DNA from: Escherichia coli
GTDB taxonomy: Bacteria > Pseudomonadota > Gammaproteobacteria > Enterobacterales > Enterobacteriaceae
Reading direction: 5' to 3' (one strand)
NCBI RefSeq assembly: GCF_002854065.1
Contig: NZ_CP024147.1
DNA: 64,000 bases
The first letter of the stretch is position 1, and the number at the start of each line of letters is the position of its first letter. Position numbers and translations under genes: made by a program. Positions 1 through 64,000 of the stretch are shown here, piece after piece. The notes below the pieces were generated by a model, which saw only the letters and a list, made by a program, of their open reading frames with translations, had not been told where the DNA came from and did no database searches.

Positions 1-520
1 GGTTCGAGTTCTGCTGTGATAACGGAGAGAGACTGCGTGTCACGTTCGCGCTGGACTGCTGTGATCGTGAGGCACTGCACTGGGCGGTCACTACCGGCGG
101 CTTCAACAGTGAAACAGTACAGGACGTCATGCTGGGAGCGGTGGAACGCCGCTTCGGCAACGATCTTCCGTCGTCTCCAGTGGAGTGGCTGACGGATAAT
201 GGTTCATGCTACCGGGCTAATGAAACACGCCAGTTCGCCCGGATGTTGGGACTTGAACCGAAGAACACGGCGGTGCGGAGTCCGGAGAGTAACGGAATAG
301 CAGAGAGCTTCGTGAAAACGATAAAGCGTGACTACATCAGTATCATGCCCAAACCAGACGGGTTAACGGCAGCAAAGAACCTTGCAGAGGCGTTCGAGCA
401 TTATAACGAATGGCATCCGCATAGTGCGCTGGGTTATCGCTCGCCACGGGAATATCTGCGGCAGCGGGCTTGTAATGGGTTAAGTGATAACAGATGTCTG
501 GAAATATAGGGGCAAATCCA
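1..520 (+). mobile_element. IS2 (IS3 family), right-hand portion cut by the window edge
   Basis: The transposase frame is open from the window edge. The sequence TGGAAATATAGGGGCAAATCCA ending at 520 is the IS2 right terminal repeat as I recall it. Confidence 0.9.
3..509 (+). CDS. insD: IS2 transposase OrfB (InsD), C-terminal part (partial)
   Basis: The translation [27 protein letters not shown]...WLTDNGSCY...[11 protein letters not shown]...[31 protein letters not shown] shows a DDE integrase core and is recognised as IS2 InsD. Confidence 0.9.
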
Positions 521-1063
521 TTGACCAAGTACTTTTGTTAAAGCGGTAACTCTGCCAAGCAATTCTGCCGACTGATTTTTTGCCTGCTGATAAAGGTCCA
601 TAAAACATATCTTCTTGGCTGGAAAACGTTCCATCAAAGATTGATATTCTTCTAGCTCGCCCAGAATCACAGCAAGTTTGGCTTCATGAATAACTTTTTC
701 TTTTTCTATATCGACCAAGAAACGATCAGCCCCCGGTGCCGACGGTTTCATTTTTTCGGGCATAGCGATAAGCCGCGAATTCTTTGGCAACGCTCTTGGT
801 ATGAAAATAGTTGAATGAAAACTTTCCGTTTTCTTATACACACTTCTGGACTTGCCACCACTACTCTCAATTTTATAGATGAAGCCCAGGGACTCTAACC
901 GAAGAAGTTGTCGGTGAATGAATTTTCTAGCCTCAGTAACTTCTGCGTAGTCATCTGTAATCTTCAGCAAAGCATCCCTGAGATGGATAGCGCAGAACTC
1001 ATTAAAACCCATCTCAATCAATAACTTATACATATATGGATGCAACTTTACTGCAGATTTCAT
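521..1063 (-). pseudogene. Hypothetical winged-helix-like protein with its 3' end replaced by the IS2 insertion
   Basis: ORF 434..1063 runs straight into the IS2 terminal repeat, so the last ~28 codons ([10 protein letters not shown]...) are IS2 sequence. The N-terminal segment RKFIHRQLLRLESLGFIYKIESSGGKSRSVYKKT looks like a wHTH wing. The gene is divergent from an XRE regulator. Confidence 0.55.
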
Positions 1064-1161
1064 TATAAAAAATCCAAAATAACAAACTTAGAATTGCTAA
1101 GTATACAGAAACCAACGAAACTTAGACAATCTCAGCACCCTAAGGCAATGATGATGAATAC

Positions 1162-1473
1162 GTGGCTCACCCAAACCCGATACCCGAGAGGCTCAAAGCG
1201 GCCAGAACAAAAGCTGGGATCACTCAGAAGGAATTGGGGATCCGAATTGGCATGGAACCCAGCTCGGCGAGTGGTCGTATGAACCATTATGAGAAAGGGA
1301 GACACACTCCTGACATTGATACCCTCAAGCGTATGGCTGATGAACTTGGGGTACCAATTAACTATTTCTTTTGCGAGAACGACATAACTGCAGAATTAGC
1401 ATGTCTGATAGCTAAAATGACTGAGCAGCAGCAGATTGAATTGATTGCTATGCTAAAGAAAAATCAATCTTAG
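1162..1473 (+). CDS. XRE (Cro/C1) family helix-turn-helix transcriptional regulator
   Basis: PERLKAARTKAGITQKELGIRIGMEPSSASGRMNHYEKGRHTPDIDTLKRMADELGVPINYFF is a canonical HTH_3 pattern. The protein is 103 aa. Confidence 0.8.
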   Translation: MAHPNPIPERLKAARTKAGITQKELGIRIGMEPSSASGRMNHYEKGRHTPDIDTLKRMADELGVPINYFFCENDITAELACLIAKMTEQQQIELIAMLKKNQS

Positions 1474-1861
1474 ATTTTTCACAGAACTCATACCTGAATA
1501 ATATCAGGGTTTCTTAGATATCCTTGACCTGCGACGTATACGCCTCCTCGAAGGGTATCCGCAATTTCTTATCTCATGTATCAGCTACCACCCAAACCGA
1601 ATCTTCATCAGTTCCGGACGTCATGTAATAAACCATAATTCTGGAAATCAAGGAAGCAAATCTAATTGTGTAAATGACCCCGTTGTTTCAGTAATTGAGT
1701 AACATGCCATAAACGGGATTAATAAAGACTTCATTTTAATTTCAACGCCCTTATCAGCCTGAAGTAAAATATGACTTGCAGATCACGTGAATACCTAAGC
1801 TGGAAGAGTATCTTTTACTATTGCAGTCCAACGTGAGAAAACAACAAGTCAACAAGGATTC

Positions 1862-4474
1862 ATGATGCTCAGTAGCGAGTTTTTGCGCTTTTTTCAAACC
1901 TTAAACACAACAGAAGTCCCCAGTAATGTCAGGAAAATAGCGAATCTTGTGTGGGATAACCTAGATGATATAACCCCATTGGGCACTTCGCAGGGTCAGC
2001 GAGTCAGGCGCATTGTCTCTCTGGCACAGTCTGCATGGGATGCCCTCAGTACAGAAGTACAGCCACTACCAGAGCAGACCGCTGAACGCGTCTCCACGTT
2101 TAGTCGGCTGAGAAAGATATCTGTTGGACCATTTAGAGGGTTTGCAAAGCAAGAAGAATTTGATCTGGATTCACGTCTAGTGCTGATTTACGGCCCCAAT
2201 GGTACTGGGAAGTCAAGTTTCTGCGAAGCGCTTGAATATACATTACTGGGCAATGTGGCTGAGGCCGAAAGCAAGCGTTTCCGGAATCAAAACGACTATT
2301 TTAAAAATGCACATGTCAATCGGTTTTCTGTTCCAGAGATAATTGGTGTCGGAGATCATGGGCAGGATGTGTCGATTGAGAATAACGAAGCACAGTATCG
2401 CTTTTGCTTTGTTGAAAAAAATCGTATCGACAACTTTTCAAGAATCGCGGCTCTGGTCCCAACAAGGCAGACTGAACTTATCTCAACACTATTCGGGCTA
2501 GATAGTTTTAATGATTTTGTGCGAAATTTTACATCAGATATTGATGCCAGATACATCGATCTAACAGGCGTAAAAGCAGGTCAGTTGGCAGAAAAGCGCA
2601 AGTCTCTTCTGGCTGCACAGCAGCAATTGGCGACAGGTCAGGCTGCCCTGGAAGGGTTGGCATCAGAGGAACAGACACTGGCTTCTGTTTATCGTGAAGG
2701 CCTGTCTTACCAGCAGATGCTAGCTGAGTTAAAAGGGGATGAACAAAATATCGGAACCATCCGACAGCTTGAAACAGAGTTACAAACGCCACTTCCGAAT
2801 CAGAGTAGCCTGACATCTGCTATTTTGAACGATATAAGTAGCGCTGTTGAAACGGCACTTATAGATCTGGAAAGCAAGCAGAAGCAACTGGCAGAGGCAA
2901 GTCAGCAGGTTTCATATAAAAATTTATTTGAAGCAGTTGTCCAGTTACAGGGTACCAGCCCGGAACAATGCCCTGCATGCCATACCCCTCTTCAGCAAAC
3001 CGCCAAAAACCCCTACAGCCATGCCTGTGATGAATTGCTAAAGCTTGAGTTTCTGTCGACATTACAGGGAGAAATAACTCAGCTGGAAAAATTAATTGGC
3101 CAGTTGATGTACAGTGTTTCACAAGTAATCGGCACATGCTGTCAGTTTTTGCCACATGACAATGCTCTTGAAGTATTCCGAAATGAAAATGGCATCACTT
3201 TATGGCGTAATCTGCGGCAGCAAACAGGAGATGGCATAACTCCCTGGGCTCAGCTTGAAAAACAGGTGTGGCATCTGGAGGGAGAAGATAAAAAAATAGA
3301 GGAAGCAACTAAATTGCGAGAATCCCGTCAGCGGGATCTTGCGAGAATGCGTGAATCTGATCGCCAGATAACGATTTTGCAGACAAGAAGAGATACGATA
3401 GAAAAAACCATCTCTGCGGCTCAGTTGTTGATTGGCAACTTTGATACTGAAAACAGGCAGCTAATTGAAGAAGTTGCTCACGAAGAAGACATTGTAAGGA
3501 AAAACAAAGCAATTTCAGAAGCGTATTCCCGGTTCGTTTTACAGCTGAACGCCTATAAAGAGGGATTACCTCAGAGACTTGTAGCGAATCTTGGGGATCA
3601 CATTGTCACTCTCTACAACGCATTTAACCGTAATGACCCCCCGGGAGAAAAGCTAGCAGGTATCAAACTACCTCTGCTGCAGAATCAGCGACTGGAAGTA
3701 GCGTTTCAGAATAATCCAACGCAACTATTCGATGCCCTGCATGTACTTAGTGAGGGGCATGTACGCTGTATAGGGCTGGCTATTTTGTTGGCAAAAAACA
3801 TTAATGAACAGTGTCCACTTTTGATATTTGATGACCCGGTCAATGCTATTGATGACGATCACAGAGAATCGATTCGGAGAACGTTGTTTGAAGATGCTTT
3901 CTTTGCTGAAAAACAAATCATTCTGGCCTGCCATGGAGAGGAATTCTTCAAAGACATCCAGAATTTATTGCCAGCGCCGGTTGCCGCACAGTCCAAGACT
4001 TTCAGCTTCTTACCGCGTCTTGACGAATTGCATATCCGCGTAGATTTTAACTGCGCTCCCAGGAACTATATTATTTCTGCACGAGGGCATTATGAGCGTA
4101 ATGAGATTCGGGAGGCGCTTGCAAAATGCAGACAGTCACTTGAATCGTTGATGAAGGGGAGAGTCTGGCGATATGTAAATAAATATGGTGATGGTAATCT
4201 TAGTCTCAAGCTAAGGTCAGCAACGGCACCTATTGAGTTACGTAACTTGTCGGATCAATTGAAGAAACAGATCAATAAAGCTGAGTTCCGTGACCAAAAT
4301 AAAAACGCCGTATTCACACCAATTGATGTGTTAACTGGGCTAAGTGGAGAATCACGAGAATGGCGCTATCTAAATAAAGGTACGCATGAGGAAGACGGCA
4401 GGGCTGAGTTTGATCGAGCAACAGTAGAAACCATGATTTCTGCCCTTGAGGCGCTCGATCAGGCTGTGAGTTAA
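1862..4474 (+). CDS. Rad50/SbcC-type ABC ATPase with a long coiled-coil insert, a CxxC hook and a C-terminal RloC/PrrC-like domain (candidate anticodon nuclease / abortive-infection protein)
   Basis: ATPase motifs: Walker A G111PNGTGKSS, signature-like L629SEGH, Walker B LLIFDD658, D-loop AIDDDH and H-loop ILACHG. About 510 heptad-rich residues lie between them, with C370PAC373 at the midpoint. The C-terminal ~170 aa carry KYGDGN and LNKGTHEED. Confidence 0.7.
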   Translation: MMLSSEFLRFFQTLNTTEVPSNVRKIANLVWDNLDDITPLGTSQGQRVRRIVSLAQSAWDALSTEVQPLPEQTAERVSTFSRLRKISVGPFRGFAKQEEFDLDSRLVLIYGPNGTGKSSFCEALEYTLLGNVAEAESKRFRNQNDYFKNAHVNRFSVPEIIGVGDHGQDVSIENNEAQYRFCFVEKNRIDNFSRIAALVPTRQTELISTLFGLDSFNDFVRNFTSDIDARYIDLTGVKAGQLAEKRKSLLAAQQQLATGQAALEGLASEEQTLASVYREGLSYQQMLAELKGDEQNIGTIRQLETELQTPLPNQSSLTSAILNDISSAVETALIDLESKQKQLAEASQQVSYKNLFEAVVQLQGTSPEQCPACHTPLQQTAKNPYSHACDELLKLEFLSTLQGEITQLEKLIGQLMYSVSQVIGTCCQFLPHDNALEVFRNENGITLWRNLRQQTGDGITPWAQLEKQVWHLEGEDKKIEEATKLRESRQRDLARMRESDRQITILQTRRDTIEKTISAAQLLIGNFDTENRQLIEEVAHEEDIVRKNKAISEAYSRFVLQLNAYKEGLPQRLVANLGDHIVTLYNAFNRNDPPGEKLAGIKLPLLQNQRLEVAFQNNPTQLFDALHVLSEGHVRCIGLAILLAKNINEQCPLLIFDDPVNAIDDDHRESIRRTLFEDAFFAEKQIILACHGEEFFKDIQNLLPAPVAAQSKTFSFLPRLDELHIRVDFNCAPRNYIISARGHYERNEIREALAKCRQSLESLMKGRVWRYVNKYGDGNLSLKLRSATAPIELRNLSDQLKKQINKAEFRDQNKNAVFTPIDVLTGLSGESREWRYLNKGTHEEDGRAEFDRATVETMISALEALDQAVS

Positions 4475-4607
4475 TATATGTAAAGTGGTCTATAAAATTG
4501 GCCACAACATGAGAATTACTGTTCGTTGGTTCCTGGCACAGAGCGTCTGTCAGATTTAGTTTAGCTCTGTGTCATACCAGTGGTAGCTCAAGTCGCGGCT
4601 AATGCAA

Positions 4608-5336
4608 TTAATCACTGAATACCAACGAATCTAATACACCTTGTCCACTATGAACTCCTCCTTCAACTGACTCTGCTGATTTGCTACGGATCAAATACCC
4701 AGCAAAACTGTGATCAGCGCTAGATGCATTGTTACCTATCTGGACGGAGAACATTCCTAGTTCGCTGACCAGATCAGTAACCTGATATAACTCCCCTTTA
4801 CGGACAACCAGAGAAGGTGTAGCTCGCGGGACAGGATGTATCCGACGCATGAACGACCAGGATTGATATTGCAGCGGGTCAAGTCTTGCCAGTTTTAACT
4901 GGATATCAGAGCCAAACAGACAATGCCCACCCCCTTCGCCCTGGTTTTTGAGAACCCATGAATCAGAAGGAGACTCTTTTACAATGCTGATTGTATCAGG
5001 GCTAACAGGAAGCATTTCGCCCAACACCATTTTTATGATATCAACCTCTTCCGGCTTCAGTCCAAAAGCAATCAGTTCATCGCACCCCAAATGAGAGAGC
5101 AACATTTGTACTCGCTTACTTGTCGCAAGTTGCTGAGCGACTGTTGCATTCACCGCAACTCGGTGCTGCTCAATCAATACTCGCGTGGCCATTAGCGTCT
5201 GGCAACACTCCTTCTCATTGAGACTGGCGGCTTCATAATCTGAGTATTGATATCCGGCACGTAAGTAAACAGAAGTAGTATGGGTGTATGAACTTGTCAT
5301 TGTTTTGACATTTATCAAATATATTCGATTATGCAT
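4608..5336 (-). CDS. Hypothetical protein (242 aa; the start may be Met12 at 5303)
   Basis: This is a long ORF convergent with the ATPase gene and divergent from arsR. I recognise no motif and see no TM segments. Confidence 0.45.
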   Translation of the reverse strand: MHNRIYLINVKTMTSSYTHTTSVYLRAGYQYSDYEAASLNEKECCQTLMATRVLIEQHRVAVNATVAQQLATSKRVQMLLSHLGCDELIAFGLKPEEVDIIKMVLGEMLPVSPDTISIVKESPSDSWVLKNQGEGGGHCLFGSDIQLKLARLDPLQYQSWSFMRRIHPVPRATPSLVVRKGELYQVTDLVSELGMFSVQIGNNASSADHSFAGYLIRSKSAESVEGGVHSGQGVLDSLVFSD

Positions 5337-5393
5337 ATGTGTTGTTGATTTTCATCTCCGCAGGAGATATCGTTACCTAAACGAACAGGAGGA

Positions 5394-5747
5394 ATGATGT
5401 CGCTTACTTCCCTACAACTCTTTAAGAATCTGTCTGATGAAACACGTCTGGGTATTGTTCTCATACTCAGAACTATGGGGGAGTTGTGCGTATGTGATCT
5501 TTGCACTGCACTTGATCAATCACAGCCTAAGATCTCCCGGCATCTGGCTATGTTGCGAGAAAGTGGGATTTTGCTTGATAGTAAACACGGTAAATGGGTT
5601 CATTACCGGTTATCCCCACACATTCCTTCATGGGCTGCACAGATTATTGAGCAGGCCTGGTTAAGCCAACAGGACGATCTTCAGGCCATCGCCCGTAAAC
5701 TGGCTTCAGTCAACTGCACTAACAGCAGTAAGGCTATTTGTATTTAA
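5394..5747 (+). CDS. arsR: ArsR arsenite-responsive repressor (R773 type)
   Basis: The 117-aa protein has the ELCVCDLC As(III) site and the LDQSQPKISRHLAMLRESGIL HTH. It is the first gene of arsRDABC. Confidence 0.95.
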   Translation: MMSLTSLQLFKNLSDETRLGIVLILRTMGELCVCDLCTALDQSQPKISRHLAMLRESGILLDSKHGKWVHYRLSPHIPSWAAQIIEQAWLSQQDDLQAIARKLASVNCTNSSKAICI

Positions 5748-5793
5748 AAATTTGCCTGAATATATATGATTTCCCACATATGAGGTATTGAGA

Positions 5794-6156
5794 ATGAAAA
5801 CGCTAGCGGTATTCGACCCGGCAATGTGTTGTAGCACCGGTGTCTGCGGTACTGATGTCGATCAGGCTCTGGTTGATTTTTCCGCGGATGTGCAATGGCT
5901 GAAACAACGAGGTGTTCAGGTAGATCGTTTCAATCTGGCACAGCAACCGATGAGCTTTGTCCAGAACGAGAAAGTTAAAGCATTTATTGAGGCTTCTGGT
6001 GCGGAAGGGCTGCCATTACTGTTACTGGATGGCGAAACAGTGATGGCCGGGCGTTATCCGAAACGGGCTGAACTTGCACGGTGGTTTGGAATTCCGCTGG
6101 AGAAAGTAGGATTAGCGCCTTCAGGCTGCTGCGGTGGTAATACTTCTTGTTGTTAA
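5794..6156 (+). CDS. arsD: ArsD arsenic metallochaperone
   Basis: MKTLAVFDPAMCCSTGVCG carries Cys12/13/18, and the C-terminal tail is GCCGGNTSCC. The protein is 120 aa. GAGG lies 8 nt before the ATG at 5794; the track start at 5788 is a TTG. Confidence 0.93.
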   Translation: MKTLAVFDPAMCCSTGVCGTDVDQALVDFSADVQWLKQRGVQVDRFNLAQQPMSFVQNEKVKAFIEASGAEGLPLLLLDGETVMAGRYPKRAELARWFGIPLEKVGLAPSGCCGGNTSCC

Positions 6157-6173
6157 GTATGTCAGGAGGACAT

Positions 6174-7925
6174 ATGAAATTCTTACAGAACATCCCCCCT
6201 TATCTGTTTTTTACTGGTAAAGGAGGCGTTGGTAAAACCTCTATTTCCTGCGCCACGGCGATCCGTCTGGCAGAACAGGGTAAACGAGTGCTGCTGGTCA
6301 GTACCGATCCGGCCTCAAACGTAGGCCAGGTCTTTGGCCAGGTTATTGGCAATACTATTCAGCCAATAGCCACTGTTCCTGGATTGTCGGCACTTGAGAT
6401 TGATCCTCAGGCCGCTGCGCAACAGTACCGGGCCAGAATCGTTGACCCTATTAAAGGTGTCCTGCCTGATGACGTCGTTAGCAGCATCAACGAACAACTG
6501 TCTGGTGCATGCACAACAGAGATTGCGGCTTTTGATGAGTTTACCGGATTACTGACAGACGCCTCTTTGCTGACCCAGTTTGACCATATCATCTTTGATA
6601 CCGCGCCAACCGGCCATACTATTCGCCTTCTCCAGTTGCCAGGCGCCTGGAGCAGCTTTATTGACAGCAATCCCGAGGGCGCATCCTGCCTCGGCCCGAT
6701 GGCGGGGCTGGAAAAACAGCGTGAACAGTATGCCCATGCCGTTGAAGCACTGTCCGACCCAGCGCGTACCCGCCTGGTTTTAGTTGCCAGACTGCAAAAA
6801 TCCACCCTGCAAGAAGTCGCCCGAACTCATTTAGAACTCGCCGCAATTGGCCTTAAAAATCAGTACTTGGTCATTAATGGCGTTCTGCCCAAAACTGAAG
6901 CGGCAAACGATACACTGGCTGCGGCTATATGGGACCGTGAACAGGAGGCGCTGGCCAATCTTCCTTCTGACCTTTCCGGTCTGCCAACTGACACGTTATT
7001 CCTCCAACCACTCAATATGGTCGGCGTGGCTGCATTAAGTGGGCTTCTCTCCTCTCAGCCTGAGGCAGCATCATCTTCTGAAGAATACATTCAGCAACGA
7101 CCTGAAATTCCGTCGCTCTCAGCGTTAGTCGATGATATTGCCCGTAACGAACATGGTCTGATAATGCTAATGGGCAAAGGCGGTGTGGGGAAAACCACGA
7201 TGGCGGCAGCCATTGCCGTCAGACTGGCCGAAATGGGATTTGATGTCCATCTGACCACCTCAGATCCAGCAGCACACCTCAGCACAACCCTGAACGGTAG
7301 CCTTAACAATCTGCAGGTCAGTAGAATCGATCCTCACGAGGAAACAGAACGCTATCGTCAGCATGTTCTTGATACCAAGGGTGGAGAACTGGATGAAGCG
7401 GGTAAACGCCTGCTGGAAGAAGATTTACGCTCTCCTTGTACCGAAGAGATTGCGGTCTTCCAGGCCTTTTCACGGGTGATTCGTGAAGCGGGTAAGCGCT
7501 TCGTGGTCATGGATACGGCACCCACCGGGCATACCCTACTGCTGCTGGATGCCACCGGGGCGTATCACCGCGAAATTGCTAAGAAAATGGGCGATAAAGG
7601 CCATTTCACCACGCCAATGATGCAGCTTCAGGACCCGGAGCGAACCAAAGTGTTACTGGTCACGCTGCCGGAAACCACGCCCGTGCTTGAGGCGGCAAAT
7701 TTGCAGGCCGACCTTGAACGCGCAGGGATTCATCCCTGGGGCTGGATTATCAATAACAGCCTTTCCATTGCGGATACCCGTTCGCCGCTGCTTCGTCTGC
7801 GGGCGCAACAGGAACTTCCGCAGATCGAGAGTGTTAAACTCCAGCATGCCAGTCGCGTAGCTCTTGTTCCTGTACTGGCGTCAGAACCGACCGGCATCGA
7901 CAAACTCAAACAACTCGCTGGTTAA
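6174..7925 (+). CDS. arsA: ArsA arsenite-stimulated pump ATPase
   Basis: The 583-aa protein has two halves, each with GKGGVGKT and DTAPTGHT. The metalloid-site cysteines are in [14 protein letters not shown] and RSPCTEE. AGGAGG precedes the ATG at 6174. Confidence 0.95.
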
Positions 7926-7972
7926 TTATTGTCATTACTCGGGGCAGCTTTGCTGCCCTTTCGGGAGGTTAT

Positions 7973-9262
7973 ATGTTACTGGCAGGAGCCATTTTTATCC
8001 TGACCATCGTGTTGGTTATCTGGCAGCCAAAGGGATTAGGCATTGGCTGGAGCGCCACGCTGGGTGCCGTACTGGCTCTGGCATCGGGTGTGATTCATAT
8101 CGCCGATATTCCGGTGGTGTGGAATATCGTCTGGAACGCCACGGCCACCTTTATTGCCGTCATTATCATCAGTCTGTTGCTGGATGAGTCCGGCTTTTTT
8201 GAATGGGCTGCACTGCACGTTTCCCGCTGGGGCAATGGGCGTGGACGTCTGCTATTTACCTATATTGTTCTGCTCGGCGCGGCGGTGGCGGCATTGTTTG
8301 CCAACGATGGCGCGGCGTTAATTCTGACGCCGATCGTTATCGCCATGCTACTGGCGCTGGGATTCAGTAAAAGCACCACGCTGGCTTTCGTGATGGCCGC
8401 AGGGTTTATTGCCGATACCGCCAGCTTGCCACTTATCGTATCGAACCTGGTCAATATCGTTTCGGCTGATTTCTTCAAACTGGGATTCACGGAGTATGCG
8501 TCAGTTATGGTGCCGGTGGATATTGCCGCCATTGTCGCCACGCTGGTGATGCTGCATCTTTTTTTCCGCAAAGATATCCCGCCCACTTATGAGCTGGCGC
8601 GACTGAAAGAACCCGCAAAAGCCATCAAAGATCCTGCGACGTTCAGAACCGGCTGGGTTGTGCTCCTCCTTCTGCTGGTCGGTTTTTTTGTCCTTGAGCC
8701 GATGGGGATCCCTGTGAGTGCGATTGCGGCAGTGGGGGCGGCAATCCTGTTTGCGGTGGCCAAAAAAGGTCATGGTATTAACACCGGTAAAGTGCTGCGC
8801 GGCGCGCCCTGGCAGATCGTGATCTTCTCACTGGGGATGTATCTGGTGGTATACGGGTTGCGTAACGCCGGTCTGACGGATTATCTCTCTGACGTGCTGA
8901 ACGTACTGGCAGATAAAGGACTGTGGGCCGCGACGCTGGGGACAGGATTCCTGACTGCATTCCTCTCTTCTATCATGAACAATATGCCGACCGTACTGGT
9001 TGGCGCACTGTCGATTGATGGCAGCACCGCGACCGGCGTTATCAAAGAAGCGATGATTTATGCCAACGTCATTGGCTGCGATCTGGGGCCGAAAATCACC
9101 CCTATTGGTAGCCTGGCGACACTGCTCTGGCTGCACGTGCTTTCACAGAAGAATATGACAATCTCGTGGGGATACTACTTCCGCACCGGGATTATCATGA
9201 CCCTGCCTGTGCTGTTTGTAACGCTGGCTGCGCTGGCGCTACGTCTCTCTGTCACTTTGTAA
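7973..9262 (+). CDS. arsB: ArsB arsenite/antimonite efflux permease
   Basis: This is a 429-aa polytopic membrane protein sitting between arsA and arsC, and the sequence is recognised as ArsB. Confidence 0.95.
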
Positions 9263-9274
9263 TGAGATTCTGAT

Positions 9275-9700
9275 ATGAGCAACATCACTATTTATCACAA
9301 CCCAGCCTGCGGCACCTCGCGTAATACGCTGGAGATGATCCGCAACAGCGGTACCGAGCCGACCATTATTCTTTACCTTGAGAACCCACCTTCGAGGGAT
9401 GAATTGGTCAAACTCATTGCCGATATGGGTATTTCAGTACGAGCGCTGCTGCGTAAAAACGTTGAGCCTTACGAGCAACTGGGTCTTGCAGAAGATAAAT
9501 TTACTGACGATCAGCTCATCGACTTTATGTTGCAACACCCAATTCTGATTAACCGTCCGATCGTGGTTACGCCGCTGGGAACCAGACTGTGCCGTCCTTC
9601 TGAAGTGGTTCTGGATATCCTGCAGGATGCGCAGAAAGGGGCTTTCGCTAAGGAAGACGGTGAAAAGGTCGTTGATGAAGCAGGAAAACGGCTGAAATAA
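9275..9700 (+). CDS. arsC: ArsC glutaredoxin-type arsenate reductase (full length, copy 1)
   Basis: MSNITIYHNPACGTSRNTLEMIRNSG... carries the catalytic Cys12. The protein is 141 aa. Confidence 0.95.
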   Translation: MSNITIYHNPACGTSRNTLEMIRNSGTEPTIILYLENPPSRDELVKLIADMGISVRALLRKNVEPYEQLGLAEDKFTDDQLIDFMLQHPILINRPIVVTPLGTRLCRPSEVVLDILQDAQKGAFAKEDGEKVVDEAGKRLK

Positions 9701-9703
9701 ATA

Positions 9704-9727
9704 ATAAGGGGGCGAATGCCCCCTTAT
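9704..9727. terminator. Bidirectional hairpin terminator between arsC and the convergent acetyltransferase gene
   Basis: ATAAGGGGGCGAATGCCCCCTTAT forms a GC-rich 8-10 bp stem flanked by A/T runs. Confidence 0.7.
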
Positions 9728-9734
9728 TCGTACC

Positions 9735-10271
9735 TCAGAGCATCATGCCTGAATCCGATGGTAACGTGCTGTTCCCTTCGCCCAGATTTCGTTGCAGCAA
9801 CACTGTGTCAAGCCAACGACCATGCTTGAAGCCAATATTTTTCAGCGTACCAATCTCAGTAAATCCAACCTGCTGATGGACTTTCAGCGAACCTTGATTA
9901 TTGCTATCGCCGACAATAGCAATCATCTGCCGATAGCCGTGAGTTTCTGCCCAGGCAATGACGTAGCGCAGCAACGCTTTTCCTGTCCCCTGACGCTGTG
10001 CGTCCGGGTGAATATAAATCGAATCTTCGAGAGTGTGGCGGTAGGCGTAGCGTTCACGGTAACGAGTGAGATAACAATACCCGATAACCTTTTCTTCCTC
10101 TAACGCGACAACCCACGGTAGCGCCTGATTGCGGATCTTTTTCAGGCGGGTAAGCATCTCGTGGGTATCCGGAGGTTCAGTTTCAAAGCTGGCGGTACCG
10201 TGAAGAACATGATGGGCGTAGATATCGCGTATAGCGGGGATGTGCTTTTCTTCTGCGTTAACGATTTTCAT
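9735..10271 (-). CDS. arsN: GNAT N-acetyltransferase of the phosphinothricin-acetyltransferase (PAT/MddA) family; ArsN1-like by context
   Basis: IRDIYAHHVLHGTASFETEPP... and QRQGTGKALL...GYRQMIAIVGDSNNQGSLKVHQQVGF resemble PAT/YncA. The gene is adjacent to ars genes. Confidence 0.65.
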   Translation of the reverse strand: MKIVNAEEKHIPAIRDIYAHHVLHGTASFETEPPDTHEMLTRLKKIRNQALPWVVALEEEKVIGYCYLTRYRERYAYRHTLEDSIYIHPDAQRQGTGKALLRYVIAWAETHGYRQMIAIVGDSNNQGSLKVHQQVGFTEIGTLKNIGFKHGRWLDTVLLQRNLGEGNSTLPSDSGMML

Positions 10272-10435
10272 TGTTCTGTTCCCGTTGGCATCTTTTTCAA
10301 GGTTACTTGAAAATCCTGAGGAAAGGTAAATACAAAAGCTTATGACCCAATAAGCAGGCTAATCTTCAATCCCATCTTTTGTTTTCATTCATGCAGGGAG
10401 ACAAATATGTGCTTCCAGTATCCTTATTTTTTATG

Positions 10436-10479
10436 TTACCTTTTCCGTTATGTCTAAAATGACATAACGGAAAAGGTAA
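10436..10479. promoter_or_regulatory. Perfect 19+19 bp palindrome (6-bp spacer) overlapping the ribosome-binding site of the TauE-family gene; candidate operator or RBS-sequestering hairpin
   Basis: The sequence is TTACCTTTTCCGTTATGTC-taaaat-GACATAACGGAAAAGGTAA. It ends 4 nt before the ATG at 10484. Confidence 0.6.
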
Positions 10480-10483
10480 ACCC

Positions 10484-11308
10484 ATGTCCTCAGAATCAAA
10501 ACGGAACGGAAAAGGTTTTTTATCAGGCACGTTAATCGGTGCTTTAGGCGGCTTAATTGGCCTCGGTGGCGCTGAGTTCCGCCTTCCCGTCCTGATGGGT
10601 AGTTTCAAAATGCCGACGCTTGAAGCGGTTATTTTTAACAAAGCGATGAGCCTTACTGTTGTCGCTGTTGCTTTGATATTCCGCACAAAATCCATCGCCG
10701 TCGACCAGCTGTTTGCTCATCTTGATATTGTCATCAATTTGCTGGCCGGGAGCCTTATAGGTGCATGGTGGGCAGCAGGAAGAGCCATAAAAATGTCCCG
10801 TATTTGGCTGGACAGAACCATTCTGCTCCTGCTTGTTATCCTGTCATTCGTCATGTTTTCAGAAGCATTGATGCCTCTGCATGATAGCTCCGCTGGATTA
10901 TTCCAGCCCGGAATCGCGACCATTATTGCGGGTGTTATTGCGGGTGTTATTGCGGGTTTCTTCATCGGGAATGTTGCTGCTTTGCTGGGTGTTGCAGGGG
11001 GAGAGCTCCTGATACCAACTATCGTTATCCTTTTTGGGGCTGACATTAAACTGGCTGGCAGTTTGTCACTCATGATCAGTTTACCGACGATGATTGTGGG
11101 GTTCTCTCGCTACACTAATGCAGATGCTTTCCAGATCCTGAGAAAAGAGAAAAAACTTTTTGTGTGGATGGTCATCGGTTCCGTTATAGGTGCCGCTATT
11201 GGGGGCCTTATGCTCGGTATGTTCCCGGTAAGAGTACTTATGACTCTGTTAGGCGCGGTACTTCTTATTTCCGCGATCAAAACCTTTAAGCATACCCGGC
11301 AAAGATAA
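10484..11308 (+). CDS. TauE/SafE (DUF81) family anion-exporter-like membrane protein
   Basis: The 274-aa polytopic protein has internally duplicated G-rich motifs: GALGGLIGLGGAEFRLPVLMG and LLGVAGGELLIPTIV. Confidence 0.7.
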   Translation: MSSESKRNGKGFLSGTLIGALGGLIGLGGAEFRLPVLMGSFKMPTLEAVIFNKAMSLTVVAVALIFRTKSIAVDQLFAHLDIVINLLAGSLIGAWWAAGRAIKMSRIWLDRTILLLLVILSFVMFSEALMPLHDSSAGLFQPGIATIIAGVIAGVIAGFFIGNVAALLGVAGGELLIPTIVILFGADIKLAGSLSLMISLPTMIVGFSRYTNADAFQILRKEKKLFVWMVIGSVIGAAIGGLMLGMFPVRVLMTLLGAVLLISAIKTFKHTRQR

Positions 11309-11370
11309 TAGCCGTTTACGCTTTGGACTATTCCGCATTACAGAGAAAATGATTTCGAAAAGGTATCAGA

Positions 11371-11739
11371 ATGAAAAAGAATCCCCTTAAATCAAACTTA
11401 ATCTTAGTCAGACCGAGGATCTATATTAACGACAACATCTCGCTGGGGCCGGGGAAGGTTGACCTTTTAAGGGCGATTGATGGCTTTCACTCTCTTTCTG
11501 CGGCAGCTAAAGATTTGGGGATACCTTATAAAAAAGCATGGCTCTTAATTGACACTTTGAATAAAGGGATTGGTCAGCCAGTTGTAACCACTTCCACTGG
11601 TGGTAACAAGGGCGGTGGTACAGTTCTGACGCCATTGGGGCGTAGCCTGCTGATCTGGTATGACCAGGCCGAGGCCCACCTCAATGAGCAATCTCAGCAA
11701 CAGTTAATCGAACTTGAAAAGATTCTTTTTGGAAAATGA
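11371..11739 (+). CDS. ModE N-terminal-domain-like wHTH regulator lacking Mop/TOBE ligand domains
   Basis: SLSAAAKDLGIPYKKAWLLIDTLNKGIGQPVVTTSTGGNKGGGTVLTPLGRSLL parallels ModE SISQGAKDAGISYKSAWDAINEMN...ATGGKGGGGAVLTRYGQRL. The protein is only 122 aa. Confidence 0.7.
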   Translation: MKKNPLKSNLILVRPRIYINDNISLGPGKVDLLRAIDGFHSLSAAAKDLGIPYKKAWLLIDTLNKGIGQPVVTTSTGGNKGGGTVLTPLGRSLLIWYDQAEAHLNEQSQQQLIELEKILFGK

Positions 11740-11784
11740 CAGAGACCTTTGTTATCCATCGGGAAAATAGAGTGACAGCAATGC

Positions 11785-11810
11785 ATGAAGGGGGCTAATG
11801 CCCCCTTCAT
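11785..11810. terminator. Bidirectional hairpin terminator between the modE-like gene and the convergent arsA2
   Basis: ATGAAGGGGGCTAATGCCCCCTTCAT has the same AAGGGGGC-NAAT-GCCCCCTT core as the hairpin at 9704. Confidence 0.65.
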
Positions 11811-11812
11811 TA

Positions 11813-13570
11813 TTACTTCGCCATTTCTTCCAGCAGGTCAATACCAACCGGCTCTTCGCTCTGTAGCGCTGTTAATGCAATACGCTTTGCATACTGCTCT
11901 TCCACATCAGAGATGAGAGGCAGCTCGCGGTTAGCTCTGGTCTTCAGGAAAGGTGAAGACGGCTCAGCAGCTGCCAGGCTGTTATTCACAACCCATGCCC
12001 ACGGCTCAATGCCAGCCCGACGCAGATCCTGCTGCAGGTTAGCGGCTTCCAGTACAGGTGTCGTTTCGGCAAGCGTCACGATAATCACCTTCGTCTTCTC
12101 CGGGTCCTGCAATTGCATCATTGGCGTCATCACATGGTCATGTGTTTGCCCCATCTGGCGCACCATTTCCCGGTGATAGGCTCCAGTCGCATCCAGTAGC
12201 AGAAGTGTGTGACCCGTTGGCGCGGTGTCCATAATGACAAAATGATCGTCTGCCTCTTTGATTATCCGCGAGAATGCCTGGAAGACGGCGATCTCTTCAG
12301 TACATGGTGAGCGGAGATCTTCTTCCAGCACCGCCAGCCCCTCAGCGTCTAATCCTTTGCCCTGATTCTCCAGTACAAAACGGCGATAACGCTCTGTCTC
12401 CACCTTCGGATCGATACGGCTGACCTGCAGATTTGGCAGCGAGCCATCCAGCGTGTAAGACAGATGTGCTGCCGGATCGGACGTGGTCAGATGGACTTTA
12501 TGACCGCGTTTTGCCAGCGATACCGCGACCGATGCTGCAACAGTCGTTTTGCCCACGCCGCCTTTCCCCATCGTCATTACCAGCCCTTTGCCTGTCAGAC
12601 TGAGTTCATCCACTAACGAGGAAAGTTTCGGTAAATCCAGAGCATTTAGCGTTGTATTGGAGAGAGACAGTGGCGCTTTGCTCTCTGTTAATAACTCTCG
12701 CAGGGCTTCCAGACCGACCAGATTAAATGGCTTCAGAGACAGCTGCGAGCGGGGAAGATTAACCAGATTATCAGGCATTGCCTGTAATGCTTTTTCTTCC
12801 CGAGCCAGAATACTTTGCGCCAGTGGATCATTTTCACCGGCAAACGGTGGCAGCACACCATTAATGGCAAGGTGTTGATGCTGCAAACCAATAGCAGAAA
12901 GCTCATCGTGCGTATGAGAAACCTCTTTCAGCGTTGAAGCCTGAGCTCGGGCAACCAGCACTAAGCGTGTGAGAGCTGCGTCGGACAGCGCTTTAACCGC
13001 ATCGGAGTACTGGTGCTGTTGTTTCTCAAGCCCTACCAGAGGTCCAAGGTTTGCAGCGGCATCAGGGTTCGCTTCGAGATAACCGCTCCAGGCTCCCGGC
13101 AATTCAAGCATGCGGATGGTGTGACCGGTTGGCGCGGTATCAAATACGATATGGTCATATTTTCCCCGCAGCTCATGATTGGTCAGCAGACCAGTAAACT
13201 CATCAAACGCAGCGATTTCCGTGGTGCATGAGCCGGAAAGCTGCTCTTCAATGCTGCTGACCACATCGGCTGGCATCAGCCCGCGAACAGGGTCGAGCAC
13301 ACGGTCACGATAGGCTTGCGCTGCAGCCATCGGATCAACTTCCATCGCGGCAAGATTTTCTACAGTACTGATATCTGTGATTCGGTGGCCGATAGTCTGG
13401 CTAAATACCTGGCCGACATTGGAAGCCGGATCGGTACTCACCAGAAGCGTTCTCTTACCCTGATCGGCCAGCCATACTGCAGTAGCACAGGCCAGGGATG
13501 TCTTACCCACTCCACCTTTACCAGTGAAGAAGATGAACGGGGGAATGTCTTTTAAAAATGGCATATTCAT
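11813..13570 (-). CDS. arsA: ArsA-family ATPase, second divergent copy lacking the Cys172 equivalent
   Basis: The protein has two GKGGVGKT / DTAPTGHT halves. SGSCTTE and RSPCTEE are present, but ANPDAAANLGP aligns with [11 protein letters not shown] of copy 1. GAGGAG precedes the ATG at 13570 (MNMPFLKD...). Confidence 0.9.
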   Translation of the reverse strand: MNMPFLKDIPPFIFFTGKGGVGKTSLACATAVWLADQGKRTLLVSTDPASNVGQVFSQTIGHRITDISTVENLAAMEVDPMAAAQAYRDRVLDPVRGLMPADVVSSIEEQLSGSCTTEIAAFDEFTGLLTNHELRGKYDHIVFDTAPTGHTIRMLELPGAWSGYLEANPDAAANLGPLVGLEKQQHQYSDAVKALSDAALTRLVLVARAQASTLKEVSHTHDELSAIGLQHQHLAINGVLPPFAGENDPLAQSILAREEKALQAMPDNLVNLPRSQLSLKPFNLVGLEALRELLTESKAPLSLSNTTLNALDLPKLSSLVDELSLTGKGLVMTMGKGGVGKTTVAASVAVSLAKRGHKVHLTTSDPAAHLSYTLDGSLPNLQVSRIDPKVETERYRRFVLENQGKGLDAEGLAVLEEDLRSPCTEEIAVFQAFSRIIKEADDHFVIMDTAPTGHTLLLLDATGAYHREMVRQMGQTHDHVMTPMMQLQDPEKTKVIIVTLAETTPVLEAANLQQDLRRAGIEPWAWVVNNSLAAAEPSSPFLKTRANRELPLISDVEEQYAKRIALTALQSEEPVGIDLLEEMAK

Positions 13571-13590
13571 CAGTGATAGCTCCTCTGGAA

Positions 13591-13953
13591 TTAAGGCATA
13601 CGTGGAATGCTGCAGCAACGCGGTTGCGTACTGTCTTCACTCCAGTCCTGAGTTAGCGGAATATCTGCCCAACGGGCGATATCTTCACGAGTCGGCAGTT
13701 TGCCTGCCATCACCAGCTTGCCGTCGAGCAAGGTGACAGGGAGGGATTCCATCCCTGATGTGTTCATAAACTCTTTGATTACAGGGGTATTCAGGAACTG
13801 CTGCGGGTTTTTCGCAAGGCTGTAGCGCTGAATATCAACGCCATTCTTTTTCGCCCATTCGGCGCTGGCATTCCATTTGACGGCTTCGTCGCTCACCACA
13901 ACGCTGCTGGTTGCGCAGCAGCCTGCTGCTTCAAAGATCTCAATTTTTGACAT
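13591..13953 (-). CDS. arsD: ArsD-family metallochaperone, second divergent copy (Cys12-Cys13 kept, residue 18 is Val)
   Basis: The 120-aa protein begins MSKIEIFEAAGCCATSSVVV. Its thioredoxin-like core aligns to ArsD (LPVTLLDGKLVMAGKLPTREDIARW). The C-terminus is PRCCSIP. Confidence 0.8.
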   Translation of the reverse strand: MSKIEIFEAAGCCATSSVVVSDEAVKWNASAEWAKKNGVDIQRYSLAKNPQQFLNTPVIKEFMNTSGMESLPVTLLDGKLVMAGKLPTREDIARWADIPLTQDWSEDSTQPRCCSIPRMP

Positions 13954-13958
13954 GGATT

Positions 13959-14002
13959 GTTTACCTCAGTGTTTAGTCATTTGGCTTTACACTGAGGTAA
14001 AC
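13959..14002 (-). promoter_or_regulatory. 13-bp perfect stem-loop in the sigma-arsD2 spacer whose 3' arm contains the arsD2 Shine-Dalgarno
   Basis: On the mRNA strand the sequence is GTTTACCTCAGTG-(18 nt)-CACTGAGGTAAAC, followed by AATCC-ATG. No U-run follows. Confidence 0.5.
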
Positions 14003-14028
14003 GAAGGTGGTGGGAAAAAGATGCGCGA

Positions 14029-14574
14029 TTAATTCATTTTTTTGTGGCAGCAGACAAAAGATGTGTCATCCGCCTCAATCTGGCAGAGTTCTGTCATCGT
14101 CTCTTTCAGGTGTTTTCTGGCCCGAAGTAGTCGGGATTTAAACGCTGTAAGCGTGATTCCCCATTCATCGGCCAGGGACTGCTGGGGACGCCGGTTAAGG
14201 TCGGACTCTTCAATCAACCACCGCTCATCTTCGGGTAAAGCCTGTAATGTTTCAGGCAGGCAAATATCCAGTGTTGAGATTGCATCAAGGGATGCGTCTG
14301 TTAATAGGGCATCTTCTTCCAGCTCAACAAACGCCCTGGTGGTTCGGTACTCATCAATCAGCAGATTCCTTGCTACCCGATACAACCAGGCTCGCGGATT
14401 TTCCATCTCACAAAAAATGTCTGAATGGGCTCGGGCACGCAGGAAAAGGTCTTGCAGAAGGTCTGCTGCTTTTTCGCTATCGCCTGTCTTCGATATCAGA
14501 AAGCGAGAAAATTCGCCTTCATGCTGCCGCCAGAACACGCTCATACAGCTGTTGAATGCTGTTATGTCACTCAT
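14029..14574 (-). CDS. ECF-type sigma-70 family factor with a C-terminal Cys-x10-Cys-Cys extension
   Basis: Region 2 is DLLQDLFLRA...AWLYRVARNLLIDEYR. Region 4 is LPEDERWLIEESDLNRRPQQSLADEWGITLTAFKSRLLRARKHL. The tail is LCQIEADDTSFVCCHKKMN. The likely ATG is at 14574, 8 nt after the arsH stop. Confidence 0.8.
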   Translation of the reverse strand: MSDITAFNSCMSVFWRQHEGEFSRFLISKTGDSEKAADLLQDLFLRARAHSDIFCEMENPRAWLYRVARNLLIDEYRTTRAFVELEEDALLTDASLDAISTLDICLPETLQALPEDERWLIEESDLNRRPQQSLADEWGITLTAFKSRLLRARKHLKETMTELCQIEADDTSFVCCHKKMN

Positions 14575-14582
14575 ACTAACCT

Positions 14583-15293
14583 TCAAATTTTGCTCTGATT
14601 AACCCGTCGGGAAAGTTCTTCTGCAGACTCTTTTCGTTCACTGTAGCGATCGACAAGATAGGCAGAATTTGCCCGGGTCAACAATGTAAACTTCATCAAT
14701 TCTTCCATCACATCCACGATGCGGTCGTAATATGGTGACGGTTTCATACGTCCATCGTCATCAAACTCCTGCCAGGCTTTTGCTACCGAGGACTGGTTCG
14801 GAATAGTGATCATTCTCATCCAACGACCAAGCACGCGCATCTGGTTGACTGTGTTGAATGACTGGGAACCTCCACACACTTGCATAACAGCCAGAGTTTT
14901 TCCCTGAGAAGGACGAACAGCACCTTCAGATAATGGTATCCAGTCAATTTGTGCCTTCATAATACCAGTCATCGCTCCGTGTCGTTCCGGAGAGCACCAC
15001 ACCATTCCTTCAGACCAGCGGACCAGTTCACGCAACTCCATAACTTTTGGATGTGACTCCGGTGCATCATCAGGAAGTGGAAGGCCAGATGGATTAAAAA
15101 TGCGGACTTCTGCGCCCATCGCAGTTAACAACCGACCAGCTTCCTCTGTCGCCAGTCGACTGTATGAGCGCTCACGAACTGAGCCATAAAGCATTAGTAT
15201 ACGAGGGGGGTGAGATATTGTCGGTATCCCCATTTTTTGCTCAGTTATTGCAGCATCAAATAAATCAGGAACTATATTATTTAGCTTATTCAT
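14583..15293 (-). CDS. arsH: ArsH NADPH-dependent FMN reductase / organoarsenical oxidase
   Basis: [18 protein letters not shown]...[23 protein letters not shown] is typical of ArsH. The protein is 236 aa. Confidence 0.9.
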
Positions 15294-15391
15294 TTTTTAT
15301 TTTCCCTATAGATTCGGGATCTTAGTAGGATGGATTCAGACGGTTCGATGCAGCTTTCGTCAATCATGACAGTTATGAGTTTTTCGGTTAC

Positions 15392-15715
15392 TTATCCATT
15401 TTTGCCAGCGGGTTCCGTAACATCTGTTTTACTGTTTACACAGCACTCTTCACGTAAGAATTCGATGATAGCTTCCAGTATTTCGTATTGAGAGACGCAC
15501 ATGAGCGTTCGACTCTCCCGGTTTTGTGTGACGAGTCCTACTGATACTAAGGCTGAAATATGATGACTTAACGTTGATGAGGGAATGCCAAGCTGCTTTT
15601 GCAATTCACCTACAGGCAAACCTTGTTCTCCAGCTTTTACAAGATGTTTGAATATGAACAAACGGGTCGGGTGACCCAGCTCTTTTAGTGCTTTAGCTAC
15701 TTCTTCCAATTGCAT
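15392..15715 (-). CDS. arsR: ArsR/SmtB-family repressor, second type (C-terminal vicinal Cys pair, no CVC site)
   Basis: HPTRLFIFKHLVKAGEQGLPVGELQKQLGIPSSTLSHHISALVSVGLV is an ArsR-type wHTH. REECCVNS lies near the C-terminus. The protein is 107 aa. Confidence 0.85.
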   Translation of the reverse strand: MQLEEVAKALKELGHPTRLFIFKHLVKAGEQGLPVGELQKQLGIPSSTLSHHISALVSVGLVTQNRESRTLMCVSQYEILEAIIEFLREECCVNSKTDVTEPAGKNG

Positions 15716-15736
15716 GTGACAACCCTCTGTCTAATG

Positions 15737-15795
15737 ATATTTCGATAATACCAGAAATATCTTGACCAGAATTATATTTCGATTATTCTAGAAAT
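15737..15795. promoter_or_regulatory. Divergent promoter region with two tandem 22-24 bp operator-like repeats, 37 bp apart
   Basis: ATATTTCGATAATACCAGAAAT is at 15737-15758 and ATATTTCGATTATTCTAGAAAT at 15774-15795. Each has the internal dyad ATTTC-N10-GAAAT. TTGACC at 15762-15767 lies between them. Confidence 0.6.
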
Positions 15796-15820
15796 GTAGA
15801 TTTTGTCAAGAGGGTTTAGT

Positions 15821-16954
15821 ATGAATAGTTGGATTTCTATGCTGCAAGATGCCGCAGAGATGTTTTTGTTTTTGGCCGTCGAGCTATCTTTGCTGTTTAT
15901 TGTCATCAGTGCCGGTGTGAGCCTGATAAGGCAAAAGGTCCCGGACCATAAAATCCAGCAATTGTTGGGGGCGAAAAAAGGAAAAGGCTACCTGCTGGCC
16001 TCGTTGTTGGGAGCCGTTACCCCTTTCTGTAGTTGCTCAACAATTCCAATGCTACGAGGGTTGTTGTCGGCGAAAGCAGGGTTTGGTCCGACACTCACTT
16101 TTTTGTTTGTTTCACCGTTGCTTAATCCCATTATCGTGGGGTTAATGTGGGTTACCTTTGGCTGGAAAGTAACTTTGTTGTACGCGATCATCGCTGCCGG
16201 TGTCTCAGTCCTTGCCAGTATCGTATTGGATTTACTAGGATTTGAACGTCATATTGTTGATCACAAAAACTCAGCATCAAGTGGTTGCGCCACCAAATGT
16301 GATGATTCCGAAGCTTCGGTAAAAACGTCGGCGGGTTCCAGTTGTTGCAGCACTAGCTCGACTCAATTGCCTGTAAAAACGAGTTGCTGTACTTCATCAG
16401 CGAACCCCATAATTAACTTAAGGACGGTAAAGAACGAGCAGAACGTATCAACGTGTTGTTCATCAATATCATCTGAACAACCAGCTGTTAGCTGTTGCAG
16501 CAGCGAGAATCTGGGCAATGTGAATCTCACACCGAATACCACCTCTGGCCCAATAAAGTTAGCTATGAAAGATGCCTTACAGCAGTTTAAGGATGTTCTG
16601 CCTTATCTTTTGTTAGGTGTATTAATAGGTTCATTTATTTATGGCTTTATCCCTTCAGAGTGGATTGCAGCTCATGCCGGAGCAGATAATCCCTTAGCCA
16701 TACCGCTGAGTGCAGTTGTTGGTATTCCGTTGTATATACGCGCAGAGGCAGTGATACCACTTGCATCAGTGCTGATGACTAAAGGAATGGGCCTGGGGGC
16801 ATTAATGGCCTTGATAATCGGTAGTGCTGGAGCGAGTTTGACAGAAGTAATACTGCTTAAATCAATGTTCAGAATGCCTATGATAGTCGCTTTTCTGACA
16901 GTTATCTTAGGTATGGCAATTCTAATGGGTTATCTGACTCAATTCTTGTTTTAA
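15821..16954 (+). CDS. ArsP-like (UPF0718/DUF318) permease with a Ser/Cys-rich central loop
   Basis: The motif TPFCSCSTIPML lies in an early TM segment and the protein has multiple TM helices. A ~75-aa loop carries GCATKC plus four (S/T)CC(S/T) pairs. The ATG at 15821 is preceded by AGAGGG; the track start at 15803 is a TTG. Confidence 0.7.
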   Translation: MNSWISMLQDAAEMFLFLAVELSLLFIVISAGVSLIRQKVPDHKIQQLLGAKKGKGYLLASLLGAVTPFCSCSTIPMLRGLLSAKAGFGPTLTFLFVSPLLNPIIVGLMWVTFGWKVTLLYAIIAAGVSVLASIVLDLLGFERHIVDHKNSASSGCATKCDDSEASVKTSAGSSCCSTSSTQLPVKTSCCTSSANPIINLRTVKNEQNVSTCCSSISSEQPAVSCCSSENLGNVNLTPNTTSGPIKLAMKDALQQFKDVLPYLLLGVLIGSFIYGFIPSEWIAAHAGADNPLAIPLSAVVGIPLYIRAEAVIPLASVLMTKGMGLGALMALIIGSAGASLTEVILLKSMFRMPMIVAFLTVILGMAILMGYLTQFLF

Positions 16955-16966
16955 AGCATTACAACA

Positions 16967-16997
16967 AGGGTCTTCTGCCTCAAGATCGAAGACCCTT
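16967..16997 (+). terminator. Hairpin terminator after the ArsP-like gene
   Basis: AAGGGTCTTC-tgcctcaagat-CGAAGACCCTT lies 13 nt after the stop codon. Confidence 0.55.
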
Positions 16998-63476: not shown

Positions 63477-64000
63477 CTACTTTTCTTCCAGGTAACTCTC
63501 TTCGAAGATTTCAATAGGGAGTGGGCGAGCAAAAAGGAAGCCCTGGGCAATACCAACGCCCGCTTTTGCCAGCCAGTCGCGTTGTGCTTCAGTCTCCACA
63601 CCTTCGGCAATCATTTGTAAGTTCAGGCTCTGCGCCAGCATGATAATTGCAGCAATCATGCTGCTATCTTCCGGCAAGCCTTCAACAAACATTTTGTCGA
63701 TTTTCAGTACGTCGATTGGCAACGATTTCATATGCTGCAGCTGACGCAGCCCTGCGTAGCCCATGCCGAAATCATCCAGCGCCACCCGAACTCCGGCATT
63801 GCGCAGCGGACGGAGGATTGCCACCGCAGCATGAGGGTCGTCAATACGTCGGCTTTCTGTCACTTCCAGAATCAGTGTTCCCGGCTGAATGCGATAGCGG
63901 GTTAACAGTTCCAGCATATCCGCCACCATATTCGGGTGCATCAGTTGCAGCGCAGAGAGGTTTACCGACAAGGGCAGCATAATGCCGCGCTCTTGCCAGG
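63477..64000 (-). CDS. pdeK: PdeK (YhjK) c-di-GMP phosphodiesterase, C-terminal EAL domain (partial; continues beyond the window)
   Basis: The C-terminal sequence ...[13 protein letters not shown]...[14 protein letters not shown]...[14 protein letters not shown]... is present. The frame is open to the window edge. Confidence 0.9.

Follow-up and report, generated by a model that had tools for sequence, protein, structure and literature searches.

A tauE-short modE gene pair behind a predicted Mo-box, carried by an Escherichia coli arsenic island and by other mobile elements

The closest described counterpart of the locus studied here is the E. coli ModE/modABCD system, in which the target of ModE is an ABC importer and the regulator combines a DNA-binding domain with a di-Mop (TOBE) molybdate-binding domain; the K-12 modA operator reads CGTTATATT-gtcgcc-TACATAACG. 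Short ModE proteins are also on record, and that of Agrobacterium tumefaciens is said, in work by Hoffmann et al. from 2016, to regulate modABC, with uptake that tracks molybdenum-cofactor status. The ModE consensus has been given as ATCGNTATATA-N6-TATATANCGAT (PMC545781). DNA-binding-only ModE genes have further been noted in Desulfovibrio, where the mechanism of molybdenum sensing was called unclear and the predicted operator is CGGTCACG-N14-CGTGACCG (PMC545781). The TauE/SafE (TSUP, DUF81) permeases, to which the transporter of this locus belongs, form a family in which sulfite, sulfonates or sulfate are the substrates of the characterised members and about which little else has been established (PMC5840216). 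In the searchable literature we found no paper that ties TSUP, TauE or DUF81 to mod operons, and likewise no paper on a tauE-short modE module and no binding, expression or transport experiment with one.

The locus lies in a 64,000-nt stretch of E. coli DNA, referred to here as the window. The gene pair is preceded by arsD-A-B-C and followed by arsA2-arsD2, a sigma factor gene, arsH, arsR and a gene for an ArsP-like permease, a setting that bears out the arsenic island named in a first-pass annotation made by reading the sequence. From the comparisons described below we consider that positions 10436-11810 probably constitute a self-contained mobile operon, [Mo-box]-tauE-modE(short), which would be repressed by its own short ModE and encode a permease for a molybdate- or tungstate-type oxyanion. 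The features are as follows.

10433..10438, + strand: conserved (T/A)ATGnT element located 13 nt 5' of the core, a candidate weak -10 or the ATG of a 9-codon upstream ORF (from the sequences of relatives)
10436..10479, no strand assigned: perfect 19+6+19 inverted repeat (direct reading, repeat finder, RNA folding)
10436..10445, no strand assigned: left outer arm TTACCTTTTC, which pairs with the ribosome-binding-site region in one lineage only (compensatory changes)
10446..10469, no strand assigned: core 24-bp Mo-box-type operator, predicted site of a short-ModE dimer (match to the K-12 modA operator, consensus, co-occurrence)
10470..10479, no strand assigned: right outer arm GAAAAGGTAA, which holds the AAGG Shine-Dalgarno at 10473-10476 (reading, folding, relatives)
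10484..11308, + strand: tauE-like gene for a TSUP-family permease of 274 aa (Pfam PF01925, orthologs in mod operons)
10923..10957, + strand: in-frame 12-bp tandem duplication within tauE that adds AGVI relative to R64 and E. coli XJ34 (comparison)
11371..11739, + strand: short modE, encoding the N-terminal winged-helix domain alone, 122 aa with neither Mop/TOBE domain nor cysteine (TIGR00637, BLASTP, PDB profile, AlphaFold2/Foldseek)
11785..11810, no strand assigned: GC-rich terminator-like hairpin with an 11-bp stem and 7 GC pairs, between the converging modE and arsA2 genes (terminator prediction)

By domain searches and predicted structure, the regulator is a stand-alone short (Mop-less) ModE that resembles PDB 2IJL, the putative ModE of A. 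tumefaciens. It matches the ModE N-terminal repressor domain TIGR00637 over residues 25-109 with an E value of 4.9e-22, at a score (77.9 bits) under the curated cut-off of 98.5, and is 39% identical to residues 19-102 of E. coli ModE by BLASTP, with which it shares a homologous DNA-binding domain and the same fold. A profile search of the PDB returned 2IJL (E 2.8e-29) along with 1B9M and 1O7L, and the same structures were recovered when an AlphaFold2 model of the regulator (pLDDT 88) was compared by Foldseek, with 2IJL again the top match (TM 0.73/0.81) and a fold of the ModE/LysR rather than the ArsR type. The 2IJL protein, which is thus the best match by both profile and structure, likewise consists of a lone ModE N-domain (~110-135 aa) with a C-terminal helical extension. 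The E. coli protein differs in carrying the di-Mop molybdate-binding domain: Pfam and NCBIfam searches detected no Mop/TOBE domain in the regulator of the window, nothing matched its C-terminal part and the protein ends at residue 122, in line with the first-pass reading of a 122-aa regulator that has no ligand domain and therefore is not a canonical ModE. Since the homologs are uniformly ~120 aa long, the regulator represents a family and not a truncation, and these widespread and well-conserved homologs also rule out that it is a truncated pseudogene. As in ModE, the short-ModE homologs show no variation in the recognition-helix motif YK(R/K)AW or in the GGxxGGG wing; R14-P15-R16 and G26-P27-G28-K29 are further invariant motifs. 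Because it has no Mop domain, the short ModE should be unable to sense molybdate in the way E. coli ModE does, so that repression by it would be either constitutive and homeostatic or set indirectly. The module would offer a compact system, with a single operator and a single target in an E. coli host, in which to learn how a Mop-less ModE is controlled.

The palindrome in front of tauE is a flawless 19+6+19 inverted repeat, on which direct reading and the repeat finder agree: its arms, TTACCTTTTCCGTTATGTC (10436-10454) and GACATAACGGAAAAGGTAA (10461-10479), are 19 nt each and 100% complementary, and they enclose the 6-nt spacer TAAAAT. No other perfect inverted repeat in the 64-kb window is as long; the runners-up have arms of 15 nt. 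The repeat ends at 10479, leaving 4 nt before the tauE ATG at 10484, and its right arm covers the AAGG Shine-Dalgarno (10473-10476), both as first described. The stem lacks a following T-run on both strands, and a reading of the palindrome as a terminator was therefore rejected.

The central 24 bp of the palindrome are a predicted ModE-type operator. This core (10446-10469) reads CGTTATGTC-taaaat-GACATAACG, that is, two 9-bp half-sites around a 6-bp spacer, and fits the published consensus, with its CGnTAT...ATAnCG half-sites, 6-bp spacing and overall frame of 24-28 bp. The initial impression that the half-sites resemble those of the ModE operator was confirmed by alignment with the K-12 modA operator, which has the same 24-bp 9+6+9 layout and CGTTAT...ATAACG half-sites, is identical at 15/18 half-site positions and likewise immediately precedes a transport gene, at a similar distance from the start codon. 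In this respect the family in the window, with its classical Mo-box, differs from the Desulfovibrio short ModE and its N14-spaced predicted site. When the 24-bp box was searched with up to three mismatches, the window contained one site against 0.03 expected by chance, and the box was present in 62/83 loci recovered through the regulator, from many proteobacteria, compared to 1/83 after shuffling; at this threshold it was not found in the other 21/83 regulator loci. Its position is nearly always ~40-70 bp after the stop codon of the regulator gene or directly 5' of modA or tauE. Among six loci recovered through TauE, the box occurs in the three that encode a short ModE and was not found in the three that have other or no such regulators. 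In a scan of metagenomes, most of the 80 loci listed were unrelated chance matches; among those listed, ~10 adjoin ModE or ModA and three are the enterobacterial module itself, so that the scan added little on covariation.

We propose that a dimer of the 122-aa winged-helix protein binds the two half-sites of the core, which lie 14 nt ahead of the start codon and would coincide with the tauE promoter or follow it closely, and that binding represses both tauE and the regulator's own gene. The location of the box in front of the tauE-modE unit implies such autoregulation. In the window the two genes are separated by 62 nt, in other lineages by 6-25 nt, and terminator prediction found no terminator between them and one after them (11785-11810), which supports the earlier suggestion of an autoregulated two-gene module. 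The arrangement differs from that of E. coli ModE in two ways, as the regulator gene sits within the operon that it is predicted to regulate and the target is a TSUP permease instead of an ABC importer; it also differs from what is reported for the short ModE of A. tumefaciens in that the unit contains no modABC.

In an E. coli host, chromosomal full-length ModE bound to molybdate may recognise the same box and add a response to molybdate. We think it very unlikely, though, that the enterobacterial box is used by the host ModE alone and that the 122-aa protein has some other role or is inert. Such exclusive use would fit the close likeness of the box to the modA operator, the short protein's lack of a ligand domain and the box variants that adjoin full-length ModE genes in metagenomes (for example at locus L156), but it leaves unexplained why the box follows the short regulator in most of the loci recovered through it and is missing from tauE-mod operons with other regulators, why the recognition-helix and wing motifs of the short protein are invariant, and why the two genes stay together in every mobile context.

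The permease matches Pfam PF01925 (TauE) with 88.4 bits, well over the cut-off of 32.6, and has the ~270-aa polytopic form of the TauE/SafE permeases. What distinguishes its subfamily within TSUP is its place inside Mo-box-controlled modABC operons. In many proteobacteria, orthologs with 55-70% identity are flanked by modA and modB, usually in the order modA-tauE-modB-modC, which we observed in gene maps of ~8/17 regulator-first loci carrying both TauE and mod genes and in 5/6 loci found through TauE; ModA, ModB and ModC each score above the NCBIfam equivalog cut-offs. Since these operons are bona fide modABC operons, the substrate points to molybdate- or tungstate-type oxyanions, and the same context argues against sulfite or an organosulfonate. 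The first-pass annotation had named sulfite-like, molybdate-like and arsenic or antimony oxyanions as candidates; these are not equally open, as the mod-operon orthologs favour molybdate or tungstate. TauE would most likely move, inward or outward, or help to handle, a tetrahedral oxyanion of the molybdate or tungstate type.

The surroundings of the module in Enterobacterales, where it is most often found inside ars islands, could instead suggest that TauE exports an arsenical, an antimonial or a related compound, such as the product of the neighbouring ArsN-like acetyltransferase, and that the regulator responds to that compound. Carriers include isolates from antimony and arsenic sites (E. 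ludwigii Sb-9 and C. arsenatis LY-1), and loci with TauE adjoin ars genes more often than loci that lack it (13/30 vs 6/53; Fisher p = 0.002, relatedness ignored), a count in which several of the ars matches are single SBF-like genes below the ACR3 cut-off but which lends a link with arsenic some likelihood. The arsN gene is divergent to tauE both in the window and in R64, but XJ34 and the Hafnia plasmid lack it and the K. grimontii plasmid has it in another place; a coupling of arsN and tauE through their shared intergenic region was accordingly rejected, this neighbourhood not being conserved. We regard an arsenic or antimony function as improbable, because most loci with orthologs place them inside modABC operons that have no ars genes nearby, because the module also travels without ars genes, and because the predicted operator is a Mo-box and the regulator contains no cysteine that could coordinate As(III) or Sb(III), making ArsR-style sensing of these ions unlikely. 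Taken together, these observations make molybdate-type oxyanions better candidates than arsenic.

Arsenic islands do not define the context of the module, which has several other carriers. Besides ars islands, [box]-tauE-modE was found in a Tn3-family transposon, beside resolvase and IS110 genes, between integrase genes and, in Providencia, beside pheT. The pair is thus conserved together in many unrelated contexts, contrary to the outcome that the earlier annotation had named as a refutation, a pair not kept together elsewhere. More tentatively, we suggest a wider picture: a tight TauE-like subfamily of TSUP could be an unrecognised part of molybdenum and tungsten homeostasis, normally encoded as modA-tauE-modB-modC under a Mo-box. 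Its reduction, together with a sensor-less ModE, would have produced a self-sufficient two-gene cassette under its own control, disseminated among Enterobacterales by ars islands, Tn3-family transposons and plasmids. If this is true, metal-resistance islands would carry a molybdenum-linked oxyanion function, for example secondary transport of molybdenum or tungsten, or the export of a competing oxyanion, by which molybdoenzymes would be shielded under arsenic, antimony or tungstate stress. Since the module is frequently found on arsenic islands and transposons, one may ask whether molybdenum handling aids fitness under metalloid stress. For TSUP, a very large and poorly characterised family, a subfamily of molybdate operons provides a defined phenotype to test, and for the ycfA/ycfB genes of R64, as for the pair labelled "TauE/wHTH" in dozens of plasmid and chromosome records from enterobacteria, there is now a concrete system to test, made up of a Mo-box, a short ModE repressor and a permease of the mod-operon type.

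The palindrome extends beyond the Mo-box, and here the lineages part. The core alone is conserved, as sequence, in all enterobacterial lineages of the module, and the flanks diverge; within the ars-island lineage it shows occasional one-sided substitutions and no compensatory changes on both sides. The outer 10-bp arms are restricted to the ars-island lineage, where, in contrast to the E. coli Mo-box, the operator forms part of a longer, perfect palindrome of 44 bp reaching over the ribosome-binding site, and where the arms are altered by compensating substitutions. In an alignment of eight ars-island relatives, with the structure derived from one of the eight, 92.8% of cells are paired and five pairs (9 cells) have changed on both sides, a result matched by 0/500 shuffles; all of these changes fall in the outer arm, and a simple operator model does not explain them. 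Three distinct perfect versions of 19 to 23 bp occur, in the window, in E. coli XJ34 and in the Hafnia plasmid, the last with 23 contiguous pairs that reach the start codon. A core conserved in sequence beside an outer arm kept in structure only illustrates that a single palindrome can be under two kinds of constraint, a point of use in reading palindromes.

Folded as RNA, the palindrome gives -30.1 kcal/mol (z-score -8.8) with the AAGG in the stem, and as in leader hairpins that sequester ribosome-binding sites, the stem in the window, XJ34 and the Hafnia plasmid pairs an anti-Shine-Dalgarno CCTTTT with the ribosome-binding site, in an outer arm that covaries. These properties, the three perfect versions and two changes in the core that are compatible with G-U pairing would be expected if the palindrome acted mainly as a 19-bp hairpin in the tauE leader that gates translation, with DNA binding secondary or absent. 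This is nonetheless quite unlikely to be its main function, given that the core keeps its sequence in different proteobacterial classes and goes with the regulator, as a purely structural element would not be expected to do. The outer arms are moreover non-complementary in the Tn3-linked, Serratia, Citrobacter, Providencia, Proteus and pEL-ars1 versions, which keep the core and have a free GAGAGG ribosome-binding site, and in R64 the core contains an A-C mismatch and the outer arm is imperfect. A permanent stem of -30 kcal/mol has no evident way to open and is far too stable for an RNA thermometer, the covariation comes from eight related sequences with a structure taken from one of them, and the presence of the left arm in the transcript is an assumption; the putative hairpin of the window has no counterpart in the other lineages that carry the module. 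An Rfam scan of 9600-12000 found no Moco riboswitch and no other family, its sole match being that of the hairpin to a microRNA, attributable to chance (E 0.14). Where the first-pass annotation had left room for a DNA operator, an RNA hairpin or both, the operator part is supported by the recurrence of the box beside the regulator, and the hairpin is possible only in the ars-island lineage; elsewhere the outer arms do not pair and leave the ribosome-binding site exposed. An RNA hairpin that masks the ribosome-binding site is therefore at most a lineage-specific extra, and the outer arms would be a later addition in the ars-island lineage that may mask the ribosome-binding site or stabilise the transcript.

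It is also conceivable, if somewhat doubtful, that the outer arms have no function of their own and that selection acts on the core operator only. Correction of quasi-palindromes by template switching is an established mutational mechanism and would copy mutations from one arm to the other, consistent with the fact that every change on both sides lies in the outer arm and that R64, the C. arsenatis and K. grimontii plasmids and pEL-ars1 have decayed outer arms and have retained the genes. Yet it looks more than accidental that the ribosome-binding site is exactly where the complementary stretch falls, and that in the Hafnia plasmid this stretch is extended to the start codon; sequence data do not by themselves separate template switching from selection on structure.

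A scan for consensus sigma-70 promoters around the box returned nothing at the palindrome. Weak -10 candidates visible by eye are TATGTT (10433-10438), TATTTT (10425-10430) and the spacer TAAAAT, the last of which is not kept as a -10 in relatives (TTTTTT in pEL-ars1), and a good promoter-like pair, TATACA-N17-TATCAT, is present only in the Tn3-linked lineage. In almost every enterobacterial lineage the ATG of the (T/A)ATGnT element is equally far from the core, despite differing surroundings. A 16-codon upstream ORF starting at 10407 was discarded, as it is not conserved in XJ34, where its ATG has become ATA and its stop is lost. A separate 9-codon upstream ORF (10433-10462), which has no ribosome-binding site, is conserved and has its stop where the loop meets the right arm.

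Direct reading of the sequence at 10436-10479 gives TTACCTTTTCCGTTATGTC-taaaat-GACATAACGGAAAAGGTAA, which a repeat finder resolves into two 19-nt arms of 100% complementarity around a 6-nt spacer, the longest perfect inverted repeat of the 64-kb window. Only 4 nt separate its end from the tauE ATG at 10484, and the AAGG at 10473-10476 lies within its right arm. The features of the module are as follows:

10436-10479, perfect palindrome
10484-11308, tauE, TauE/SafE-family (TSUP) permease of 274 aa (Pfam PF01925, 88.4 bits, cut-off 32.6)
11371-11739, short ModE regulator of 122 aa, whose sole match is the ModE N-terminal repressor domain (TIGR00637, E 4.9e-22, residues 25-109, score below the model's curated cut-off)
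11785-11810, GC-rich hairpin after the regulator

The palindrome, its distance to the ATG, the AAGG, both genes and the arsenic setting had been described in the first-pass annotation, and sequence reading, repeat finder and domain matches bear out every one of these details. Within tauE we also observed an in-frame 12-bp tandem duplication (10923-10957, 2.9 copies of TTATTGCGGGTG) that lengthens a predicted membrane helix by four residues (AGVI), the product being 274 aa long versus 270 aa in plasmid R64 and E. coli XJ34.

The central 24 bp of the palindrome (the core, 10446-10469), CGTTATGTC-taaaat-GACATAACG, end 14 nt before the tauE ATG and share the 9+6+9 frame and 15 of 18 half-site positions with the E. 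coli K-12 modA operator, CGTTATATT-gtcgcc-TACATAACG, which stops 18 nt short of the modA ATG in the upstream region that we fetched. The core also fits the ModE operator consensus ATCGNTATATA-N6-TATATANCGAT (PMC545781), and a search for the 24-bp box with ≤3 mismatches returned a single site in the 64-kb window (0.03 expected). The likeness to ModE half-sites noted in the first-pass annotation is thus confirmed by the identity with the modA operator and by the consensus fit, and the core is a predicted ModE-type operator (Mo-box) that is well supported by comparison.

Hundreds of homologs of ~120 aa with 50-60% identity occur in Gamma- and Betaproteobacteria, indicating that the 122-aa regulator represents a stand-alone family and no truncation. 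Among these homologs neither the recognition-helix motif YK(R/K)AW nor the glycine-rich wing varies, and the regulator is 39% identical to residues 19-102 of E. coli ModE. Searched against the PDB, the family profile matched 2IJL (E 2.8e-29), the putative ModE of Agrobacterium tumefaciens, and ModE 1B9M/1O7L; an AlphaFold2 model of the regulator (pLDDT 88) likewise had 2IJL as top structural match (TM 0.73/0.81), with E. coli ModE next. We then sought the box (CGTTATGTC-N6-GAC(A/C)TAACG, ≤3 mismatches) in 83 regulator loci, 80 from an alignment-based scan with one genome per species and three (L001-L003) from annotated collections, and found it in 62/83 loci versus 1/83 when each locus was shuffled once, nearly always 40-70 bp past the regulator stop codon or directly ahead of the following operon. 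In a control search starting from TauE homologs, the box was present in all three loci encoding short ModE (L214-L216) and was not found in L211-L213 (0/3), in which the tauE-mod genes lie beside regulators of other types or a stand-alone Mop protein. Because of this co-occurrence, the TauE-side control and the agreement at the protein level, we infer that the box is the operator of the short ModE family.

The gap between tauE and the regulator measures 6-62 nt across lineages, and no terminator was predicted between the two genes. The position of the box 5' of the tauE-modE operon therefore argues for negative autoregulation; together with the box-regulator co-occurrence, it lends good comparative support to the autoregulated operator with a sensor-less ModE that the first-pass annotation had proposed. 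Most likely, a short ModE dimer would bind the 24-bp core and repress tauE-modE. In E. coli ModE, binding of molybdate to the C-terminal domain changes the orientation of the DNA-binding domains (PMC11672702), a sensing mechanism that short ModE cannot use because it lacks the Mop domain. Autorepression might instead be constitutive and homeostatic. Control of short ModE could also be indirect, as has reportedly been proposed for an A. tumefaciens short ModE protein, or, in E. coli, host ModE-molybdate could co-occupy the same box and render the cassette molybdate-responsive. How DNA-binding-only ModE proteins sense Mo has been flagged as unclear (PMC545781).

Comparing independent lineages of the module over this region set the core apart from the outer arms (10436-10445 and 10470-10479). 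In the core-only lineages (Tn3-linked, Serratia, two Citrobacter, Providencia, Proteus and plasmid pEL-ars1) the outer 10 nt lack complementarity and a free GAGAGG-type ribosome-binding site (RBS) follows the box, most of them retaining one additional T:A pair as in the classical consensus. Long arms mark the ars-island lineage, for which three different perfect versions are known (19 bp in the window and XJ34, 23 uninterrupted pairs in a Hafnia plasmid), with compensatory exchanges at arm positions 11 (T:A to C:G) and 15 (C:G to T:A) setting them apart. An ECOR30 plasmid carries a compensated change at arm position 10, and the palindromes of R64 and of a C. arsenatis plasmid are imperfect, with a core A-C mismatch and 6-7 of 10 outer pairs. 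When covariation was counted over eight related ars-lineage sequences, using a structure derived from one of them, 92.8% of cells were paired and both sides had changed in five pairs (9 cells), all five in the outer arm and none in the core; 0/500 shuffles reached the observed score. Apart from a change that still permits G-U pairing and a few substitutions on a single side, of which two disrupt a pair, the core was invariant among the eight. From lineage comparison and covariation count, the core therefore acts as a sequence recognised by a protein would, and the outer arm as an element constrained in structure only. Template-switching during replication can hold a long palindrome perfect without selection, and the perfection of the arms may stem from this process instead.

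Folded as RNA, the tauE leader reaches -30.1 kcal/mol (z-score -8.8) with the RBS buried, and an Rfam scan matched no family. A consensus scan detected no promoter at the box. Inspection by eye revealed a (T/A)ATGnT motif 13 nt 5' of the core that is conserved in nearly all enterobacterial lineages, while neighbouring bases vary. This motif could be a weak -10 element, in which case transcription would start at ~10445 and the long hairpin would be excluded, or its ATG could open a 9-codon upstream ORF (10433-10462, MLPFPLCLK in the window); this frame always stops at a TGA formed by the last loop T and the GA of the right half-site, at the loop/right-arm junction, and is not preceded by an RBS. 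The RBS-occluding hairpin suggested by the first-pass annotation is possible in the ars-island lineage, where the outer arms are complementary and covary, but not in the other lineages, where the arms are non-complementary and the RBS is free; at best, the hairpin is a lineage-specific second layer.

From its gene contexts, the enterobacterial two-gene unit is autonomous and mobile. The box, tauE and modE lie directly after arsC in XJ34 and in Hafnia and K. grimontii plasmids, opposite arsN in the window and R64, beside SulP-Usp genes in pEL-ars1, on a Tn3-family transposon of a Klebsiella plasmid, beside resolvase and IS110 genes, between integrase genes, and beside pheT in Providencia. Homology to the window begins ~35-45 nt before the palindrome, except in the Tn3 lineage, whose homology sets in precisely with the core's first base. 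One Tn3-family transposon (L215, 2458-7063) carries all five genes (short-ModE, modA, tauE, modB, modC) and that of the Klebsiella plasmid (L090, 2130-7244) only box, tauE and short-ModE; the two look like steps in cassette reduction. In pEL-ars1 (L003, 8660-8760), a fragment homologous to the arsA2 3'-end (window ~11820-11930) lies upstream of the tauE module and not downstream, indicating rearrangement around the module.

Among the 83 loci, 30 carry TauE, and in most of these an ortholog (55-86% identity) lies within ~2.5 kb of the regulator, the usual order in Beta- and Gammaproteobacteria being regulator, box, modA, tauE, modB, modC, with ModA, ModB and ModC each above their NCBIfam equivalog cut-offs. 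TauE homologs at 62-70% identity are very numerous; five of six contexts approached from the TauE side are modA-tauE-modB-modC (Azospirillum, a Desulfobulbaceae MAG, Burkholderia, Vogesella and a Tn3-family transposon), and in the sixth tauE is divergent from a 69-aa Mop (TOBE) gene. This strong association evidence points to a molybdate- or tungstate-related role of the TauE subfamily, and the substrate, left open by the first-pass annotation, is shifted toward molybdate-type oxyanions by the orthologs within modABC operons. Since tauE is co-expressed with an importer under one operator, a molybdate exporter is disfavoured; a secondary importer, or an exporter of some competing anion, would fit. 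The TSUP family is poorly characterised, with sulfite, sulfonate or sulfate as substrates (PMC5840216), and our literature search returned no paper linking TSUP/TauE to mod operons. Mo-box, short ModE and TSUP permease are of known kinds; what is new is how they are arranged, that they are mobile, that the palindrome is extended and that TSUP permeases are linked to mod operons. An SBF/ACR3-like carrier, scoring well below the ACR3 cut-off, occurs shortly past the mod genes in four loci (L014, L016, L038 and L216), in L216 (7092-8473) directly 3' of modC and followed by an EamA-family gene, a placement that hints at a larger conserved anion-handling cluster.

The module may also be functionally linked to arsenic, as ars-like neighbours are commoner at TauE-containing loci: with kinship ignored, and with several matches being single SBF-like genes below the ACR3 cut-off, at least one such neighbour was present in 13/30 TauE-containing versus 6/53 TauE-free loci (Fisher p = 0.002), or in 8/20 versus 6/53 for non-enteric loci only (p = 0.016), and at least two ars genes in 9/30 versus 3/53. 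Against an arsenic sensor stand the lack of cysteine in the regulator, its Mo-box operator and the movement of the module without ars genes. A simple interpretation is that mod genes are a frequent part of arsenic islands in environmental proteobacteria and that the enteric islands retain a remnant.

In the window, arsD, arsA, arsB and arsC lie upstream of the module, an ArsN1b-like acetyltransferase gene is divergent from tauE, and arsA2, arsD2, a SigZ-like sigma factor gene, arsH, arsR and an ArsP-family permease gene lie downstream. A chromosomal island of E. coli CUWW06 matches the window at 100% identity; R64 has the same genes (named ycfA, yceA and ycfB in one record), as do many further plasmids, IncI and IncF ones among them. 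The closest family of the divergent GNAT gene (9735-10271, minus strand) is ArsN1 family B, arsinothricin-resistance acetyltransferases (145 bits, below the cut-off of 210); it adjoins tauE in the window, R64 and related plasmids with the same module. XJ34, the Hafnia plasmid and pEL-ars1 have no such gene at this site, and the K. grimontii plasmid carries it at a different one. The SigZ-like ECF sigma factor gene (14029-14586) and arsD2 (13591-13953), both on the minus strand, are 75 nt apart, and most of this gap is taken up by a second inverted repeat (13959-14002, 21 nt, 86% complementary, 2-nt spacer), which could be an operator or attenuator of the second arsDA pair. The ArsP_1-family permease (15803-16954), encoded divergently from the arsR-arsH-sigma operon, finds its best NCBIfam matches in two families, SO_0444 Cu/Zn efflux and SaoE, with scores that fall far short of their cut-offs, and contains a long Cys/Ser-rich loop with several CC motifs.

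Follow-up and report, generated by a model that had tools for sequence, protein, structure and literature searches.

A second ArsD-ArsA pair of an Escherichia coli arsenic island lacks one arsenite-ligand cysteine in each partner: a candidate two-thiol chaperone-ATPase subclass

Do two ArsD-ArsA pairs encoded side by side handle the same substrate? The question is raised by a 64,000-nucleotide stretch of Escherichia coli DNA (contig NZ_CP024147.1; hereafter the window), which carries a canonical ars cluster and a second set of ars genes on the other strand (Table 1). A first-pass annotation had claimed that ArsD2, ArsA2 and ArsR2 of this second set lost their third metalloid-ligand cysteine in a coordinated manner, and that the set is tuned to trivalent organoarsenicals rather than to inorganic arsenite. 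In known systems, As(III) is three-coordinate on C114, C173 and C422 of LfArsA, and such three-coordinate binding closes and activates ArsA. The C172 cysteine of ArsA sits on a mobile loop that has been suggested to govern affinity, and in AF3 models the C12, C13 and C18 cysteines of ArsD face the ArsA cysteines.

Table 1. Features of the two ars gene sets and their surroundings in the window
Feature	Positions	Strand	Remarks
Canonical R773-type arsR1-arsD1-arsA1-arsB-arsC	5394-9700	+	In-window comparator; holds the nearest ArsB
arsD1	5794-6156	+	C12, C13 and C18 all present
arsA1	6174-7925	+	C113, C172 and C422 all present
ArsN1-like GNAT gene	9735-10271	-	Spacer gene of the plasmid-type island; ArsN1b 145 bits, under the cutoff of 210
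TauE/SafE permease gene	10484-11308	+	Spacer gene of the plasmid-type island
ModE-N-like wHTH regulator gene	11371-11739	+	Spacer gene of the plasmid-type island
Terminator-like GC-rich hairpin	11785-11810	.	11-bp stem, 7 GC pairs; lies where the ModE-like gene and arsA2 converge
arsA2	11813-13570	-	Two-domain ArsA ATPase; C113 and C422 kept; N172 in the motif AAANLGP
arsD2	13591-13953	-	ArsD-family chaperone; C12-C13 present, C18 absent; conserved C-terminal CCxIPRxP tail
Leader hairpin (ACCUCAGUG...CACUGAGGU)	13963-13998	-	Conserved; arsD2 Shine-Dalgarno GAGG inside the 3' arm
Putative ECF-sigma-dependent promoter	13997-14024	-	GCATCYTTT-N12-CGTTTAC, within the 75 bp that separate the sigma gene from arsD2
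SigZ-like ECF sigma gene	14029-14574	-	C-terminal C-x10-11-CCHKKM motif conserved; start overlaps the end of arsH
arsH	14583-15293	-	NADPH-FMN oxidoreductase, organoarsenical oxidase family; TIGR02690 ArsH equivalog 403.6 bits, cutoff 292
arsR2	15392-15715	-	ArsR/SmtB repressor; C91-C92 near the C-terminus, no Cys at n+7, conserved C73
Sigma-70-like promoter matches	15771-15809	-	In the divergent arsR2/permease intergenic region; TTGACA-16-AATAAT, 11/12; consensus match only
Long-form ArsP-family permease gene (ydaA in R64)	15821-16954	+	Divergent from the module; PF03773 ArsP_1 at 9e-55

ArsD2 and ArsA2 belong to the same two families as the R773-type pair of arsRDABC (1f48, 3mwh, 9nbl), with the same arsD-then-arsA order. 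ArsA2 is 63% identical to ArsA1, scores 944 bits against the TIGR04291 ArsA equivalog (cutoff 650) and has 1f48 and 9nbl as top PDB matches. It shares both nucleotide sites, with both P-loops and the DTAPTGHT signal-transduction motifs of a pump ATPase, along with H148, S420, H453 and the first and third site cysteines; its sole additional cysteine is C26. The asparagine reported at position 172 was confirmed by reading the residues in the alignment. ArsD2 shares the thioredoxin-like ArsD domain (PF06953, 1.4e-29) and, unlike the R773-type protein, falls under the cutoff of the NCBIfam ArsD equivalog (84.4 bits against 90). The N-terminal region of ArsD1 reads MKTLAVFDPAMCCSTGVCG, and that of ArsD2 reads MSKIEIFEAAGCCATSSVVV. 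C18 is indeed gone from ArsD2, but valine does not replace it as had been claimed: alignment with ArsD1 and PDB 3mwh reveals a 2-residue deletion in the C18 loop, so that the cysteine was deleted and not simply swapped. Four cysteines, C12, C13, C113 and C114, are all that ArsD2 contains. With C172 missing from ArsA2 and C18 from ArsD2, the three-sulfur As(III) site shown by XAS and cryo-EM cannot be built in either protein. The second operon also differs from the R773 type in having arsH and an ECF sigma gene, and no arsB or arsC.

A survey of about 180 ArsD/ArsA pairs showed that the two losses go together. First, every ArsD with C12-C13 only ("CC-only") and an ArsA of its own adjoins an ArsA without C172, about 150 canonical ArsDs, from two 80-locus samples, are all paired with C172 ArsAs, and no discordant pair was seen among the about 180. 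Second, the check proposed in the first-pass annotation, whether C18 and C172 losses co-vary, was positive in four independent lineages, where residue 172 is N (lineage 1, ArsD2/P0183), S (lineage 2, P0202, loci L020 and L115, with C113 and C422 kept), Y (lineage 3, P0205, Bacteroidetes loci L102-104) or F (lineage 4, P0232, locus L108); the contigs of L020 and L102 each also hold a canonical pair, with the three ArsD cysteines and C172. Third, the C172-less ArsAs of these lineages are polyphyletic in an NJ tree, and clustering at 70% identity gave 26 ArsA clusters, 4 with a non-Cys residue and 22 with Cys at position 172 (Fisher p about 7e-5). At locus L109, a CC-only ArsD is present as an additional tandem copy, followed by a canonical ArsD and a C172 ArsA. 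The double loss arose independently at least four times, and neither loss was observed alone when ArsD has its own ArsA, so that the two residues are functionally coupled. In the lineage of the window, the CC-only state of ArsD2 is invariant down to 45% identity, and N172 with its AAANLGP motif is invariant in all module loci (ArsA2 identity down to 74%). This lineage-wide invariance, the low dN/dS values given below and the recurrence in three unrelated lineages place the substitutions beyond chance.

The genes arsR2-arsH-sigma-arsD2-arsA2 form an intact, conserved operon, which is common in enterobacteria both on plasmids (R64, pESI) and on chromosomes; the entire module is carried by 115 plasmids and 36 complete E. 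coli genomes. The larger unit proposed earlier, with an arsP-like gene and arsN, is present in the window, but the arsP-like gene and arsN/tauE are confined to the plasmid-type island. Chromosomal versions of the module have no ArsP-type permease, and the Klebsiella and Serratia chromosomal islands lack the spacer genes (9735-11739) save an ArsN-like gene. At another locus (L009), an ArsM-like methyltransferase gene adjoins the module. The window permease is in the same PF03773 family as ArsP of Campylobacter jejuni, which exports methylarsenite and roxarsone(III); it differs from it as a long form of putative function, with a hydrophilic loop of ~100 aa bearing four CC pairs, and does not accompany the module everywhere. 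Its TPFCSCS cysteine motif is shared by the Campylobacter protein. It has 44% identity with a short-form ArsP_1 permease of a Bacteroidetes ars element and scores under the SO_0444 and SaoE profile cutoffs. Castillo & Saier (2010) had already reported a long form of ArsP, in which the insert measures about 100 aa, and also suggested an ArsA-ArsP link.

The regulator fits the coordinated loss less well. ArsR2 (63 bits against NF033788, cutoff 55) ends in ...EECCVNSKTD... and, as claimed, has a CC pair and no ELCVCDLC site; the third cysteine of AfArsR is also missing. As the MAs(III)-selective SpArsR type is defined in the literature (AfArsR-like, CC pair kept, third Cys missing), ArsR2 resembles SpArsR of Shewanella putrefaciens 200. 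Some of its orthologues, found in Klebsiella-type islands, differ by retaining the third cysteine: a full CC-x5-C AfArsR-type site occurs in 9 of the 19 loci that have the same ArsD2/ArsA2. The loss thus does not extend to ArsR in a coordinated way, and induction is not restricted to organoarsenicals. Nor is the vicinal pair all that ArsR2 has, since C73, 18 residues upstream of it, is conserved in every orthologue. In this spacing C73 is like C83 of SpArsR.

From these data, we propose as the best explanation, with a probability of roughly one half, that ArsD2 and ArsA2 form a two-thiol, organoarsenical-directed chaperone/ATPase subclass within this operon. ArsD C18 and ArsA C172 are the ligands that complete three-coordinate As(III) sites, and their joint loss leaves C12-C13 on the chaperone and C113-C422 at the ATPase domain interface. 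Such a two-coordinate site would suit R-As(III) species (methylarsenite, phenylarsenite, trivalent roxarsone), which can bind no more than two thiols. The inducer would be sensed by the two-Cys, SpArsR-like ArsR2, whose derepression would yield ArsH and the sigma factor, the latter firing the conserved promoter ahead of arsD2-arsA2. ArsD2 would then capture the organoarsenical and hand it to ArsA2, which would energise export via a neighbouring permease, for which the ArsP-type protein is the candidate in the window and on pESI, and ArsB, Acr3 or an ArsK-like MFS protein elsewhere; what is not exported would be oxidised by ArsH.

That the module is tuned to organoarsenicals is plausible. The arsH gene shares an operon with arsD2/arsA2 here and in a sister ICE lineage, there alongside an ArsK-like MFS gene, but it is also near canonical pairs at 5 of 77 genome loci. 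Vicinal CC pairs also occur in regulators adjoining the other two-thiol pairs, and lineages 1 and 3 have ArsP-family permeases in their neighbourhood. Two of the four lineages depart from the proposed co-occurrence with arsH/arsP: no arsH or arsP was found near the S172 and F172 lineages in the DNA examined, and the S172 pair adjoins an ABC exporter. Published MICs of pESI hosts fit the proposed bias. On pESI-like plasmids, only this module and the permease are left after IS26 truncation; with strains that are not isogenic, the phenylarsine oxide MIC is 8 vs 0.25 ug/mL (32-fold) for pESI-like Salmonella Infantis vs LT2, and that of arsenite is 128 vs 64 ug/mL (2-fold). ArsH or the permease alone could account for the phenylarsine oxide resistance of these hosts.

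Alternatively, ArsD2/ArsA2 may be a second arsenite/antimonite pair of altered, probably lower affinity or other kinetics, which serves ArsB/Acr3 at high arsenite load, its two-thiol site binding As(OH) or Sb(OH) instead of R-As. We regard this as possible, yet doubtful. Even without a third ligand, C113-C422 is able to bind Sb(III)/As(III). In enterobacterial contexts the module lies nearly always tail-to-tail (convergent) with arsB; at loci L007/L008, sigma-arsD2-arsA2 stands beside arsRBC as the only arsD and arsA present; and at L004/L005, acr3 lies within the operon, at L004 between the sigma gene and arsD2, behind a copy of the same promoter motif. Together, these arrangements suggest service to arsenite permeases. 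The same alternative is favoured by the As(III)-type three-Cys site of half of the ArsR2 orthologues, by the ArsA2 score far above the equivalog cutoff, by the raised arsenate and slightly raised arsenite MICs of pESI hosts, and by the description of C172 as an affinity tuner instead of a core part of the high-affinity site. It leaves unexplained, however, why C18 is lost with every C172 loss in four lineages, usually with a canonical pair alongside. It also sits poorly with the dependence of ArsA closure and activation on three-coordinate binding, with the much larger effect on phenylarsine oxide than on arsenite, and with the company of ArsH and SpArsR-like or CC-type regulators.

The sigma gene suggests another role for the pair. 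The best profiles of the sigma factor are TIGR02959/NF007215 SigZ, both under cutoff, and its C-terminal cysteine motif is conserved down to 52% identity. We infer that the motif upstream of arsD2 acts as a sigma-dependent promoter: it has 1 match in the window vs 0 in 100 shuffles, and it occurs once in each orthologous locus, always shortly before arsD2, with L004/L005 holding two (before acr3 and before arsD2). The 8-bp core stem of the leader hairpin is kept in 5 orthologues, with 1-2 compensatory changes only, a weak covariation. Possible relatives, offered as a lead only, are the CorE-like ECF sigmas with cysteine-rich C-terminal extensions. This sigma is likewise small, with conserved C-terminal cysteines (C-x10-11-CCH) and no anti-sigma gene beside it; it differs in its SigZ-like best profile, and its arsenic link and sensing role would be conjectural. 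ArsD2/ArsA2 could be viewed primarily as an anti-sigma-like, partner-switching arsenical sensor of this sigma, and not as part of a pump. The missing anti-sigma gene speaks for such a device, as do the first description of ArsD as a weak trans-acting repressor and the recurrence of the order sigma-arsD(CC-only)-arsA(no C172) in Enterobacterales and in a Bacteroidetes element, both sigmas being SigZ-like with terminal cysteine clusters. We consider it improbable, however, in view of the absence of the sigma gene from the P0183, S172 and F172 lineages, the pump-ATPase motifs of ArsA2, and the promoter motif, which indicates that the sigma drives arsD2-arsA2 and not the reverse.

Finally, the data on selection and recurrence all but rule out neutral decay of a redundant paralogous copy hitch-hiking with the usually adjacent canonical arsRDABC: strong purifying selection on the module (dN/dS about 0.07, range 0.03-0.08; 0.083 for arsD2 and 0.065 for arsA2, values that clearly show the pair to be functional), ORFs intact in hundreds of replicons, motifs invariant over deep divergence, persistence of the module alone on pESI, and paired loss in other phyla.

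The locus itself is not new, being the one annotated arsA2-arsD2-sigZ-arsH-arsR2-ydaA in R64/pESI (93-96% identical). The first-pass claim that such a pair had not been described needs qualifying, as one sentence of Castillo & Saier (2010) states of the R64 protein that "C172 is replaced by an N in Sty1". In the literature searched, we found no description of the covariation tying N172 to the loss of ArsD C18, no mention of its recurrence in other lineages and no test of function. The recurrent paired loss points to an unrecognised two-thiol class of ArsD-ArsA pairs, which may act on organic arsenicals, poultry-feed drugs among them.

The two partners of the second-cluster pair, ArsD2 and ArsA2, have each lost one metalloid-ligand cysteine. 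ArsD1, of the canonical pair in the window, carries C12, C13 and C18; in ArsD2, C12 and C13 are kept and C18 is gone through a 2-residue deletion, the only remaining cysteines being C113 and C114, within a conserved CCxIPRxP tail. Similarly, ArsA2, a two-domain ArsA (809 bits to 1f48) with 63% identity to ArsA1, keeps C113 and C422 of the metalloid site, as well as H148, S420 and H453, and has an asparagine at position 172 (in AAANLGP), with no substitute cysteine for C172 anywhere in the protein. The first-pass annotation had claimed both patterns, and the alignments upheld them. The arsD2 gene lies immediately upstream of arsA2 (arsD2 ends at 13591, arsA2 starts at 13570), in an order that is identical in all related loci. 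Because these features are invariant in orthologues down to 60% identity for ArsD2 (45% in a sister lineage) and 74% for ArsA2, and because comparison with the K. aerogenes-type copy gives a low dN/dS (0.083 for arsD2 and 0.065 for arsA2), the pair is alive.

From the paired loss in four lineages and the absence of discordant pairs, ArsD C18 and ArsA C172 behave as coupled residues. First, a full-library ArsD search yielded 719 clusters at 50% identity, and about 10 of the approximately 110 full-length top representatives were CC-only (C12 and C13 without C18), most of the others having CCxxxxC. Second, the genomic context was obtained for six CC-only lineages, four of which possess their own ArsA; all four of these ArsAs lack C172 and have C113 and C422, residue 172 being N in the ArsD2/P0183 lineage, S in the P0202 lineage (loci L020 and L115), Y in the Bacteroidetes lineage (P0205; L102-104) and F in the P0232 lineage (L108). 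L020 and L102 also carry a canonical ArsD(CCC) and ArsA(C172) on the same contig, thereby serving as internal controls. Third, two samples of 80 ArsA loci each, from species-representative genomes and from metagenomes, together contained about 150 pairs canonical on both sides and none that was discordant, so that the covariation check proposed at first pass was positive. Fourth, 202 ArsAs formed 26 clusters at 70% identity, and the four clusters without C172 are exactly those paired with a CC-only ArsD (Fisher p ~7e-5 at the cluster level); in a neighbour-joining tree, these four ArsAs fall in separate parts of the family. The coupling fits recent structural work, in which As(III) is held by three sulfurs (C114/C173/C422, LfArsA numbering) in the closed ATP state, the mobile loop bearing C172 is thought to set the affinity, and ArsD C12/13/18 faces the cysteines of ArsA in AF3 models.

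The other two CC-only lineages lack an ArsA of their own. In one (L109:8001-8783), tandem arsD genes, a CC-only copy and then a canonical CCxxxxC copy, precede a single canonical arsA; the other (L105, P0215) is an orphan ArsD without ArsA. The L109 tandem sits behind acr3 on a Firmicutes-like conjugative element that also has an ArsM-like methyltransferase. A tblastn search of plasmids with three further CC-only ArsDs (P0288, P0301 and P0252) found no close relatives, the matches being canonical ArsD or ArsD2, and in a word-based search for ArsA2 homologues every hit was at least 93% identical, which left the distribution of C172 unaddressed. At L033, what looked like a discordant pair came from an ORF read in the wrong frame, the true ArsD there being canonical, and P0199, a cysteine-less ArsD-like protein outside any ars context, was discarded as irrelevant.

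The neighbours of the two-thiol pairs differ between lineages. The sister lineage occurs on a proteobacterial ICE in the order PadR-arsD-arsA-arsH-phosphodiesterase-ArsK-like MFS; the first gene of this operon (L016:5275-5673) codes for a regulator of the PadR family that bears a GCC motif and may be a PadR-type arsenical sensor. The Bacteroidetes order is ...acr3...arsD(CCC)-arsA(C172)-SigZ-like sigma-arsD(CC)-arsA(Y172)...arsR...ArsP_1, and in the S172 lineage arsR-arsD-arsA stands next to a divergent ABC exporter, the ArsR bearing two CC pairs.

Features of the arsenic island and of the arsD2 control region in the window
Feature	Position	Strand	Remarks
arsR1-arsD1-arsA1-arsB-arsC	5394-9700	+	part 1 of the island; canonical R773-type
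arsA2	11813-13570	-	ArsA equivalog (TIGR04291), 944 bits vs cutoff 650
arsD2	13591-13953	-	PF06953 match, 103 bits vs 27; NCBIfam equivalog NF033727, 84.4 bits, below cutoff 90
leader hairpin	13963-13998	-	after the promoter motif; conserved; sequesters the arsD2 Shine-Dalgarno by pairing; covariation weak
promoter-like motif GCATCYTTT-N12-CGTTTAC	13997-14024	-	single window match; 0/100 shuffles
SigZ-like ECF sigma factor	14029-14574	-	TIGR02959, 131.9 bits vs cutoff 168.65
arsH	14583-15293	-	ArsH equivalog (TIGR02690), 403.6 bits vs cutoff 292
arsR2	15392-15715	-	first gene of part 2 of the island, which runs to arsA2
long-form PF03773/ArsP-family permease	15821-16954	+	divergent from the module

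The island occupies 5.4-17.0 kb of the window in two parts, with a spacer encoding an ArsN1-like GNAT, a TauE permease and a ModE-N-like regulator. The arsR2-arsH-sigma-arsD2-arsA2 module is 99.9% identical to that of the E. coli CUWW06 chromosome, and the island is 93-96% identical to those of plasmid R64 and of Citrobacter, Salmonella and E. coli plasmids. The whole module is present on 115 plasmids and in 36 of 5426 complete E. coli genomes, many of its hosts coming from poultry or swine. In the Enterobacterales, its five genes form a constant core that meets a cluster containing arsB tail to tail; only the plasmid-type island has the ArsP-type permease, TauE and the ModE-like gene, and in L009 an ArsM-like methyltransferase lies upstream of the module. 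Just upstream of arsR1, a 242-aa ORF (4608-5336, -) has a match restricted to the C-terminal ATP-binding half of PF03917, the eukaryotic-type glutathione synthase; related Citrobacter plasmids carry it under the annotation glutathione synthase. A low-GC block (38-41%; 17413-23013, +), with a tyrosine-integrase-like gene and then five ORFs without Pfam match, directly follows the permease, and an 870-aa SMC/AAA_15/AAA_21-type ATPase (1862-4474, +) lies upstream of the island; both have the look of cargo of the island-boundary or defence type. At ~24395-24850 there is another arsC-like ORF.

ArsR2 lacks the R773-type site and carries a C-terminal C91-C92 pair (EECCVNSKTD) with no cysteine at n+7, and it also has a conserved C73; SpArsR is said to have a cysteine at position 83 (C83). 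An AfArsR-type CC pair without the third cysteine is, by published definition, of the SpArsR type, which is MAs(III) (methylarsenite)-selective; ArsR2 belongs to this type, its selectivity being predicted from sequence. This two-cysteine form occurs at 10 of the 19 module loci, including the window, R64, pESI, Serratia and one Klebsiella copy (C to R at n+7), and the other nine have the CC-x5-C spacing of the three-cysteine AfArsR. The Klebsiella-type three-cysteine form (EECCSGTDDC) is that of L010-L015, L067, L142 and L159, and in L022 an arginine replaces the third cysteine, so that ArsR2 seems to toggle between the two states inside one module family. The first-pass annotation was right about the missing site and the vicinal pair, and wrong in taking this pair as the sole cysteines; the loss that it regarded as coordinated with those of ArsD and ArsA is not strict, in view of the nine three-cysteine loci.

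The sigma factor matches the general ECF superfamily model and falls below the SigZ equivalog cutoff. Its C-terminal C-x10-11-CCHKKM is kept down to 52% identity, the Bacteroidetes sigma factor (L102:6313-6906) has CC-x12-C and an N-terminal ECC, and no anti-sigma gene is present; the SigZ-like gene may encode a direct arsenical-sensing sigma factor. The promoter-like motif occurs once per orthologous locus, always directly upstream of arsD2, with two copies in L004/L005, ahead of acr3 and ahead of arsD2; we infer that it is a promoter for the co-encoded sigma factor. In the resulting cascade, relief of ArsR2 repression would produce ArsH and the sigma factor, which would then turn on arsD2-arsA2.

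The paired-cysteine motif TPFCxCS is reportedly present in CjArsP, with cysteines C65 and C67. The permease of the island (PF03773 at 9e-55) has this motif as TPFCSCS at residues 67-73. Its hydrophilic loop (16290-16540, +) contains four vicinal CC pairs (SSCCST, TSCCTS, STCCSS and VSCCSS) and a CxxxC; no tandem DNA repeat was found beneath this loop, and in the pESI allele 32 of its residues are deleted, two CC pairs included.

We propose, with a probability of about 0.5, that ArsD2 and ArsA2 represent a functional two-thiol ArsD-ArsA subclass with a site suited to R-As(III) species, on which they would act alongside ArsH and a permease of the ArsP type or of another type. The main rival, an affinity-shifted arsenite/antimonite pair supplying ArsB or Acr3, is possible if rather doubtful; it is favoured by the adjacent arsB, by the acr3 placed between the sigma gene and arsD2 (L004:8747-9817; L005:195-1265; the ArsD2 of this relative is 72% identical), by the setting of L007/L008, where the neighbour is arsRBC alone and there is no second arsD/arsA, and by the three-cysteine ArsR2 forms. 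As to phenotype, the pESI-like megaplasmids of Salmonella Infantis have only the module and the permease left after an IS26 cut, their authors reporting plasmids without arsB and no acr3 in the isolate genomes (PMC9219668). Two pESI isolates, which are not isogenic with LT2, had MICs of 8 versus 0.25 ug/mL for phenylarsine oxide and 128 versus 64 ug/mL for NaAsO2 (PMC9219668, Table 2). These values fit an organoarsenical bias of the whole module, a difference that ArsH or the permease alone could explain. A regulatory role of ArsD2/ArsA2 toward the sigma factor is quite unlikely, and neutral decay of a redundant paralogue, hardly credible given the dN/dS values and the recurrence of the losses, was rejected.

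The locus itself is long sequenced and annotated, as arsR2-arsH-sigZ-arsD2-arsA2/ydaA on R64 and on the Citrobacter, Salmonella and E. coli plasmids. A one-sentence remark by Castillo & Saier (2010) records N in place of C172 in the Salmonella (R64) protein; the same authors reported the long-form ArsP and suggested that ArsA and ArsP may be linked. Our literature searches found no paper tying N172 to the loss of ArsD C18, reporting its recurrence or testing its function, and no description of a two-cysteine ArsD/ArsA system.

Extending the two-thiol reading, we tentatively consider a bolder joint proposal, which is unlikely to be correct as a whole: that C18 and C172 are co-evolving ligands, and that a separate, recurrently evolved two-thiol class forms an ATP-driven, chaperone-fed pump for trivalent organoarsenicals, energising ArsP-/ArsK-type permeases. 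The cysteine-tailed, arsenical-sensing SigZ-like ECF sigma factor would turn this pump on in enterobacteria and Bacteroidetes, and selection by roxarsone-type feed additives would underlie its dissemination on plasmids associated with poultry, pESI among them. If true, a primary transporter for methylated or aromatic arsenicals would be described for the first time.

The textbook case of a hand-off from metallochaperone to ATPase is ArsD-ArsA, whose three-sulfur sites recent structural work has confirmed. The recurrent paired loss of one ligand per partner is natural evidence that C18 and C172 act jointly in this hand-off, and the two-thiol variants offer a ready test set for how coordination number relates to the choice between inorganic and organic arsenic. 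The module, presently annotated as an arsenite pump, is frequent on plasmids of clinical importance, namely those of the IncI1 R64-like type and pESI, the megaplasmid of poultry-associated Salmonella Infantis, as well as in islands of Klebsiella and Citrobacter. For the arsenic-resistance field it is directly testable and of real interest, and should it protect against aromatic arsenical feed additives, it would be a candidate driver of the co-selection of multidrug-resistance plasmids.

Follow-up and report, generated by a model that had tools for sequence, protein, structure and literature searches.

An additional ArsD-ArsA pair without a carrier gene of its own in a composite arsenic resistance island of Escherichia coli

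The locus described here raises the question of which carrier is served by an ArsA ATPase whose own operon encodes none. The stretch analyzed (64 kb, referred to as the window) matches the chromosome of E. coli CUWW06 at 100% identity, and its cluster is approximately 94.6% identical to that of the IncI1 plasmid R64.

Layout of the island and the ArsD2-ArsA2 pair

An earlier note on this DNA described a minus-strand operon, arsR2-arsH-sigma-arsD2-arsA2, lacking arsB and acr3. This organization was confirmed (11813-15715), with every named gene in place. The operon comprises arsR2, encoding an ArsR/SmtB repressor (15392-15715; NF033788, 63 bits), arsH of the NADPH-FMN reductase/organoarsenical oxidase family (14583-15293; TIGR02690, 403.6 bits against a cut-off of 292), a gene for an ECF-type sigma factor (14029-14574; Sigma70_r2 and r4_2), arsD2 (13591-13953; PF06953, 103 bits), and arsA2 (11813-13570; TIGR04291, 944 bits against a cut-off of 650). 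It is ended 3' of arsA2 by a strong, bidirectional terminator-like hairpin (11785-11810; 11-bp stem with seven G-C pairs) in the gap between arsA2 and a ModE-like gene. A tblastn search of the whole 64-kb window yielded one ArsB, one ArsP, and no Acr3. The arsB gene (7973-9262, plus strand; NF011980, 728 bits) belongs to the neighboring arsRDABC operon (5394-9700, plus strand), which converges with the arsA2 operon; arsB occupies one place in the chromosome record NZ_CP182139.1 and is the sole arsB there. The ArsP-family permease (ArsP_1/PF03773, 186 bits against a cut-off of 32) is encoded on the plus strand (15821-16954), across a 105-bp divergent control region from arsR2 (15716-15820).

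ArsA2 is an intact two-domain ATPase of 585 amino acids, 64% identical to the R773-type ArsA1 of the island. Like the ArsA of the R773/R46 ArsAB pump (arsRDABC), it is full length and retains both P-loops (GKGGVGKT), both DTAPTGHT motifs, Cys113, and Cys422. However, Cys172 is replaced by Asn, a substitution found in all 24 ArsA2 clade members examined, and most full-length ArsA family representatives keep this cysteine. Directly upstream, as in R773/R46, lies an ArsD homologue, consistent with the near-constant pairing of arsD and arsA (PMC6205960). ArsD2 (120 amino acids; metallochaperone family) is 39% identical to ArsD1 and scores 84.4 bits with NF033727, under the cut-off of 90. It retains Cys12-Cys13 and ends in CCSIPRMP, but unlike its R773/R46 counterpart it has no Cys18, which is gone through a 2-residue deletion; this cysteine pattern is common to all clade members examined. 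Judging from these features, ArsD2-ArsA2 appears to be a second chaperone/ATPase pair whose metalloid site has two cysteines and which comes without its own carrier. A neighboring gene encodes ArsB, as in R773/R46. In contrast to that system, arsB here belongs to a convergent operon separate from that of arsA2, and an ECF sigma gene and an ECF-like promoter precede arsD2-arsA2, in place of direct control by ArsR.

The sigma-arsD2-arsA2 cassette and its genomic partners

The sigma factor is SigZ-like (TIGR02959, 131.9 bits, under the cut-off of 168.65), and no anti-sigma gene lies adjacent to its gene. No version of the cassette lacks this sigma factor, which is conserved in loci L012-L031 and L112. 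In the gap between the sigma gene and arsD2, a promoter-like motif, GCATCTTTT-N11-TCGTTTAC (13997-14024, minus strand), shows the ECF-like spacing ATC-N16-CGT. The motif occurs once in the 64-kb window, even when three mismatches are allowed, with no copy before arsP, arsB, or tauE, and it is found in 23 related loci. We infer that the sigma factor encoded in the operon recognizes this motif. The same gap holds a 14-bp RNA hairpin (13959-14002, minus strand; -22.4 kcal/mol, z -6.95), the 3' arm of which covers the arsD2 Shine-Dalgarno sequence (GAGG, 13964-13967) while its 5' arm overlaps the -10-like element. The hairpin sequence is conserved, but with only a single compensatory pair, and it matches no Rfam family. 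Transcription of arsD2-arsA2 as a separate unit fits the uninduced RNA-seq data of pBIC1a, in which expression drops after the sigma gene, from 47 to 9 for arsD and 4 for arsA (PMC6286996).

Comparison with other genomes indicates with which carrier gene this cassette travels. Usually preceded by arsR-arsH, sigma-arsD2-arsA2 faces an arsB operon tail to tail in all intact loci examined, which cover about 20 distinct lineages with ArsD2 identities of 60 to 100%. The convergence is seen in all 13 species-representative genomes (L012-L024), and it also holds in L028 and L029 (ArsD2 61 to 62% identical), in the Klebsiella IncFIB(K) plasmid L114, and in R64. The locus of Cedecea davisae (L112, L030, L031) consists of just sigma-arsD2-arsA2 facing arsC-arsB-arsR, without ArsA1, ArsD1, ArsP, or ArsH, and ArsB is the sole ars-type carrier in the 16-kb stretch examined. 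Since the facing operon is a plain arsRBC, this ArsB has no ATPase nearby other than ArsA2. Only in the R64-type lineage is arsD2-arsA2 joined by ArsP; it is absent from the 13 representatives, L028-L031, L112, and L114. Gene linkage therefore points to a partnership between ArsA2 and ArsB, and the constant convergence together with the C. davisae loci favors the first of two options in the earlier note, namely, that ArsA2 borrows the neighboring ArsB.

The C. davisae arrangement, with ArsA2 as the sole ArsA, also bears on the view that ArsA2 and ArsD2 form a redundant, decaying duplicate contributing little to resistance, which we consider very unlikely. Decay is suggested by frameshifts in arsA2 in both plasmids checked, Klebsiella L114 and Salmonella pESI (L115), by the annotation of pBIC1a arsA2 as two ORFs (PMC6286996), and by the stepwise erosion of the ars region through IS26 and IS1 in IncI plasmids. 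L114 retains ArsA1, and its frameshift is compatible with redundancy to that protein; in L115, IS26 replaces the arsRDABC side. However, neither the window nor any of the 24 other aligned loci carries a disrupted arsA2, every catalytic motif of ArsA2 is kept, and clade-specific substitutions are fixed down to 61 to 80% identity, which implies long-term purifying selection on a distinct function.

The TauE/TSUP-family protein (10484-11308, plus strand), which the earlier note had named as a possible partner, is a membrane protein whose gene converges with arsA2. It belongs to an insert (9735-11739) that also encodes an ArsN1-like GNAT protein (minus strand) and a ModE-N-like winged helix-turn-helix protein (plus strand), lies outside the conserved cassette, and is confined to R64-type variants. 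The TauE and ModE-like genes are absent from L005, L012-L024, L028-L031, and L112, and also from L114; a GNAT homologue is retained in L020, L023, L024, and L029. Coupling of ArsA2 to TauE is not credible because TauE is found in the R64-type variant only. In addition, the strong terminator separates tauE from arsA2, tauE has its own candidate regulator, and the family has no known arsenic role.

A further possibility is that ArsD2 and ArsA2 are carrier agnostic, taking up trivalent arsenicals in the cytosol and handing them over transiently to ArsB, Acr3, or ArsP, depending on which is present, so that both ArsB and ArsP would benefit here. The cassette has no fixed carrier, adjoining ArsB always, Acr3 in L026, and ArsP in the R64 type. 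In L026 and L027, acr3 (TIGR00832, 349 bits against 283) has been inserted ahead of arsD2 and is itself preceded by another copy of the ECF-like motif. Placement of an As(III)-specific carrier behind this promoter points to export of inorganic As(III), in favor of the partnership with ArsB. In Alkaliphilus metalliredigens, ArsA works with Acr3, which shows that it can serve a carrier of a type other than ArsB (cited in PMC2963123 and PMC6953987). In L026, acr3 stands directly before arsD2-arsA2; the window itself has no acr3. ArsA has thus been reported with two unrelated carriers (PMC6953987; PMC2963123). Moreover, recent structural work found no stable ArsA-ArsB complex (AlphaFold 3 ipTM <0.6) and proposed a transient hand-off or local concentration effect (PMC12415280, PMC13381914). 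The statement in the earlier note that ArsA is useful only when docked to a carrier is too firm in this respect, transient hand-off being the current view. Nevertheless, we regard carrier indifference as unlikely: the linkage to arsB is constant and the others are sporadic, which suggests a preferred partner; inorganic As(III) is taken by ArsB and Acr3, and reportedly not by ArsP (PMC6205960); and a single ATPase site would need to handle differing substrates.

The ArsP-like permease and the mosaic arrangement

The ArsP-like permease has 377 amino acids, with four plus four hydrophobic segments by hydropathy and a TPFCSCS motif (Cys70, Cys72). Its membrane core is strongly conserved, and its central loop of about 100 amino acids, which is rich in Ser and Cys (10 Cys, including four CC pairs), is hypervariable. 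The ArsP of Campylobacter jejuni, the subject of Chen et al. 2015, reportedly has one of its early transmembrane segments marked by a two-cysteine motif of the TPFCSCS type, as in the window permease. Both proteins belong to PF03773 and are ArsR controlled; unlike this MAs(III)/Rox(III) efflux permease, the window protein is of the long form, with the Ser/Cys-rich loop. Long ArsP proteins (about 400 amino acids), with a hydrophilic insert of about 100 amino acids between TMS4 and TMS5, were described by Castillo and Saier, who also covered an Aeromonas/E. coli/Yersinia group of pairs (PMC2963123). The permease and its own ArsR stand alone in Aeromonas (L007, L008, L091-L099), adjoin arsRBC in E. 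fergusonii (L006, L041-L062), and adjoin arsRDABC in Citrobacter. Together, arsR2 and the permease gene form a self-contained, independent divergon. The permease would be a secondary carrier that needs no ATPase, and by family its substrates are most likely trivalent organoarsenicals.

The 105-bp gap between arsR2 and arsP contains overlapping divergent sigma-70-like promoters and two copies of the palindrome ATTTC-N10-GAAAT (15739-15758 and 15776-15795). These are the only copies in the window, where 0.16 would be expected by chance, and both are kept in Aeromonas, E. fergusonii, and Citrobacter. A shared operator region for arsP and the arsA2 operon, as had been proposed, is therefore plausible. 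ArsR2 carries a C-terminal vicinal pair, Cys91-Cys92, has no cysteine at the position of AfArsR Cys102, and controls arsP. In these respects it is similar to SpArsR of Shewanella putrefaciens, a two-cysteine, MAs(III)-selective ArsR with which it was compared by description (PMC11868830), but it differs in having a further conserved Cys73, which could be a third ligand.

ArsR2 shares 88 to 92% identity with the regulators that adjoin ArsP in Aeromonas, E. fergusonii, and Citrobacter and is only 58 to 69% identical to the ArsR heading other arsH-sigma-arsD2-arsA2 operons, whereas the ArsH, sigma factor, ArsD2, and ArsA2 of the window are 87 to 97% identical to those of the same operons. ArsR2 is thus of the regulator type that travels with the ArsP permease, and because of this closer relationship, the window arrangement is a recombinant mosaic in which the ArsP module was joined to arsD2-arsA2. 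In the R64-type lineage, the arsR2-arsP divergon displaced the original arsR heading the arsH-sigma-arsD2-arsA2 module. This swap would place both arsP and the arsH-sigma operon under ArsR2, giving ATPase and permease the appearance of one unit.

That they are one unit, with ArsA2 energizing the ArsP-like permease, was the second option in the earlier note. Together with ArsD2, they would then form an ATP-driven pump, possibly for trivalent organoarsenicals. Beyond the common control region with its two ArsR-type palindromes, it draws on the family's MAs(III)/Rox(III) permeases (PMC6205960), on the cotranscribed organoarsenical oxidase ArsH, and on the two of three As(III)-ligand cysteines retained in each of ArsD2 and ArsA2, as two thiols suffice for MAs(III) in the manner of SpArsR (PMC11868830). 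Although presented as a new ATPase-permease combination, the idea was already put forward by Castillo and Saier in 2010 on evidence of the same sort, with arsA and arsP clustered together, congruent trees for the two proteins, and two operons in which arsA and arsP occur without arsB and acr3 (PMC2963123), and it was repeated by Ben Fekih in 2018 (PMC6205960). In contrast to that proposal, our wider sampling presents the arsD2-arsA2 cassette and the arsR-arsP divergon as independent elements co-occurring in one lineage only. Most arsD2-arsA2 loci lack ArsP (the 13 representatives, Cedecea, and the sampled member of a large Klebsiella plasmid group), the closest relatives of the permease have no ArsA nearby, the juxtaposition stems from a swapped-in module, the sigma-type motif was not found before arsP, and the lineage that gained an in-operon carrier took Acr3. 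In Plesiomonas shigelloides (L106), arsP does face arsR-arsD-arsA, and neither ArsB nor Acr3 is encoded within 10 kb; however, its ArsA and ArsD are of the ordinary three-cysteine type, and the ArsA shares 84% identity with that of an Aeromonas-type cluster in which acr3 is present. Weakened by the missing ArsP, the stand-alone divergons, and the mosaic, this second option now seems to us decidedly unlikely.

Proposed route of arsenic hand-off

Several observations sit less easily with the preferred partner, ArsB. In this island, ArsA2 and ArsP fall in the ArsR2 regulon, whereas ArsB answers to ArsR1. ArsD2 and ArsA2 have each lost the third cysteine (Cys18 and Cys172, respectively), and this matched loss together with the cotranscription of ArsH fits two-coordinate organoarsenicals, whereas ArsB is reported to be specific for the inorganic form, As(III) (PMC6953987). 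The Plesiomonas arrangement leaves room for ArsA-ArsP coupling in general, and structural work found no stable complex with ArsB even for canonical ArsA (PMC12415280).

With these points weighed, we read the locus, with moderate confidence, as the right-hand part of a composite island of three modules in which ArsA2 most likely feeds the neighboring ArsB and ArsP is a separate module. The first module, arsR1-D1-A1-B-C (5394-9700), would supply the carrier, and the second would consist of the ECF sigma gene, arsD2, and arsA2. Once ArsR2 is released, arsH and the sigma gene can probably be transcribed, after which the sigma factor would fire the promoter before arsD2-arsA2. Because the conserved genomic partner of the pair is ArsB, the most likely route is that trivalent arsenic is captured by ArsD2 and moves on to ArsA2, which would hand it to ArsB, as ArsA1 does. 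The hand-off through ArsA2 would thereby come under a regulator different from that of ArsA1 and perhaps proceed with a different affinity.

Gene content and setting of the arsenic resistance island

HMM searches confirmed every gene of the minus-strand operon that the earlier note had described as lacking arsB and acr3. This operon consists of arsR2 (15392-15715), arsH (14583-15293), an ECF-type sigma factor gene (14029-14574), arsD2 (13591-13953), and arsA2 (11813-13570), the last three of which are referred to here as the cassette. It faces the plus-strand operon arsR1-D1-A1-B-C (5394-9700). The two are separated by an ArsN1-like GNAT gene (9735-10271, minus strand), a tauE gene (10484-11308, plus strand), and a gene for a ModE-N-like regulator (11371-11739, plus strand), and an ArsP_1 permease gene (15821-16954, plus strand) is divergent from the arsR2 operon. 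Neither Acr3 nor a second ArsB was found in the 64-kb window. ArsH scores 403.6 bits against the TIGR02690 equivalog (cut-off, 292.25), and a strong terminator-like hairpin lies directly 3' of arsA2.

Several neighboring genes have features of their own. The GNAT protein resembles both phosphinothricin acetyltransferases and the arsinothricin-resistance protein ArsN1, whose model NF040504 it matches at 145 bits, short of the 210-bit cut-off. The TauE/TSUP membrane protein and the regulator, a ModE-N-terminal-like winged helix-turn-helix protein (together, 10484-11739), occur between the ars operons in R64-type variants only, i.e., in the lineage that resembles the IncI1 plasmid R64 and in which arsP is joined to the cassette. 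Immediately upstream of arsR1, the match of a 242-aa ORF (4608-5336, minus strand) to eukaryote-type glutathione synthetase is confined to the C-terminal half of that enzyme (TIGR01986 positions 263-471).

The chromosome of E. coli CUWW06 is identical to the window. In this strain, the integrase-bearing island (integrase, 17413-18756) adjoins the remnant of the native ars locus. Native arsR and arsB are gone from the segment at 23000-24853, and the chromosomal arsC (24404-24853) is truncated after its first 123 codons and followed by IS1. The strain's only ArsB therefore comes from the island, whose copy is the sole arsB in the chromosome record. The R64 cluster is ~94.6% identical to that of the window, and the cluster is also found on many other plasmids. 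Relative to the window, record NZ_CP182139.1 contains one additional base within the arsH-arsR2 intergenic region (15294-15391), giving a match of 7702 versus 7701 bases. In PLSDB, an ArsD2-clade gene (at least 60% identity) is present in 1,263 plasmid records and an ArsP-clade gene in 644, with carriers that include Klebsiella IncFIB(K), IncI1 R64-like, and Salmonella Infantis pESI plasmids. On such plasmids, the cluster travels alongside antibiotic-resistance genes. The region has already been sequenced and annotated, yet it appears to be uncharacterized.

A two-cysteine chaperone-ATPase pair and its putative regulation

ArsA2 matches TIGR04291 over its full length (944.1 bits; equivalog cut-off, 650), and alignment with ArsA1 reveals a P-loop (GKGGVGKT, Walker A) and a DTAPTGHT signal-transduction motif in both halves. 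Cysteines are found at positions 113, 172, and 422 in most full-length ArsA representatives, reaching down to ~35% identity. In ArsA2, Cys113 and Cys422 are kept but this three-cysteine ligand set is incomplete, residue 172 being Asn in ArsA2 and in 24/24 clade members. ArsD2, labeled 'ArsD family protein' in RefSeq, passes PF06953 (103.3 bits versus 27) and scores 84.4 bits versus a cut-off of 90 for the NCBIfam equivalog NF033727. It retains Cys12-Cys13 and the C-terminal CC pair, and Cys18 is gone via a 2-residue deletion in every clade member. This matched loss of the third cysteine in chaperone and ATPase is notable because the three conserved ArsA cysteines bind As(III) in a three-coordinate manner, as seen by cryo-EM and XAS (PMC12415280). 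The loss might change the affinity of ArsD2 and ArsA2, or it might adapt the pair to two-coordinate organoarsenicals.

The arsA2 gene of the window is intact, as are those of all 24 aligned genomes. It is frameshifted on a Klebsiella IncFIB(K) plasmid that keeps ArsA1 (L114, 9382-11132) and on a Salmonella Infantis pESI plasmid in which the arsRDABC side is replaced by IS26 (L115, 9384-11139). On the published plasmid pBIC1a, arsA2 is annotated as two ORFs (PMC6286996). The Klebsiella frameshift fits an overlap of function with ArsA1. Literature searches for 'arsA2' and 'arsD2' returned Listeria surveys only.

The ECF (group 4) sigma factor encoded between arsH and arsD2 has regions 2 and 4 only (~180 aa; PF04542 and PF08281 matched). 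It exceeds the TIGR02937 cut-off (60 versus 43 bits) and does not reach that of the SigZ equivalog (131.9 versus 168.65). The 75-bp gap between its gene and arsD2 holds the motif GCATCyTTT-N11-TCGTTTAC (13997-14024, minus strand), the ATC-N16-CGT geometry of which resembles an ECF promoter. This promoter-like motif is conserved in 23 loci, including those with ArsD2 identity as low as 60%, and occurs once in the 64-kb window even when three mismatches are allowed. In a variant from Salmonella and Citrobacter (IncFII-like contig), a bona fide acr3 is inserted between the sigma factor gene and arsD2, preceded by its own motif copy with equal spacing (L026, 8619-12183, and L027). The motif was not found before arsP, arsB, or tauE. 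We infer that it is a candidate target of the operon's own sigma factor. In the proposed cascade, ArsR2 would control arsH and the sigma factor gene, and the sigma factor would in turn drive arsD2-arsA2 via the motif. Uninduced RNA-seq values for pBIC1a drop from 47 for the sigma factor gene to 9 for arsD and 4 for arsA (PMC6286996), a fall that fits a separate transcription unit.

Directly after the motif, a 14-bp hairpin (13959-14002, minus strand; -22.4 kcal/mol, z -6.95) covers the arsD2 Shine-Dalgarno sequence and may act as a translational gate for arsD2. Since the 5' arm of the hairpin reaches into the -10-like element, the hairpin would fold in read-through transcripts and might not in motif-started ones, a speculative distinction. 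Covariation in the hairpin is weak (one compensatory pair), and an Rfam search of 9600-17400 returned no family, with chance miRNA-like matches on the hairpin only.

ArsR2 has Cys91-Cys92, a conserved Cys73 upstream, and no cysteine downstream. It thereby differs from the AfArsR-like type 2 site, a vicinal pair with a third cysteine ~6 residues downstream, which in AfArsR is the C-terminal As(III) site Cys95-Cys96-Cys102 (PMC11868830). The two-cysteine SpArsR is MAs(III)-selective (PMC11868830), and ArsR2 resembles this type in having a C-terminal CC pair with no Cys102 equivalent.

Carriers linked to the cassette

The earlier note had offered two partners for ArsA2, the ArsB of the neighboring operon and the ArsP-like permease, with TauE as a third candidate. 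An arsB operon adjoins the cassette in every intact locus examined. The ArsD2 genome scan, which recovered close relatives only, yielded 13 species-representative Enterobacterales genomes with arsD2-arsA2 (ArsD2, 88 to 96% identical) and one unrelated Clostridia ArsD. In 13/13 of these genomes the cassette lies tail-to-tail with arsRDABC and has mobile-element or unrelated genes upstream; an ArsP-like gene is present in none of them. The same layout is seen in two of the more distant members reached by protein search and contig look-ups (L028 and L029; ArsD2, 61 to 62% identical), in one sampled Klebsiella IncFIB(K) plasmid from the 90 to 95% identity band (~1,000 PLSDB records), and in the annotation published for pBIC1a (PMC6286996). 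Most telling is Cedecea davisae (L112, L030, and L031), where only sigma-arsD2-arsA2 faces arsC-arsB-arsR, between tRNA-Tyr genes and narGHJI; here, the sole ArsA is ArsA2 and the sole ars-type carrier is ArsB. Two tRNA-Tyr genes precede this minimal locus, along with a third copy of the tRNA 3' end, which is partial (L112, 2940-3570), an arrangement that looks like the integration scar of a small island.

In view of this linkage, the interpretation of the earlier note is partly supported, its first option being the favored one: ArsA2 probably borrows the neighboring ArsB, a reading that we hold with moderate confidence. The accompanying premise, that ArsA must dock to a carrier to be useful, is too strong: a stable complex of ArsA with ArsB has never been demonstrated, and the current model is a transient hand-off (PMC12415280, PMC13381914). 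AlphaFold 3 predictions of ArsA-ArsB gave an ipTM of <0.6 (PMC12415280), and the PDB has separate structures of ArsB (10tp and related entries) and of ArsA (1f48, 9nbl, and related entries), with none of an ArsA-ArsB complex and none of an ArsP relative. A transient hand-off makes partner promiscuity plausible. TauE, confined to R64-type variants, was rejected as a conserved partner because the cassette is found elsewhere without it.

The permease itself matches PF03773 ArsP_1 over its whole length (186.3 bits versus 32.3; residues 16 to 381) and scores too low for the related SO_0444 and SaoE equivalogs. Its residues 67 to 76, TPFCSCSTIP, are invariant in 7 relatives; Chen et al. 2015 reportedly described the Cys-X-Cys pair of the ArsP motif (T/M)PFCSCS as conserved. 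The central loop (residues 146 to 245) contains 10 Cys (four CC pairs and a CxxxC) and 23 Ser. Among relatives, this loop is hypervariable in length and sequence and the membrane core is ~90% conserved; the loop may form a built-in thiol trap for arsenicals.

Genomic context was examined for close permease relatives (62 to 76% identical), and a metagenome scan with the ArsP alignment covered the subclade of 62 to 100% identity, to which neither the short-form families of ArsP nor the arsA-arsP operons that Castillo and Saier cited from archaea and staphylococci belong. In Aeromonas veronii (L007 and L008), the only ars genes within 10 kb are those of the permease and its divergent ArsR, and metagenome loci L091 to L099 have the same arrangement. 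The arsR-permease pair adjoins arsRBC without ArsA in E. fergusonii (L006; also L041 to L062) and arsRDABC in a Citrobacter prophage. Further arrangements are an arsR-arsD-arsA-arsB-arsP operon (L100 to L105) and arsP facing an arsR...arsD-arsA...acr3-arsC cluster (L073 and others). The invariant unit among the relatives examined is arsR facing arsP. The intergenic region of this unit (~105 bp) contains two conserved palindromes, ATATTTCGATAATACCAGAAATAT and ATTTCGATTATTCTAGAAAT, and ATTTC-N10-GAAAT has only two sites in the window, both in the arsR2/arsP gap. Because the permease is so often found without an ATPase nearby, we infer that it is a self-sufficient secondary carrier. This is consistent with CjArsP, which exports MAs(III) and Rox(III) and not inorganic As(III), a property known only for CjArsP (PMC6205960).

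Mosaic origin and the proposed coupling of ArsA to ArsP

ArsP and the cassette occur together only in the R64-type lineage (the window, L002 to L005, L026, L032, L033, L115, and L116), and plasmids with both but without arsB are interrupted by IS1, IS26, or Tn3 elements. Per-gene identities point to two separate histories within the window operon. ArsH, the sigma factor, ArsD2, and ArsA2 are 87 to 97% identical to their counterparts in Citrobacter-/Klebsiella-type operons (L012 to L018 and L021 to L023), whereas ArsR2 is only 58 to 65% identical to the ArsR heading those operons and 88 to 92% identical to the ArsP-linked ArsR of Aeromonas, E. fergusonii, and Citrobacter. It follows that the arsR2-arsP divergon has taken the place of the original arsR. 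L026 displays the reverse pattern, with flanks near-identical to the window (ArsB, 99%; ArsA1, 100%; ArsP, 94%; ArsH, 96%) around a divergent cassette (sigma factor, 77%; ArsD2, 72%; ArsA2, 86%), showing that the cassette is exchanged separately from both carriers. Since tree congruence is meaningless for such mosaic loci, co-evolution of ArsA2 with ArsB or ArsP was dropped as a line of evidence. In the R64-type lineage, these comparisons indicate a cassette fused by recombination to an independent arsR-arsP module.

An ArsA-energized ArsP, which the earlier note had presented as a new ATPase-permease combination, was already proposed in 2010 by Castillo and Saier, who relied on the joint occurrence of arsA and arsP and on the agreement of their trees, with an Aeromonas/E. 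coli/Yersinia group among the examples (PMC2963123); it was restated by Ben Fekih et al. in 2018 (PMC6205960). Castillo and Saier also described long ArsP proteins in which a hydrophilic stretch of ~100 aa is inserted (PMC2963123), and the window permease is of this form. No experimental test of the coupling was found in the literature, and Yang and Rosen 2016 do not mention ArsP. With ArsP absent from 13/13 genomes and its juxtaposition recombinational, we consider it unlikely that ArsA2 energizes the permease. The best natural candidate for a test of ArsA-ArsP coupling is a conserved four-gene cluster on the chromosome of Plesiomonas shigelloides (L106, 7153-11065), in which arsP faces arsR-arsD-arsA and no ars-associated carrier other than ArsP lies within 10 kb (ArsB and Acr3 absent); a neighboring MFS gene pairs with a LysR regulator. 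However, the Plesiomonas ArsA and ArsD are of the ordinary three-cysteine type, and this ArsA is 84% identical to that of an Aeromonas-type cluster that includes acr3. Nothing was found in the literature on arsB or acr3 elsewhere in P. shigelloides.

ArsD2-ArsA2 could also be a matched two-thiol chaperone and ATPase for two-coordinate organoarsenicals in the trivalent state (methylarsenite or reduced roxarsone, for example), delivering them to the ArsP-like permease in R64-type islands. Exactly the third As(III) ligand is lost in both proteins, arsH (an organoarsenical oxidase) is co-transcribed, ArsP lies within the same regulon, ArsR2 is of the two-cysteine type, and the carrier plasmids are common in poultry- and swine-associated bacteria. 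We nevertheless regard this as very doubtful, as the linkage to ArsB, to which specificity for inorganic As(III) has been ascribed (PMC6953987), is constant, Acr3 has been recruited under the same promoter motif, and the Cedecea locus has neither ArsH nor ArsP. If true, it would constitute the first ATP-driven organoarsenical pump, with ArsH co-expressed and a cascade of two-cysteine-type ArsR and ECF sigma factor.

The favored reading, with ArsB as the carrier, makes the region a widespread, uncharacterized version of a known system, with a second ArsD-ArsA pair of the two-cysteine kind that is attached genomically to ArsB and probably under ECF sigma control. Beyond family membership, the functions proposed here rest on sequence and gene linkage. 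A distinct two-cysteine lineage with a putative promoter of its own and a constant genomic partner in ArsB turns a vague 'orphan ATPase' into testable questions, namely, whether metalloid affinity or specificity is altered in a two-cysteine ArsA, why two ATPases are both kept for one carrier, and what the ECF sigma factor contributes to ars regulation. It also tempers the 15-year-old ArsA-ArsP proposal, whose best-known enterobacterial example is a recombinational juxtaposition.

Follow-up and report, generated by a model that had tools for sequence, protein, structure and literature searches.

Here we report that a gene lying between arsH and arsD2 in an ars locus of Escherichia coli is best explained as encoding a functional ECF sigma factor of the SigZ/CorE type (ECF238-like), and is thus an arsenic-linked member of the already known Cys-tailed ECF sigmas. 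A promoter motif shared by its relatives is found directly before arsD2-arsA2, and these two genes are its probable target. To our knowledge, the controls described for ars genes are mainly repressors (ArsR/SmtB, MarR-like); an ars sigma factor would bring positive control and a two-step cascade to ars regulation.

The sigma gene, its family and its genomic context

Throughout, the window is the whole stretch of E. coli DNA that was analysed, 64,000 nucleotides in length. The sigma gene and the relevant parts of its product are the following:

14029..14574, minus strand: ECF sigma factor gene, 181 aa, ATG start (RefSeq WP_032288330.1)
Residues ~16-80, ~98-164 and 164-181 of its product: sigma2, sigma4 and the Cys/His tail
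14047..14085, minus strand: tail motif C164-x10-C175-C176-H177, with Cys codons 14085-14083, 14052-14050 and 14049-14047
14046-14044: codon of His177, just beyond the range of the tail cysteines (14047..14085)
14260..14547, minus strand: other conserved cysteines, C10 (14547-14545), C55 (14412-14410) and C105 (14262-14260)

The reading frame, its coordinates and the three tail-cysteine codons lie exactly where the initial annotation had placed them, and the sigma regions 2 and 4 that it saw in the 181-aa protein correspond to the only domain types found by Pfam, Sigma70_r2 (PF04542; residues 16-80, E 1.8e-10) and Sigma70_r4_2 (PF08281; residues 105-156, E 1.7e-8). The protein passes the general ECF model of NCBIfam (TIGR02937; 60.5 against a cut-off of 42.9) and, by these domains, this model and its small size, belongs to the ECF (group 4) sigma-70 factors; RefSeq labels it 'sigma-70 family RNA polymerase sigma factor'. 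Its closest solved structure is M. tuberculosis SigL (E 1e-21), and the helices of an AlphaFold model (pLDDT 84, pTM 0.48) are compatible with a sigma2-linker-sigma4 layout, with the tail residues 172-181 below a pLDDT of 50. The translation ends in LCQIEADDTSFVCCHKKMN, and its cysteines are at positions 10, 55, 105, 164, 175 and 176. The overall interpretation offered by the initial annotation, that of a sigma factor switched by metalloid binding to its tail, is partly supported by our analysis; it had overlooked the conserved C10, C55 and C105 outside the tail, as well as the promoter-like motif in the sigma-arsD spacer.

The stop codon of arsH ends at 14583, which leaves 8 nt (14582-14575) before the sigma ATG, and AAGG is present 5' of this ATG; downstream, 75 nt lie between the sigma stop codon and the arsD2 start at 13953. 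These mapped coordinates bear out the position first described, 8 nt after arsH and followed by arsD2. Similarly, the flanking genes are, as had been claimed, not anti-sigma-like: one product matches ArsH (TIGR02690) with 403.6 bits and the other the ArsD family (PF06953) with 103 bits. Purifying selection acts on the sigma gene, with a dN/dS of about 0.1; the values of 0.13 against a Klebsiella chromosomal copy and of 0.10 against a K. pneumoniae plasmid copy indicate that it is kept by selection.

A profile search of 1.84 billion representatives returned 222 clusters at E <= 1e-30, and the ~65 close clusters that a score gap sets off from the SigZ-like clusters are called the clade here. Among curated families, the top NCBIfam match of the window protein is SigZ (TIGR02959, 132.0 bits), in a near full-length alignment that includes the tail (residues 15-179 on positions 1-167 of the 170 of the profile). 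The protein is not a SigZ equivalog, since it scores 132.0 against a cut-off of 168.65 for TIGR02959 and 115.9 against 212 for NF007215. Bacillus subtilis SigZ (ECF238 subgroup 9) has been grouped with CorE2 in ECF238, whose members have a short (~20 aa) Cys-rich C-terminal extension, a linker cysteine in some cases, and no anti-sigma factor (PMC7826278). The window protein has such an extension, with C164, C175 and C176 in its last 18 residues, past the final sigma4 helix, and C105 at the border of the linker and sigma4.1. No adjacent or co-transcribed anti-sigma gene, as found with anti-sigma-controlled ECF factors, is present at its locus, and neither the window nor the 80 related loci showed a conserved anti-sigma candidate beside the sigma gene. 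Moreover, a common promoter motif, TGC[AG]TCCTTTT-N11-CGTCT, is present beside the sigma gene in clade loci and in SigZ-like loci, the two groups between which this point was judged; a literature search for a published promoter motif of CorE2 or ECF24 found none.

The kinship with CorE-like sigmas suggested by the initial annotation therefore stands in one respect, as the nearest family is SigZ, classed with CorE2 in ECF238, and fails in others, as the score is below the SigZ cut-off and the CorE CxC is absent. CorE and CorE2 of Myxococcus xanthus (formerly ECF44, now ECF238) have, like our protein, a short Cys-rich C-terminal extension, no anti-sigma factor, further cysteine between sigma2 and sigma4.2, and metal-detoxification genes nearby, and their activity is set by a ligand bound to the cysteines (PMC4937300; PMC8999054). 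However, two features mark the CorE-like sigmas, namely a CxC located between sigma2 and sigma4.2 and four near-invariant cysteines in the C-terminal domain (PMC4937300; PMC8999054), whereas the window protein reads LDICLPE at the first of these places, with C105 alone, and its tail, judged by the CorE description, has three cysteines and one histidine in another arrangement (C-x10-CC-H). Because of the single C105 and the different tail pattern, it is not CorE-like in the strict sense. It also has the extra sigma2 cysteines C10 and C55, and its linked genes concern arsenic, in contrast to Cu, Cd or Zn in CorE/CorE2. The SigZ-like proteins differ too: they have CC at 163/164 plus two terminal cysteines and lack the CC at 175/176 of the window protein; they share the promoter motif with the clade. 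We know of no function or target so far for the SigZ branch, for which a candidate signal now emerges, together with a promoter motif and the target genes arsM, arsP and arsDA.

The genomic context was compared across 80 genome loci of relatives by neighbour clustering and Pfam annotation. The clade loci come from Beta-, Gamma- and Zetaproteobacteria and encode relatives at 33-47% identity, found at the ends of ars operons, and the linkage to arsenic genes (arsP, acr3, arsA, arsC, arsM) holds in relatives down to ~30% identity. The neighbours in clade loci are:

ArsP_1 permease: 17/41 loci, nearly always adjacent, the commonest
Acr3: 9/41 loci
ArsR: 9/41 loci
LMW-phosphatase-type ArsC: 7/41 loci
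ArsA: 6/41 loci
Methyltransferase: 6/41 loci
Thioredoxin_3: 6/41 loci

The usual clade order is ...arsC-acr3 (or arsA)-sigma, a gap of 50-180 nt, and arsP. Enterobacterial orders vary, with sigma always ahead of arsD-arsA:

Window and plasmids: arsR-arsH-sigma-arsD-arsA
Budvicia: arsR-sigma-spacer-arsD-arsA
Cedecea: sigma-arsD-arsA
Locus L083: arsR-sigma-DUF6630 gene (opposite strand)-arsD

The window matches the chromosome of E. coli CUWW06 at 100% identity. As a query together with its spacer, the sigma gene matched 1,645 PLSDB plasmids, 1,245 of them with at least 80% query coverage; ~1,200 of the matching plasmids are from Klebsiella, at roughly 78% identity. It is also found in 57 of 5,426 complete E. 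coli genomes and on pESI-type plasmids of Salmonella Infantis, and annotators have named it sigma-70 family, SigZ or SigL. Because the sigma is present on more than 1,200 plasmids, on the pESI type and in these E. coli genomes, its regulon is relevant to the arsenic co-selection of resistance plasmids. A pESI paper gives the sigma gene beside arsH, arsD and arsA with no comment (PMC12504007), and our literature search found no functional study of an ars-linked sigma, one of which might still be mentioned in an ECF238-neighbourhood supplement.

Promoter motif and predicted targets

In 12 distant loci, arsP is preceded by a motif that consists of cTGCATCCTTTT, 11 unconserved bases and CGTC(T)(T/C)C, with fixed spacing, and that can be summarised for the family as cTGCATCCTTTT-N11-CGTCT. 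Its T-run following the -35 element and its CGTC at -10 fit ECF promoters in general. The motif stands before ArsP in 22 of 33 clade loci and before arsM in ~12-14 SigZ-like loci, where the arsM call was supported by NF008823 (332-371 against a cut-off of 263 in the six checked). The SigZ-like units are built as motif-arsM-sigma or sigma-motif-arsM, and the motif is sometimes directly 5' of the sigma gene; in two clade loci (L018 and L031) it precedes a CDF transporter or RND adaptor. Across the 80 loci, high-scoring copies are found almost only beside the sigma gene. In an independent test, a matrix made from the clade arsP sites only was run on the SigZ-like loci at >=18 bits; it gave 23 matches in 1.22 Mb, compared to 0 in simulation. 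The strand was that of sigma for 22 of these matches, and 21 were no more than 1.5 kb away from the sigma gene. From this co-occurrence with sigma genes, we infer that the motif is the cognate promoter of the sigma family.

The initial annotation had left the targets of the sigma unknown, having seen no convincing promoter of the GAAC type. This can now be replaced by a predicted motif, not of the GAAC type, directly before arsD2-arsA2:

13992..14028, minus strand: predicted sigma-dependent promoter, with -35-like GCGCATCTTTTT (14026..14015), -10-like CGTTTAC (14003..13997) and an 11-nt spacer

This site begins at the base right after the sigma stop codon, and transcription is predicted to start near 13993-13991. 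With the full 37-column matrix, built from distant sites, it is the top match of the 64-kb window on both strands (14028..13992, minus strand; sequence TCGCGCATCTTTTTCCCACCACCTTCGTTTACCTCAG). With a strict core-column matrix, also from distant sites only, it scores 11.9 bits, ranks 4 in the window and is within the simulated range, so no window-wide significance is claimed for it; the background rate for this score is ~1e-5 per position, or roughly 1e-3 for the spacer. The support for the site comes instead from its position in the spacer and from the better-matching orthologous sites. In Klebsiella, Cedecea, Budvicia and L083, the site before arsD is the top match of the whole locus (23.0 bits in L083, 16.4 in Cedecea and 14.4 in Budvicia), and all enterobacterial orthologues examined have the motif before arsD, as does the window. 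In L083, where a gene is inserted between sigma and arsD, the motif remains with arsD. The elements GCATC(C/T)TTT and CGTTTAC are conserved across the enterobacterial loci, with a variable spacer, and the -10 element of the window site has CGTT where its relatives have CGTC. Taking these comparisons together, we regard the assignment of this promoter, and of arsD2-arsA2 as its target, as likely.

The window scan found no motif before the sigma gene, arsR2 or the window arsP gene. The last of these has sigma-70-like hexamers and operator-like repeats instead, and the lack of a motif at arsP, the usual target elsewhere, counts against the promoter model. The second-best match of the full matrix (7769-7805, plus strand), inside arsA1 and upstream of arsB, was gone with the core-column matrix.

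Hairpin, upstream control and the proposed cascade

The features around the sigma gene that bear on its regulation are:

13959..14002, minus strand: RNA hairpin of 14 bp, -22.4 kcal/mol, z -6.9
13591..13953, minus strand: arsD2, predicted first gene of the sigma-dependent unit; Cys12/13 and Cys113/114, no Cys18 equivalent
11813..13570, minus strand: arsA2, ATG at 13570 per RefSeq; the Cys172 equivalent is Asn
14583..15293, minus strand: arsH, directly upstream of the sigma gene in the same transcription unit
15392..15715, minus strand: arsR2, ArsR/SmtB family, with Cys73 and vicinal Cys91/92; first gene of the arsR2-arsH-sigma unit
15737..15809, both strands: divergent control region with the arsR2 and permease promoters and repeats
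15809..15782, minus strand: strong sigma-70-like promoter of arsR2, TTGACA-16-AATAAT
15762-15789, plus strand: sigma-70-like promoter of the permease, TTGACC-16-TATTCT
15737-15758 and 15774-15795: two 22-nt direct repeats overlapping both promoters
15821..16954, plus strand: ArsP_1-family permease (PF03773), with no sigma motif

The predicted promoter and the hairpin overlap: the 5' arm (14002..13989) shares bases with the -10 element, and the 3' arm (13972..13959) holds the Shine-Dalgarno sequence of arsD2 (GAGG, 13967..13964). Cedecea, Budvicia, L083 and Klebsiella all maintain this pairing; their loops range from 14 to 22, and there are one compensatory change and several G-U changes. An RNA started ~6-8 nt past CGTT would be without the 5' arm, and read-through RNA from the arsR2 promoter would carry it; this difference suggests that the translation of arsD2-arsA2 is tied to sigma-dependent initiation.

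Further upstream, the 22-nt direct repeats are probably ArsR2 operators. The divergent permease appears, from its family, to belong to the gene class most often driven by the sigma clade elsewhere; in NCBIfam it is nearest to a Cu/Zn efflux family, below the cut-off.

Some cysteine changes in the neighbouring products can be noted separately. In all the sigma-linked ArsD orthologues, Cys18 has been lost via a two-residue deletion, with Cys12/13 and the C-terminal CC kept. ArsA2 keeps the equivalents of Cys113 and Cys422, with Asn for Cys172, and ArsR2 has the vicinal C91/C92 pair only, plus C73.

On balance, and with moderate confidence, we favour a model in which an arsR2-arsH-sigma operon supplies a sigma factor that acts on arsD2-arsA2, with hairpin gating and cysteine sensing. 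The sigma would be produced from the arsR2-arsH-sigma transcript, driven by the sigma-70-type promoter at 15809..15782 and its operator-like repeats. It would then take RNA polymerase to promoters of the cTGCATCCTTTT-N11-CGTCT type, a motif that is present in the sequences and whose function we propose here; in the window, this would be GCGCATCTTTTT-N11-CGTTTAC (14026..13997) in the 75-nt spacer, switching on arsD2-arsA2. RNA started by the sigma, being without the hairpin 5' arm, would leave the arsD2 ribosome-binding site free, and presumably only such RNA would be well translated. Finally, C105, C164 and C175/C176, and perhaps C10/C55, may form a sensor of trivalent arsenicals, by analogy with CorE2 and OrbS only, so that one signal would be read by ArsR2 and by the sigma alike.

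A similar dual control is found with OrbS of Burkholderia cenocepacia, where a metal-sensing repressor (Fur) acts over the gene and the protein has its own C-terminal Cys sensor, both for one signal (PMC9023288), and this parallels the proposed ArsR2-plus-sigma arrangement. OrbS differs in that it belongs to an iron-starvation ECF group and is inhibited by its ligand, Fe(II). The ArsR/SmtB repressors, including SpArsR, also use two or three cysteines to sense trivalent arsenicals and control ars genes, and the vicinal pair of ArsR2 resembles the two-Cys ArsR type (PMC11868830). In contrast to the sigma, which is a polymerase subunit exerting positive control, these are repressors that leave the DNA when bound, and the folds are unrelated.

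Conserved cysteines and the case for sensing

The cysteines were counted in 42 full-length clade representatives and 47 SigZ-like representatives:

C164: clade 42/42; SigZ-like 47/47
C105: clade 40/42; SigZ-like 42/47
C124: clade 37/42; SigZ-like, not conserved
C55: clade 34/42; SigZ-like, not conserved
C10: clade 30/31 aligned; SigZ-like, not conserved
CC175/176: clade 31/42 (74%); SigZ-like 0/47
C163 (giving CC163/164 with C164): clade, not conserved; SigZ-like 46/47

The near-invariant cysteines of the clade are thus C105 and C164 in these alignments, and C10, C55 and C124 are also conserved. The initial annotation had singled out the three tail cysteines. C164 is near-invariant, and 17 of 17 full-length enterobacterial homologues (49-95% identity) have C164, C175 and C176; the CC pair, however, is not constant in the family, being found in 65 of 110 clade sequences in the alignment (mostly E-S/G in the remainder) and in the 31/42 given above, that is, in 59-74% of the clade and absent from 26-41%. 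From these counts, the tail motif is a signature of the clade, yet the CC pair is less conserved than other parts of it. Position 124, a cysteine in 90% of the clade, is Ser in the window sigma, and the subgroup closest to it (72-95% identity) has Ser or Ala there.

That the sigma directly senses a trivalent arsenical is a possibility drawn by analogy, and one that we would sooner doubt than accept. What points to it is the ECF238-like family, the lack of a conserved anti-sigma candidate in the loci compared, and the rarity of a nearby ArsR-family gene at arsM-sigma loci (1/14). In 13 of 14 such loci, ArsR-family genes are absent from the surrounding 4 kb, which leaves the sigma as the sole linked regulator, and these self-contained, partly autoregulated arsM-sigma units without arsR would need some post-translational input. 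Ligand switching through a Cys tail has precedents in CorE and CorE2 (PMC4937300) and in OrbS, from another ECF group (PMC9023288). Counting against sensing are the variable CC pair, the Ser in place of C124, the absence of the CxC and an AlphaFold model that places neither the tail (pLDDT below 50) nor the domains relative to each other (pTM 0.48) with confidence; in addition, ArsR2 control could alone account for induction.

This last point leads to a different explanation, in which the sigma would have no sensing of its own, ArsR2 would time its synthesis, and the sigma would relay or amplify the signal to arsD2-arsA2, with structural cysteines, for example in a zinc site. It would fit with the sigma being the last gene of an arsR-carrying ars operon in the window and in most clade loci, with the lack of a motif before the sigma gene in the clade, which indicates no autoregulation, and with a CC pair that a quarter to two fifths of the clade can do without. 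It is harder to reconcile with the SigZ-like cousins, which use the same motif in autoregulated motif-arsM-sigma units without a nearby arsR, and with five to seven conserved cysteines in a cytoplasmic sigma, which are typical of the sensing members of the group (PMC4937300; PMC9023288). We consider this explanation unlikely.

If the cysteines do sense, the signal could be thiol or redox stress, through a disulfide, or a soft metal (Cd, Zn, Cu) as in CorE/CorE2, and the arsenic context would be secondary. The characterised relatives have Cu, or Cd and Zn, as their signals (PMC4937300), the motif precedes a CDF transporter or RND adaptor at L018 and L031, and the family closest to the window permease is one of Cu/Zn efflux, whose cut-off it does not reach. 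Since the main linked genes are arsenic-specific, namely arsM (above its curated cut-off), acr3, arsA, arsD, arsC and arsH, we find this very improbable. Control by a distant anti-sigma factor, or a sigma gene that is an inactive passenger, is scarcely credible: truncated or fused remnants of the gene on several plasmids would speak for it, but the dN/dS of ~0.1, the intact gene in at least 1,245 plasmid records, the 80 loci with no conserved anti-sigma-like neighbour and the description of the group as being without anti-sigma factors (PMC7826278) all argue against it.

Returning to arsenic as the signal, it is tempting to join these elements into a single reading, which we hold as doubtful. 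The window protein would be the first direct metalloid-sensing sigma, switched on by trivalent arsenic, perhaps methylarsenite, at its cysteines; the SigZ-like branch would be arsenic-responsive and use TGC[AG]TCCTTTT-N11-CGTCT; and the enterobacterial promoter would lie in a hairpin that gates the arsD ribosome-binding site. If true, the SigZ-like ECF238 branch would be a family of arsenic-responsive regulators. The usual roles of ArsH, ArsP and ArsM all include methylarsenite handling. Two-thiol sites are enough for methylarsenite and are the hallmark of the MAs(III)-selective SpArsR (PMC11868830), and methylarsenite would be suited as the ligand because ArsR2, ArsD2 and ArsA2 have two-thiol sites where three thiols are canonical, and because of the arsM and arsP targets elsewhere. 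We could speculate, from these hints, that the sigma-ars module is tuned to organoarsenicals.

Two smaller patterns concern the variable cysteines. C124 and CC175/176 are never both missing; this pattern has no statistical weight, as all 11 sequences lacking C124 belong to a single clade. The CC pair was also considered as a tracker of the target gene and rejected, since both tail types precede arsP.

Reach of the promoter motif beyond the window

The arsenite methyltransferase gene arsM adjoins the SigZ-like sigma genes, the more distant cousins of our sigma factor, at fetched loci L032, L034, L038, L040, L048, L050-L052, L054, L059-L061, L070 and L073, in hosts that include Firmicutes, Chloroflexi, Verrucomicrobia and Acidobacteria, among others. 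These loci mostly have no arsR nearby, and they carry the same promoter motif, which lies 5' of arsM itself or of arsM and sigma as a pair. The arsM linkage, together with the motif, provides a candidate function for the uncharacterised SigZ branch. Within the clade of close relatives, some regulons reach beyond arsenic genes, since the motif occurs twice in one betaproteobacterial locus (L018, 10984-13300), 5' of a CDF cation-efflux gene and of a NiFe-hydrogenase small-subunit gene, and in L031 it is found upstream of an RND adaptor.

Two-thiol sites and control regions of the sigma-bearing operon

Three genes close to the sigma gene encode products with these cysteine features:

11813-13570 (-), ArsA2 gene; Asn at the Cys172 position
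13591-13953 (-), ArsD2 gene; product without Cys18
15392-15715 (-), ArsR2 gene; the only cysteines are a vicinal pair and one distant Cys

ArsD2, ArsA2 and ArsR2 alike have two-thiol sites, in contrast to the canonical three-thiol sites, and the ArsD2 cysteine pattern is common to all the sigma-linked ArsD orthologues checked. These sites may indicate selectivity for organoarsenicals.

Further elements lie upstream of arsD2 and of arsR2:

13959-14002 (-), 14-bp hairpin (-22.4 kcal/mol, z -6.9)
15737-15758 and 15774-15795, two 22-nt direct repeats, consensus ATATTTCGAT[AT]AT[AT]C[CT]AGAAAT
15821-16954 (+), ArsP_1-family permease gene

The hairpin pairs the arsD2 Shine-Dalgarno sequence with the predicted promoter's -10/discriminator region, and it is kept, with differing loop length, in Cedecea, Budvicia, Klebsiella and locus L083. 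Through this structure, the position of the transcript start may govern arsD2 translation. The arsR2 and permease genes have divergent promoters of sigma-70-like type; both 22-nt repeats overlap them and are likely operators for ArsR2. In the permease itself, a Ser/Thr-rich central loop holds four Cys-Cys pairs, at residues 175/176, 189/190, 212/213 and 225/226; among NCBIfam families the protein comes closest to a Cu/Zn efflux transporter, with a score far under the cut-off.

A second ars operon and the island

Other features flank the sigma-bearing operon:

5394-9700 (+) and 9735-11739, second ars region, lying upstream
17413-22271 (+), run of large genes adjoining the ars island

The second operon is canonical (arsR-arsD-arsA-arsB-arsC) and is followed by genes for an ArsN1-like acetyltransferase, a TauE/SafE exporter and a ModE-N-like winged-helix protein. 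Because of its presence, the island has two ArsD/ArsA pairs, with ArsA1 and ArsA2 being 63% identical. The second-best match of the full promoter matrix (7769-7805 (+), 14.9 bits) falls within the 3' end of arsA1, some 170 nt upstream of arsB; it is lost with the core-column matrix, and we regard it as probably a chance match. The run of large genes, annotated as one site-specific integrase and otherwise hypothetical proteins, suggests a mobile genomic island.

Truncated sigma genes and the Cedecea neteri locus

Many plasmids and metagenome contigs retain only the first ~115 nt of the sigma gene, joined to an ArsA fragment (proteins P0056, P0064 and P0073-P0086; plasmid matches H44-H47). A single deletion appears to have taken the remaining sigma gene, the promoter, arsD and the 5' end of arsA. 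In Cedecea neteri (L082, 5094-6000), neither arsR nor arsH is found upstream of the sigma-arsD-arsA cluster, so the sigma gene must use a different promoter there. Immediately before this cluster stands a block of repeats that resemble tRNA genes and were judged by eye to be tRNA-Tyr.

Follow-up and report, generated by a model that had tools for sequence, protein, structure and literature searches.

A cysteine-pair-rich central loop in an ArsP-family permease from an Escherichia coli ars island

The arsP-like gene of this E. coli ars island encodes a permease in which two membrane-spanning halves are joined by a cysteine-rich hydrophilic loop, containing one CxxxC and four CC units that are each flanked by Ser or Thr. 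We propose that the loop is a multi-dithiol capture and hand-off device for trivalent, especially organic, arsenicals, a reading to which we assign a probability of about 0.42. To our knowledge, no dedicated exporter of trivalent organoarsenicals (which include methylarsenite and reduced roxarsone) other than ArsP is known, and the only form of it that has been studied so far is the short form of Campylobacter. The long form is found on ars islands and plasmids (e.g. R64) of Salmonella, E. coli, Citrobacter, Enterobacter and Aeromonas, and in many marine gammaproteobacteria. Table 1 lists the relevant features of the window (the whole stretch of 64,000 nucleotides that was analysed).

Table 1. 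Positions in the window of the permease gene, its cysteine units and the adjacent regulatory features.
Feature	Coordinates	Strand	Remarks
Divergent ArsR2 regulator, C-terminal EECC site	15392..15715	-	HTH_20 and ArsR/SmtB family match
Two 26-nt direct repeats with ATTTC-N10-GAAAT dyads	15733-15758, 15770-15795	.	85% identical; arsR2-arsP intergenic; candidate operators
arsP-like permease gene	15821..16954	+	377 aa; PGAP 'permease' WP_416522280.1
TPFCSCS motif, aa 67-73 (Cys70, Cys72)	16019..16039	+	Presumed substrate site at helix break
Central hydrophilic loop, aa 142-242, 101 residues	16244..16546	+	23 Ser, 11 Thr, 10 Cys, 9 Asn
CxxxC (Cys156, Cys160)	16286..16300	+	C156 in 114/120 closest homologues
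CC unit 1, Cys175-176, flanks S-CC-S	16343..16348	+	Confined to closest 377-aa alleles
CC unit 2, Cys189-190, flanks S-CC-T	16385..16390	+	C189 in 111/120, C190 in 89/120 homologues
PIINLRTVKN, short conserved non-Cys mid-loop motif	16406..16435	+	Retained in Enterobacterales alleles
CC unit 3, Cys212-213, flanks T-CC-S	16454..16459	+	C212 in 79/120, C213 in 36/120 homologues
CC unit 4, Cys225-226, flanks S-CC-S	16493..16498	+	C225 in 118/120, C226 in 115/120; best-conserved pair

The permease and its central loop

The permease belongs to the ArsP family (PF03773; TC 2.A.119). In a Pfam profile search, it matched ArsP_1 with an E-value of 8.6e-55 (186.4 bits, cut-off 32.3), residues 10-375 aligning with profile positions 4-294 of 294 with a single insertion. 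This match bears out the original prediction of an ArsP-like permease, and no other Pfam match was found in the protein at E <= 0.01. The sequence is 100% identical to that of the copy on the E. coli CUWW06 chromosome (NZ_CP182139.1). Among named NCBIfam models, two equivalogs come nearest, SO_0444 Cu/Zn efflux (NF033936) and SaoE (NF040736), and the permease falls below the cut-off for both, scoring 123 bits against 300 and 91.7 bits (in two separate stretches) against 325, respectively.

Two further characteristics of the family are present. TPFCSCS supplies, in a membrane segment, the C(S/T)C motif described for ArsP, which takes the form tPF-CSC in 'cluster 2' (PMC4435449); across 55 distant relatives, F69, C70 and P76 never vary, and C72 is conserved almost throughout (at least 90%). 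The protein also has the two-half architecture of the family description (PMC7176098), with a hydrophilic loop lying between homologous halves of four segments each: AF2 helices 3-138 and 244-376 form two halves with matching break patterns, and motifs are repeated between them (PDHKIQQLLGA/PSEWIAAHAGA and GAVTPF/GIPLY). The export substrates of ArsP are MAs(III) and Rox(III), whereas As(III) is not exported (PMC6205960); the assayed protein is C. jejuni ArsP only. For the permease described here, a context of arsH and a two-Cys ArsR is only suggestive of organoarsenical export.

Translation of the gene reproduces the predicted CxxxC and four (S/T)CC(S/T) units and confirms their placement in a loop between the two membrane halves, with 16286-16498 bounded by the two outermost loop cysteines. 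The spacing of the CC units had been given as 14-26 residues; the start-to-start distances are in fact 14, 23 and 13. The loop is devoid of hydrophobic stretches, as expected for the long-form ArsP of Castillo & Saier 2010. When its 101 residues were shuffled 200,000 times, at least four CC were obtained in 0.5% of shuffles. An origin of the CC units by tandem duplication was rejected because only a 13-nt AGYTGTTGCAGCA word recurs in the loop DNA and TRF detected no tandem repeat there; the CC unit is a recurring protein motif and not a DNA tandem repeat. Two other classifications of the loop also fail: CCxxCC, the tetracysteine motif of biarsenical tags, is absent (the CC pairs being 13-23 residues apart), and with 10% Cys the loop does not qualify as a metallothionein-like domain.

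The cysteine units differ in their conservation. CxxxC appears to be the ancestral core of the loop: C156 is nearly invariant in a separate homologue alignment as well, and relatives with minimal 33-aa loops retain C-x3-C alone (e.g. GCGTTCG). CC unit 1 is missing from two in-frame deletion alleles (P0010 and P0015).

Loop variation, selection and predicted topology

The CC-rich loop is not private to the source strain. A hypervariable loop with 0-9 CC units occurs in Enterobacterales, Aeromonas, Vibrio, Photobacterium, Shewanella and more distant taxa, and its length among relatives ranges from 22 to 150 aa. The CC-rich loop is found again in Vibrio, Photobacterium and Shewanella, where 116 of 120 homologues have at least one CC. 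Distant lineages reach 9 CC, some clearly orthologous proteins are down to 0-1, and in-frame deletions removing two CC units are common alleles. Given these reductions and deletions, many of the CC units are dispensable, which counts against the capture function proposed below. In distant relatives, alternating-hydrophobic stretches resembling PIINLRTVKN precede CC units.

Both composition and substitution patterns show that the loop cysteines are under selection and that the spacers between them are near-neutral. In 31 long loops taken from representatives that are at most 50% identical, 50 CC were observed against 10.2 +/- 2.8 expected from 2000 shuffles (shuffle maximum 23), an approximately fivefold excess, and Cys makes up 6.2% of these loops compared with 1.1% elsewhere. 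Among the 120 closest homologues, loop cysteines are 64% conserved versus 22% for other loop residues. Comparison with divergent Salmonella and Enterobacter alleles gives a dN/dS of 0.04-0.05 for the core and 0.64-1.39 for non-Cys loop positions; although synonymous changes have occurred, 10/10 and 9/11 Cys positions are retained. The cysteines are thus kept while the rest of the loop evolves at a dN/dS of about 1, a point in favour of the original reading. The R64 allele has too few loop differences for dN/dS, and its loop looks mosaic.

Alignment with homologues had been proposed as a check on the original prediction, with a loop that was absent or unconserved in orthologues counting against it. 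The loop proves to be widespread, and its cysteines are conserved although its spacer sequence is not, which is a different outcome from the one that was to count against the prediction.

The loop is predicted to be intrinsically disordered: residues 150-237 have an AF2 pLDDT below 50 and no secondary structure. The same model has a helix break at residues 67-70, the site of TPFCSCS. A plain eight-TM topology (4+4, parallel) leaves K/R balanced across the membrane (approximately 8-9 versus 8), and was therefore set aside in favour of one hairpin per half. With this arrangement, K/R are distributed approximately 13.5 versus 3.3 between the two sides, and the K/R-rich loops all fall on one side (4.4 + 6 + 2.6, versus 0.5-0.7 for the opposite-side loops).

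Relatives with other architectures also bear on the topology. Some of those with Cys-free short loops have a K/R-flanked Cys-rich N-terminal tail together with one extra TM, and another has a MerT-like CC helix, four (S/T)SCC units and an extra TM; these arrangements place the Cys segment on the same side of the membrane as the central loop. Ten longer relatives were examined for fused soluble domains that could serve as a topology anchor, and Pfam identified no extra domain in them. From fold similarity, K/R bias and these variant architectures, the loop is probably cytoplasmic. This predicted placement addresses the earlier question of whether the loop faces the cytoplasm or the periplasm. 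Other relatives have His-rich N-terminal tails and no extra TM; under this topology such tails would be outside, which is unusual for an exporter. A Foldseek search with the predicted model gave no significant PDB match, and a sequence search of the PDB returned no solved structure at E <= 1. The model provides a testable topology and fold for a family without a solved structure.

Genomic context, proposed mechanism and alternatives

An ArsR2 homologue adjoins the permease gene in all 24 subfamily loci, with the CC present every time, and no other recurrent neighbour was found in these loci. Two apparent neighbour clusters among them are antisense ORFs inside arsP. The best PDB relative of ArsR2 is AfArsR (6j05), with the CC aligned to Cys95/96 and the third Cys absent. 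A strictly two-Cys regulator is contradicted by a further conserved cysteine, C73 (RTLxC, 17 residues upstream of the CC), and by orthologues with a third Cys in AfArsR-like spacing, so that MAs(III) selectivity of ArsR2 can be put forward only hypothetically. In the window, the permease gene is located between arsH and arsRDABC in an ars island, and the arsR2-arsP module adjoins arsH in ars islands here, in Enterobacter and in Pseudoalteromonas; in 21 of the 24 subfamily loci, no further ars gene lies close by. The genes arsA2 and arsD2 form part of an operon divergent from arsP, with no arsB or acr3 of their own. We propose that the working unit is a two-gene module comprising an AfArsR-type two-Cys repressor and arsP, for which ArsA2 and ArsD2 are not required.

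Adjacent cysteines are known to bind arsenicals, as in ArsD (Cys12-13), AfArsR (Cys95-96) and biarsenical tags. Given the selected cysteines, the predicted disorder and the predicted cytoplasmic location, dithiol binding of trivalent arsenicals is a reasonable reading of the loop, and so is the antenna or sink function originally suggested for it; the accompanying suggestion of ArsD2/ArsA2 docking is not supported. On the disordered, Ser/Thr-rich cytoplasmic loop that joins the homologous halves, five dithiol sites (CxxxC and the four CC) would each bind a single trivalent arsenical, taken over from glutathione or the thiols of proteins by thiol exchange. The natural ligand may be an organic R-As(III) such as methylarsenite, because it offers exactly two bonds to sulfur. 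As a flexible tether, the loop would raise the local concentration of the toxin where the transporter opens to the cytoplasm and deliver it to Cys70/Cys72, at the tip of a cytoplasm-facing re-entrant hairpin, for export. The number of CC units would be evolutionarily adjustable, with the thiols needed and the spacer sequence not.

A more elaborate version of this proposal, which we consider doubtful, describes a built-in disordered metallochaperone: a copy-number-variable dithiol chain would pass R-As(III) step by step, through thiol exchange, from cytosolic thiols to Cys70/Cys72 in a protein with an ArsB/DASS-like elevator fold (not the published 4+4 TOG), and the Cys-rich N-terminal tails with an extra TM in other lineages would be a convergent solution. 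In the ion-transporter (IT) superfamily, which includes ArsB, DASS/INDY and AbgT, each of the inverted repeats contains a re-entrant helical hairpin and a broken helix. If this is true, a cytoplasmic dithiol relay would be a general, convergent accessory of the exporter family.

Other arsenic exporters provide a direct precedent for the main rival, a regulatory sensor, which we consider unlikely. Here, compaction or cross-linking of the linker by As(III) or R-As(III) bound to the loop thiols would switch the transporter on or off post-translationally, or alter its interaction with another membrane protein, with no feeding of substrate to the pore. Yeast Acr3 and Marchantia ACR3 are the only arsenic transporters with cytosolic Cys-rich segments that have been studied, and in both these segments are sensors or regulators: methylated As(III) binds Cys of the large Cys-rich cytoplasmic loop of the former, which regulates Fps1, and As(III) on three Cys of the N-domain of the latter changes conformation and activity. 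These examples count against capture, as does the intact resistance of Marchantia ACR3 after deletion of the N-domain. The position of the loop as a bridge between two inverted repeats also suits a sensor, since compaction could affect domain movement, and PIINLRTVKN is conserved at mid-loop. Against a sensor, the number (0-9), spacing and register of CC vary freely and the spacers are near-neutral, a pattern more readily explained by additive capture sites than by a defined switch; moreover, transcription is already controlled by the adjacent ArsR2.

It is improbable, in our judgement, that the ligand of the loop is a soft metal (Cu(I), Zn, Cd or Hg) and not an arsenical, and that the subfamily consists of general exporters of thiophilic metals which ars islands of some Enterobacterales have co-opted. 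A different thiophilic ligand could be envisaged because of the many loci that lack other ars genes and because of relatives that export Cu/Zn: SO_0444, a characterised exporter of these metals, is needed under Zn and Cu stress, and its model and that of SaoE are the nearest named ones. In addition, one relative (P0168) carries a fused MerT-like CC helix, whereas His-rich tails or His/Cys loops occur in others. The scores against both models are far under their cut-offs, however, and the constant regulator has the As(III) sensor AfArsR as its nearest relative, with the CC at the same position and, in some orthologues, the third Cys as well. The placement of the gene within an ars island likewise argues against this reading.

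We think it very improbable that the loop is a neutral low-complexity linker with tolerated Cys, or a passive sink unlinked to transport. Neutral non-Cys positions, length changes by in-frame indels and the many family members that work with Cys-free loops of 22-40 aa are all compatible with such a linker, but the enrichment of Cys and CC described above is not, nor is the presence of specific Cys in 111-118 of 120 homologues or the independent placement of similar Cys-rich segments on the same membrane side by different lineages.

Least probable of all is the idea that the loop is a docking and hand-off site for ArsD2/ArsA2, with ArsP as the membrane partner of an ATP-driven pump: the divergent arsA2/arsD2 operon lacking its own arsB or acr3, the ArsA-ArsP coupling proposed from co-evolution by Castillo & Saier, and two-thiol sites in ArsA2 and ArsD2 that would suit the same R-As(III) ligands speak for it, but ArsA2/ArsD2 and ArsP are each found without the other, leaving it unsupported. 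Full-length four-CC, 377-aa alleles occur with arsR2 alone or with arsR2 and arsH (Salmonella, Enterobacter), and neither an ArsA nor an ArsD partner accompanies the CC-loop homologues of Aeromonas, E. fergusonii and Vibrio. Conversely, the sigma-arsD2-arsA2 trio is commonest without arsP, adjoining arsRDABC in an SGI-4-like Salmonella element (the collection has 7457 blocks indexed for this ArsA2 allele), and the adjacent ArsA of Aeromonas aquatica and Ignatzschineria is of the canonical type, accompanied by an Acr3 or ArsB of its own.

Were the loop to capture or sense arsenicals, it would illustrate how the effective affinity of an exporter for a thiol-bound toxin can be increased with no separate chaperone involved. 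The loop would also constitute a natural, tunable poly-dithiol peptide for biosensing or sequestration, and the number of CC units would be a simple genetic handle for comparing resistance alleles.

Comparison with known systems

The permease resembles C. jejuni ArsP, which mediates methylarsenite and roxarsone(III) efflux, in its PF03773 membership, its membrane C-S-C in tPFCSC and its ars locus with an ArsR-family regulator. The Campylobacterota homologues retrieved differ in being 313-322 aa long, with loops of 40-57 aa containing 0-2 Cys compared with the 101-aa loop and 10 Cys found here, and identity to this clade is approximately 32-36%. It is plausible that, as originally supposed, the characterised ArsPs have no such insert.

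The same form of the protein was recognized by Castillo & Saier 2010, who described ArsP proteins of approximately 400 aa with a hydrophilic insertion of approximately 100 aa between TMS4 and 5 in an Aeromonas/E. coli/Yersinia cluster; the permease described here (377 aa, 101-aa insertion) is from the same taxa. These authors found 'no clues as to the function' of the insertion and did not give its composition, Cys pattern or topology. In the literature within our reach, which excluded the primary ArsP papers, we found no account of the cysteine-pair content or function of this loop; the insertion has been known since 2010, and its cysteine-pair content appears to be newly described. The ArsA-ArsP coupling suggested by Castillo & Saier is not supported by gene co-occurrence here.

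SO_0444 and SaoE share the superfamily, the CSC motif and a CC/CU theme in metal handling with the permease; they differ from it in genomic context and regulator, as well as in the equivalog scores given above. Biarsenical tags have only their chemistry in common with the loop, where one As would be bound per CC pair. The Acr3 proteins (the S. cerevisiae loop and the Marchantia N-domain) are similar in that As(III) or its methylated form is bound by a Cys-rich cytosolic extension of an arsenic exporter, but they belong to the unrelated BART/ACR3 family, and these extensions serve in regulation (Fps1 control, trafficking). The Marchantia domain is, furthermore, folded and has three dispersed Cys, in contrast to the disordered adjacent pairs predicted here.

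ArsD carries vicinal Cys pairs on flexible segments (Cys12-13, 112-113 and 119-120), with which it captures the thiophilic toxin and hands it on to a buried Cys. In the C-terminal CC tail of MerA, a flexible vicinal pair similarly relays a thiophilic toxin to a buried Cys site. In these two systems the pairs are part of a soluble protein or an enzyme tail, whereas in the permease the relay would take place within the transporter itself.

The arsP gene and its island

The whole Pfam ArsP_1 profile (PF03773) aligns to the arsP product, with one long insertion and a score of 186 bits (cut-off 32.3); the nearest NCBIfam models, the SO_0444 Cu/Zn efflux transporter and SaoE, are both far below their cut-offs. 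The chromosome of the wastewater isolate E. coli CUWW06 matches the window with 100% identity; arsP is annotated there as 'permease' and nothing more. The island has the order arsRDABC, arsN1-like GNAT, TauE/TSUP, ModE-like wHTH, arsA2, arsD2, ECF sigma, arsH, arsR2, arsP and integrases, with arsP divergent to arsR2. The same cluster is carried by IncI1 plasmid R64 and by plasmids of Citrobacter, with DNA identities of 94.7% and 96%, respectively, across a matched stretch equal to 89% of the query.

Features of the ars island and of the arsP loop (window coordinates)
Feature	Position	Strand	Details
arsD1	5794-6156
arsA1	6174-7925
arsA2	11813-13570	-
arsD2	13591-13953	-
SigZ-like ECF sigma factor gene	14029-14574	-	C-terminal CC; product ends ...CQIEADDTSFVCCHKKMN
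arsR2	15392-15715	-
arsP-like permease gene	15821-16954	+	377 aa
Central loop of ArsP	16244-16546	+	aa 142-242; 10 Cys, 23 Ser, 11 Thr in 101 residues
CxxxC in loop			Cys156, Cys160
Four (S/T)CC(S/T) units in loop			aa 175/176, 189/190, 212/213, 225/226

Three genes lie between the two ars modules (window 9735-11739): an arsN1-like GNAT gene (-), a TauE/TSUP gene (+) and a gene for a small ModE-type winged-helix protein (+). The ArsN1-family acetyltransferase best matches arsinothricin-resistance family B, under the cut-off, and a TauE/SafE (TSUP) gene is also found downstream of arsP in a Salmonella locus (L093). In CUWW06 (locus L001, 4425287-4458288; window about 17413-23013), the insertion site of the island is bounded by gorA and the native dinQ/ars region; one flank of the island carries IS2, and the other has several integrase-like and hypothetical genes in a row. 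IS1 appears to have disrupted the native chromosomal ars locus, of which a truncated regulator and a remnant of arsC are left.

Cysteine pairs of the central loop

The loop sequence quoted in the original prediction matches the translated gene exactly, and both the four (S/T)CC(S/T) units (CC units) and the CxxxC are present as described; the spacing of 14-26 residues does not hold, as the measured intervals are 14, 23 and 13 residues. Four or more CC arise by chance in 0.5% of shuffles of this loop, and repeat searches revealed no tandem DNA repeat underlying the units.

Alignment of homologues, a check proposed with that prediction, shows that the insert is widespread. A Cys-rich loop with one to five CC is present in 120/120 closest database clusters (65-98% identity; 298-377 aa in total length; from Salmonella, Enterobacter, Proteus, E. 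fergusonii, Citrobacter and Aeromonas), and at least one CC in 116/120 homologues of approximately 50% identity from a profile search (Vibrio, Photobacterium, Shewanella and others), in which the usual pattern, visible in the alignment consensus, is 'SSCGTSCGD ... (T/S)SCC ...'. The closest clusters differ by in-frame indels that gain or lose CC units: relative to the 377-aa form, clean in-frame deletions remove two units from cluster representative P0010 (345 aa, 274 member sequences) and one from P0015 (359 aa, 235 member sequences). Both are common natural alleles, and this natural variation in CC copy number could be compared phenotypically.

Purifying selection acts on the thiols, and essentially only on the thiols, of a predicted disordered linker. 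Among the 120 closest clusters, conservation is 86% in the core and 64% at loop cysteines, as against 22% at the remaining loop positions, with individual cysteines present in up to 118 clusters (C225 118/120, C226 115/120, C156 114/120, C189 111/120). Compared codon by codon with the 377-aa alleles of Salmonella and Enterobacter, arsP has a dN/dS of 0.04-0.05 in the membrane core and of 0.64-1.39 at non-Cys loop positions. Loop cysteines are retained at 10 of 10 and 9 of 11 positions, and those retained show synonymous codon changes; both 'losses' come from one pair whose register has shifted by a single residue.

In comparisons with three loci (L092, L093 and L094), dS in the loop is also far under that in the core on either side of it: 0.03 versus 0.20 for R64, and, for the alleles from Salmonella and Enterobacter, 0.2 versus 0.7. 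The loop segment may be a recombinational mosaic or be constrained at the codon level. A short mid-loop non-Cys motif, PIINLRTVKN (aa 196-205, window 16406-16435), is kept among Enterobacterales alleles and may be a linear interaction motif; similar proline-led alternating-hydrophobic stretches (e.g. PLISLNTIQTAGSCC and SPVTLITLPTIQAAGSCC) occur upstream of CC units in distant relatives.

Across 95 full-length cluster representatives (clusters no more than 50% identical), loop length ranges from 22 to 131 aa, and cysteine is mostly absent from short loops. The 31 long loops (at least 60 aa) contain 6.2% Cys versus 1.1% in the rest of the protein, and their thiols sit in adjacent pairs far beyond chance (50 CC observed, 10.2 +/- 2.8 expected from within-loop shuffles); CxC pairs replace CC in some lineages. 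In the subfamily defined by 'TPFCSCST' and the loop start 'FERYV(K/R)', surveyed in 80 GTDB genomes, the minimal loop of 33 aa still keeps C-x3-C, and expanded loops have up to nine CC (e.g. the 150-aa loop of a Desulfovibrionaceae MAG). Because the minimal loop keeps this element and the expansions vary, the membrane-proximal CxxxC is, judged from sequence comparison, the ancestral loop element, to which CC units were added lineage by lineage.

Predicted sidedness and the adjoining regulator

In an AlphaFold2 model built with 65 sequences, the membrane core has a pLDDT of about 90, and residues 150-237 have a pLDDT below 50 and no secondary structure. Helix breaks occur at TPFC (67-70), 101-102 ('LNP' motif), 305-307 and 338-339. 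Foldseek gave no significant PDB match for the model. The structures tabulated for fold similarity, with their scores, are LaINDY (12.2), Drosophila INDY (12.1), ArsB 10tp (11.8), Pho90 (11.8), AtDiT1 (10.7), NaS1 (8.2) and AbgT (8.1).

The published ArsP topology is 4+4 parallel (PMC7176098), under which family-wide K/R counts are even between sides. A fold with one non-crossing hairpin per half resolves this puzzle, as it places all three K/R-rich loops on one side (K/R per loop: 4.4 in loop 1, about 6 in the central-loop flanks and 2.6 in loop 7, versus 0.5-0.7 in opposite-side loops). Four homologues with a short, Cys-free central loop support its sidedness independently: in P0222, P0242 and P0268, one extra TM comes after an N-terminal tail that is Cys-rich and flanked by K/R; in P0168, an extra TM is combined with a MerT-like helix ('TCCGFP') and, between KSKS and KKKFPFKK, four (S/T)SCC units. 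In each, the Cys-rich segment falls opposite the ArsP-domain N-terminus, on the central-loop side. From the K/R bias and these variant architectures, we infer a model in which the termini are outside, the central loop is in the cytoplasm (the outcome of the topology check proposed with the original prediction) and the hairpin bearing the CSC motif would enter from the cytoplasm.

Three distant ArsP_1 proteins (P0157, P0174 and P0184) have a His/Asp-rich N-terminal tail of ~70 aa, no extra TM and a variant TPLCTFS motif. Alternative accessory segments (Cys-rich tails, a MerT-like fusion and His/Asp-rich tails) are thus seen in seven distant relatives.

Expression of arsP is linked to an ArsR with a CC site. 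In 24/24 subfamily loci, the permease gene is adjoined, mostly divergently, by a close ArsR-family relative of arsR2; there is no other recurrent neighbour in these loci, and every adjoining regulator keeps an '(E/D)(E/Q)CC' motif. The best solved relative of ArsR2 is the arsenite (As(III)) sensor AfArsR (6j05): the CC of ArsR2 aligns with Cys95/96, the third ligand Cys102 is missing, and a few orthologous regulators do have a third Cys with AfArsR-like spacing. Two direct repeats of 26 nt (window 15733-15758 and 15770-15795; 85% identical, each with an ATTTC-N10-GAAAT dyad) occupy the 105 bp between arsR2 and arsP and are likely candidates for the ArsR2 operators of both divergent promoters.

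Possible roles of the loop

One trivalent arsenic is bound per adjacent cysteine pair, examples being ArsD (Cys12-13), AfArsR and biarsenical tags; trivalent organoarsenicals (R-As(III)) take exactly two thiolates, while As(III) favours three. Our tentative reading, with a probability of roughly 0.4, is that trivalent arsenicals in the cytoplasm are caught by the loop, which would deliver them to Cys70/Cys72 of the membrane motif. The sole characterised ArsP-family member exports R-As(III) via a Cys pair (PMC6205960).

The main rival to capture, a sensor or gate role, seems rather improbable to us, and it has two precedents: the Acr3 loop of yeast is regulatory and binds methylated As(III), and the N-domain of Marchantia ACR3 senses As(III) and can be deleted with no loss of resistance. 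Less probable again is a soft metal, rather than an arsenical, as the loop ligand, a reading favoured by the many subfamily loci outside ars contexts. The regulator-permease pair occurs without further ars genes in the Aeromonas veronii group, with arsRBC in E. fergusonii, with arsRDABC in Citrobacter, with arsH in Enterobacter and downstream of IS66 in Salmonella (P0004 locus), and a Vibrio permease (P0349) stands on its own; conversely, the monophasic Salmonella ArsA2 allele lies in a sigma-arsD2-arsA2-GNAT block adjoining arsRDABC, with arsP, arsR2 and arsH absent. The loop is therefore not generally a docking or hand-off site for ArsD2/ArsA2, one of the roles originally suggested: loci carrying one without the other rule this out.

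The second ars module has two thiols at every metalloid site, versus three in canonical proteins. ArsA2 has C115 and C423, with Asn174 where Cys172 is expected (likewise in R64 and in 120/120 homologues listed; identity is at least 93% among the 120 matches listed), ArsD2 has C12 and C13 without C18, and ArsR2 has the AfArsR CC without the third Cys; ArsA1 and ArsD1 of the same window have all three thiols. This suggests that the second-module proteins may be adapted as a set to R-As(III), a ligand limited to two thiols; we found no published description of such a module. The sigma-arsD2-arsA2 trio is conserved, and in monophasic Salmonella it occurs very commonly in the absence of arsP (L095, 7997-10758). 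No anti-sigma gene was seen; the sigma factor may itself respond to metal(loid)s through its Cys-rich tail. Similar sigma genes adjoin ArsP-family genes in several unrelated marine bacteria (loci L015, L019, L042, L059, L060, L064, L067 and L076).

What is new here is the Cys-pair pattern of the long-form ArsP insertion, which is real and widespread. The Cys-pair content, conservation, disorder and sidedness of the insertion are not described in the searchable literature, the primary ArsP biochemistry paper lying outside that search. The feature is easily testable, which gives it somewhat greater value, and the side observations add to this. The arsP product belongs to the ArsP family, specifically to the long form recorded by Castillo & Saier (2010), who noted a hydrophilic insertion of ~100 aa with a function not known to them. 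Conceptually, the loop is close to the Cys/His-rich accessory segments of other metal transporters.
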